Shown here: positions 1-43,851 of the stretch, piece by piece
How positions within the stretch are numbered: the first letter of the stretch is position 1
Layout: each line of letters starts with the position of its first letter
IMG/VR virus record: IMGVR_UViG_2531839640_000007
Strand: one strand, 5' to 3'
DNA length: 43,851 bases
Origin: a virus
Lineage: Duplodnaviria; Heunggongvirae; Uroviricota; Caudoviricetes
Notes under the pieces: model-generated
What the model was told of the DNA's origin: nothing
Databases searched by the model: none
What the model saw: only the letters and a program-made list of their open reading frames with translations
Program-made: the position numbers and the translations under genes

Positions 1-1284
1 TTACTTCTTCGCCTCTGCAACCACTTTACTACCCACGCCGCGGTTATTGTATTCCCACATGCGGTTGTAGTTAGTGTCATTCAGATTGCGCTGTATTTCG
101 TCGTTATCATCTACGCTGCCGGTATTACCCGCAAACGGACGATTAGAGATCACCGCATCGGCCCACGGTTTAGCCGTGTTAAAACCTTCGTTGATGGCGC
201 TATCACGGATCACCACCTGACCGTTGGTATTGGCATCAACATCCAGCGAGCGGCCCAGTTGCGCCACACCATCACCGAAAGCATTGAAACGGCTGTTTAC
301 GGCGAGGAAACCGTAGTAAATGTTGGACAGCGTAGCCGGTGCAAACACATACGCTTCTTGCTGAGTACGTGAGTTCACCACGCGGAATTCGGTGTTATCG
401 AACACCACTGCGCCGCGACCAGAAACGATATCCACATCCCCTTCAATGTAGCTGTTGGTCACCAGCGTACGCGGCTGACGGTTGGTTTCCAGACGGTTCT
501 GCACACCGCTGTTGGTGACAAAGAAGGTGTTCTGACGACCGAGAATGTTAACGTTGTTAATCTGTACCTGGTCACCATCAGTACGCAGTGCCACCGCCGG
601 ATGGTTACCTGCATCTACGCTATCGCCCAGCGTGTTTTCGATGGTCAGATTTTGCAGTTGCAGGCCATTGTTTTGTGACCAGAAGACCGCAGAGCAGAGA
701 ACACCGATACTGTCGCTGCGTTTGCTCTGGCAGCTATCGTACATATACCACGCTGGTTTACCTGGCATATATTTGCCGCGCGGGTTGACGTCGTGACGCC
801 AGTCGGCAGGGCTCATGCCACCATCAAGGGAAAGCCCAATCTTCACATCAATCGGTTTTTCACCTGTACCGTACAGAGTAATTCCACCCGGAGCGGCAGG
901 GACATATACCGTTCCCTGATACTCACCAGGCATCACGGCAATATACTGGCGCTTGTTGGTACGCTTGATAATTGCCGCATCTACCGCCGCCTGAATCGTG
1001 GTATGCGTTACACCTTGAGTGCCCGCCGGGCCGACAACAAAGTCAGGTTGCGCAGGCAGGGTAATCGGGGAAGGATTCCACGCTGCAGCACCTGGTGTCA
1101 GGGATGCAAAATAGTGTTGAGCATCGAAATTCTGCGCTTCTTTTGCCGACAGAATCGGGCGAGAAGAGGTACCAGGCGCGGTTTGATCAGAAGGACGTTG
1201 ATCGGGCGGGGTTGAGCTACAGGCGGTCAGCGTCACGCCAAAAGCCAATGCCAGCGCCAGACGGGAAACTGAAAATGTGTTCAC
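1..1284 (-). CDS. ybhC: Host lipoprotein YbhC (pectinesterase-family acyl-CoA thioesterase), complete 427 aa; chromosomal flank of attB-lambda
   Basis: Full-length ORF with lipoprotein signal (LTAC); sequence recognised as E. coli YbhC; adjacent to lambda att core. Confidence 0.9.
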   Translation of the reverse strand: MNTFSVSRLALALAFGVTLTACSSTPPDQRPSDQTAPGTSSRPILSAKEAQNFDAQHYFASLTPGAAAWNPSPITLPAQPDFVVGPAGTQGVTHTTIQAAVDAAIIKRTNKRQYIAVMPGEYQGTVYVPAAPGGITLYGTGEKPIDVKIGLSLDGGMSPADWRHDVNPRGKYMPGKPAWYMYDSCQSKRSDSIGVLCSAVFWSQNNGLQLQNLTIENTLGDSVDAGNHPAVALRTDGDQVQINNVNILGRQNTFFVTNSGVQNRLETNRQPRTLVTNSYIEGDVDIVSGRGAVVFDNTEFRVVNSRTQQEAYVFAPATLSNIYYGFLAVNSRFNAFGDGVAQLGRSLDVDANTNGQVVIRDSAINEGFNTAKPWADAVISNRPFAGNTGSVDDNDEIQRNLNDTNYNRMWEYNNRGVGSKVVAEAKK

Positions 1285-1330
1285 AGGTTGCTCCGGGCTA
1301 TGAAATAGAAAAATGAATCCGTTGAAGCCT

Positions 1331-1345
1331 GCTTTTTTATACTAA
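1331..1345. other. attL: attL core (common core O of lambda att) GCTTTTTTATACTAA
   Basis: Exact 15-bp lambda core between ybhC and int. Confidence 0.92.
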
Positions 1346-1420
1346 GTTGGCATTATAAAAAAGCATTGCTTATCAATTTGTTGCAACGAACAGGTCACTA
1401 TCAGTCAAAATAAAATCATT
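1346..1420. promoter_or_regulatory. P-prime arm of attL with Int arm-type sites (CAGGTCACTATCAGTCAAAATAAAATCATT)
   Basis: Tandem arm-type motifs at 1391-1420 immediately phage-side of the core. Confidence 0.8.
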
Positions 1421-2489
1421 ATTTGATTTCAATTTTGTCCCACTCCCTGCCTCTGTCATCACGATACTGTGATGCCATGGTGTCCGACTTATGCCCGAGA
1501 AGATGTTGAGCAAACTTATCGCTTATCTGCTTCTCATAGAGTCTTGCAGACAAACTGCGCAACTCGTGAAAGGTAGGCGGATCCCCTTCGAAGGAAAGAC
1601 CTGATGCTTTTCGTGCGCGCATAAAATACCTTGATACTGTGCCGGATGAAAGCGGTTCGCGACGAGTAGATGCAATTATGGTTTCTCCGCCAAGAATCTC
1701 TTTGCATTTATCAAGTGTTTCCTTCATTGATATTCCGAGAGCATCAACATGCAATGCTGTTGGGATGGCAATTTTTACGCCTGTTTTGCTTTGCTCGACA
1801 TAAAGATATCCATCTACGATATCAGACCACTTCATTTCGCATAAATCACCAACTCGTTGCCCGGTAACAACAGCCAGTTCCATTGCAAGTCTGAGCCAAC
1901 ATGGTGATGATTCTGCTGCTTGATAAATTTTCAGGTATTCGTCAGCCGTAAGTCTTGATCTCCTTACCTCTGATTTTGCTGCGCGAGTGGCAGCGACAGG
2001 GTTTGTTGTTATATGGCCTTCAGCTATTGCCTCTCGGAATGCATCGCTCAGTGTTGATCTGATTAACTTGGCTGACGCCGCCTTGCCCTCGTCTATGTAT
2101 CCATTGAGCATTGCCGCAATTTCTTTTGTGGTGATGTCTTCAAGTGGAGCATCAGGCAGACCCCTCCTTATTGCTTTAATTTTGCTCATGTAATTTATGA
2201 GTGTCTTCTGCTTGATTCCTCTGCTGGCCAGGATTTTTTCGTAGCGATCAAGCCATGAATGTAACGTAACGGAATTATCACTGTTGATTCTCGCTGTCAG
2301 AGGCTTGTGTTTGTGTCCTGAAAATAACTCAATGTTGGCCTGTATGGCTTCAGTGATTGCGATTCGCCTGTCTCTGCCTAATCCAAACTCTTTACCCGTC
2401 CTTGGGTCCCTGTAGCAGTAATATCCATTGTTTCTTATATAAAGGTTAGGGGGTAAATCCCGGCGCTCATGACTTCGCCTTCTTCCCAT
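1419..2489 (-). CDS. int: Lambda integrase (tyrosine recombinase), 356 aa
   Basis: ORF; protein recognised as lambda Int (MGRRRSHERRDLPPNLYIRNNGYY...). Confidence 0.97.
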   Translation of the reverse strand: MGRRRSHERRDLPPNLYIRNNGYYCYRDPRTGKEFGLGRDRRIAITEAIQANIELFSGHKHKPLTARINSDNSVTLHSWLDRYEKILASRGIKQKTLINYMSKIKAIRRGLPDAPLEDITTKEIAAMLNGYIDEGKAASAKLIRSTLSDAFREAIAEGHITTNPVAATRAAKSEVRRSRLTADEYLKIYQAAESSPCWLRLAMELAVVTGQRVGDLCEMKWSDIVDGYLYVEQSKTGVKIAIPTALHVDALGISMKETLDKCKEILGGETIIASTRREPLSSGTVSRYFMRARKASGLSFEGDPPTFHELRSLSARLYEKQISDKFAQHLLGHKSDTMASQYRDDRGREWDKIEIK

Positions 2490-2685
2490 TTCTGATCCTC
2501 TTCAAAAGGCTACCTGTTACTGGTCGATTTAAGTCAACCTTTACCGCTGATTCGTGGAACAGATACTCTCTTCCATCCTTAACCGGAGGAGGGAATATCC
2601 TGCACTCGCGTACCCATCGACGAACTGTTTCAAGGCTTCTTGGGCGTCGCTGGCGTGCGTTCCACTCCTGAAGTGTCAAGTACAT
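2467..2685 (-). CDS. xis: Lambda excisionase, 72 aa
   Basis: ORF overlapping int start; protein recognised as lambda Xis (MYLTLQEWNARQRRPRSLETVRRW...). Confidence 0.95.
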   Translation of the reverse strand: MYLTLQEWNARQRRPRSLETVRRWVRECRIFPPPVKDGREYLFHESAVKVDLNRPVTGSLLKRIRNGKKAKS

Positions 2686-2724
2686 CGCAAAGTCTCCGCA
2701 ATTACACGCAAGAAAAAACCGCCA

Positions 2725-2892
2725 TCAGGCGGCTTGGTGTTCTTTCAGTTCTTCAATTCGAATATTGGTTACGTCTGCATGTGCTATCTGCGCCCACAGC
2801 ATCCAGTGGTCATAGCAGTCGCTGATGTTCTCGGCTTCGATAACTCTGTTGAATGGTTCTCCATTCCATTCACCTGTGACTCGGAAGTGCAT
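2725..2892 (-). CDS. Small hypothetical protein, 55 aa (MHFRVTGEWNGEPFNRVIEAENISDCYDHWMLWAQIAHADVTNIRIEELKEHQAA), xis-adjacent small ORF as in lambda
   Basis: Hand-translated minus-strand ORF below the 60-aa track cutoff; co-oriented with pL operon. Confidence 0.4.
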   Translation of the reverse strand: MHFRVTGEWNGEPFNRVIEAENISDCYDHWMLWAQIAHADVTNIRIEELKEHQAA

Positions 2893-3134
2893 TTATCATC
2901 TCCATAAAACAAAACCCGCCGTAGCGAGTTCAGATAAAAGAAATCCTCGTCAGTGCGAGGATGCTGTTCATTGCTGCTATACACTTTTTTGCTCTCAACG
3001 TAAGCGGTAGCCCATTCTGTTGGGTTGGTGCAGTTGCTTTTAGGAAATGCTATTTACCCCTTAAATTTCGGCTGAAAGAGCTAAAATCCATGCAAAAAAT
3101 TTACGCAATTTTGTGTATTATTGTGCAGTAAGTA

Positions 3135-3737
3135 ATGAGCTATTTTCTGCGCAAAAAATGGATGGTAAATTTGTCCGGGTCAGGAAAAATTTTATGGGCG
3201 CTAAACATGAAAAAAGATTCGTATCCTTATTTGATTTGCATGACAGTTTCAGGGCTGATCTTTATTTTCCTTTTCTTCTGGTGGCGGGCAGATATCTACA
3301 GGGTCACGTTTCTTAATCAGAGTATATCCCACTATTACATTCTGTTTAGCATGGGAATAGCTTTTCTGTTATCTCTGTTTTGGGTTAAGAAGGGGATAGT
3401 AAAACAAAGAGGCTGGAAGAGTCTGTCAGCATACCTTAAGGTTTATGCAGGGATGTGCATATTTGCTGGATTTTTTCTGATTATACCCCTTACGACACTA
3501 ACTTATTTTTTGCCTGGAGAGACATCGTCTTATGTTGCACCGTATCGGTATACTTCCGGTAGTTCAAAAAGTTGTTCTGGAGCTGAGGTGGATGACCCCG
3601 AACTACATGAGAATATTCGCATTTGCTATCCGTATGGCAATTATGAGTACGATAATATTATCTATGTTGAAAAGAAAATTAATATATTAGGTGCGGTAGT
3701 GACATATGCACAGACCGCGCGTGATGATACTGAATGA
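3135..3737 (+). CDS. Hypothetical membrane protein, 200 aa, three predicted TM helices plus Cys-containing C-terminal domain; AT-rich opposite-strand cargo gene
   Basis: Long ORF on strand opposite to pL operon; hydrophobic segments LICMTVSGLIFIFLFFWW, YYILFSMGIAFLLSLFWV, VYAGMCIFAGFFLIIPLTTLTYFL; low GC; start codon uncertain (alternative Met at MVNLSG or MKKDSY). Confidence 0.6.
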   Translation: MSYFLRKKWMVNLSGSGKILWALNMKKDSYPYLICMTVSGLIFIFLFFWWRADIYRVTFLNQSISHYYILFSMGIAFLLSLFWVKKGIVKQRGWKSLSAYLKVYAGMCIFAGFFLIIPLTTLTYFLPGETSSYVAPYRYTSGSSKSCSGAEVDDPELHENIRICYPYGNYEYDNIIYVEKKINILGAVVTYAQTARDDTE

Positions 3738-3771
3738 TATAGTATATAGCGGGCAAGTTTTAGTTAATTTA

Positions 3772-3800
3772 TCGAGGTAATATAATTTACCTCGACTCGT
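3772..3800 (+). terminator. Hairpin TCGAGGTAA-tataat-TTACCTCGA followed by T-rich tract; possible terminator of the membrane-protein gene
   Basis: 9-bp perfect inverted repeat 35 nt after the stop codon. Confidence 0.35.
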
Positions 3801-3947
3801 TTGTTCTGGTATTAATATTTCGCTTTACGACCGATTTTTATCTGATGATATCATGCGGTTTTCATATACTGACTTACTGTCTTTTCTCCGTTAGCGATTT
3901 TCTCCTGCTCAGCGATGATTTTATCTTTGGCTTCTAGTTAATTTCGC

Positions 3948-4169
3948 TCACTTCGAACCTCTCTGTTTACTGATAAGCTCCAGATCCTCCTGGCAACTTG
4001 CACAAGTCCGACAACCCTGAACGACCAGGCGTCTTCGTTCATCTATCGGATCGCCACACTCACAACAATGAGTGGCAGATATAGCCTGGTGGTTCAGGCG
4101 GCGCATTTTTATTGCTGTGTTGCGCTGTAATTCTTCAATTTCTGATGCTGAATCAATGATGTCTGCCAT
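3948..4169 (-). CDS. TraR/DksA-family C4 zinc-finger protein, 73 aa (lambda orf73-like)
   Basis: CxxC...CxxC motif (CCECGDPI ... CRTCASCQ); matches recollection of lambda Orf73 TraR homologue. Confidence 0.75.
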   Translation of the reverse strand: MADIIDSASEIEELQRNTAIKMRRLNHQAISATHCCECGDPIDERRRLVVQGCRTCASCQEDLELISKQRGSK

Positions 4170-4267
4170 CTTCCATTAATCCCTGAATTGTTGGTTAATA
4201 CGCTTGAGGGTGAATGCGAATAATAAAAAAGGAGCCTGTAGCTCCCTGATGATTTTGCTTTTCATGT

Positions 4268-4579
4268 TCATCGTTCCTTAAAGACGCCGTTTAACATGCC
4301 GATTGCCAGGCTTAAATGAGTCGGTGTGAATCCCATCAGCGTTACCGTTTCGCGGTGCTTCTTCAGTACGCTACGGCAAATGTCATCGACGTTTTTATCC
4401 GGAAACTGCTGTCTGGCTTTTTTGATTTCAGAATTAGCCTGACGGGCAATGCTGCGAAGGGCGTTTTCCTGCTGAGGTGTCATTGAACAAGTCCCATGTC
4501 GGCAAGCATAAGCACACAGAATATGAAGCCCGCTGCCAGAAAAATGCATTCCGTGGTTGTCATACCTGGTCTCTCTCAT
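4268..4579 (-). CDS. Small early-left hypothetical protein (lambda orf61 region); true start probably internal (MTPQQENALRSIARQ..., about 71 aa)
   Basis: ORF in pL operon orientation overlapping orf63 start; N-terminal 30 residues look non-protein-like. Confidence 0.45.
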   Translation of the reverse strand: MRETRYDNHGMHFSGSGLHILCAYACRHGTCSMTPQQENALRSIARQANSEIKKARQQFPDKNVDDICRSVLKKHRETVTLMGFTPTHLSLAIGMLNGVFKER

Positions 4580-4751
4580 CTGCTTCTGCTTTCGCCACCA
4601 TCATTTCCAGCTTTTGTGAAAGGGATGCGGCTAACGTATGAAATTCTTCGTCTGTTTCTACTGGTATTGGCACAAACCTGACTCCATTTTGAGCGAGGCT
4701 ATGTGCCATCTCGATACTCGTTCTTAACTCAACGGGAGATGCTTTGTGCAT
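4560..4751 (-). CDS. Lambda orf63-like protein, 63 aa
   Basis: Size, position and overlap pattern identical to lambda orf63 immediately upstream of orf60a. Confidence 0.7.
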   Translation of the reverse strand: MHKASPVELRTSIEMAHSLAQNGVRFVPIPVETDEEFHTLAASLSQKLEMMVAKAEADERDQV

Positions 4752-4912
4752 ACAGCTCCCCGTTTATTATTTATCTCCTCAGCCAGCCGCTGTGCTTTCA
4801 GGGGATTTCGGATAACAGAAAGGCCGGGAAATACCCAGCCTCGCTTCGTAACGGAGTAGACGAAAGTGATCGTGCCTACCCGGATATTATCGTGAGGATG
4901 CTTCATCGCCAT
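4724..4912 (-). CDS. Lambda orf60a-like protein, 62 aa
   Basis: Position directly upstream of exo, overlapping its start; sequence recalled as lambda orf60a. Confidence 0.7.
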
Positions 4913-5583
4913 TGCTCCCCAAATACAAAACCAATTTCAGCCAGTGCCACGTCCATTTTTTCGATGAACTCCGGCACCATCTCGTCAAAATTCGCCATGT
5001 ACTTTTCATTCCGCTCAATCACGACATAATGCAGGCCTTCACGCTTCATACGCGGGTCATAGTTGGCAAAGTACCAGGCATCTTTTCGCGTCACCCACAT
5101 GCTGTACTGCACCTGGGCCATGTAAGCCGATTTTATGGCCTCGAAACCACCGAGCCGGAACTTCATGAAATCCCGGGAGGTAAACGGGCATTTCAGTTCA
5201 AGGCCGTTGCCGTCACTGCATAAACCATCGGGAGAGCAGGCGGTGCGCATACTTTCGTCGCGATAGATGATCGGGGATTCAGTAACATTCACGCCGGAAG
5301 TGAATTCAAACAGGGTTCTGGCGTCGTTCTCGTACTGTTTTCCCCAGGCCAGCGCCTTAGCATTAACTTCCGGAGCCACACCGGTGCAAACCTCAGCCAG
5401 CAGGGTGTGGAAGTAGGACATTTTCATGTCAGGCCACTTCTTTCCTGAGCGGGGCTTTGCTATCACGTTGTGAACTTCTGAAGCGGTGATGACGCCGAGC
5501 CGTAATTTGTGCCATGCATCATCCCCCTGTTCGACAGCTCTCACGTCGATCCCGGTACGCTGCAGGATAATGTCCGGTGTCAT
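4903..5583 (-). CDS. exo: Lambda exonuclease (Red-alpha), 226 aa
   Basis: Protein recognised as lambda Exo ([30 protein letters not shown]...). Confidence 0.97.
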
Positions 5584-6365
5584 GCTGCCACCTTCTGCTC
5601 AGTGGCTTTCTGTTTCAGGAATCCAAGAGCTTTCACTGCTTCGGCCTGTGTCAGTTCTGACGATGCGCGAATGTCGCGGCGAAATATCTGGGAACAGAGC
5701 GGCAATAAGTCGTCATCCCATGTTTTATCCAGGGCGATCAGCAGAGTGTTAATCTCCTGCATGGTTTCATCGTTAACCGGAGTGATGTCGCGTTCTGGCT
5801 GACGTTCTGCAGTGTATGCGGTATTTTCGACAATGCGCTCGGCTTCATCCTTGTCATAGATACCAGCAAATCCGAAGGCCAGACGGGCACACTGAATCAT
5901 GGCTTTATGCCGTAACATCCGTTTGGGATGCGACTGCCACGGCCCCGTGATTTCTCTGCCTTCGCGAGTTTTGAATGGTTCGCGGCGGCATTCATCCATC
6001 CATTCGGTAACGCAGATCGGATGATTACGGTCCTTGCGGTAAATCCGGCATGTACAGGATTCATTGTCCTGCTCAAAGTCCATGCCATCAAACTGCTGGT
6101 TTTCATTGATGATGCGGGACCAGCCATCAACGCCCACCACCGGAACGATGCCGTTCTGCTTATCAGGGAAGGCGTAAATTTCTTTCGTCCACGGATTAAG
6201 GCCGTACTGGTTGGCGACGATCAACAATGCGATGAACTGCGCATCGCTGGCATCACCTTTAAATGCCGTCTGGCGAAGAGTGGTGATCAGTTCCTGTGGG
6301 TCGACAGAATCCATGCCGACACGTTCAGCCAGCTTCCCTGCCAGCGTTGCGAGTGCTGTACTCAT
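5580..6365 (-). CDS. bet: Lambda Beta single-strand annealing protein (Red-beta), 261 aa
   Basis: Protein recognised as lambda Bet ([37 protein letters not shown]...). Confidence 0.97.
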
Positions 6366-6370
6366 CCGTT

Positions 6371-6667
6371 TTATACCTCTGAATCAATATCAACCTGGTG
6401 GTGAGCAATGGTTTCAACCATGTACTGGATGTGTTCTGCCATGCGCTCCTGAAACTCAACATCGTCATCAAACGCACGGGTAATGGCTTTTTTGCTGGCC
6501 CCGTGGCGTTGCAAATGATCGATGCATAGCGATTCAAACAGGTGCTGGGGCAGGCCTTTTTCCATGTCGTCTGCCAGTTCTGCCTCTTTCTCTTCACGGG
6601 CGATCTGCTGGTAGTGACGCGCCCAGCTCTGAGCCTCAAGACGATCCTGAATGTAATAAGCGTTCAT
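6371..6667 (-). CDS. gam: Gam RecBCD inhibitor, short GamS form (98 aa) with AGGAGG RBS; upstream extension of long form is frame-disrupted
   Basis: Protein recognised as lambda Gam C-terminal 98 aa ([21 protein letters not shown]...). Confidence 0.9.
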
Positions 6668-6742
6668 GGCTGACCTCCTGAAAATGGCTGTGAAAATATC
6701 GCCCGCGAAATGCCAGGCTGATTAGGAAAACAGGAAAGGGGA

Positions 6743-7033
6743 TTAGTGATTCAGGCCGTTACCGCGTCCGTCGAGAAAAACTTCCACGAGCAAATCACGG
6801 GTATAAGTGCGCTCGATGCCGCGATGCAGATAAAGCCGTCCGCGTAAATTAGCTGATGCAGTCCAGGTACCATCTTTGTGTTTGACCAGCATTCCTGGCA
6901 TGACCGCACCTCGATTAACGGTCTGCGTTCCATAATGTTGATGAACCATAAAAACTCCTGCCCGTAAGCTGGGCTGCTGAACATATAGAGACTTCTGCGC
7001 GTATTCAGGCGGTGGATGGCCGCCGGTTGTCAT
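6743..7033 (-). CDS. Hypothetical protein, 96 aa, first ORF downstream of the inferred pL (position where N sits in lambda); no arginine-rich motif
   Basis: ORF in operon orientation between gam and the pL operator region; no family recognised. Confidence 0.4.
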
Positions 7034-7239
7034 AACTAAGCCGCCTCGTTGAAGCGACTAAGGTATGAAATGTTGAGTTAATTTCAGCTGGTCACACCGA
7101 CGTTCACGCGTCCGTTTCACCCCTCGCACTCCCCGAAGCCTGCTGAAATTCAAACTGCGGATCTAAGCGGTCATCGCAACGGTGAATCAGGTAGTTGCCG
7201 TATCGTTGTGTTGTTGCGATGAACTTATTTAAAACTATA

Positions 7240-7259
7240 GTTGTTTTATCGTCAACAAC
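7240..7259. promoter_or_regulatory. Candidate OL operator: inverted repeat GTTGTT-ttatcgtc-AACAAC within a cluster of GTTGTT half-sites (7205-7290)
   Basis: Same GTTGTT-N8-AACAAC architecture as palindrome at pR; lies upstream of leftward early genes. Confidence 0.5.
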
Positions 7260-7402
7260 AAAAGTTGTTTTATTGGTTGTTTTAGATATAACTGGTTGTA
7301 TTTAGGATGGATTTATTTTGTGACTTGAATCGCATAGCGATAACTGAAGCGAGGTTATGGTGGTTTTTTAACGGTGTGTGTGTGATGAGGGGAGGGCAAA
7401 AG

Positions 7403-7426
7403 AAAACCCGGCACGGTGACCGGGAT
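7403..7426 (-). terminator. Hairpin CCCGG-N8-CCGGG followed by UUUUCUUUU on minus strand; likely terminator of repressor transcript
   Basis: GC stem plus T-run about 120 nt downstream of repressor stop. Confidence 0.45.
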
Positions 7427-7545
7427 TCTTACGCCGTTAGGTAAAGATATTATTGCGGTGGCTTAATATTACTACCTAGAGCAAAGATAGGAATTAGTTC
7501 TTTACTGAATGAGCACAATGCCCAGTTGATAATTTTTAATTGGTA

Positions 7546-8235
7546 CTACCCATGCTTCCTATATGTCTGCGGCATGCTCCCAATAACCTTACCGAAGATG
7601 AACACCCGGTTCATCTCGTCTTTCTCGATCGGGTCCCACGGTGAGTAGCTTTTGTTATCAGAGATGACCAGCAGCTTATCCTTCATCATTTGCAGGCGCT
7701 TTACATGGGCTGTGTCGTCGTACAGAAACGCATAGATACCATCACCGTCGAAAGATTTAACTGTGATATCAACGAACAGCAGATCACCTGGTTCGATCGT
7801 TCCTGACATGCTGTCACCACGCACGTTAATGATGCGGATATTTTCCGCCTTCCTACCATCGAACATGTGACGAGCATCGTCAAACGAGTACTCAACCGAG
7901 CGTAGAACTTCTACAAACTCACGGTTGATGACTCCCGGCCCAGCACTGACTTCTATATCAAGAACGTCAATCTTGAAGTATTTGGAATGGCTGACAGTTG
8001 ATTGTATTGGTTGCACTGTACTGTCTGACATATTTCCAACGCCAGAAGATAACCATTCTGCGCGCACACCCAAAGCGTTCGCGATCTCCACGATTTTAGT
8101 TGTTTGATTAGCTTTCCCTGTTTCGATTTTCTGAATAGCAGCCTGGCTAACCCCGACCAAATCCCCAAGCGCCTTTTGTGTAAGGCCTCGCGCTAATCTG
8201 GCTTCTTTAAGTCTTTCTGAGAGTGTTGTTTTCAT
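7546..8235 (-). CDS. CI-like prophage repressor, HTH (XRE) N-terminal domain plus S24 LexA-like autopeptidase C-terminal domain, about 229 aa; not lambda or 434 immunity
   Basis: HTH motif LTQKALGDLVGVSQAAIQKIETGK; S24 motifs GDSMSGT and KRL; divergent from cro-like gene across operator region; start taken at MKTTLSERL. Confidence 0.85.
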   Translation of the reverse strand: MKTTLSERLKEARLARGLTQKALGDLVGVSQAAIQKIETGKANQTTKIVEIANALGVRAEWLSSGVGNMSDSTVQPIQSTVSHSKYFKIDVLDIEVSAGPGVINREFVEVLRSVEYSFDDARHMFDGRKAENIRIINVRGDSMSGTIEPGDLLFVDITVKSFDGDGIYAFLYDDTAHVKRLQMMKDKLLVISDNKSYSPWDPIEKDEMNRVFIFGKVIGSMPQTYRKHG

Positions 8236-8276
8236 AGTCCAAATGTACAACCAAGGTTTTATCCCATCAAACGAAA

Positions 8277-8302
8277 ATGGTTGTTGACTAAAAAACAACC
8301 AT
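8277..8302. promoter_or_regulatory. Candidate OR operator: perfect palindrome ATGGTTGTT-gactaaaa-AACAACCAT overlapping a TTGACT -35 element (putative pR)
   Basis: 9-bp perfect inverted arms; TTGACT at 8284-8289 and TTTAAT about 16 bp downstream; located between divergent repressor and cro-like genes. Confidence 0.6.
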
Positions 8303-8340
8303 AGTTTTAATCTTGATTCAAATTAACCACGGAGGTTGTT

Positions 8341-8571
8341 ATGAACCCAGCTATCAAAACAGCGATCAATATCGTTGGTTCACAAAAGAAACTGGGCGCT
8401 GCTTGCGAAGTTTCACAGCAGGCCGTCTATAAGTGGCTTCACAACAAAGCAAAGGTATCCCCTGAACATGTCGGCAGCATTGTTACGGCTACTGGTGGAG
8501 TAGTGAAGGCATACCAGATTCGCCCGGATCTTCCGAAGTTGTTTCCACACACCGAAAAGAACGCAGCTTAA
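8341..8571 (+). CDS. Cro-like small HTH regulator, 76 aa
   Basis: First gene rightward of operator region, GGAGG RBS, HTH-like segment QKKLGAACEVSQQAVYKWL. Confidence 0.7.
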   Translation: MNPAIKTAINIVGSQKKLGAACEVSQQAVYKWLHNKAKVSPEHVGSIVTATGGVVKAYQIRPDLPKLFPHTEKNAA

Positions 8572-8583
8572 ATTTCCATTTCA

Positions 8584-18052: not shown

Positions 18053-18486
18053 GCAGAGTAACTGCGATTATCTTCGCTCTGGTTATCTGCATCATCGTCT
18101 GCCTGTCATGGGCTGTTAATCATTACCGTGATAACGCCATGACCTACAAAGAACAGCGCGACAAAGCCACATCCATCATCGCTGACATGCAGAAGCGTCA
18201 ACGTGACGTAGCAGAACTCGATGCCAGATATACAAAGGAACTTGCTGATGCTAACGCGACTATCGAAAGTCTCCGTGATGATGTTTCTGCTGGGCGTAAG
18301 CGGCTGCAAGTCGCCGCCTCCTGTGCAAAGTCAAAGACCGGAGCCAGCAGCATGGGCGATGGAGAAAGCCCAAGACTTACAGCAGATGCTGAACTCAATT
18401 ATTACCGTCTCCGAAGTGGAATCGACAGGATAACCGCGCAGGTTAACTACCTGCAGGAGTACATCAGGACGCAATGTCTGAAATAA
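18049..18486 (+). CDS. Rz: Rz i-spanin, about 145 aa
   Basis: N-terminal TM helix, coiled-coil body; overlaps endolysin stop; contains embedded Rz1. Confidence 0.85.
18248..18433 (+). CDS. Rz1: Rz1 o-spanin lipoprotein embedded in +1 frame within Rz, about 61 aa
   Basis: Lipobox LLGVSGC followed by Pro-rich segment; entirely within Rz in alternate frame. Confidence 0.8.
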
Positions 18487-18548
18487 TTTTTTTGCAAATC
18501 ACAAAGTCCATTTAATGAGCCTCGCGATGCGGGGCTTTTTTGCAATAA

Positions 18549-18575
18549 ATGCGTACCGCAACGCATGTTTTTTTT
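18549..18575 (+). terminator. Rho-independent terminator ATGCGT-accgca-ACGCAT then T9 after the lysis cassette
   Basis: Perfect 6-bp stem and 9-nt T-run. Confidence 0.7.
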
Positions 18576-18690
18576 ACACCGAACCTGCCCCTTTGGAATG
18601 GGCCTTTGAGGATACCAGTTAGTGCTGGCGAGCCTCGGTGGGCTGGTTTCCTGTGCGGCAAAGGTTCATTTCAAATGGTAGGTAAACGTT

Positions 18691-19212
18691 ATGAATATCG
18701 TGCCACTTAATTACAAAGGTGAAATTGTCAGTTTCAACACTGATGGTTGGATCAACGTCACAGGTGTTGCTGAGAGATTTGGGAAACGCATTGATAACTG
18801 GATGCGTTTGGCAGAAACGCTTGAATACGTTCGTGCTTTAGACGAAGCGTTGACCGGGAAAGAATCTCAAATTTTACATCCCTCACAATCGAGGTATGTA
18901 AAAACCAGCAAGGCACGAAAGGACAGGGGTGGTGGTACGTGGCTACATCCAAAACTTTCAGTTGCATTTGCCCGTTGGTGTGATGCTCGTTTTGCTGTGT
19001 GGTGCGACCTGCACATTGATAGTCTGCTTCGCGGTGAACTGACTGAGCAGCAGAAATATGAGCAAGCATGTCGCATTCGCGATGACCGGAAATCAAAAGC
19101 CAGCAATGGGGCAAGAGAGATGGCTCGCTGGCGATGGGATAAGCCGGTTATTGAAGCAAATGTTGAGTACTGGCGCGAGCAACTGCAGTTGACTCTCGAT
19201 ATCGCGTGCTGA
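18691..19212 (+). CDS. KilA-N domain protein, 173 aa
   Basis: N-terminal DGWINVTGVAERFGKRIDNWMRLAETLEYVRALDEAL resembles KilA-N/APSES fold; C-terminal half uncharacterised. Confidence 0.55.
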   Translation: MNIVPLNYKGEIVSFNTDGWINVTGVAERFGKRIDNWMRLAETLEYVRALDEALTGKESQILHPSQSRYVKTSKARKDRGGGTWLHPKLSVAFARWCDARFAVWCDLHIDSLLRGELTEQQKYEQACRIRDDRKSKASNGAREMARWRWDKPVIEANVEYWREQLQLTLDIAC

Positions 19213-19561
19213 TGGCAAACGCAAAACTGCGTTATCGAAAAAATCAAAGCATTACTAGAACTGAGCAACGGCTATCCATTACAAAGCCCATCTACGGGTG
19301 GGCTTGATAATGGCTTATACCCTGCACGGGATAACTTAACTGATATCCCTTTTAACGGATAAAGGCATTCAAGCCTGACACATCATGCGCTGTATCGTCG
19401 CCGTATTCCCGTATTAACAGAGACCGTAGCCCGACGGGGAACTCCTTCTGCGCGAGTGTGCGGGAATAATCAAAAACGATGCACACCGGGGTTACCGGGT
19501 ACACATATTTCATCATGCCAGCGAGTCCGGTTCTGGCACGGAAGAAACCGGACGTTATGAT

Positions 19562-19987
19562 TTAGTGCGGAAATATTTGTGTAGTGTTCTGAATGTTCTC
19601 AGTAAAGAGTAATGAATTATCAAAGGTATAGTAATACCTTTTGTTTTCGTGGATATTTGTAATCCATCTGAAAACCCCTGCTGTAGCAAGATTTTTCCTG
19701 TATTCGTAAAATGATAACTCTCCTGATTTGAATCCTTTTAAGGTGGCTTCTATAAGGCATTTATTTTTTGAAAATCTTACATTTACAACCTTACCCTGTC
19801 CTTTTATTAAAACCGTATTATCGTTTTCAAGAACAAGATGAATATTCTCTGTAGCTAAATAGTAAATGTAATGTGAGACATTGTGACGTTTTAGTTCAGA
19901 ATAAAACCAGTGATAGTTTAAATTATTTCGCACTTTATCGAATATTTGTTTAAAAATGGCAACCTGAGCCATTGTAGTACCTTCCAT
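19562..19987 (-). CDS. DUF1398-family protein (YbcV/YdfO-like), about 136-141 aa, AT-rich
   Basis: Sequence recalled as YbcV/YdfO family ([37 protein letters not shown]...); start codon uncertain. Confidence 0.65.
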
Positions 19988-20028
19988 GTGATATGAGGGG
20001 CGTAGTCTGCACGATTATCTAAATTGCT

Positions 20029-20262
20029 TCAATCTGGTCTGATCTGTTTTCTGAGCAATTCAGTAATGTCACTCTTTTCTTTGTTTGCTTCAGGAGAAAC
20101 TCTTTTTTCTGAGCACAGTCTCCGGCGGCAGGCTTCAATGACCCAGGCTGAGAAATTCCCGGACCCTTTTTGATCAAGAGCGATGTTAATTTGTTCAATC
20201 ATTTGGTTAGGAAAGCGGATGTTGCGGATTGTTGTTCTGCGGGTTCTGTTCTTCGTTGACAT
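20029..20262 (-). CDS. YlcI/YnfO-like small protein, 77 aa, with probable ribbon-helix-helix fold
   Basis: TIRNIRFPNQMIEQINIALDQKGSGNFSAWVIEACRRRL resembles RHH DNA-binding motif; upstream and co-oriented with DUF1398 gene. Confidence 0.55.
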   Translation of the reverse strand: MSTKNRTRRTTIRNIRFPNQMIEQINIALDQKGSGNFSAWVIEACRRRLCSEKRVSPEANKEKSDITELLRKQIRPD

Positions 20263-20449
20263 GAGGTTGTCCCGTATTTAGTGTCGCTGATTTGTATTGT
20301 CTGAAGTTGTTTTTACGTTAAGTTGATGCAGATCAATTAATATGATACCTGCGTCATAATTGATTATTTGACGTGGTTTGATGGCGTAGATGCACGTTGT
20401 GACATGCAGATGATAATTATTATCATTTTGCGGGTCCTTTCCGGCGATC

Positions 20450-20473
20450 CGACAGGTTACGGGGCGGCGACCT
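20450..20473. other. cos: cos site: lambda right-end sequence ...CGACAGGTTACG joined to 12-nt cohesive end GGGCGGCGACCT
   Basis: Exact lambda cohesive-end sequence at 20462-20473 followed by lambda left-arm leader to Nu1. Confidence 0.9.
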
Positions 20474-20650
20474 CGCGGGTTTTCGCTATTTATGAAAATT
20501 TTCCGGTTTAAGGCGTTTCCGTTCTTCTTCGTCATAACTTAATGTTTTTATTTAAAATACCCTCTGAAAAGAAAGGAAGCGACAGGTGCTGAAAGCGAGC
20601 TTTTTGGCCTCTGTCGTTTCCTTTCTCTGTTTTTGTCCGTGGAATGAACA

Positions 20651-21170
20651 ATGGAAGTCAACAAAAAGCAGCTGGCTGACATTTTCGGTGCGAGTATCCG
20701 TACCATTCAGAACTGGCAGGAACAGGGAATGCCCGTTCTGCGAGGCGGTGGCAAGGGTAATGAGGTGCTTTATGACTCTGCCGCCGTCATAAAATGGTAT
20801 GCCGAAAGGGATGCTGAAATTGAGAACGAAAAGCTGCGCCGGGAGGTTGAAGAACTGCGGCAGGCCAGCGAGGCAGATCTCCAGCCAGGAACTATTGAGT
20901 ACGAACGCCATCGACTTACGCGTGCGCAGGCCGACGCACAGGAACTGAAGAATGCCAGAGACTCCGCTGAAGTGGTGGAAACCGCATTCTGTACTTTCGT
21001 GTTGTCGCGGATCGCAGGTGAAATTGCCAGTATTCTCGACGGGCTCCCCCTGTCGGTGCAGCGGCGTTTTCCGGAACTGGAAAACCGACATGTTGATTTC
21101 CTGAAACGGGATATTATCAAAGCCATGAACAAAGCAGCCGCGCTGGATGAACTGATACCGGGGTTGCTGA

Positions 21171-21196
<26 letters not shown>
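20651..21196 (+). CDS. nu1: Terminase small subunit Nu1, 181 aa
   Basis: Protein recognised as lambda Nu1 (MEVNKKQLADIFGASIRTIQNWQEQGMPVLRGGGKGNEVLYD...). Confidence 0.97.
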
Positions 21197-24876
<3,680 letters not shown>

Positions 24877-24896
<20 letters not shown>

Positions 24897-26196
24897 TCTC
24901 CCGCATATTGCCAGTATGGCCTTTAATGAGCCGCTGATGCTTGAACCCGCCTATGCGCGGGTTTTCTTTTGTGCGCTTGCAGGCCAGCTTGGGATCAGCC
25001 GCCTGGCGGATGCGGTGTCCGGCGACAGCCTGACTGCCGGAGAGGCACCCGCGGCGCTGGCGTTATCCGTTGATGATGACGGACCACGACAGGCCCGCAG
25101 TTATCAGGTCATGAACGGCATCGCCGTGCTGCCGGTGTCCGGCACGCTGGTCAGCCGGACGCGGGCGCTGCAGCCGTATTCGGGGATGACCGGTTACAAC
25201 GGCATTATCGCCCGTCTGCAACAGGCTGCCAGCGATCCGATTGTGGACGGCATTCTGCTGGATATGGACACACCGGGCGGGATGGTGGCGGGAGCATTTG
25301 ACTGTGCTGACATCATCGCCCGTGTGCGAGACATAAAACCGGTATGGGCGCTGGCCAACGACATGAACTGCAGTGCAGGTCAGCTGCTTGCCAGCGCCGC
25401 CTCCCGGCGTCTGGTCACGCAGACCGCCCGGACAGGCTCCATCGGCGTCATGATGGCTCACAGTAATTACGGTGCTGCGCTGGAGAAACAGGGCGTGGAA
25501 ATCACGCTGATTTACAGCGGCAGCCATAAGGTGGATGGCAACCCCTACAGCCATCTACCGGATGATGTCCGGGAAACACTGCAGTCCCGGATGGATGCAA
25601 CCCGCCGGATGTTTGCACAGAAGGTGTCGGCATATACCGGCCTGTCCGTGCAGGCTGTGCTGGATACCGAGGCTGCAGTGTACAGCGGTCAGGAGGCCAT
25701 TGATGCCGGACTGGCTGATGAACTTGTGAACAGTACCGATGCGATCACCGTCATGCGTGATGCACTGGATGCACGTAAATCCCGTCTCTCAGGAGGGCGA
25801 ATGACCAAAGAGACTCAATCAACAACTGTTTCAGCCACTGCTTCGCAGGCTGACGTTACTGGCGTGGTGCAAGCGACGGAGGGCGAGAACGCCAGCGCTG
25901 CGCAGCCGGACGTGAACGCGCAGATCACCGCAGCGGTTGCGGCAGAAAACAGTCGCATTATGGGGATCCTCAACTGTGAGGAGGCTCACGGACGCGAAGA
26001 ACAGGCATGCGTGCTGGCCGAAACCCCCGGTATGACCGTGGAAACGGCCCGCCGTATTCTGGCCGCAGCACCACAGAGTGCACAGGCGCGCAGTGACACT
26101 GCGCTGGATCGTCTGATGCAGGGGGCACCGGCACCGCTGGCTGCAGGTAACCCGGCATCTGATGCCGTTAACGATTTGCTGAACACACCAGTGTAA
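24877..26196 (+). CDS. C: Head maturation protease C (GTG start), 439 aa
   Basis: Recognised lambda C beginning VTAELRNLPHIASMAFNEPLMLEP. Confidence 0.93.
25591..26196 (+). CDS. nu3: Scaffolding protein Nu3, in-frame internal start within C
   Basis: Internal ATG (MDATRRMFAQKV...) in C frame at the position expected from lambda organisation. Confidence 0.7.
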   Translation: MDATRRMFAQKVSAYTGLSVQAVLDTEAAVYSGQEAIDAGLADELVNSTDAITVMRDALDARKSRLSGGRMTKETQSTTVSATASQADVTGVVQATEGENASAAQPDVNAQITAAVAAENSRIMGILNCEEAHGREEQACVLAETPGMTVETARRILAAAPQSAQARSDTALDRLMQGAPAPLAAGNPASDAVNDLLNTPV

Positions 26197-26205
26197 GGGA
26201 TGTTT

Positions 26206-26538
26206 ATGACGAGCAAAGAAACCTTTACCCATTACCAGCCGCTGGGCAACAGTGACCCGGCTCATACCGCAACCGCGCCCGGCGGGTTGAGTGCGAAAGC
26301 GCCTGCAATGACCCCGCTGATGCTGGACACCTCCACCCGTAAGCTGGTTGCGTGGGATGGCACCACCGACGGTGCTGCCGTTGGCATTCTTGCAGTTGCT
26401 GCTGACCAGACCAGCACCACACTGACGTTCTACAAGTCCGGCACGTTCCGTTATGAGGATGTGCTCTGGCCGGAGGCTGCCAGCGACGAGACGAAAAAAC
26501 GGACCGCGTTTGCCGGAACGGCAATCAGCATCGTTTAA
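26206..26538 (+). CDS. D: Head decoration protein D, 110 aa
   Basis: Recognised lambda D ([27 protein letters not shown]...). Confidence 0.96.
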
Positions 26539-26593
26539 CCTGACCCTTCATCACTAAAGGCCGCCTGTGCGGCTTTTTTTACGGGATTTTTTT

Positions 26594-27619
26594 ATGTCGA
26601 TGTACACAACCGCCCAGCTGCTGGCGGCAAATGAGCAGAAATTTAAGTTTGATCCGCTGTTTCTGCGTCTCTTTTTCCGTGAGAGCTATCCCTTCACCAC
26701 GGAGAAAGTCTATCTCTCACAAATTCCTGGACTGGTAAACATGGCGCTGTACGTTTCGCCAATTGTTTCCGGTGAGGTTATCCGTTCCCGTGGCGGCTCC
26801 ACCTCTGAATTTACGCCGGGTTATGTCAAGCCGAAGCATGAGGTGAATCCGCAGATGACCCTGCGTCGCCTGCCGGATGAAGATCCGCAGAATCTGGCGG
26901 ACCCGGCTTACCGCCGCCGTCGCATCATCCTGCAGAACATGCGTGACGAAGAGCTGGCCATTGCTCAGGTCGAAGAGATGCAGGCAGTTTCTGCCGTGCT
27001 CAAGGGCAAATACACCATGACCGGTGAAGCCTTCGATCCGGTTGAGGTGGATATGGGCCGCAGTGCGGCGAACAACATCACGCAGTCCGGCGGCACGGAG
27101 TGGAGCAAGCGTGACAAGTCCACGTATGACCCGACCGACGATATCGAAGCCTACGCGCTGAACGCCAGCGGCGTGGTGAATATCATCGTGTTTGATCCGA
27201 AAGGCTGGGCGCTGTTCCGTTCCTTCAAAGCCGTCAAGGAGAAGCTGGATACCCGTCGCGGCTCTAATTCCGAGCTGGAGACAGCGGTAAAAGACCTGGG
27301 CGAAGCGGTGTCCTATAAGGGGATGTATGGCGATACGGCGATCGTCGTGTATTCCGGACAGTACGTGGAAAACGACGTCAAAAAGAACTTCCTGCCGGAC
27401 AACACGATGGTGCTGGGGAACACTCAGGCACGCGGTCTGCGCACCTATGGCTGCATTCAGGATGCGGACGCACAGCGCGAAGGTATTAACGCCTCTGCCC
27501 GCTACCCGAAAAACTGGGTGACCACCGGCGATCCGGCGCGTGAGTTCACCATGATTCAGTCAGCACCGCTGATGCTGCTGGCTGACCCTGATGCGTTCGT
27601 GTCCGTACAACTGGCGTAA
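26594..27619 (+). CDS. E: Major capsid protein E, 341 aa
   Basis: Recognised lambda E (MSMYTTAQLLAANEQKFKFDPLFLRLFFRESYPF...). Confidence 0.97.
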   Translation: MSMYTTAQLLAANEQKFKFDPLFLRLFFRESYPFTTEKVYLSQIPGLVNMALYVSPIVSGEVIRSRGGSTSEFTPGYVKPKHEVNPQMTLRRLPDEDPQNLADPAYRRRRIILQNMRDEELAIAQVEEMQAVSAVLKGKYTMTGEAFDPVEVDMGRSAANNITQSGGTEWSKRDKSTYDPTDDIEAYALNASGVVNIIVFDPKGWALFRSFKAVKEKLDTRRGSNSELETAVKDLGEAVSYKGMYGDTAIVVYSGQYVENDVKKNFLPDNTMVLGNTQARGLRTYGCIQDADAQREGINASARYPKNWVTTGDPAREFTMIQSAPLMLLADPDAFVSVQLA

Positions 27620-27660
27620 TCATGGCCCTTCGGGGCCATTTTCTCTCTGTGGAGGAGTCT

Positions 27661-28056
27661 ATGACGAAAGATGAACTGATTGCCCGTCTTCAGGTGCTGG
27701 GTGAGCAACTGAACCGTGATGTCAGCCTGACGGGGACGAAAGAAGAACTGGTGCTCCGTGTGGCAGAGCTGGAAGAGGAGCTTGATGACACGGATGACGC
27801 TGCCGGTCAGGACACATCTGTCAGCCCGGAAAATGCGCTGACCGGACATGAAAATGAGGTGGTATCAGCGCAGCCGGATACCGTGATTGATACGGCTGCT
27901 CTGGTCACGGTCGTGGCACTGGTGACGCTGCATACTGATGCACTTCACGCCACGCGGGATGAGCCTGTGGCATTTGTGCTGCCGGGAACGGCGTTTCGTG
28001 TCTCTGCCGGTGTGGCAGCCGAAATGACAGAACATGGCCTGGCCAGAATGCAATAA
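27661..28056 (+). CDS. FI: DNA packaging protein FI
   Basis: Recognised lambda FI (MTKDELIARLQ...). Confidence 0.93.
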   Translation: MTKDELIARLQVLGEQLNRDVSLTGTKEELVLRVAELEEELDDTDDAAGQDTSVSPENALTGHENEVVSAQPDTVIDTAALVTVVALVTLHTDALHATRDEPVAFVLPGTAFRVSAGVAAEMTEHGLARMQ

Positions 28057-28067
28057 CGGGAGGCGCT

Positions 28068-28421
28068 GTGGCTGATTCCGATAACCTGTTCGATGCTGCC
28101 ATTGCCCGCGCCGATGAAACGATACGCGGGTACATGGGAACGTCAGCCACCATGACATCCGGTGAGCTGTCCGGTGCTGTGATACGTGGTGTTTTTGATG
28201 ACCCTGAAAATATCAGCTATGCCGGACAGGGGGTGCGCGTTGAAGGCTCCAGCCCGTCCCTGTTTGTCCGGACTGATGATGTGCGGCAGCTGCGGCGTGG
28301 AGACACACTGACCATCGGCGAGGAAAACTTCTGGGTGGACCGGATTTCGCCGGATGATGGCGGAAGCTGTCATCTCTGGCTTGGGCGTGGCGTGCCGCCT
28401 GCCGTTAACCGTCGCCGCTGA
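28068..28421 (+). CDS. FII: Head-tail connector protein FII, 117 aa
   Basis: Recognised lambda FII. Confidence 0.95.
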   Translation: MADSDNLFDAAIARADETIRGYMGTSATMTSGELSGAVIRGVFDDPENISYAGQGVRVEGSSPSLFVRTDDVRQLRRGDTLTIGEENFWVDRISPDDGGSCHLWLGRGVPPAVNRRR

Positions 28422-28432
28422 AAGGGGGATGT

Positions 28433-29011
28433 ATGGCCATAAAAGGTCTTGAGCAGGCCGTTGAAAACCTCAGCCGTATCAGCAAAACGGCGGTGCCTGG
28501 TGCCGCCGCAATGGCCATTAACCGCGTTGCGTCATCCGCGATATCGCAGTCTGCGTCACAGGTTGCCCGTGAGACAAAGGTACGCCGGAAACTGGTAAAG
28601 GAAAGGGCCAGGCTGAAAAGGGCCACGGTCAAAAATCCGCAGGCCAGAATCAGGGTTAACCGGGGGGATTTGCCCGTAATCAAGCTGGGTAACGCGCGGG
28701 TTGTCCTTTCCCGCCGCAGACGTCGTAAAAAGGGGCAGCGTTCATCCCTGAAAGGTGGCGGCAGCGTGCTTGTGGTGGGAAACCGTCGTATTCCCGGCGC
28801 GTTTATTCAGCAACTGAAAAATGGCCGGTGGCATGTCATGCAGCGTGTGGCCGGGAAAAACCGTTACCCCATTGATGTGGTGAAAATCCCGATGGCGGTG
28901 CCGCTTACCACGGCGTTTAAACAGAATATTGAACGGATACGGCGTGAACGTCTTCCGAAAGAGCTGGGCTATGCGCTGCAGCATCAACTGAGAATGGTAA
29001 TAAAGCGATGA
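28433..29011 (+). CDS. Z: Tail completion protein Z, 192 aa
   Basis: Recognised lambda Z. Confidence 0.95.
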   Translation: MAIKGLEQAVENLSRISKTAVPGAAAMAINRVASSAISQSASQVARETKVRRKLVKERARLKRATVKNPQARIRVNRGDLPVIKLGNARVVLSRRRRRKKGQRSSLKGGGSVLVVGNRRIPGAFIQQLKNGRWHVMQRVAGKNRYPIDVVKIPMAVPLTTAFKQNIERIRRERLPKELGYALQHQLRMVIKR

Positions 29012-29403
29012 AACATACTGAACTCCGTGCAGCCGTACTGGATGCACTGGAGAAGCATGACACCGGGGCGACGCTTTTTGATGGTCGCCCCGCTGTTTTT
29101 GATGAGGCGGATTTTCCGGCAATTGCCGTTTATCTCACCGGCGCTGAATACACGGGCGAAGAGCTGGACAGTGATACCTGGCAGGCGGAGCTGCATATTG
29201 AAGTTTTCCTGCCTGCTCAGGTGCCGGATTCAGAGCTGGATTCGTGGATGGAGTCCCGGATTTATCCGGTGATGAGCGATGTCCCGGCACTGTCAGATTT
29301 GATCACCAGTATGGTGGCCAGTGGCTATGACTACCGGCGCGACGATGATGCGGGCCTGTGGAGTTCAGCCGATCTGACTTATGTCATTACCTATGAAATG
29401 TGA
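29008..29403 (+). CDS. U: Tail terminator protein U, 131 aa
   Basis: Recognised lambda U. Confidence 0.95.
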
Positions 29404-29410
29404 GGACGAT

Positions 29411-30151
29411 ATGCCTGTACCAAATCCAATAATGCCGGTGAAAGGGGCCGGGACCACACTGTGGGTTTATAAGGGGAACGGTGACCCTTATGCGAACCCG
29501 CTTTCAGACGTTGACTGGTCGCGTCTGGCTAAAGTTAAAGACCTGACGCCCGGCGAACTGACCGCTGAGTCCTATGACGACAGCTATCTCGATGATGAAG
29601 ATGCGGACTGGACTGCGACCGGGCAGGGGCAGAAATCTGCCGGAGATACCAGCTTCACGCTGGCGTGGATGCCCGGAGAGCAGGGGCAGCAGGCGCTGCT
29701 GGCGTGGTTTAATGAAGGGGATACCCGTGCCTATAAAATCCGCTTCCCGAACGGCACGGTCGATGTGTTCCGCGGCTGGGTCAGCAGTATCGGTAAGGCG
29801 GTGACGGCGAAGGAAGTGATCACCCGCACGGTGAAAGTCACCAACGTGGGACGTCCGTCGATGGCAGAAGATCGCAGCACGGTAACAGCGGCAACCGGCA
29901 TGACCGTGACGCCTGCCAGCACTTCGGTGGTGAAAGGGCAGAGCACCACGCTGACCGTGGCATTCCAGCCGGAAGGCGCAACCGACAAGAGTTTCCGTGC
30001 GGTGTCTGCGGATAAAACAAAAGCCACCGTGTCGGTCAGTGGTATGACCATCACCGTGAAAGGTGTTGCTGCAGGCAAGGTCAACATTCCGGTTGTATCC
30101 GGTAATGGTGAACTTGCTGTGGTTGCAGAAATCACCGTCACCGACAGTTAA
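29411..30151 (+). CDS. V: Major tail tube protein V, 246 aa
   Basis: Recognised lambda V ([22 protein letters not shown]...). Confidence 0.96.
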
Positions 30152-30166
30152 TCCGGAGAGTCAGCG

Positions 30167-30589
30167 ATGTTCCTGAAAACCGAATCATTTGAATATAACG
30201 GTGTGAGCGTCACGCTTTCTGAACTGTCAGCCCTGCAGCGAATTGAGCATCTCGCCCAGCTGAAACGACAGGCAGAACAGGCGGGATCCAGTCTCAATCG
30301 ACAGGTGAGCGTGGAAGATCTCGTCAGAACCGGTGCTTTTCTGGTGGCGATGTCCCTGTGGCATAGCCATCCGCAGAAGACAAAGATGCCGTCCATGAAT
30401 GAAGCCGTTAAACAAATTGAGCAGGAAGTGCTTACCACCTGGCCCACAGAGGCAATTGCTCAGGCTGAAAATGTGGTAATGCGTCTGTCCGGTATGTCTG
30501 AGTTTGTTGTGAATGATGCACCTGAACAGGCAGATGACGCCGGGCCAGCAGAGCCTGTTTCTGCGGGAAAGTGTTCGACGGTGAGCTGA
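30167..30589 (+). CDS. G: Tail assembly chaperone G, 140 aa
   Basis: Recognised lambda G; contains slippery heptamer GGGAAAG near 3-prime end. Confidence 0.95.
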   Translation: MFLKTESFEYNGVSVTLSELSALQRIEHLAQLKRQAEQAGSSLNRQVSVEDLVRTGAFLVAMSLWHSHPQKTKMPSMNEAVKQIEQEVLTTWPTEAIAQAENVVMRLSGMSEFVVNDAPEQADDAGPAEPVSAGKCSTVS

Positions 30590-31005
30590 GTTTTGCCCTG
30601 AAACTGGCGCGTGAGATGGGGCGACCCGACTGGCGCGCCATGCTTGCCGGGATGTCATCCACGGAGTATGCCGACTGGCACCGCTTTTACAGTACCCATT
30701 ATTTTCATGATGTTCTGCTGGATATGCACTTTTCCGGGCTGACGTACACCGTACTCAGCCTGTTTTTCAGCGATCCGGATATGCATCCGCTGGATTTCAG
30801 TCTGCTGAACCGGCGCGAGGCTGACGAAGAGCCTGAAGATGATGTGCTGATGCAGAAAGCGGCAGGGCTTGCCGGAGGCGTCCGCTTTGGCCCGGACGGG
30901 AATGAAGTTATCCCCGCTTCCCCGGATGTGGCGGACATGACGGAGGATGACGTAATGCTGATGACAGTATCAGAAGGGATCGCAGGAGGAGTCCGGTATG
31001 GCTGA
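30565..31005 (+). CDS. T: T portion of G-T tail assembly chaperone produced by programmed -1 ribosomal frameshift at GGGAAAG (30565-30571)
   Basis: -1 frame after slippery site reads KVFDGELSFALKLAREMG... matching lambda gpT. Confidence 0.9.
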   Translation, partial: GKVFDGELSFALKLAREMGRPDWRAMLAGMSSTEYADWHRFYSTHYFHDVLLDMHFSGLTYTVLSLFFSDPDMHPLDFSLLNRREADEEPEDDVLMQKAAGLAGGVRFGPDGNEVIPASPDVADMTEDDVMLMTVSEGIAGGVRYG

Positions 31006-43100: not shown

Positions 43101-43267
43101 GCACTGCTGCAAGCGCAGGCGCACATGCACATACTGTCGGTATTGGTGCTCATACGCACTCCGTTGCGATTGGCTCACATGGACATACCATCACCGTTAA
43201 CGCTGCGGGTAACGCGGAAAACACCGTCAAAAACATCGCATTTAACTATATTGTGAGGCTTGCATAA
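40194..43267 (+). CDS. stf: Side tail fibre Stf with expanded Ala/Ser-rich repeat region; reading frame broken by apparent 1-bp deletion near 42824-42827 (ORFs 40194-43007 and about 42828-43267)
   Basis: N-terminus [26 protein letters not shown]... and C-terminus ...[22 protein letters not shown] are Stf-like; frame switch inside ...[17 protein letters not shown]... Confidence 0.85.
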
Positions 43268-43851
43268 TGGCATTCAGAATGAGTGAACAACCACGGACCA
43301 TAAAAATTTATAATCTGCTGGCCGGAACTAATGAATTTATTGGTGAAGGTGATGCATATATTCCGTCTCATACAGGTCTGCCAGCAAACAGTACCGATAT
43401 TGCACCGCCGGATATTCCGGCAGGCTTCGTGGCTGTTTTCAACAGTGATGAGGCATCGTGGCATCTCGTTGAAGACCATCGGGGTAAAACGGTTTATGAC
43501 GTGGCTTCCGGCGACGCGTTATTTATTTCTGAACTCGGTCCGTTACCGGAAAATGTTACCTGGTTGTCGCCGGGAGGGGAATATCAGAAGTGGAACGGCA
43601 CAGCCTGGGTGAAAGATGCAGAAGCAGAAAAACTGTTCCGGATCCGGGAGGCGGAAGAAACAAAAAACAGCCTGATGCAGGTAGCCAGTGAGCATATTGC
43701 GCCGCTTCAGGATGCTGCAGATCTGGAAATTGCAACGGAGGAAGAAACCTCGTTGCTGGAAGCCTGGAAGAAGTATCGGGTGTTGCTGAACCGTGTTAAT
43801 ACAACAACTGCACCGGATATTGAATGGCCAACAGTACCCATTATCGAATAG
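43267..43851 (+). CDS. tfa: Tail fibre assembly protein Tfa, 194 aa
   Basis: Recognised lambda Tfa ([37 protein letters not shown]...). Confidence 0.95.

Follow-up and report, generated by a model that had tools for sequence, protein, structure and literature searches.

What is the gene that is read against the leftward early operon in the AT-rich DNA between xis and exo of this lambdoid prophage, and what may its product do in a lysogen? The window, that is, the whole stretch of 43,851 nucleotides analysed here, begins in ybhC and runs on into a lambdoid prophage that occupies the lambda attachment site. E. coli 55989, E24377A and the O104:H4 outbreak strains carry this DNA at 100% identity, and at least 80% of the region that holds the gene was found in 905 of 5426 complete E. 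coli genomes. The landmarks around the locus are as follows.

1419–2489, minus strand: int
2467–2685, minus strand: xis
2725–2892, minus strand: gene for a 55-aa protein (PHROG 676)
2912–2962, minus strand: two terminator-like hairpins for leftward transcription, corresponding to t-L4 in the old phage 434 record (M60848 annotation)
3948–4169, minus strand: DksA/TraR zinc-finger gene, followed by small lambda-like genes
4903–5583, minus strand: exo, with bet, gam and the S24 repressor beyond it

The GC content of positions 2893–3947 is 38.3%, against 51.4% across the whole window, which places this block among the lowest 2% of segments of its size; the window has several further low-GC islands. 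A single substantial open reading frame occupies the block (3135–3737) and lies on the plus strand, opposite to int, xis, exo, bet and gam, all of which are on the minus strand. Both the AT-rich block of about 1 kb and the single gene opposed to the leftward early operon had been described in an earlier note made from the sequence, and both descriptions hold. A search of Rfam over positions 2400–4400 found nothing.

Start codon and expression signals

The earlier note took the gene to encode 200 amino acids from position 3135. Records of the same gene disagree on its length, which is given as 200 aa in RefSeq (ATG at 3135), 188 aa in the phage 434 annotation (TTG at 3171) and 176 aa in older GenBank records (P0145). 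The features that bear on the choice are listed below.

3135–3206, plus strand: N-terminal extension of the 200-aa reading frame, unconserved as protein but conserved as DNA with P2-like loci
3163–3171, plus strand: extended −10-like element TGGTAAATT, with TG at 3163–3164 and the hexamer TAAATT at 3166–3171
3207–3737, plus strand: coding sequence of the 176-aa protein including the TGA stop codon at 3735–3737, assigned from the invariant M25, dN/dS and the older GenBank records
3772–3795, plus strand: perfect 9-bp hairpin, 35 nt after the stop codon and inside the block that aligns to an E. coli P2-like copy

Among 23 aligned family members, M25 of the 200-aa frame never varies, and the 24 residues ahead of it are missing or unrelated in 22 homologues, including every distant one. 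The sequence TGnTAAnTT is likewise invariant: lambdoid, P2-like and chromosomal Cedecea copies all have it about 36–41 nt ahead of the ATG. Given this conservation, the element at 3163–3171 looks like an extended −10 promoter with a predicted transcript start at about 3178; a scan for two-hexamer promoters did not list it. A transcript starting there could not encode the extension. Because M25 is invariant, the first 24 codons are unconserved and the promoter-like element sits inside the extension, the true start is most likely ATG 3207, giving a gene of 3207–3737 and a protein of 176 aa. Conservation and promoter position speak against both the 200-aa reading and the 188-aa reading, and positions 3135–3206 are probably untranslated, holding the promoter and the 5′ untranslated region. 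The Shine-Dalgarno sequence ahead of ATG 3207 is poor in the E. coli copies.

At the other end of the gene, the 9-bp hairpin described in the earlier note was confirmed as a perfect stem with a 6-nt loop and four GC pairs. The 78-nt region around it folds at −18.7 kcal/mol (z = −2.9). The tail that follows, CTCGTTTGTT, is only moderately U-rich with an interrupted U-run and passes a lax terminator rule, and the hairpin is a candidate terminator of the gene.

A cassette common to lambdoid and P2-like prophages

By blastn, positions 3070–3827 align to an E. coli P2-like locus at 76.5% identity, and the cargo common to the lambdoid and P2-like loci consists of the promoter-like element, the gene and the hairpin only. 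The region from about 3070 to 3830 is shown by this comparison to be a single-gene mobile cassette (a candidate promoter of extended −10 type, a 176-aa protein and a hairpin) that is common to the ea22 slot of lambdoid prophages and the gpQ–gpA hotspot of P2-like prophages. Four features at its edges bear on its history.

2961–3131, plus strand: 56-aa reading frame, annotated in phage 434 as CPT_434_35, a ‘putative membrane protein’
3070–3127, plus strand: decayed relic of P2-like backbone with three repeats spaced by 10 bp, aligning to the three TTGTGCA copies of P2-like loci
3100–3107, 3111–3117 and 3121–3127, plus strand: the relic repeats themselves, TTTACGCA, TTGTGTA and TTGTGCA, respectively
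3851–3937, minus strand: 28-codon 3′ remnant of an Ead/Ea22-like gene (LEAKDKIIAEQEKIANGEKTVSQYMKTA*), recognised by its translation and a match to a PF13935 pseudogene

The exact triple TTGTGCA repeat was found at a minimum of 120 viral-contig loci. In 106 of 120, a P2-type portal gene lies upstream in the same orientation, its end at a median of 428 bp from the repeat, and 81 different sequences follow the repeat among the 120 contigs. Since the portal gene lies upstream and the downstream sequences differ, the repeat belongs to the P2-like backbone at the edge of the hotspot and not to the cargo, and the same counts rule out its being an operator of the cassette. P2 itself has three copies of ATGCA at the equivalent place, just upstream of the old–tin transcript starts. 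A CII-dependent promoter at 3111–3124, where the phage 434 annotation marks a ‘CII binding site’, was also rejected. The lambda CII pattern is TTGC-N6-TTGC on either side of a −35 region; the sequence here reads TTGT-N6-TTGT and corresponds to the decayed P2-type repeat; moreover, the annotation of this prophage in E. coli 55989 places a YdaT-domain protein in the cII position and includes no lambda-type CII. The 56-aa frame was considered as a second membrane protein and is probably not a gene, its 3′ third being non-coding P2 relic and the aligned region in L015 carrying an insertion of about 85 bp.

On the other flank, an Ead_Ea22 (PF13935) pseudogene lies beside the gene in the E. coli P2-like prophage, where its reading frame matches PF13935 at E = 1.4e-6. 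The remnant at 3851–3937 is too short for a direct Pfam match; compared with that frame, it is identical at 11 of 16 residues (E = 4e-5), with 77% DNA identity. With this remnant beside the gene, the cassette sits where ea22 was, which agrees with the ea8.5/ea22 slot named in the earlier note. The simplest history would be that the cassette came in from a P2-like hotspot, through one crossover in an ea22-type gene at one end and an illegitimate join in the P2 backbone at the other. P2-like and lambdoid phages have exchanged accessory cargo, as the relics to either side of the gene record.

The P2-like locus between gpA (replication) and gpQ (portal) has been shown experimentally to be a hotspot of anti-phage systems; old and tin occupy it, and several of its cargoes have been validated as anti-phage (PMC9122126). 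Five independent homologues of the gene were located between gpQ and gpA, at 78% identity in E. coli, 70% and 58% in Salmonella, 55% in Klebsiella michiganensis and 58% in Enterobacter hormaechei, all pointing away from the portal gene and convergent with gpA. The gene travels alone, with no conserved neighbour gene among the loci compared, and a frameshifted copy is present in a widespread E. coli P2-like lineage. Like old, tin and the other validated cargoes, it occupies this locus in P2-like phages and is read away from the cos-proximal repeats, in an arrangement where those genes are expressed by the lysogen; those cargoes are cytoplasmic nucleases, ATPases and the like, unrelated to it in sequence and mechanism. 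However, location in the hotspot alone is no proof of defence, because the commonest cargo there is a ParM/StbA partition module (Table S5B, PMC9122126).

A copy flanked by relics could be no more than a decaying, functionless passenger left behind by recombination between P2-like and lambdoid phages, as the decayed P2 repeats, the Ea22-like remnant, the poor Shine-Dalgarno sequence and the existence of frameshifted copies might suggest. The reading frame, however, is intact and 96–100% identical across hundreds of genomes, and the promoter-like element is conserved. Against a copy at 76% nucleotide identity (dS about 1), dN/dS is 0.12, with 0.08 in the C-terminal domain and 0.16 in the membrane part. 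This is a real coding gene under purifying selection, and we judge a functionless passenger very improbable.

Relatives and predicted architecture of the protein

A confident match to a characterised housekeeping or phage-structural family, which the earlier note had named as a refutation of its proposal, appeared in none of the collections searched. Pfam-A and NCBIfam gave no match to the protein, no model of PADLOC-DB 2.0 matched at E ≤ 1, a sequence-profile search of the PDB gave nothing, Foldseek matched no viral structure model of BFVD at E ≤ 0.001, and among Pfam and PHROG families none with a known function was matched. The earlier statement that no family could be recognised is correct for such curated libraries but not for catalogues of function-unknown entries, in which the gene is recorded as CPT_434_36, PHROG 1416 and System #4 of Rousset et al. 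PHROG 1416 (function unknown) matches only residues 113–200 of the 200-aa frame (E = 1e-50) and models the last 88 residues. Phage 434 carries the gene at 97.5% identity as CPT_434_36, a ‘putative membrane protein’, and it is also present in phages mEp332 and 2B8. The System #4 protein (Table S5B, Rousset et al. 2022) is 51% identical over 168 aa (BLASTP, E = 7e-56); it was recorded with 470 occurrences as one protein with ‘3 TM’ and no Pfam domain, is the fourth most common cargo in the list for the P2 gpA–gpQ hotspot, and was not among the systems cloned in that study (PMC9122126). These three entries are homologous to the protein and share its three transmembrane helices, its C-terminal domain and its form as a single-gene cassette; by contrast with System #4, the copy in the window is found in a lambdoid prophage, in the ea22 slot between xis and exo, and not between gpA and gpQ of a P2-like one. 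As a sequence family it had thus been catalogued before, although left unstudied, and does not count as newly discovered. A literature search by accession, 434 and exclusion terms retrieved only the 434 genome announcement, which says nothing on the gene, and no report of a phenotype or of anti-phage activity for the family was found.

A profile search of 1.84 billion representative proteins returned only 61 relatives. Most full-length ones are about 170 aa long with the same layout, many others are shorter fragments, and all relatives with a named source come from Enterobacteriaceae. A 3074-aa protein (P0124) that appeared in this search at E = 3e-6 was not taken as a relative because it is a long array of near-identical Cys-containing repeats.

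The 176-aa protein is predicted to be organised as follows, with all coordinates on the plus strand.

3228–3290, plus strand: transmembrane helix 1, residues 8–28 (hydropathy; AlphaFold2 helix 5–29)
3291–3329, plus strand: loop 1, residues 29–41, predicted periplasmic, with near-invariant or invariant I30, R32, T34, F35 and L36
3330–3386, plus strand: transmembrane helix 2, residues 42–60 (AlphaFold2, hydropathy)
3387–3428, plus strand: basic loop 2, KKGIVKQRGWKSLS (+5/0), predicted cytoplasmic by the positive-inside rule on charge counts
3429–3503, plus strand: transmembrane helix 3, residues 75–99 (AlphaFold2, hydropathy)
3504–3734, plus strand: C-terminal five-strand beta-barrel, residues 100–176, net charge −6, predicted periplasmic

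AlphaFold2 with the family alignment gave a model with a pLDDT of 86.6 and a pTM of 0.72, in which helices at residues 5–29, 38–61 and 70–101 and a short loop 1 strand (34–36) are followed by five strands; the C-terminal 77 residues modelled alone reached a pLDDT of 91.2. Hydropathy and the model agree with the earlier note on three hydrophobic helices and a Cys-containing C-terminal domain, put there at roughly 75 residues and here at about 77 residues with two Cys. Both Cys are invariant (C123 and C140, codons 3573–3575 and 3624–3626), and the model places them at the start of strand 125–130 and at the end of strand 135–140, making a periplasmic C123–C140 disulfide plausible. The charges are distributed as +2/−1 at the N-terminus, +1/−1 in loop 1, +5/0 in loop 2 and +6/−12 in the C-terminal domain. 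Because of this distribution and the positive-inside rule, the predicted topology has the N-terminus inside, loop 2 in the cytoplasm, and loop 1 and the C-terminal barrel in the periplasm. The small beta-barrel DUF1093 proteins of Firmicutes (PDB 3npp, 2k5q) were counted among the closest known systems.

Possible roles at the cell envelope

Entry blockers anchored in the membrane are known from other temperate phages. [quoted passage not shown] By their descriptions, they are set apart from the 176-aa protein in helix number and domain type. PMC10883804 mentions or cites the HK97 work as well as the exclusion proteins of Tuc2009 and TP-J34.

The closest parallel is P22 SieA, an inner-membrane protein of 162/164 aa with three predicted transmembrane helices that is by itself necessary and sufficient to block DNA injection (PMC10883804). 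The protein studied here is likewise small, prophage-encoded and placed by prediction in the inner membrane with three transmembrane helices, its 176 aa lying, like the length of SieA, between about 160 and 180 aa, and SieA too is a single gene under its own promoter (PMC10883804; P22 annotation). The two are, however, not homologous by either BLASTP or hhalign: comparison with SieA types A–C gave no similarity (BLASTP E = 12; hhalign probability 0.2%), and the SieA motif FxRYPxEAxxFNK (PMC10883804) is absent from the 176-aa sequence. The conserved part also differs, being the C-terminal region in SieA, which is predicted to be cytoplasmic, and the predicted periplasmic C-terminal domain here, and the genomic position of the gene is not that of SieA.

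The best explanation, to which we give a probability of roughly 0.4 on the basis of context and architecture, is that the prophage expresses an envelope-level block on superinfecting phages. In a lysogen, with pL repressed, the gene would be transcribed from its own promoter; in lytic growth it would be overrun in antisense by the antiterminated leftward transcript. The protein would insert in the inner membrane and use its periplasmic module, which probably has a disulfide bond, to bind either a conserved component of the envelope or some conserved part of the DNA-delivery apparatus of an incoming phage. Genome entry of superinfecting phages would be blocked as it is by P22 SieA, to which the protein shows no homology.

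Several observations speak for exclusion. Unrelated temperate phages have taken the gene into their accessory slots on two occasions, and one of these slots is a validated defence hotspot. The gene is autonomous, having a predicted promoter of its own, and its orientation would permit expression in the lysogen and antisense overrun from pL in lytic growth. Its layout closely parallels that of P22 SieA. The earlier note was right in calling the gene opposite-strand cargo, and its proposal of a candidate exclusion or defence function gains from the homologues at 55–78% identity in the P2 anti-phage hotspot, where the family is the fourth commonest cargo, and loses from the lack of a matching PADLOC model. 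Other observations weigh against exclusion. These are the missing PADLOC match and SieA similarity, a hotspot that is not purely defensive, and the frameshifted E. coli P2-like lineage. In addition, the periplasmic domain is the most conserved part of the protein, which is unlike an arms race with variable phage proteins and suggests a conserved partner, not a fast-evolving phage protein.

A conserved host partner is also what would be expected if the gene were a captured host inner-membrane protein carried as a moron, acting in lysogenic conversion or envelope physiology with no part in phage defence. By binding a conserved component of the envelope, its periplasmic domain would then affect stress tolerance, signalling, or immunity to bacteriocins or contact-dependent toxins. 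Distant members of the family do occur among ordinary chromosomal genes in Cedecea, Klebsiella sp. and Enterobacter. At least seven Enterobacter species (Enterobacter mori and six others) have the gene beside the same GGDEF and AI-2E-transporter genes, away from phage genes, and these syntenic copies are 63–97% identical to one another. They look vertically inherited, judging from synteny and identity, and suggest that an ordinary envelope role may be ancestral, which counts against exclusion as well as for a host-derived factor. The same prophage holds other captured host-type envelope genes, of which an OmpC-like porin is an example, and the P2 hotspot has cargo other than defence. However, the phage-borne copies are in anti-phage-enriched loci of two unrelated phage types, and no domain or neighbour gene indicates a particular physiological pathway. 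We hold such a factor to be a serious, if tentative, alternative.

The defence-rich loci would also suit a membrane effector of abortive infection, which would respond to an infection cue in the periplasm or the membrane by depolarising or permeabilising the inner membrane, so that the infected cell dies before phage is released. Transmembrane proteins are common effectors of such systems (PMC9122126), and a cost of carriage could lie behind the frameshifted copies seen in a large E. coli lineage. However, no partner or sensor gene accompanies the gene, three helices with a folded periplasmic barrel are unlike any known pore-forming effector, the Enterobacter chromosomal copies are stably retained, and no toxin-like family was matched in Pfam, NCBIfam or PADLOC. 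The suggestion of a membrane toxin in the earlier note found no specific support, and an abortive-infection effector appears improbable to us.

Within exclusion at the envelope, one more specific proposal, which we consider unlikely but worth stating, is a new class of inner-membrane entry blockers unrelated to SieA. The conserved periplasmic barrel, held by its disulfide bond, would here cover a host component of the DNA-entry route that is itself conserved, and not a variable phage protein. If true, exclusion would be broad across phage morphotypes, and the proposal would explain both the trade of the cassette between siphovirus-type lambdoid and myovirus-type P2-like prophages and its chromosomal fixation in Enterobacter.

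The gene is a worthwhile and readily testable candidate rather than a surprise. The cassette is among the commonest uncharacterised cargo genes of E. coli prophages and is carried by the classical phage 434, by E. coli 55989 and by the O104:H4 outbreak lineage. If its product is an entry blocker, the few known exclusion proteins of the inner membrane would gain a new family, and the finding would bear on phage host range, and hence on phage therapy, in pathogenic E. coli, Shigella and Salmonella.

Borders of the cassette

On its right side, the cassette (window about 3070-3830) adjoins an Ead/Ea22-like gene fragment of 28 codons; this remnant shows that the cassette took the place of most of ea22. 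The same Ead/Ea22-like gene also adjoins the E. coli P2-like copy, the homologue residing in the gpQ-gpA hotspot (the cargo slot between portal and replication genes of P2-like prophages), where it is a frameshifted pseudogene (locus L015, 7622-8004; locus L145, 4285-4655). On the left, the decayed repeats of the P2-backbone relic (window 3070-3127) are the counterpart of an element kept in the P2-like phage backbone, in which TTGTGCA occurs three times with 10-bp spacing (loci L024-L143). This triple repeat lies at the edge of the hotspot, a median of about 430 bp past the portal gene, and was counted in at least 120 viral contigs in a scan of such contigs. Its equivalent in P2, three copies of ATGCA, is directly upstream of the old-tin transcript starts (L144, 3950-3985), and the possible roles of the element include packaging, a promoter, or a site bound by some factor.

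Features at the cassette borders
3851-3937, minus strand: Ead/Ea22-like gene remnant, 28 codons
3100-3127: counterpart of the TTGTGCA triple repeat
2961-3131 (phage 434, OL657226, 4827-4997): CPT_434_35
3111-3124 (phage 434, OL657226, 4977-4990): 434 'CII binding site'

In the published phage 434 annotation, two entries look spurious: CPT_434_35, listed as a 'putative membrane protein', and the 'CII binding site' that precedes CPT_434_36. Both overlap the non-coding P2-backbone relic.

Other low-GC islands in the window

An OmpC-type porin gene, annotated as ompC in strain 55989, is further cargo of the window prophage, located on the opposite strand within a low-GC island just past the Q antiterminator gene. 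More low-GC islands, with GC down to 32%, are located at about 11000-12700, 16300-17500 and 19300-20500.

Genes in and beside the low-GC islands
15082-15480, plus strand: Q antiterminator gene
15669-16751, minus strand: OmpC-type porin gene (Porin_1, E = 3.5e-152)
11433-12233: 266-aa ORF in one island, with a recombinase zinc-ribbon domain only
19562-19987, opposite strand: DUF1398 gene in another island
18691-19212: KilA-N gene adjoining the DUF1398 gene

Disrupted and distant copies

Some of the E. coli P2-like homologues are frameshifted, and a frameshift is annotated in that of E. coli O121 RM8352 (L147, 707-1282). Similarly disrupted copies presumably gave rise to a 112-aa product (P0131, P0133) called on at least 1000 contigs, which comprises TM3 and the C-terminal domain only; perhaps the same cause explains why PHROG 1416 (90 aa) models the C-terminal part only.

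Two more proteins, of 790 aa and 279 aa, are encoded alongside the homologue in the hotspot of P2-like prophages from Klebsiella michiganensis (L017/L018, 2281-5623). The 790-aa protein has a weak AAA_16 match, and the two may represent a separate defence system. A 99% identical gene copy accompanies a lambda-type exo on the 3.6-kb contig JARKOR010000073.1 (L148), whose placement in a metagenome bin labelled Candidatus Nanosynbacter MAG almost certainly results from contamination of the bin with E. coli prophage DNA.

Chromosomal homologues in Enterobacter

Enterobacter mori has a syntenic chromosomal homologue, and so do six other species of the genus (L008, L150-L153, L157 and L158; gene at 6001 or 8001). 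Each homologue converges on the same GGDEF gene, with an AI-2E transporter gene nearby, and in some of the species a LysR-type regulator gene ends about 17 bp before the homologue. Such chromosomal synteny suggests that the family of the cassette gene came from the host or has a role there.

Follow-up and report, generated by a model that had tools for sequence, protein, structure and literature searches.

The window, that is, the whole stretch of 43,851 nucleotides that was analysed, is a complete lambda-like prophage of the DLP12/Bievrevirus kind; across positions 6600-7600 it is 99.7% identical to Escherichia phage PhiR34_1. Its annotated relatives carry int, exo, bet, gam, cI, cro, a YdaT-type 'cII', O, P, ren, Q and the lambda-type structural genes, and an N gene is found in none of them. 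In the window, gam (6371-6667, minus strand; Pfam Gam, E 2e-64) and the repressor gene cI (7546-8235, minus strand; HTH_3 and Peptidase_S24) flank a gap of 878 bp (6668-7545), which bears out the compact spacing of about 0.85 kb given in a preliminary description of this DNA; cro (8341-8571) and a cII-like gene (8641-9180) follow on the plus strand. The same description held that N, kil, cIII, ral and rex are all unrecognisable here, and this stands for N, cIII, ral and rex but not for kil. As it had supposed, neither a canonical N homologue nor a nut boxB was found in the left arm: the interval 6668-7545 contains no N-like ORF and no boxB, with Kil as its sole family match. No arginine-rich ORF turned up except those overlapping known genes, and the early proteins of the window are all assigned to families other than N.

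The only ORF in the gap with a family match, at 6743-7033 on the minus strand, had been described as a 96-aa ORF at the 'N position'. Homology searching identifies it as Kil (phrog_294, E 1e-38, with the alignment running from residue 20; PF27398) and so removes it from the candidate antiterminators; its length also has to be revised. On sequence comparison, the true start of kil is the internal ATG at 6949, and the 96-aa form is an N-terminal over-extension of a 68-aa FtsZ/cell-division inhibitor of the Rac/phi80 type (6743-6949, minus strand). The phrog_294 profile covers residues 1-68 of this 68-aa product (E 1.3e-37), so that the match is full length. An AGGAG lies 5 nt before ATG 6949, and in Klebsiella, Enterobacter, Citrobacter, Shimwellia and other genera the Kil relatives have 67-68 residues and start at a Met that matches this ATG. 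Database relatives carrying PF27398, 'cell division inhibitor', number 149, the Kil alignment (A2) has 21 invariant columns, and PGAP/RefSeq annotates kil as 207-nt genes in E. coli O157:H7 and 536. The 28 codons upstream of ATG 6949 fall within a leader segment, module B (see below), which in a Scandinavium prophage (L034) is found with the frame shifted and before a different gene; these codons are therefore leader and not protein. The product of the window is thus an ordinary member of the Kil/KilR family (PF27398, phrog_294; Rac and phi80 type) with no notable difference, and the assignment corrects a recurrent mis-annotation in which kil is called as a protein of 96-139 aa or as hypothetical.

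Upstream of kil, pL and its oL operators occupy 7227-7300 on the minus strand, with a -35 element (TTGACG) at 7250-7255 and a -10 element (TTAAAT) at 7227-7232; the operators and promoter that had been placed near 7240 are thus where they were expected. The oL operators overlap pL and are of the same ACAAC/GTTGT type as oR (8277-8302, a palindrome). Phages of other immunity types have this operator/promoter block exchanged. In an alignment of six phages of two immunity types, a conserved terminator and a block of about 95 nt are followed by a replaced operator/promoter, and conservation begins again at TCGCAACAAC and continues through kil. In a larger set of loci, at least six unrelated combinations of -35, -10 and operator sequences occur, and in every one AUCG(N)(R)AC stands 6 nt downstream of the -10. 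Because conservation resumes at this same distance behind at least six promoter sets, we infer that transcription starts at 7220 and that the leader is a module that begins at the transcript start. The terminator of this alignment, which ends the cI (immunity) transcript at 7397-7424 (minus strand), was located by a terminator scan and is conserved in the six phages and in four prophages of other genera. It consists of CCCGG..CCGGG and a T-run, and its copies outside Escherichia are in Siccibacter, Citrobacter and Scandinavium prophages (L021, L027, L028 and L029). The approximately 95 nt between it and oL (7300-7396; CAUCACACA..CCGUU.AAAAAACCACC..UUAUCGCUAUGCGAU..) are likewise conserved across immunity types.

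The pL leader extends for about 270 untranslated nucleotides before kil, and BLAST divides it into module A (about 7222-7075) and module B (7070-6950). In Scandinavium hiltneri (L034), module A stands behind another pL, and module B follows only after 1.1 kb of other sequence. The first part of module A is a 5' framework (7176-7220, minus strand) that begins at the inferred +1 with AUCGCAAC... and forms two small hairpins, a (AUCG..CGAU) and b (ACGG..CCGU). It is conserved behind the six or more promoter types and also precedes put and nutL leaders in related prophages. A 10-bp 5' stem between AUCGCAAC and GUUGCGAU, present in the minimum-free-energy (MFE) structure, was rejected as it is not conserved in other lineages. 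Module B (6950-7070, minus strand) appears as separate BLAST blocks in L021, L025, L031, L032, L033 and L034; it folds into a 12-pair hairpin (7036-7062) and a GGCGG..CCGCC hairpin, and is in frame with kil yet non-coding. In other genera, module B alone precedes kil or other genes. Between module B and kil, L034 encodes a 297-aa protein (3102-3995) that consists largely of tandem GDA(R/W)V(Y/S) repeats.

The remainder of module A is a structured element, here called X, with its core at 7081-7175 on the minus strand, or about +46 to +140 of the pL transcript, as delimited by a covariance-model (CM) match, RNAalifold and homologues. A 17-nt motif of module A (GGGGAGTGCGAGGGGTG) was used to retrieve more than 120 viral contigs, which yielded 43 distinct 131-nt cores in a gapless alignment. 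The cores sort into an E. coli type, a variant whose 5' part differs, 'class 3' and L034. RNAalifold on a 33-sequence alignment (A3; window coordinate equals 7189 minus the column number) gave two adjacent domains, columns 20-64 (domain I, 7125-7169, minus strand) and columns 65-103 (domain II, 7086-7124, minus strand, from the RNAalifold consensus), and single-sequence MFE folding of the window, class 3 and L034 copies returned the same two. Domain I carries the apical loop AAUUUCAG at 7143-7150. Many of the pairs are G-U, which settles that the structured strand is the pL sense strand.

The preliminary description had pointed to inverted repeats in this leader. The repeat AATTTCAGC (7080-7088) / GCTGAAATT (7142-7150) is indeed present and lies within the conserved structured element, but it is not the best-supported helix. 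In the RNA, its 5' arm, AAUUUCAGC (7142-7150, minus strand), comprises the domain I apical loop and the first base of the 3' strand of that domain, and its 3' arm, GCUGAAAUU (7080-7088, minus strand), is the tail after domain II. The long repeat is invariant, and its support consists of G-U-compatible changes alone, whereas the local hairpin with which it conflicts is 99% paired and shows full compensatory change at two pairs. As the main helix (P2, 12 positions), the long repeat was therefore rejected, since it lacks compensatory change and cannot form together with the covarying local stem. Because covariation favours a local hairpin whose loop holds one of the arms, the long-range pairing can represent no more than a pseudoknot or alternative fold. 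What remains of the repeat is a 6-bp pairing between UUUCAG in the domain I loop and CUGAAA in the tail; this helix (columns 41-46:102-107) is 100% paired, with two G-U-compatible changes and zero compensatory ones, and a loop-tail pseudoknot in X is accordingly a possible feature of the modelled fold.

With the pseudoknot included, the fold has 99.5% of cells paired, compared with 29-42% for slid partners, and compensatory changes occur at four base pairs; the covarying pairs include A3 columns 33-52, 34-51 and 78-89. In a shuffle control, none of 500 shuffles reached the observed values for percentage paired, for cells changed on both sides or for the covariation score, and 14 of 500 reached the number of pairs changed on both sides; further pair types showed no excess (353/500). 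The covariation comes from about three independent lineages (E. coli type, 'class 3' and Scandinavium), so each compensatory pair stands for one or two events. X also has a conserved G-rich core that includes GGGGAGUGCGAGGGG, and its 17-nt motif is invariant across lineages with wholly different flanks. The folding energy is no better than that of shuffles (z -1.3 for the leader, -0.02 to -1.9 for the core), and the significance of the leader therefore rests on conservation and covariation rather than energy. A check of the leader for RNA structure and covariance, as the preliminary description had proposed, thus finds a conserved, covarying fold in X but a leader that as a whole is no more stable than its shuffles. 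Two further candidates in this region were set aside. A hairpin enclosing the GACCGCUUAGA loop (P1) was not counted as evidence, its register varying between lineages, and a 31-aa arginine-rich ORF with a TTG start inside X (7058-7153, MNFSRLRGVRGVKRTRERR...) was rejected as a mini-N: it has no SD, it varies non-synonymously, and in class 3 and L034 a UAA stop follows after 12 codons.

The CM of X (R1) matched the window at 7075-7188 with 141.9 bits, its only credible match there. No second copy in the right operon was found in the window, either by pattern or by CM with filters off, and the next best match (22 bits, 40858-40951) was discarded as it lies inside a 939-aa tail-fibre ORF. X occurs exactly once per locus in 100 viral loci (1 Mb), in 16 cultured coliphages and in 2210 of the 5426 complete E. 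coli genomes, O157:H7 included, and is unannotated in all of these genomes; the E. coli copies are 95-100% identical. Among kil-bearing prophages from the reference genomes of other species, one in 27 has it (L034). Rfam 15 gave no match to X at its gathering-score and E-value thresholds; the put RNAs of HK022 and HK639 are missed as well, which makes Rfam uninformative for antiterminator RNAs. A paper search by the X sequence string found nothing, the prophage sRNA papers that were found concern other loci, and the mEpimmI N-like system is unrelated. A viral scan with TTGAATTTCAGCAGGD returned nearly all chance matches and, beyond these, only copies with an intact G-rich motif, and a scan of a single metagenome with GGAGTGCGAGGGGTGB likewise returned nearly all chance matches. 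Neither scan brought new variants, and the diversity of X thus remains at about three lineages.

Comparison of raw leaders revealed that the position of X is a slot that can be filled in three ways. The same 5' framework and the same GUCAG junction are followed by X in the window, 4A7, L034, L117, L143, L126 and L100; by put in HK639 and in two Siccibacter prophages (L021, L027); and by nutL, comprising boxA and a boxB hairpin, in L028 and L030, where the next gene encodes an N-like protein (phrog_271). The GenBank record of HK639 lists a 'putL-like antiterminator RNA' just after pL, in the left operon alone, with terminators between put and kil. The activity of this put is taken from that annotation and is reportedly described in the primary HK639 paper. 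Class 3 X loci match HK639 almost exactly in pL and in the opening ~55 nt of the leader, L116 among them sharing the promoter itself, and the sequence that follows put in HK639 (ACGAKUUACCAGCAGCUCUUUGCGAGGGGCUG...) is the sequence that follows X in L117, L058 and L139. The pL operons of HK639 and L117 are collinear, with shared arms of 57 nt and 40 nt that are each 95% identical; between these arms, HK639 has put (79 nt) and L117 has X (99 nt).

A put CM (R2), built from HK022 putL, HK022 putR and HK639 putL, reached at best 12.4 bits anywhere in the window and had no match in the 100 X loci. Conversely, no X was found in put-bearing loci, R1 being blank on HK022 and HK639. Among 138 X-bearing sources, searches with three N types found no intact N. 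An N-like pseudogene of 23 codons (MTNFIAHNSVTRRYLKRGELMAK*) does lie in L084 (10718-10816), about 400 nt downstream of X, where it comes after N-leader remnants and is fused to the flank found behind put in HK639; such a remnant is the pattern expected if X made N dispensable. In L034 (1860-2236), and at the equivalent places in L116, L143, L120 and L084, X is followed by a strong SD and a 3-codon mini-ORF (AUG AAG CAC UAA), and then by ~400 nt that contain no long ORF and are partly homologous to the nutL-N leader of L030. R2 also gave 93 bits at L021 2423-2504 and L027 1843-1924, directly after pL in these Siccibacter colletis prophages; judged by sequence, both appear to be additional put RNAs of the HK022 type, here outside E. 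coli phages.

The put RNAs of HK022 and HK639 resemble X in several respects. They, too, occupy the pL-leader slot of an N-less lambdoid phage, consist of two adjacent stem-loops in ~80-100 nt and have terminators later in the operon; moreover, HK639 and the X contigs share both flanks, and put is annotated in the left operon of HK639 alone just as X is a single copy on the left. Members of the put family read through terminators in cis and independently of other factors, and mutations in the zinc-binding domain encoded by rpoC block this activity. However, X and put have no detectable sequence or covariance-model similarity: put is marked by GAACGGC..GUCGG..GGCGGG.UCAGGA..CAAU and two stems, whereas X has GGGGAGUGCGAGGGGUG, GACCGCUUAGA and the possible loop-tail pseudoknot. 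X thus has the location of the HK022-type put family, in the early leader of an N-less lambdoid phage, but not its homology, and because it falls outside this family, it would constitute a new one with a put-like role. The lambda-type pair of nutL and N takes the same position behind the same 5' framework in L028 and L030, and X has a possible boxA-like remnant at that place; unlike these loci, the window contains neither a boxB hairpin nor an N gene. The Bacillus EAR element, a structured leader RNA that is possibly pseudoknotted and acts in cis on RNA polymerase, embodies the same concept as X in an unrelated organism and context.

A terminator scan of the pL operon places one intrinsic terminator at 4229-4247 (minus strand), between the orf61-like and the DksA/TraR-like genes, and three more within 2716-2962 (2943-2962, 2912-2931 and 2716-2735, minus strand), ahead of xis (2467-2685) and int. 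Between X and kil there is no terminator in the window; in L117 a strong one lies there, paralleling the put-kil terminators of HK639. In the pR operon, the scan found no strong intrinsic terminator up to Q, which is consistent with a site for antitermination on the left side alone, as the HK639 annotation has it. Searches of the pL leader found no boxB, nor any boxA when up to 2 mismatches were allowed. On the right, a perfect rrn-type boxA (GCTCTTTAACA, with a C before it) lies at 8585-8595 (plus strand), in the nutR position between cro and the cII-like gene, and no boxB hairpin follows it. By chance, about 0.02 exact copies of this 11-mer would be expected in the window. The motif is confined to this immunity type (PhiR34_1, PhiR47_2, IdasGreatGrand, PhiR5_1 and PhiR26_1) and absent from 4A7-type relatives; it could serve as a Nus-factor anti-Rho site that needs no N, or be a relic. 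Also in the right operon, HK639 (L388) has an 'M3-like RNA' annotated after its cII-like gene (37910-37969); the window has no intergenic space for such an RNA, because the cII-like gene and O overlap at 9177-9180.

How leftward early transcription is antiterminated in this prophage had been raised as a question, with a cis-acting RNA element as one suggested answer. That answer is now the best supported, and is probably right given the equivalence of the slot with put and nutL and the lack of N: X is probably a cis-acting antitermination RNA of pL that is analogous to put and belongs to a different family. According to this model, X would be transcribed about 45 nt after the transcript start and would fold into two adjacent stem-loop domains with the conserved G-rich core and, possibly, a loop-tail pseudoknot acting as a clamp. 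It would then act in cis on its own RNA polymerase, which would read through the intrinsic terminators of the pL operon into xis and int. No N protein would take part in this process, and X would work as HK022 and HK639 put RNA does, though as a different RNA family. The main evidence is positional, X replacing put or nutL in the same slot, and antitermination would be needed because strong terminators lie in the pL operon before xis. We infer the activity of X itself from features that are directly observed, namely its conservation, the support for its structure, its occurrence as a single copy, the lack of both N and put, and the slot equivalence. With the put mechanism taken from PMC9378689, autonomous put-like action on RNA polymerase appears to be the leading sub-model, and Nus-factor-dependent action a real alternative to it. 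More tentatively, X may be an autonomous antiterminator RNA that binds the transcribing E. coli RNA polymerase without a phage protein and renders it terminator-resistant, as a second, structurally unrelated put-like class that is found in ~40% of E. coli genomes and has replaced nutL/N.

Several considerations count against antitermination by X. Its covariation comes from about three lineages, its folding energy does not exceed that of shuffles, it shows no detectable similarity to put, and in the window no terminator stands between it and kil. In many kil prophages of other genera, the stretch from repressor to kil lacks N, put and X alike, and an antitermination device may therefore not be obligatory. 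In addition, xis and int could have a promoter of their own, and positional replacement in mosaic phages usually, though not always, means equal function.

A site like nut, at which X would recruit a protein partner, is an alternative to which we give a low probability. The partner would be either the host Nus factors, as in the rrn-type boxA system, or an unrecognised phage protein. The invariant loop GACCGCUUAGA does sit where boxA is found in nutL leaders, right after GUCAG, and it shares GCUUA with the boxA of L030; the perfect rrn-type boxA at 8585-8595, which occupies the nutR position but has no boxB, points in the same direction. However, CGCUUAGA lacks the CU of the GCUCUUUA core, and the pR boxA is limited to one immunity type. 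As for a phage-encoded partner, only Kil and a cI-type repressor are common to all X lineages within the sequences compared.

It is comparably unlikely that X is an ordinary 5'-UTR device that stabilizes the pL message, blocks Rho loading or tunes the translation of toxic genes such as kil. Such a device would suit an untranslated leader of ~270 nt with a C-rich 5' end and A/C repeats, and kil does follow ~185 nt after X in 113 of 118 loci. In the other direction, X and kil are 1.3-2.4 kb apart in five lineages, and both additional genes and a strong terminator lie in the interval. X tracks pL rather than kil; moreover, the exact replacement of put or nutL by X would be left unexplained. This difficulty recurs, as the 5'-UTR, small-RNA and relic readings all appear less consistent with the slot equivalence than antitermination is.

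There is little to recommend the view that X is a functionless homology arm or a relic at a recombination junction of the immunity region. Conservation begins exactly at the module boundary, as such an arm would have it, and the E. coli copies are 95-100% identical. However, the positions that do vary are complementary to each other, and the invariant 17-nt G-rich core is retained across lineages with completely different flanks. Least probable of all is that X acts in trans, as a small RNA or sponge freed from the start of the pL transcript. X is indeed compact, conserved, structured, situated at the transcript 5' end and very widespread in E. coli. However, it is followed by neither a terminator nor an obvious processing site, its conserved single-stranded part is G-rich and unlike typical seeds, pL is repressed in lysogens, and the paper search with the X sequence found no match.

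On comparative evidence, we regard X as a candidate for a new antiterminator RNA class in a very common group of E. coli prophages. To our knowledge, very few systems of processive antitermination by RNA alone exist, and in phages these are essentially the put family. If X does antiterminate, it would represent a second, independent RNA solution to early-operon antitermination and would explain early gene control and excision in this prophage group, which includes prophages of O157:H7 and UPEC 536. The three occupants of the slot (nutL with N, put and X) would then form a natural allelic series on one scaffold for the comparison of mechanisms, and structural work on E. coli RNA polymerase would gain a new RNA ligand in X. 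For N-less lambdoid phages, 'put-like' expression of the early operons is usually no more than a guess (for example, PMC12315714).

Several other features of these prophages were observed. Within the window's pL operon, a 200-aa ORF on the opposite strand (3135-3737, plus strand) separates the DksA/TraR-like gene from xis and is flanked by hairpins, for example at 3772-3795; this segment is unlike PhiR34_1, and the ORF looks like a membrane-protein moron. Near the right end, IS009 (RF02111, 227 bits; 43610-43808, plus strand) is the sole match in the window at the Rfam gathering score. At the rex position, between cI and the conserved terminator, the window is devoid of cassettes, and its relatives contain defence-type gene cassettes (L002 3831-5259, L007 2048-3464, L266 3043-4644 and L009 1740-3262). 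These include an annotated GevA/GevT toxin-antitoxin system, a pair of an acetyltransferase and an ASCH protein, and a SIR2-family protein, and they look like interchangeable defence morons.

What the first reader, a model, noticed from the sequence alone, without database searches (positions are those of the whole stretch)
7205..8338. Immunity region of non-lambda, non-434 specificity with GTTGTT-N8-AACAAC operators at both promoters
The repressor has an XRE-type HTH and an S24 autopeptidase domain (GDSM and KRL motifs) but does not match lambda or 434 CI as I recall them. The intergenic region to cro contains a perfect 26-bp palindrome ATGGTTGTTGACTAAAAAACAACCAT overlapping a TTGACT -35 box. 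A same-spacing inverted repeat GTTGTTttatcgtcAACAAC plus extra GTTGTT half-sites occurs about 1 kb to the left at the expected pL. The two-location repeat is read directly from the sequence and defines a candidate operator consensus.
Basis: seen in the sequence. Interest (0 to 1): 0.45.

Follow-up and report, generated by a model that had tools for sequence, protein, structure and literature searches.

The report
Lambdoid immunity switch with 434-like operators
This is an ordinary lambda-style prophage on/off switch.

Summary
The sequences are as described. GTTGTT-N8-AACAAC occurs exactly twice in the window, at 7240-7259 and 8280-8299. The second copy lies inside a perfect 26-bp palindrome over a TTGACT -35 box. 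The two regions are 48-nt inverted copies of each other and flank a repressor with HTH and S24 domains.

The proposed consensus is mis-phased. Comparison with 57 distinct homologous cI-cro spacers and 82 pL modules shows the conserved unit is a 14-mer, ACAAC-N4-GTT(G/T)T. Its spacing never varies. The GTTGT-to-ACAAC distance across the -35 box is 9 bp in most relatives and 10 bp here.

Window sites are OR3 8247-8260, OR2 8271-8284, OR1 8295-8308, OL1 7231-7244 and OL2 7255-7268. A likely OL3 lies at 7286-7299. The promoter and operator layout is lambda-like.

The repressor's N-terminal domain is a 434-repressor homologue (37% identity). Sister phages with an identical C-terminal domain but a different recognition helix carry ATACG-N4-CGTAT sites in the same layout.

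This immunity type sits in about 19% of complete E. coli genomes. I found no experimental description. It is a new member of a known kind, of modest interest.

The parts
7546..8235 (-). cI-type repressor, 229 aa. It has a 434-like HTH N-terminal domain (recognition helix S30-Q-A-A-I-Q-K36) and an S24 autopeptidase C-terminal domain (Ala98-Gly99, Ser142, Lys179).
   Evidence: Pfam HTH_3 and Peptidase_S24. PDB 434 repressor E 4.5e-9 and 37% identity. PHROG 4, transcriptional repressor. The ATG at 8235 is supported by the conserved MKTTL start in homologues. Some public records start it at the upstream TTG at 8298.
8341..8571 (+). cro, 76 aa, YdaS-type HTH. Its recognition helix SQQAVYKW resembles that of CI.
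   Evidence: Pfam YdaS_toxin 4.1e-17 and P22_Cro. PHROG 35. YdaS was shown to act like Cro in CP-933P (PMC8630535).
8295..8308 (.). OR1, ACAACCATAGTTTT. It lies in the pR spacer, and its last T is the first base of the -10.
   Evidence: conserved as ACAAC-N4-GTTTT in all relatives.
8271..8284 (.). OR2, ACGAAAATGGTTGT. The right half is consensus and the left half is weak. It sits between the -35 boxes of pRM and pR.
   Evidence: Alignment of 57 distinct spacers. In one subfamily the good half is the left one instead.
8247..8260 (.). OR3, ACAACCAAGGTTTT, in the pRM spacer.
   Evidence: It is a perfect ACAAC-N4-GTTGT with a variable centre in Providencia, Morganella, Photorhabdus and Xenorhabdus relatives.
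8326..8339 (.). Candidate fourth site 'O4', ACCACGGAGGTTGT, over the cro Shine-Dalgarno sequence, about +6 to +20 from the pR start.
   Evidence: 47 of 57 distinct spacers have at most 1 mismatch here, against 4.5% in a control that keeps the SD fixed. The heteroimmune sister family has an ATACC/ATACT half-site at the same place. Caveat: lambda cro has ACTAAGGAGGTTGT before its ATG, so the right half may be inherited ribosome-binding sequence.
8284..8313 (+). pR: -35 TTGACT at 8284-8289, an 18-bp spacer, and -10 TAATCT at 8308-8313.
   Evidence: Read from the sequence. Relatives have a 17-bp spacer and TATTAT or TAATAT at the same place. The strict consensus scan did not call it.
8242..8270 (-). 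pRM: -35 TTGATG (8270 to 8265), a 17-bp spacer, and -10 TACATT (8247 to 8242). The cI mRNA would be leaderless or nearly so.
   Evidence: Read from the sequence. The TTG of the -35 and a TAnnTT -10 are conserved in the alignment. This is an inference; no transcript data are available.
7231..7244 (.). OL1 (minus strand ACAACTATAGTTTT), in the pL spacer.
7255..7268 (.). OL2, ACAACAAAAGTTGT, a perfect 14-mer abutting the pL -35 box.
   Evidence: It lies 24 bp from OL1 in every relative.
7286..7299 (.). Candidate OL3 (minus strand ACAACCAGTTATAT), with one good half-site.
   Evidence: An ACAAC lies 31 bp upstream of OL2 in 56 of 82 distinct pL modules. 434 has the same OL2-OL3 distance of 31 bp.
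7276..7280 (.). Lone extra half-site GTTGT between OL3 and OL2.
   Evidence: Position -12 in 25 of 82 pL modules. Its role is unknown.
7226..7255 (-). pL: -35 TTGACG (7255 to 7250) and -10 TTAAAT or TAAATA (7232 to 7226).
   Evidence: Read from the sequence. The module ACAAC-N4-GTTGT-TGACn-N5-ACAAC-N4-GTTTT-(A/T)AAT is conserved.
7407..7424 (-). Intrinsic terminator after cI (CCCGG-loop-CCGGG followed by TTTTCTTTT).
8277..8302 (.). It is made of the centre and right half of OR2, the pR -35 box, and the left half and centre of OR1.
7240..7259 (.). It is made of the inner halves of OL1 and OL2 around the pL -35 box.

Best explanation
This is a lambda-type bistable immunity switch whose DNA-recognition module is of the 434 type.

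Binding: CI dimers, and Cro, which carries a similar recognition helix, bind 14-bp sites of consensus ACAAC-N4-GTT(G/T)T. The central four bases vary and are probably not contacted.

At OR:
- OR1 sits in the pR spacer and touches the -10.
- OR2 abuts the pR -35 on one side and the pRM -35 on the other.
- OR3 sits in the pRM spacer.

CI on OR1 and OR2 would shut pR, and CI on OR2 would probably stimulate pRM. OR3 would give negative autoregulation and would be Cro's route to shutting pRM. The OR sites start 24 bp apart here, close to the 23 and 24 bp annotated in lambda, so adjacent dimers could bind cooperatively.

At pL, OL1 and OL2 have the same arrangement as OR1 and OR2, and a weaker OL3 lies 31 bp further upstream.

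Induction would follow RecA-stimulated self-cleavage at Ala98-Gly99 by the Ser142/Lys179 dyad.

Shown here: the sites, their conservation, their invariant internal spacing, and their co-variation with the recognition helix. Inferred by analogy with lambda and 434: binding itself, cooperativity, pRM activation, order of occupancy and cleavage.
For: (1) ACAAC-N4-GTTGT with at most 1 mismatch gives 5 hits in the window, all in the two control regions; 1.47 were expected and 0 of 100 shuffles reached 5.
(2) In 17 homologous spacers retrieved through the protein alone, ACAAC-Nk-GTT(G/T)T is present at k=4 in all 17. GTTGT-Nk-ACAAC is at k=9 in 12, k=10 in 2, and k=5 and k=6 in one each.
(3) In the alignment of 57 distinct spacers, conservation peaks on the half-sites and promoter hexamers, and the 4-bp centres vary.
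(4) A scan of viral contigs with a pure DNA pattern found 120 loci. In 79 a repressor with helix SQAAIQKIE sits next to pR, and most of the rest carry SQAAIQKL or TQASIQKL.
(5) Co-variation: Perceval, PhiR30_1, Lambda_4C10 and L004 have CI proteins 81% identical overall (Perceval), with the C-terminal domain identical from about residue 84. Their helix is AQPTIWRL, and their spacers carry ATACG-N4-CGTAT-type 14-mers in the same layout. L004 has no ACAAC 14-mer at all.
(6) The N-terminal domain aligns end to end with the 434 repressor. The annotated 434 operators are 14-mers of the form ACAA-N6-TTGT, start 22-23 bp apart, and have OL3 31 bp from OL2.
(7) Lambda's annotated OR has the same relation of OR2 and OR1 to the pR -35 and -10 boxes, with starts 23 and 24 bp apart.
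(8) Lys36 occupies the helix position of 434 Gln33. In the 933W repressor a lysine is modelled to read the invariant C.G at operator position 5 (PMC3317979). If that lysine is the equivalent residue, which the paper's residue superposition suggests but I did not check by alignment, it fits the invariant C5/G10 here.
(9) S24 motifs and the Ala-Gly cleavage site are present.
Against: No binding, footprint or transcript data exist for this repressor in anything I could search.

The strict sigma-70 consensus scan did not call pR, pRM or pL, because their -10 hexamers are weak in this allele.

OR2 and the proposed OL3 each have only one good half-site, so their assignment rests on position and analogy.

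The viral loci were retrieved with a pattern that already contained part of the motif, so only the 17 protein-derived loci are an unbiased sample. The homologues are also phylogenetically related, so counts overstate independence.

In the E. coli lineage the everted repeat has perfect 9-bp arms, which a pure by-product model does not require.
Confidence: 0.8

Rival explanations
1. One reading: one CI dimer binds a 20-26-bp operator, GTTGTT-N8-AACAAC, centred on the -35 box, with one such site at pR and one at pL.
For: There are two exact copies in the window and nowhere else. At pR the arms are a perfect 9 bp. The pL spacing is constant in relatives.
Against: The spacing at pR is N7 in most relatives and N8 here. 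The half-site centres are about 14 bp apart, whereas 434 half-sites are about 10 bp apart. The arm is lost in a subfamily that keeps the same DNA-contacting helix residues. The model leaves the conserved OR3 and the outer GTTTT halves unexplained.
Confidence: 0.07
2. Both readings are functional. CI uses the 14-mers, and the everted repeat across the -35 box is an additional site for Cro (YdaS-type, possibly with a different dimer geometry) or for a CI tetramer.
For: Cro belongs to a different HTH family (YdaS/P22 Cro) but has a similar recognition helix. In CP-933P, overlapping inverted and direct repeats were both noted in the footprinted region (PMC8630535).
Against: The everted spacing varies between 9 and 10 bp. 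The everted symmetry is absent from the heteroimmune sister family and from the L039/L128 subfamily.
Confidence: 0.06
3. The palindrome acts as an RNA hairpin or weak terminator on leftward transcripts entering cI, or is a chance feature.
For: The terminator scan lists it on both strands. The hairpin energy is -9 to -11 kcal/mol, with z about -3.3 to -3.5.
Against: It lies upstream of the pR start, so it is not in the pR transcript. Terminating establishment transcripts before cI would defeat their purpose. The stem is AU-rich. The same words recur at pL and co-vary with the repressor helix, which points to protein binding.
Confidence: 0.02

Closest known systems
Phage 434 immunity region (CI, Cro, six 14-bp operators)
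   Same: The five-helix HTH N-terminal domain is homologous (37% identity). Both have an S24 C-terminal domain. Both use 14-bp operators with outer ACAA...TTGT and a variable centre. Neighbouring sites start 22-24 bp apart and OL3 lies 31 bp from OL2. CI and Cro share recognition-helix residues.
   Different: The helix is QAAIQK here against QQSIEQ in 434. Operator position 5 is always C here and is G, T or A in 434. Position 2 tolerates A in one half-site (GTTTT). pR has its -35 between OR2 and OR1 as in lambda, whereas 434 has it between OR3 and OR2. Cro is YdaS-type and the 'CII' is YdaT-type.
Phage lambda OR/OL switch
   Same: cI and cro are divergent. OR2 overlaps the pR -35, OR1 lies in the spacer and touches the -10, and OR3 lies over pRM, with site starts 23 and 24 bp apart. 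Some relatives' pL regions carry the words TTGACATAAATAC and CATCAGCAGGACGC, which I recall from lambda pL; I did not fetch lambda pL to check this. A leaderless cI mRNA is likely.
   Different: Lambda has 17-bp operators and an unrelated recognition code. There are no rexAB genes and no N gene next to pL here.
933W repressor (Stx phage)
   Same: A 434-like N-terminal domain. A lysine in the recognition helix (K46) is modelled to read an invariant C.G at operator position 5 and A.T at position 4 (PMC3317979). It may correspond to Lys36 here; I inferred this from the paper's residue superposition and did not align the proteins.
   Different: 933W has 15-bp operators with a different outer sequence, shows no cooperativity and has no OL3 (PMC3317979). 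None of these properties was tested here.
CP-933P PaaR2-YdaS-YdaT switch
   Same: YdaS acts like Cro and YdaT like CII. The repressor mRNA is leaderless. Four repeats were found in the spacer (PMC8630535), which parallels the candidate fourth site here.
   Different: PaaR2 lacks an S24 domain and has no sequence similarity to CI. Its operator word is GTTTAGTAA.
Heteroimmune sister phages (Perceval, PhiR30_1, Lambda_4C10)
   Same: The CI C-terminal domain is identical from about residue 84. The gene order is the same, and so is the four-site layout between cI and cro.
   Different: The recognition helix is AQPTIWRL and the operators are ATACG-N4-CGTAT. This pair amounts to a natural helix swap.

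Membership tests
LexA/CI-type S24 self-cleaving repressors | A C-terminal Peptidase_S24 domain with a Ser-Lys dyad | tested here: met
   Pfam PF00717, 1.2e-18, residues 95-218. GDSM Ser142 and VKRL Lys179 are in the translation. Matches to UmuD structures.
LexA/CI-type S24 self-cleaving repressors | An Ala-Gly cleavage site in the linker | tested here: met
   EVS-A98-G99-PG in the translation. It is identical in Perceval CI.
LexA/CI-type S24 self-cleaving repressors | RecA-stimulated autocleavage | not testable with these tools
   This needs a cleavage assay or an induction experiment.
434-type repressor/operator system | An N-terminal HTH domain homologous to 434 repressor residues 1-69 | tested here: met
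   phmmer against the PDB: 1per/2or1 E 4.5e-9, residues 5-68 against 2-65, without gaps. BLASTP: 24 of 65 residues identical.
434-type repressor/operator system | 14-bp dyad operators with contacted outer bases and a variable 4-6-bp centre | tested here: met
   ACAAC-N4-GTT(G/T)T is conserved with invariant spacing and variable centres. This is the same format as the annotated 434 sites.
434-type repressor/operator system | The same specificity as 434, that is homoimmunity: recognition helix QQSIEQ and operators ACAA(G/T/A)-N4-(A/T/C)TTGT | tested here: not met
   The helix is QAAIQK, differing at 4 of 6 positions. Position 5 is C in every good half-site and never C in 434. Only OL2 fits ACAA-N6-TTGT. 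Actual cross-binding was not tested.
Lambda-type bistable switch | Divergent repressor and cro genes with a tripartite operator overlapping pR and pRM, plus a second operator set at pL | tested here: met
   Gene order and sites. Comparison with the annotated lambda OR.
Lambda-type bistable switch | Cooperative binding at sites 1 and 2, pRM activation from OR2, and Cro preference for OR3 | not testable with these tools
   Only the spacing (24 bp between site starts) and the position of OR2 against both -35 boxes are consistent with this.
   The N8 form is in 2 of 17 protein-derived spacers and 4 of 57 distinct spacers. The N7 form is in 6 of 17 and 28 of 57. The repeat is absent where the right half of OR2 is degenerate.

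The most novel reading that the evidence does not exclude
OR may have four operators rather than three. A 14-mer resembling the operator (ACCACGGAGGTTGT, 8326-8339) wraps the cro Shine-Dalgarno sequence at about +6 to +20 of pR. It is kept in most relatives. In the heteroimmune sister family its left half changes to that family's own half-site (ATACC/ATACT). If CI or Cro binds there, switches with a YdaS-type Cro would share a four-site design, also hinted at in CP-933P, in which the repressor sits on the start of the cro message as well as on the promoter.
Probability: 0.3. Interest if true: 0.4.

Novelty: new member of a known kind. Interest (0 to 1): 0.28.

Why it matters
This immunity type is common. 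At least 80% of the 7200-8345 stretch is present in 1049 of 5426 complete E. coli genomes, including the O104:H4 outbreak lineage. Relatives occur in Klebsiella, Providencia, Morganella, Photorhabdus and Xenorhabdus. A correct operator definition allows several things:
- prophages can be assigned to this immunity group from sequence alone;
- superinfection immunity between co-resident prophages can be predicted;
- clean EMSA or footprint probes can be designed.

The window's CI and that of Perceval-type phages have identical C-terminal domains but different HTH segments and operators. They form a ready-made natural pair for studying how specificity is encoded in 434-type domains. None of this changes how such switches are understood to work.

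Tried and rejected
- Rfam on the whole window (gathering threshold) and on 6650-8700 (E up to 1) found nothing in the region. No known RNA element explains the repeats.
- I folded the 189-nt pL leader (7222 to 7034) to look for a put-like antitermination RNA. It is no more stable than shuffled sequence (z -0.54), and I did not pursue it.
- The consensus promoter scan called none of pR, pRM or pL. The promoter assignments therefore rest on conserved TTGnnn and TAnnnT positions in the alignment.
- Literature searches for the phage names, for ACAAC/GTTGT with operator and repressor, and for six exact operator strings found nothing relevant.
- I first treated the site over the cro SD as a solid fourth operator. 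I downgraded it after seeing that lambda cro has ACTAAGGAGGTTGT in the same place.
- I looked for a conserved operator-like site downstream of the pL start. The tandem ACAACACAAC at 7205-7214 is lineage-specific and not conserved.
- My first regular expression for pL modules had the wrong gap length and returned one locus. It was corrected.
Full report
**Setting.** The window is a lambdoid prophage. On the minus strand lie exo (4903-5583), bet (5580-6365), gam (6371-6667) and a kil homologue (6743-7033; PHROG 294). Next comes the region in question, with a 229-aa repressor on the minus strand (7546-8235). On the plus strand lie cro (8341-8571), a YdaT-type 'cII' (8641-9180) and the replication genes O and P. 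The repressor has Pfam HTH_3 and Peptidase_S24 domains. Its translation shows Ala98-Gly99, GDSM (Ser142) and VKRL (Lys179). Cro matches the YdaS family. YdaS and YdaT have been shown experimentally to act like Cro and CII in the cryptic prophage CP-933P (PMC8630535).

- GTTGTT-N8-AACAAC occurs exactly twice in 43.8 kb, at 7240-7259 and 8280-8299. With up to one mismatch allowed, 0.17 matches were expected.
- The second copy is the core of a perfect 26-bp palindrome (8277-8302) that contains TTGACT (8284-8289).
- The two regions are 48-nt inverted copies of each other at 79% complementarity. This is what a pL/pR pair sharing operators looks like.

**A second reading of the same repeats.** The half-sites also pair the other way round, as ACAAC-N4-GTTGT. 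With up to one mismatch this 14-mer has five hits in the window, all in the two control regions; 1.47 were expected and no shuffle reached five.

| Site | Coordinates | Sequence (plus strand) |
|---|---|---|
| OL1 | 7231-7244 | AAAACTATAGTTGT |
| OL2 | 7255-7268 | ACAACAAAAGTTGT (perfect) |
| OR3 | 8247-8260 | ACAACCAAGGTTTT |
| OR2 | 8271-8284 | ACGAAAATGGTTGT (one strong half) |
| OR1 | 8295-8308 | ACAACCATAGTTTT |
| O4 (candidate) | 8326-8339 | ACCACGGAGGTTGT |

OR2 is not among the five hits, because its left half has two mismatches. With it included, both control regions have sites whose starts are 24 bp apart.

**Which phasing is real?** I used relatives to decide.
- A protein-based scan of one genome per species returned loci with repressors 25-80% identical, from Klebsiella, Kosakonia, Providencia, Morganella, Photorhabdus, Xenorhabdus and others.
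- All loci whose repressor keeps the helix SQAAIQKIE keep the same layout between cI and cro. OR3 becomes a perfect ACAAC-N4-GTTGT with a freely varying centre (TTCA, CTCG, CATG, TGTA). OR1 stays ACAAC-N4-GTTTT. OR2 keeps one good half.
- In the 17 spacers found through the protein alone, ACAAC-Nk-GTT(G/T)T is present at k=4 in all 17. GTTGT-Nk-ACAAC is at k=9 in 12 and at k=10 in 2.
- The window has one extra A in the run 8290-8295. PhiR34_1 and most E. coli copies lack it. The match in spacing between the pR and pL repeats is therefore a property of this rare allele.
- A pure DNA-pattern scan of viral contigs gave 120 loci. In 79 of them a repressor with SQAAIQKIE lies next to pR. Nearly all the others are pL modules whose repressors carry SQAAIQKL or TQASIQKL.
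- In that subfamily OR2 reads ACAACTAAAGTGGT. Its good half is the left one, so the everted palindrome is gone while all three 14-mers persist.
- The alignment of 57 distinct spacers shows conservation on the half-sites and on the promoter hexamers, and not on the 4-bp centres.

**Co-variation with the recognition helix.** L004 (Raoultella), Perceval, PhiR30_1 and Lambda_4C10 encode CI proteins whose C-terminal domain is identical to the window's from about residue 84. Perceval CI is 81% identical overall. Their helix is AQPTIWRL, and their Cro carries AQPTVWRW. Their spacers carry ATACGCTTGCGTAT, ACACGTTTTGCTAT and ATACGCATTGCTAT at the positions of OR3, OR2 and OR1. L004 has no ACAAC 14-mer at all. 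The specificity module is thus the HTH segment together with the 14-mers.

**Relation to 434 and lambda.**
- The N-terminal domain aligns without gaps to the 434 repressor (E 4.5e-9; 24 of 65 residues identical).
- The annotated 434 genome lists six 14-bp operators of the form ACAA(G/T/A)-N4-(A/T/C)TTGT. Their starts are 22-23 bp apart, and OL3 is 31 bp from OL2.
- The site format here is the same, but position 5 is always C and one half often reads AAAAC.
- On the protein side, 434 Gln28 is kept (Gln31), Gln29 becomes Ala32 and Gln33 becomes Lys36. Established 434 structural work assigns Gln29 to position 2 and Gln33 to positions 4 and 5.
- A lysine in the 933W repressor is modelled to read C.G at position 5 (PMC3317979). 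Whether it is the residue equivalent to Lys36 was not checked by alignment.
- The relaxed position 2 and the fixed C5 would fit these changes. This is an inference.
- The placement of promoters is lambda-like rather than 434-like. OR2 ends on the first base of the pR -35, and OR1 fills the spacer and ends on the first base of the -10. On the other strand, the pRM -35 (TTGATG, 8270 to 8265) abuts OR2, and OR3 fills the 17-bp spacer up to TACATT (8247 to 8242). That would start the cI message at or next to its ATG.
- pL repeats the pR design: TTGACG at 7255 to 7250, OL1 in the spacer and OL2 upstream.
- An ACAAC lies 31 bp upstream of OL2 in 56 of 82 distinct pL modules. This marks a probable weak OL3 at 7286-7299.

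**Mechanism.** The best-supported account is a standard CI/Cro switch. CI dimers bind OR1 and OR2, and OL1 and OL2, probably cooperatively, and repress pR and pL. CI at OR2 touches RNA polymerase at pRM. OR3 limits CI synthesis and is Cro's target. SOS-induced self-cleavage at Ala98-Gly99 flips the switch. The sites, their conservation and their co-variation are shown here. Binding, cooperativity, activation and cleavage are inferred from the families involved.

**A possible fourth site.** The 14-mer over the cro SD has at most one mismatch in 47 of 57 distinct spacers, against 4.5% in a control that keeps the SD fixed. The sister family has its own half-site word there. However, lambda cro is preceded by ACTAAGGAGGTTGT, so the right half may simply be an inherited ribosome-binding region. 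I rate this site at about 0.3.

**How common and how new.**
- At least 80% of 7200-8345 is present in 1049 of 5426 complete E. coli genomes, the best matches being O104:H4 strains at 99.9% identity.
- In the phage collection, six records match the cI-cro part at high identity. Three of them (PhiR34_1, Turner, PhiR26_1) cover at least 80% of the 7000-8650 query. The annotation is generic in all six, and none is a classical phage.
- I found no paper that describes this repressor or its operators.
- It is a new, widespread member of a well-understood kind. The main correction to the finding is the operator phasing.

Noticed in passing
window 7034-7230 and 6743-7033: There is no N-like antiterminator gene between pL and the first leftward gene, which is a kil homologue (PHROG 294). 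Some relatives with the same operators have a lambda-like leader with a boxA-like GCTCTTTAAC, but this lineage does not. A 60-nt stretch (7010-7070) matches the phi80 early region. The 189-nt leader is no more structured than shuffled sequence.
   Followed up: partly
window 8290-8295: This allele has one more A than PhiR34_1 and most same-immunity relatives. That gives pR an 18-bp spacer instead of 17 and puts the OR2 and OR1 starts 24 bp apart instead of 23. It may weaken pR or change cooperativity.
   Followed up: partly
window 8236-8298: Some public records and the 1273-member protein cluster P0001 start cI at the upstream TTG (250-251 aa). That start would run through OR3, OR2 and the pR -35 box. 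Homologue alignments support ATG 8235 (229 aa), as annotated in PhiR26_1.
   Followed up: yes
window 7300-7545; L002 2431-2811: The gap between pL and the end of cI is the rexAB position of lambda. It is minimal here, about 250 bp holding only a terminator. In relatives the pL-to-pR distance varies from 951 to 3065 bp, and PhiR26_1 has a lipoprotein gene there. It appears to be a cargo (moron) insertion site.
   Followed up: partly
window 7546-7998 against L159-L161: The CI C-terminal domain is shared at 95-100% identity with heteroimmune phages (Perceval, 4A7, Lambda_4C10, D2, 1W, 3W). The DNA match ends at about window 7998, near residue 79, and the proteins are identical from about residue 84. 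The HTH segment, OR and cro therefore move as one exchangeable module.
   Followed up: yes
window 7205-7214: Tandem half-sites GTTGTGTTGT (minus strand ACAACACAAC) lie at about +5 to +14 of the pL transcript. They are present in the E. coli lineage, and a single ACAAC occurs there in one Klebsiella-type lineage. Other relatives lack them. Their function, if any, is unknown.
   Followed up: partly
window 43610-43808: A full-length Rfam IS009 small-RNA match (227 bits, E 8e-56) lies at the right end of the window. I did not look at its surroundings.
   Followed up: no

Follow-up and report, generated by a model that had tools for sequence, protein, structure and literature searches.

Prophage context and the encoded protein

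The window, the whole 43,851-nt stretch of Caudoviricetes DNA that was analysed (IMG/VR record IMGVR_UViG_2531839640_000007), is a lambdoid prophage. The region of the gene studied here was 100% identical to phage ev099 and to the prophage of E. coli O104:H4 and E24377A, and in E24377A the prophage adjoins the bio operon. A Q gene of the quuD type (15082-15480) is followed by an ompC/nmpC-like porin gene on the minus strand (15669-16751), which separates Q from the holin gene, an arrangement also seen in DLP12, and by the S/R/Rz lysis genes (17295-18486). After a gap of 204 nt comes a plus-strand CDS for a 173-aa protein (18691..19212; RefSeq WP_001028465.1). Between 19212 and nu1, which lies downstream at 20651 on the strand of the gene, DUF1398/ybcV and then ylcI are carried by the minus strand. 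The location between the lysis cassette and cos/nu1 given in a preliminary description of this DNA was thereby confirmed. Two minus-strand ORFs, 18758-19114 and 18867-19268, were rejected as real genes, since homologues were found only for the plus-strand ORF.

Lambda and DLP12 carry bor in the slot from Rz to cos, phi80 and BTP1 carry rha there, and in the window the slot is taken by the KilA-N gene. In its position, an additional gene separating two that are neighbours in related phages, it resembles a moron in the sense of Juhala and Hendrix, a class defined also by an upstream promoter and a downstream terminator of its own. Homology to HK544 and Emek ended at ~19363 of the window and homology to lambda restarted at ~19386, which places the end of the shared cassette DNA at ~19363-19386. 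A 54-aa minus-strand ORF (19352-19516) lies at the boundary where the lambda homology restarts; it is annotated as 'hypothetical' in PhiR49_1 and had no match in Pfam. The GC content of the KilA-N gene (0.45-0.51) was like that of the lysis cassette, and the minus-strand ybcV (DUF1398)/ylcI region at 19500-20100 was AT-rich (GC 0.31-0.36). Further downstream, the gene for the large terminase subunit, A, was split at ~22411 into two ORFs (21171-22436 and 22403-23095) by a 1-nt deletion in a G-run, with GGGG in the window and GGGGG in PhiR49_1. In E. coli O104:H4 2011C-3493, gene A is annotated as 'frameshifted' and rusA is frameshifted as well. Given the split gene A, the prophage may be defective.

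The gene was already known, as RefSeq names the product "KilA-N domain-containing protein", and GenBank PV340568 names a sister allele "KilA-N-ORF11CD3". The KilA-N segment that had been proposed for the N-terminus was recovered by a Pfam search, in which PF04383 matched residues 7-114 (18709..19032, plus strand) with 77.5 bits against a gathering score of 23.8 (E=8.2e-22) and with 103 of the 107 profile positions covered. This domain carries the invariant motif GGTWxHPK...FARW...VWxD, the structure model gave it an alpha+beta APSES-like fold, and the top match in a structural search was a DNA-binding domain. The C-terminal half, previously described as uncharacterised, turned out to be a named domain, ORF11CD3, and the full-length protein is 44% identical to ORF11 of Pseudomonas phage D3. 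The domain spans residues ~116-169 (19036..19197, plus strand) and was delimited from the structure model, Pfam, hhalign and family conservation. In the model it forms two long antiparallel helices (116-137 and 141-169, pLDDT ~90), and this helical hairpin is a probable oligomerisation or partner-binding module. PF10549 (ORF11CD3) matched the protein weakly, at 16.2 bits with a cut-off of 25; the sister allele scored 47-50 bits, and precomputed PF10549.16 matches are listed for proteins that are 99-100% identical to the 173-aa protein. Its C-terminal ~55 residues alone matched the Rha-like PHROG 518.

Pfam returned neither Phage_pRha (PF09669) at E<=10 nor any ANT, AntA or P22_AR_N/C domain in the protein. 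A PDB sequence search gave no match, an NCBIfam search gave nothing meaningful, and neither a nuclease motif nor a match to a nuclease fold was found. The protein, already annotated, belongs to the Bro network, whose phage regulators swap domains among themselves.

Identical copies of the protein are encoded by phages ev099, HK544 (HK97-like) and Emek, and the gene was found in 155 of 5426 complete E. coli genomes, on the chromosome in every case. SPN3UB and the P22-like Salmonella phage SE1 encode a relative with 85% identity. Another KilA-N-ORF11CD3 allele, 165 aa long and preceded by the same leader as described below, occurs in PhiR49_1 and in an O157:H7 prophage with a Stx-phage-like late region. 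A scan of viral contigs gave only close relatives (86-100% identity), and the diversity of the family was taken from genome contigs, where spurious antisense ORFs among the neighbours in GC-rich loci were removed by GC3 before Pfam was applied. Across the family, proteins of 165-180 aa with ~50% identity keep both halves, and conservation reaches the very C-terminus.

In the closer clade the gene was always co-oriented within the late operon, at junctions that differ from phage to phage. HK544, SPN3UB and SE1 carry the homologue after Rz, D3 has it between head-completion and tail genes, and PS-1 has it between head genes. In several prophages of Pseudomonas and Halomonas it precedes J or the major tail/tail-tube gene, and in one further locus (L110) it lies a few hundred bases upstream of the large terminase gene. 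The distant members (47-55% identity) were found in early regions, either after cI/cro, after replication genes, coupled to Rha or in integrase-DUF927 islands. Thus, a late position is not universal across the family, as distant members are early or in P4-like islands. Three of these loci (L121, L122, L125) had the order S24 repressor, small ORF, KilA-N-ORF11CD3, two others (L118, L126) had an integrase ... KilA-N-ORF11CD3 ... DUF927 order as in P4- or PICI-like islands, and in another two (L099, L107) a Rha gene overlapped the start of the KilA-N gene. In all seven the gene was translationally coupled to the preceding gene and had no leader.

One of the closest named systems is D3 ORF11, after which the Pfam domain is called. 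It has the same two domains, with 44% identity over 98% of the protein (residues 2-171) and a gap-free alignment of the C-terminal halves. Like the window gene, the D3 gene is embedded in the late operon in the same orientation as its neighbours and stands behind a structured leader; in D3 a terminator follows it. It differs in lying between head-completion and tail genes, not after Rz, and in having a leader that resembles int-alpA instead of the enterobacterial hairpin. The head of HK97 gp73 and its HK022 counterpart is 47% identical, and that of the KilA-N-P63C protein of phage Oslo 41%. HK97-like phages carry their KilA-N-P63C gene in the same post-lysis slot, and the Oslo-type genes have the same leader as the window gene; however, the HK97, HK022 and Oslo proteins have a P63C domain in place of ORF11CD3 and are ~240-255 aa long. 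The fungal APSES domain (Mbp1) and KilA of phage P1 have the fold alone in common with the window protein, at ~11% identity, and their biology is unrelated.

Terminators and the leader hairpin

The terminators that had been placed upstream of the gene are real and consist of two hairpins after Rz. The intrinsic terminator T1 (18518..18541, plus strand), read from the sequence and folded, lies directly after Rz and has the form GAGCCTCGC-GAT-GCGGGGCT followed by six T. The phi80 record lists the T1 hairpin (GAGCCTCGCGATGCGGGGCTTTTTT) as a terminator upstream of rha, and the same hairpin precedes the gene in BTP1, SE1 and HK544 as well; T1 thus travels with the cassette. Nearly the same hairpin is located upstream of the homologue in Pseudomonas phage PS-1. 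A terminator scan revealed the second terminator-like hairpin, T2 (18549..18575, plus strand), ATGCGT-ACCGCA-ACGCAT followed by T8. In relatives T2 is a GC-rich hairpin with no T-run; alignments showed that the hairpin is maintained in SE1, SPN3UB and BTP1 despite a changed sequence, with the T-run absent there. The 3′ end of the cassette (19218..19313, plus strand) is formed by hairpins at 19218-19233 and 19276-19313 (z=-4.4), which were stable but had weak T tracts, whereas the Pseudomonas relatives had clear strong terminators at this position. Our crude terminator finder under-called known hairpins and was therefore unused as evidence of absence. A repeat search for operators in and around the gene gave just short repeats at chance level besides the hairpins.

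Between the terminators and the start codon, MFE folds and a covariance model revealed a structured 5′ leader, a hairpin of ~100 nt (18584..18683, plus strand). In its basal helix, GGTAGGT (18677-18683), which holds the Shine-Dalgarno sequence (SD), is paired with CCTGCC (18584-18589), and a conserved 3′ internal loop reads TTTCCTGTGCGG. Single-sequence folding was applied to 17 divergent leaders, drawn from Escherichia, Salmonella, Pantoea, Enterobacter, Halomonas, Halopseudomonas and Cobetia, and in 16 of them the hairpin was of this form, the SD being part of the basal stem (z from -1.7 to -6.0). A covariance model, R1, built from nine leaders with the window leader left out, matched the window at 18588-18693 with 58.6 bits (E=1.5e-11), scored 113 bits on the phi80 leader and found 31 others besides the window leader, each ending on a start codon. 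Over 31 distinct leader sequences, 92.5% of the cells were paired, 24 of 28 pairs had changes on both sides and 193 cells were compensatory; these counts come from a model-fitted alignment that is biased towards the structure. In slid controls, with the partner shifted by 1-3 columns, at most 50% of the cells were paired and at most 29 were compensatory, and none of 500 shuffles reached the observed values. The single-sequence folds are independent of R1. RNAalifold on a plain MAFFT alignment of the 17 leaders gave no pairs, as MAFFT mis-registered the arms, and single folds and the covariance-model alignment were used instead. The window leader had no match in Rfam 15, and int-alpA (RF02996) did not match at E<=10 in the window at 18480-18720. 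The leader is thus a hairpin that pairs with the SD, has covariation support and is absent from Rfam 15.

The same leader was found upstream of genes for Rha, KilA-N-ORF11CD3 and KilA-N-P63C proteins, of free-standing HNH_3(+AP2) genes and of a phi80 gene similar to N15 gp59. Copies were located in phi80 (L153, 5675-5778), BTP1 (L152, 38609-38715) and 29 further loci. In complete E. coli genomes it was present in 954 of 5426 (~18%), including O157:H7 Stx-type prophages, and it was either unannotated or lay inside over-long Rha CDS calls. The HNH_3(+AP2) endonuclease genes behind a leader copy lay in the same prophage regions (L054, 2290-2879; L114, 5115-5759; L077, 6118-6225), and in L114 an ATT occupies the position aligned to the start codon. 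In E. coli RM10410 (L156, 2001-3293), Rz is followed by a leader remnant, then by a gene of the sce7726 family and, convergent with it, one for a 'beta family protein', in place of a Bro-network gene; the slot may here contain other cargo.

A practical consequence of the leader is the mis-annotation of rha start codons. The annotated starts fall within the leader hairpin, at 5740 compared with 5776 in phi80 (L153) and at 38644 compared with 38713 in BTP1 (L152). R1 ends on the downstream ATG, which gives proteins of 172 aa for phi80 and 178 aa for BTP1. Judged from these sequences, many rha CDSs, listed in RefSeq as 'Rha family transcriptional regulator', are probably called too long.

In the Pseudomonas homologues the leaders resemble int-alpA (RF02996), with scores of 32.4 bits for L011 and 23.6 bits for D3, both under the gathering score of 35.8. 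The int-alpA element is like the window leader in that a stem-enclosed element lies just 5′ of the SD, and unlike it in that the window leader is a single long hairpin that takes in the SD. Such int-alpA-like leaders were seen at 6901-6977 of D3 (L004) and 5908-5986 of L011, and upstream of the gene in L095, L098, L100, L102, L109 and L116. Within them, a loop segment reading TCGCTCATC or TCGTTCATC is the complement of the bases that immediately precede the SD, with covariation between the two (C:G versus T:A). L011 also had a near-consensus promoter at ~5730-5880 (TTGACA, 17 nt, TATTTT), with two strong terminators ~50-110 nt on; this promoter and these terminators upstream of the cassette could be a small RNA gene.

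Transcription and the likeness to rha

The preliminary description had taken the gene to follow a strong terminator of the late operon and, for this reason, to be probably independently expressed. The terminators after Rz cannot be the end of the late operon, because the KilA-N gene is followed on its own strand by nu1, A and every head and tail gene. The late genes of lambdoid phages are transcribed from pR′ by a Q-modified polymerase that reads through terminators. A scan of 17000-21300 for consensus sites found no sigma-70-like promoter between the terminators and the ATG (18576-18690), and the SD is buried in the leader hairpin.

RNA-seq of a BTP1 lysogen (PMC7067206, Table S5) covers a sister cassette, rha, with the same first terminator and leader. 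Its TPM was 1.7-36 over 17 conditions and tracked those of R and Rz (r=0.94-0.95, median ratio 0.97-1.11). In BTP1 the second hairpin is without the T8 run seen in the window, and we infer the efficiency of read-through in the window from this cassette. The neighbouring accessory gene pid was expressed ~25-fold above rha (rha at ~4% of pid), and the authors of the transcriptome classed rha as 'lytic', in contrast to pid (PMC7067206). The BTP1 cassette thus showed no sign of independent transcription in the lysogen and no drop across the terminator. We infer that the KilA-N gene has no promoter of its own and is transcribed late by read-through, and the earlier view of independent expression is probably wrong. 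That description had also named an outcome that would speak against it, namely membership of the late operon together with structural homology to a virion or lysis protein; the gene does belong with the late operon, and the protein had no structural similarity to virion or lysis proteins.

Rha of phi80 and P22 (orf201; Phage_pRha) is encoded in the same slot, after Rz and before cos/terminase, on the same strand, behind the terminator and an SD-sequestering leader, and its size from the corrected starts (172-178 aa) is similar to that of the 173-aa protein. The phi80 genome runs Rz, terminator, rha, and its record bears the note 'DNA synthesis inhibition in IHF- hosts'; in the P22-like phage BTP1 rha follows Rz. 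The BTP1 rha leader is the same as the window leader over ~18577-18673 with one mismatch, and divergence begins just before the SD. The BTP1 protein consists of Phage_pRha and ORF11CD3 (E=7.8e-28), and hhalign of the profile of our family against its C-terminus gave E=1.6e-4; the C-terminus of phi80 Rha resembled the family only weakly (hhalign probability 6.7%). The window gene itself lies after Rz, behind the rha terminator and leader, and so occupies the rha locus. Since slot, terminator, leader and C-terminal domain are common to the window gene and the P22-type rha, the N-terminal DNA-binding head is the only difference, Phage_pRha in Rha and KilA-N here. The likeness to Rha would accordingly be one of position, leader and P22-type C-terminal domain, with no part played by the DNA-binding head. 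The window gene can be regarded as an rha allele; few other members of the Bro network have a genetic phenotype. According to PMC4936722, P22 rha belongs to the late operon and impairs lytic growth when IHF is lacking, and this IHF-dependent inhibition of growth is known for Rha only, in phi80 and P22.

Candidate roles and the leader as a module

The cassette is made up of one or two terminators, a leader of ~100 nt, a small two-domain protein predicted to bind DNA, and 3′ hairpins. Our preferred reading, held with moderate confidence, is that the gene is a KilA-N-headed form of the lambdoid rha cassette in the slot between Rz and cos, transcribed late by Q read-through, throttled by its leader and encoding a DNA-binding protein that acts late. 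RNA polymerase modified by Q would ignore both terminators between the lysis genes and nu1/A and would transcribe the gene late. The leader would then throttle translation until the hairpin is opened or cut, for example by RNase III or by a phage or host factor. The protein would bind DNA through KilA-N, pair up or recruit a partner through ORF11CD3, and, late in infection, act on DNA replication or transcription. As with Rha, an excess of the protein would inhibit phage DNA synthesis, and such harm would explain the tight control.

Three other roles were weighed against this reading. The protein might bind the repressor of its own prophage, of a co-resident prophage or of a satellite, so that late expression would cross-induce or manipulate other mobile elements. 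This role as an antirepressor or inducer draws on the company that the domains keep, since KilA-N, Rha and ORF11CD3 belong to a domain-swapping 'Bro network' with Ant-type antirepressors, a network that fills the regulatory zone of PICI/P4-like satellites (PMC10111431). Distant homologues occur right after cI/cro (L121, L122, L125) and in integrase-DUF927 primase islands (L118, L126), KilA-N genes stand beside Bro-N or Ant genes in L009 and phage Oslo, and phi80 Rha has itself been termed an antirepressor (PMC4936722). However, the protein lacks an ANT, AntA or P22_AR domain, its N-domain is a DNA-binding fold, no repressor partner could be identified, and the late timing would be odd for a self-antirepressor; we therefore regard this role as rather unlikely. 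We consider it quite improbable that the gene is a defence moron expressed in the lysogen, a terminator-insulated cassette that would protect the host by abortive infection or exclusion in the manner of BstA, as the link of KilA-N domains to abortive infection in the preliminary description might suggest. BstA, the abortive-infection protein of BTP1, is encoded by a prophage and starts with a KilA-N-like domain (PMC8585504), yet Pfam KilA-N did not match it at E<=0.01. Comparison of our family profile with BTP1 BstA by hhalign gave a probability of 0.7%, with no detectable homology, and BstA is longer (306-307 aa against 173 aa), has another C-terminal domain, is co-transcribed with cI and is high in lysogens. 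PADLOC returned just a weak match to the candidate system PDC-S22 (E=1e-5), confined to the KilA-N region. On these two comparisons the link to abortive infection was not supported. The slot does house the lysogenic-conversion gene bor in lambda and DLP12 and the sce7726-family gene pair in L156, and hairpins are found on both sides of the cassette. Against this, the gene is not beside cI, no promoter was found and the SD is sequestered; the rha gene that follows the same leader is classed 'lytic', its TPM in the lysogen being low and parallel to that of the lysis genes; and the GC content is like that of the lysis cassette and unlike that of the AT-rich ybcV region.

The mobility of the cassette could also be read as selfish. 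In this case a unit of terminator, leader, gene and terminator would spread on its own account, with the protein, whose fold family has been argued to be nuclease-related, promoting the spread and the SD-hiding hairpin limiting the harm to the carrier phage. In T4, the RBS of free-standing homing endonuclease genes is sequestered by a hairpin, and here the same leader stands upstream of HNH_3(+AP2) genes (L054, L114, L077). Heads and tails are swapped behind a constant leader, close homologues sit at many different late-operon gene junctions in unrelated phages, and PS-1 of Pseudomonas and the window have nearly the same upstream terminator. Yet with no nuclease motif or fold found and a DNA-binding domain as the top structural match, and with ordinary illegitimate and homologous recombination among lambdoid phages able to account for the mosaicism, homing seems very improbable to us.

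What the analysis adds is the equation of the gene with rha and a previously unannotated leader RNA. The gene itself is ordinary, and the leader is the more interesting by-product. We tentatively propose, as a possibility that falls short of probable, that leader and terminator(s) form an undescribed, portable cis-regulatory RNA module that hides the RBS of mobile accessory genes of the late region (Rha, KilA-N-ORF11CD3, KilA-N-P63C and HNH(+AP2)), so that potentially self-harmful DNA-binding or DNA-cutting proteins on an abundant late transcript would stay silent until a specific cue. If this proposal is true, the Rha phenotype known for decades, the failure of phi80 and P22 to grow on IHF mutants, could stem from a loss of leader control. 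More generally, the leader suggests how phages tolerate accessory genes for DNA-binding proteins and nucleases within their late operons.

A scan of the window for the IHF consensus gave 46 matches against 34 expected, which is not significant. One perfect match, AATCAAAGCATTA at 19242-19254, lies between the two 3′ hairpins, 30 nt past the stop codon and with an A-tract before it, and is conserved in SE1. This site is of note as a lead, since rha is said to be regulated by IHF.

Follow-up and report, generated by a model that had tools for sequence, protein, structure and literature searches.

Two accessory genes beside cos in a lambda-like prophage: a conserved YlcI/YnfO-type gene and a DUF1398 gene that need not accompany it

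Introduction

Two minus-strand genes that lie side by side next to the cohesive-end site of a lambda-like prophage are probably accessory genes of the prophage that are independent of each other: a conserved boundary gene with a putative DNA-binding product, and a swappable moron that belongs to the DUF1398 family. We prefer this reading to that of a coupled regulator/effector or antitoxin/toxin pair, which a preliminary description of the same DNA had proposed, with moderate rather than high confidence. The pairing of the two genes is not obligate, and it is this observation, together with the fixed position of the small gene beside the packaging module and the clear selection on its protein product, that carries the argument.

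Gene identities and locus layout

The window analysed here is the whole stretch of 43,851 nucleotides of one viral record of IMG/VR. It holds a near-complete, lambda-like prophage in which gpA is frameshifted. The features on which the following sections draw are:

20029..20262, minus strand: small ylcI/ynfO-type gene, an ORF of 77 aa (DUF3950, YlcI/YnfO family)
20113..20262, minus strand: conserved core of the small gene, codons 1-50, a candidate ribbon-helix-helix domain
20029..20112, minus strand: variable C-terminal tail of the small gene, codons 51-77 plus stop, of the 'CSEKRV...' type (from a comparison of tail types)
20032..20048, minus strand: PdhR-box-like 17-mer AACAGATCAGACCAGAT over the final codons of the small gene, matching the consensus at 9/14
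19973..20028, minus strand: intergenic spacer of 56 bp that includes GGAAGG, the ribosome-binding site for DUF1398
19562..19972, minus strand: DUF1398 gene, 136 aa from the second, probable ATG (mechanical ORF to 19987, 141 aa)
20263..20461, no strand: interval of 199 bp from the ATG of the small gene to cosN (from an alignment of nine locus types)
20462..20473, plus strand: cosN cohesive-end sequence GGGCGGCGACCT, lambda position 1-12, matching the ends of the lambda record
20651..21196, plus strand: Nu1, small terminase subunit (PF07471, E 2.5e-100)

The preliminary description had located two co-oriented minus-strand genes near cos in AT-rich DNA, which is what the coordinates and composition show. 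Both ORFs are on the minus strand, at 20029-20262 (77 aa) and 19562-19987 (141 aa), and are therefore read antisense to the late operon. The ATG of the small gene is exactly 200 bp from cosN, and GC content is 0.44 in the small gene and 0.31 in the DUF1398 gene vs. 0.51 in the whole window. Nu1 and the small gene are divergent, with their start codons 388 bp apart, a distance that is also found in DLP12 and Qin. In some assemblies the ORFs of the small gene and of the DUF1398 gene are fused in frame (P0133).

The 77-aa product exceeds the curated cutoffs of both YlcI/YnfO profiles, PF13132 DUF3950 in the Pfam profile search (E 5.3e-21, 74.7 bits, cutoff 25) and NCBIfam NF041551 YlcI_YnfO_N (35.7 bits, cutoff 30). 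It also matches phrog_949 (E 8.8e-33) and is 100% identical to the RefSeq 'YlcI/YnfO family protein' WP_000105084.1. The assignment of the second product to the DUF1398 proteins (YbcV/YdfO-like) was likewise confirmed. The 141-aa ORF covers profile positions 1-119 of the 119 of PF07166 (E 3.3e-43, 147 bits, cutoff 22), a profile also matched by all 13 diverse family members, and it aligns end to end (residues 1-140, E 1.4e-69) with E. coli YdfO, PDB 2HH8, to which it is ~80% identical. This entry is the sole match of the DUF1398 family profile in the PDB, and the K-12 paralogue YcgX is 44% identical to the protein of the window. Translation of DUF1398 probably begins at the second ATG, position 19972, because a GGAAGG Shine-Dalgarno sequence lies just upstream of it and RefSeq gives 136 aa for this gene in a 100%-identical E. 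coli chromosome. Both families are already catalogued, identical proteins exist in RefSeq, and the pair is known in K-12 and, with an insert, in lambda. The earlier statement that neither gene has an established function also holds.

Both ORFs are real genes and not chance reading frames, as their codon-position patterns demonstrate. Variable columns of the core, counted over 60 distinct nucleotide versions at the first, second and third codon position, number 12/11/39, so that the third position dominates, and pS is 0.44, pN 0.045 and pN/pS 0.10. The core is selected as protein, under strong purifying selection, and is near-invariant whatever the tail variant attached to it. The corresponding columns of the DUF1398 gene number 36/18/61, with a pN/pS of 0.34. 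For the tail of the small gene, of which there are few variants, a pN/pS of 0.14 was obtained from just 7 variable columns.

Other labels carried by DUF1398 proteins in databases do not apply. The annotations 'head protein' (phrog_413 and the RefSeq lambda record) and 'envelope protein' were rejected as annotation carry-over: a hydrophobic segment is lacking (maximum Kyte-Doolittle 0.39), the late operon runs in the opposite direction, and paralogues exist outside prophages. An AlphaFold model of the protein (pLDDT 48) is too poor for a fold comparison with 2HH8.

Co-occurrence of the small gene and DUF1398

The preliminary description had named lack of conservation of the pairing across prophages as the result that would count against a coupled pair, and most small-gene loci are in fact without DUF1398. 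The gene is missing from 164 of 258 distinct IMG/VR loci that contain the small gene and at least 1.5 kb downstream of it; these loci were collected by queries picked per tail type, and the proportions are therefore not population frequencies. DUF1398 lies directly downstream, within 100 bp, in 72 of the 258 and farther away in the remaining 22, all of which are of lambda type. Each of the 72 adjacent cases has a CSEKRV/CSVKRV tail, the only tail type seen beside an adjacent DUF1398 gene. The CSEKRV-tail subtype occurs together with DUF1398 in 72/73 loci, which is explained by plain linkage and is also compatible with a subtype-specific interaction. At most loci without DUF1398 no co-oriented gene follows the small gene; some run straight into Rz, and the replacement cargo seen at such loci is a TonB_C lipoprotein, PerC, GnsAB, YbcW or Rha.

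The same independence is seen in other collections. Among deposited phages the core was found in 154 records vs. 43 for DUF1398, which is missing from at least 111 of these 154, and all Stx-converting phages among the matches listed have the core only. Complete E. coli genomes carry the core in 4184/5426 and DUF1398 in 5386/5426 cases, and at least 1200 of the genomes with DUF1398 are without the ylcI core. In K-12, ycgX adjoins bluR and has no small gene beside it. Beyond E. coli, a genome scan with an alignment of five closely related DUF1398 sequences led to 20 DUF1398 loci of five other genera (Kluyvera, Klebsiella, Raoultella, Pseudocitrobacter and Salmonella, the latter represented by Salmonella diarizonae), and within 5 kb of these there is neither a YlcI nor any gene for phage packaging or lysis.

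Relatives of the locus in K-12 and lambda

The preliminary description cited two K-12 precedents for the pairing. The first one, ynfO-ydfO of Qin (b4533-b1549), stands: gene families, order and strand are those of the window, the spacer is 57 bp vs. 56, the small protein has 77 aa and the same type of tail, and the distance to the start of the Nu1 homologue is again 388 bp. The surroundings differ. Qin, with the order nohA / ynfO-ydfO, has decayed to a remnant, its nohA lying directly beside tail-fibre genes, whereas the prophage of the window is near-complete, and the gene downstream of DUF1398 is gnsB in Qin and a KilA-N gene in the window. The second precedent stands as well; both genes are present in DLP12, where they are not contiguous: the order there is ybcV - ybcW - ylcI / nohD, with ybcW on the opposite strand between the two.

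The right end of lambda is organised as DLP12. Its DUF1398 gene is lambdap78, lambdap79/ybcW follows on the other strand, and a ylcI-type ORF of 64 codons, which is absent from the lambda reference annotation, occupies 48109-48303. Lambda and DLP12 share with the window the cos-proximal position and the 50-codon core, and their DUF1398 protein is ~76% identical. They differ in the ~560 bp with the opposite-strand ybcW/lambdap79 that separate the pair, and in the tail of the small protein, which in the lambda type is different and shorter (64 aa) than in the 77-aa protein of the window. This insert has a known effect, as lambdap79/ybcW triggers the Vulcan NADase defence and lambda-vir escapers of Vulcan lose lambdap79 by recombination with Qin (bioRxiv 10.64898/2026.09.04.749371). 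The resulting lambda-vir x Qin recombinants have the layout of the window.

A likeness to lambdoid morons such as bor and lom, which are expressed in the lysogen, is apparent in the low GC, the orientation against the late operon, the presence or absence that varies among similar phages, and the dispensability for lytic growth. The DUF1398 gene in particular combines atypical composition, an orientation of its own and presence/absence polymorphism.

Predicted fold of the small protein

The core of the small protein, in which a basic arm at the N-terminus precedes a putative beta-strand (RNIRFP) and a pair of helices, is plausibly a ribbon-helix-helix (RHH) domain that would bind DNA, both fold and DNA binding being predicted. 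The strongly basic character of the protein (computed pI 10.6, and 11.5 for the core) is consistent with the predicted DNA binding. In the AlphaFold model the two helices span residues 19-32 and 34-52 with a pLDDT of ~84 and a one-residue break at the GSG turn, and a further helix is predicted in the tail at residues 58-72. Residues 1-18 are modelled in the monomer as coil, a basic unstructured N-terminus, as would be expected if the strand forms only in the dimer. The best Foldseek match of the model is the RHH antitoxin ParD2, at an E of 7.4 that is below significance, and the other weak, sub-significance structural matches are also mostly RHH antitoxins (MazE4/6/7, RelB, KacA and FitA).

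Sequence comparison adds a resemblance in motif. Arc and Mnt, which control an accessory transcription unit in the immI region of P22, are, like YlcI, small (~50-80 aa) basic proteins from the late region of a lambdoid phage. In all three, the motif N-[ILF]-R-[FWM]-P lies, in register, ahead of two helices that are connected by a G-x-S/N turn, and the hhalign alignment pairs NIRFP, residues 14-18 of YlcI, with NLRWP. Unlike for Arc and Mnt, no operator was found and no antirepressor-type target is present: a search for operator repeats between the small gene and cos returned just a short AT palindrome at 20409-20424. The profile similarity is not significant either, with an hhalign probability of 0.8% for the YlcI profile vs. 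Arc/Mnt. A PDB profile search with the YlcI alignment returned nothing at E up to 10, and no RHH Pfam family was matched at E up to 10 among 29 YlcI members, for which DUF3950 alone recurs. Of the RHH fold considered plausible in the preliminary description, the two helices are seen in the model, and the profile comparison with Arc/Mnt lends it no support.

Expression, control and the proposed mechanism

A minus-strand sigma-70 consensus is found upstream of neither the small gene nor the DUF1398 gene, and promoter and terminator counts are no higher than in shuffles; transcription in the window prophage is therefore deduced from the K-12 relatives. The predicted leftward promoter of the small gene must lie inside 20263..20461. 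An Rfam scan of 18400-20800 gave no meaningful match. In K-12, overlapping ybcW-ylcI transcripts are seen in at least 50% of RNA-seq samples (PMC12288877).

The K-12 data suggest that PdhR controls the DUF1398 gene separately. The Qin counterpart AAcaGGTcagACCAgaT of the 17-mer is a mapped PdhR binding site, and ybcV mRNA is down 10-fold in a pdhR mutant (PMC7660256). By analogy, the 17-mer of the window may function as a PdhR site. Overexpression of T4 MotB derepressed ybcV >1000-fold in work on how MotB influences repression that depends on H-NS (PMC7827196), and lambdap78 was non-essential by CRISPRi (PMC10695390).

In the reading that we favour, both genes would sit in the 'moron' slot, the variable stretch from the lysis genes to cos, with a leftward reading direction opposed to that of the late operon. 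The small gene, as a conserved boundary gene, always directly precedes the packaging module, and recombination joints flank it. Its product would most likely be made in the lysogen, and most likely act there as an (auto)regulator that binds DNA and controls leftward transcripts running from the cos-proximal interval into the downstream cargo. DUF1398, whose product is a soluble, basic protein, would be one of several alternative cargo genes; it is controlled in K-12 by the host factors PdhR and probably H-NS with no need for the small protein, and is dispensable for lambda growth. Lysogenic expression in the window prophage, like whatever regulatory connection may exist between the small gene and DUF1398, is our inference.

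Alternative explanations

Several other explanations deserve consideration. One of them regards DUF1398 as a lysogenic-conversion or phage-conflict factor, active in superinfection exclusion, defence or anti-defence, with the small protein as a local repressor only in the Qin-type layout. This is improbable. Known conversion genes reside in the same slot (bor in the case of lambda, and elsewhere PerC, GnsAB and TonB_C-like lipoproteins), the DUF1398 gene is AT-rich and probably H-NS-silenced, and ydfO is strongly stress-induced, ~100-fold by an ionic liquid (PMC4077768). Moreover, the neighbouring insert lambdap79/ybcW is the trigger of Vulcan, and the locus is therefore under phage-defence selection. 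However, the defence profiles of PADLOC-DB 2.0 gave no match above cutoff (Csx23 only, E 0.025, for DUF1398; none for the small protein), no literature tying DUF1398 to defence was found, and chromosomal DUF1398 paralogues lie far from any prophage. The sole published 'phenotype', that YdfO raises oxidative-stress resistance, is a mis-citation and was rejected as a mix-up with YfdO, as the paper cited for it reports YfdO/YfdK/YfdS of CPS-53 and nowhere mentions ydfO.

A role of the small protein in packaging or at the cos/terminase junction, with DUF1398 as unrelated cargo, is also unlikely; under this reading, the protein might bind DNA beside cos as an accessory factor, keep terminase expression silent in lysogens or protect against packaging-hijacking satellites. 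Position is what speaks for it. Whatever the terminase type, the core always adjoins the packaging module, its upstream neighbour being either HNH + Terminase_2 or a Nu1, which may be that of lambda or belong to one of three divergent kinds. The type of tail varies independently of the type of terminase. A single conserved block comprises the core, the cosQ-side interval and cosN in the lambda-cos types, and the alignment of nine locus types showed the 199-bp interval to be co-conserved with the small gene in all lambda-cos-type phages. The invariant distance to the Nu1 start in the window, DLP12 and Qin points in the same direction, as does the presence of YlcI/YnfO proteins among the accessory genes of Enterobacter capsid-forming phage-inducible islands that have their own terminase (PMC13612085). 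Against these points, the small gene is read in the direction that leads away from terminase, antisense to the late transcript of the terminase genes, and it is kept despite decayed packaging genes in Qin, DLP12 and the window with its frameshifted gpA. In HNH-type phages, homology begins at the ATG of the small gene and nothing is shared upstream of it, and no common cis site is therefore evident beside the gene. To our knowledge, decades of lambda cos genetics have defined cos without the small ORF. Few accessory genes of lambdoid phages are, in any case, as tightly conserved and as rigidly positioned as the small gene.

The explanation put forward in the preliminary description, a type II toxin-antitoxin (TA) or fixed regulator/effector pair, has become very unlikely. 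It would make the small protein an RHH antitoxin or repressor whose tail neutralises a DUF1398 toxin, in the service of prophage stabilisation or abortive infection. In gene order, sizes and spacing, with the small basic gene first and 56 bp between co-oriented partners, the locus does resemble TA operons with RHH antitoxins (ParDE, RelBE, CcdAB and mycobacterial MazEF). As in many antitoxins, the N-terminal domain of the small protein is conserved and its C-terminal tail, in which a helix is predicted, is variable, and the weak structural matches to antitoxins, the near-constant company of the CSEKRV tail and DUF1398, and the in-frame fusions are all in keeping with such a pair. Unlike in TA systems, however, the partners co-occur inconsistently and are not inherited together, as the census of viral loci, phage records and bacterial genomes shows, and in lambda and DLP12 a gene on the opposite strand lies between them. 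DUF1398 matches no toxin or defence family (Pfam and PADLOC profiles, 13 family members); a lone HEPN_AbiA_CTD match (E 0.014) was rejected, being below cutoff and found in 1/13 members. Relatives of DUF1398 have also been over-produced and deleted without reported lethality, since the ASKA over-expression clone and the Keio deletion of ybcV are both viable. The structure of YdfO was determined by NMR as a single chain, which implies that the protein was presumably over-produced in E. coli without YnfO.

Finally, the idea that the 150 bp of the core are kept as DNA, as a recombination linker or part of cos, with the ORF incidental, draws on the established proposal of junction sequences in mosaic lambdoid genomes and on the fact that the core is a sharply bounded homology island with recombination joints on both sides, between freely reassorting flanks, but was rejected as highly improbable on the codon-position evidence, on a nucleotide identity that falls to 79% while the protein is nearly invariant, and on the coincidence of the homology block with the ORF start in HNH-type loci.

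Concluding remarks

The comparative evidence allows the toxin-antitoxin reading of this locus to be dropped, and leaves two accessory genes that are probably independent of each other. A bolder view of the small gene, to which we give little credence, is that the YlcI core represents an unrecognised gene with an important function in lambda and in most lambdoid phages, a prophage-expressed RHH factor at the packaging boundary whose variable tails fit different partners, the CSEKRV tail and DUF1398 being one such pair. If this were true, the YlcI core might silence or insulate terminase and cos in the lysogen, or hinder satellites and superinfecting phages that use the same cos. As the slot is under phage-defence selection and the insert lambdap79 is missing from the window, the layout of the locus may predict sensitivity to Vulcan.

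Gene content of the cos-proximal interval

The window is a lambda-like prophage, and a prophage in the chromosome of E. coli NCCP15648 is 100% identical to it across the stretch that holds the following genes.

Features of the cos-proximal interval
19562-19987, minus strand: DUF1398 ORF, 141 aa (Pfam DUF1398, E 3.3e-43)
20029-20262, minus strand: small gene, 77 aa (Pfam DUF3950, E 5.3e-21, and NCBIfam YlcI_YnfO_N, both above cutoffs)
20462-20473: lambda cohesive-end sequence GGGCGGCGACCT (lambda cos)
20651-21196: Nu1

The preliminary description of two co-oriented minus-strand genes in AT-rich DNA near cos was accurate in every factual detail (ORFs, families, GC content and cos position). Both ORFs read away from cos, their GC content is 0.31 (DUF1398 gene) and 0.44 (small gene) versus 0.51 for the window, and the family identities are confirmed by the Pfam and NCBIfam matches and by a full-length alignment of the DUF1398 ORF with 2HH8, the NMR structure of E. 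coli YdfO (E 1.4e-69). Translation of the DUF1398 gene probably begins at its second ATG (19972; 136 aa), which is preceded by GGAAGG and is also used in the RefSeq annotation. Both families are already known, and identical proteins are present in RefSeq.

Other genes of the region deserve mention. Just 3' of the DUF1398 gene, a 54-aa ORF (19352-19516, minus strand) lies in GC-normal DNA conserved among lambda-like phages and has no match in Pfam, NCBIfam, PHROGs or PADLOC. At the site occupied in lambda by bor, between Rz and DUF1398, the window encodes a KilA-N domain protein (18691-19212, plus strand; PF04383, E 8e-22) with a weak PADLOC match to the candidate system PDC-S22 (E 1.2e-5). An OmpC-like porin gene (15669-16751, minus strand), the counterpart of DLP12 nmpC, lies between the lysis genes and the Q antiterminator; RefSeq names it 'porin OmpC' in the identical prophage. 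The gene for the large terminase subunit gpA (21171-23095, plus strand) is broken into two ORFs, 21171-22436 and 22403-23095, by a frameshift, and the identical gpA of NCCP15648 is marked 'frameshifted' by RefSeq; because of this frameshift the prophage is probably unable to package DNA.

Co-occurrence of the two genes

The N-terminal 50 residues (core) of the small protein are nearly invariant and its C-terminal tail is hypervariable. Five queries, each with another tail type, gathered 282 distinct loci, 258 of them with at least 1.5 kb downstream. DUF1398 follows within 100 bp in 72 of the 73 loci with the CSEKRV... tail (counting one CSVKRV variant), the only tail type so followed; it lies farther off in 22 of 25 loci of the lambda tail type, and is absent from all loci of tail types ATDATH..., INEK..., STE[RSN]SGMNYIIK, AADIKC... 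and STEKRI.... The 164 loci without DUF1398 thus comprise other tail types, three lambda-type loci and one CSEKRV-type locus. Past the small gene they contain an opposite-strand TonB_C lipoprotein gene, PerC, GnsAB, YbcW or Rha, or run directly into Rz, usually with no co-oriented gene downstream. Among deposited phages, an unbiased collection, the core occurs in 154 records and DUF1398 in 43, and the Stx-converting phages among the matches listed carry the core only. Conversely, K-12 ycgX (44% identical), which adjoins bluR outside e14, is a DUF1398 gene without the small gene, DUF1398 without the core is present in at least 1200 genomes of E. coli, and no YlcI homologue, packaging or lysis gene was found within 5 kb of 20 DUF1398 loci in Kluyvera, Klebsiella, Raoultella, Pseudocitrobacter and Salmonella diarizonae. 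The pairing is thus not conserved across prophages, an outcome that the preliminary description itself named as refuting its regulator/effector or antitoxin/toxin proposal; the logic of a coupled two-gene module is not supported.

The explanation that we favour, and regard as probable, is that of two independent accessory genes. The small gene would be a conserved boundary gene whose product, a putative small DNA-binding, probably ribbon-helix-helix (RHH), protein, most likely acts as an (auto)regulator of transcription running leftward from the cos-proximal interval, and DUF1398 would be a swappable moron with a soluble, basic, host-regulated product.

Two side observations concern the arrangement of these genes. 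Two proteins found in public assemblies, P0133 (233 aa) and P0134 (177 aa), are in-frame fusions of YnfO-type and YdfO-type ORFs, with the stop codon changed to Trp plus a one-base shift; these may be genuine or may stem from assembly errors. At Kluyvera-type chromosomal DUF1398 loci (L084, L091 at 4531-4762 on the minus strand, and L099), the opposite strand carries, immediately upstream, a conserved helical ORF of 74 aa (MLEGYFDLD...RKRLLAVQAALEI...).

Comparison with K-12 prophages and lambda

The locus is very widespread: of 5426 complete E. coli genomes, 4473 match the pair region, 4184 contain the core (at 9861 places) and 5386 contain DUF1398. In Qin, ynfO (77 aa), a 57-bp spacer and ydfO (136 aa) reproduce the window layout exactly, and nohA diverges 388 bp from the ynfO start, the distance also found in the window. 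DLP12 and phage lambda carry the same two families, but a segment of ~560 bp with opposite-strand ybcW (lambdap79 in lambda) separates the genes and the small-protein tail is shorter and of another type. The Qin and DLP12 precedents are thus real, with the two genes not contiguous in DLP12. The lambda copy of the small gene (NC_001416 48109-48303; minus strand, 2742-2936 of comparison locus L001) has 64 codons with the same near-invariant core, and this ORF has no annotation in NC_001416 or J02459.

The window lacks the ybcW/lambdap79 insert between 19972 and 20029 (compare lambda 47576-48108). According to a 2026 preprint, lambdap79 is the activator of the Vulcan NADase defence, and lambda-vir escapers lose it via recombination with Qin (bioRxiv 10.64898/2026.09.04.749371); the resulting insert-free layout is that of the window. 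Because escapers delete the Vulcan activator there, the locus is a site of defence-driven turnover, in which neither the small gene nor DUF1398 is implicated. A role of DUF1398 itself in phage conflict or conversion is a rival reading that seems unlikely.

Position and fold of the small protein

In every case the core is the gene next to the packaging module and is oriented away from it. Its upstream neighbour is lambda Nu1, any of three divergent members of the Nu1 family, or an HNH endonuclease with a Terminase_2 small subunit after it. This 150-bp core (window 20113-20262; loci L004-L403) abuts the module across five small-terminase contexts. Tail type and terminase type assort independently, and the core is therefore flanked by recombination joints. 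In lambda-cos types the core, a 199-bp interval and cosN form a single conserved block, beyond which homology is lost on the cosB/Nu1 side; in HNH types it starts at the small-gene ATG. What is conserved is therefore the small protein and not a neighbouring cis site. This position rule, together with the listing of YlcI/YnfO in capsid-forming islands with their own terminase (PMC13612085), suggests that the protein might act at the packaging junction itself, but the orientation of the gene away from the module and its retention in decayed prophages make this distinctly unlikely. Overlapping convergent ybcW and ylcI transcripts occur in at least half of K-12 RNA-seq samples (PMC12288877), so ylcI is transcribed in a cryptic prophage. 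In the window, a sigma-70-like site (20399-20426, plus strand; GTGACA, 16 nt, TATCAT; 10/12) is directed rightward to cos and Nu1, in a region where such sites are no more numerous than in shuffled sequence.

The RHH fold remains plausible for the small protein, as had been suggested. Its AlphaFold model (29 sequences; mean pLDDT 68.6) has helices at 19-32 and 34-52 (pLDDT ~84), a third helix in the tail (58-72) and a basic coil over the first 18 residues. The NLRWP/NFRMP strand of Arc and Mnt aligns in register with RNIRFP of the small protein, after which come a helix, a GSG-N-x-S turn and another helix, and the basic charge is consistent with this fold. The profile comparison with Arc/Mnt was not significant (probability 0.8%). 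The best Foldseek match in the PDB is the RHH antitoxin ParD2, at E 7.4.

Properties and regulation of the DUF1398 protein

Both proteins are predicted to be soluble and basic, with pI values of 10.6 (small protein; 11.5 for its core) and 9.4 (DUF1398 protein) and no computed hydrophobic segment in either. For this reason the labels 'envelope protein' and 'head protein' of lambdap78 and phrog_413 are unsupported. Structure prediction of the DUF1398 protein gave a poor model (pLDDT 48) and an uninformative fold search, and a PDB search with the family profile returned nothing beyond 2HH8. Its 196 relatives, identified by phmmer among 1.84 billion representatives, are mostly enterobacterial.

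A toxin-antitoxin or fixed regulator/effector pair is very improbable, and further points speak against a toxin-antitoxin pair. Toxin and defence profiles gave no match (in PADLOC only Csx23, at E 0.025), and an HEPN-like match was sub-threshold and confined to one of 13 DUF1398 family members. The YdfO structure was solved as a single chain, presumably from protein over-produced in E. coli in the absence of YnfO. Both the ASKA ybcV clone, which shows a glycogen phenotype, and the Keio ybcV deletion are viable, and lambdap78 is non-essential by CRISPRi (PMC10695390). Moreover, the host seems to control the K-12 DUF1398 genes: PdhR binding was mapped to ynfO>ydfO and ybcV/ybcW, and a pdhR mutant has 10-fold less ybcV mRNA (PMC7660256); T4 MotB overexpression derepresses ybcV >1000-fold, as found in work on how MotB affects H-NS-dependent repression (PMC7827196); and ionic liquid induces ydfO ~100-fold (PMC4077768). 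A PdhR-box-like 17-mer (AACAGATCAGACCAGAT, 20032-20048, minus strand; 9/14 to consensus) overlies the last small-gene codons of the window and may function likewise, by analogy with its Qin counterpart, which genomic SELEX identified as a site bound by PdhR (PMC7660256). The frequently repeated oxidative-stress resistance ascribed to YdfO over-expression, as in PMC4077768, is a mis-citation of PMC3105296, the text of which deals with YfdO, YfdK and YfdS of CPS-53 and does not mention ydfO; the statement appears to confuse ydfO (Qin) with yfdO (CPS-53).

Selection and significance

Among 305 viral loci, small-gene codons 1-50 show 60 distinct nucleotide versions, with identity as low as 79% and 12/11/39 variable columns per codon position (pS 0.44, pN 0.045, ratio 0.10), a sign of strong purifying selection; for DUF1398 the columns number 36/18/61 and the pN/pS ratio is 0.34. 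By this codon signature both ORFs are real genes, and conservation of the core as DNA only, which the codon-position evidence rejects, is hardly credible. The outcome is a modest lead: a rigidly placed, strongly conserved small gene that has gone without annotation in the lambda reference records.
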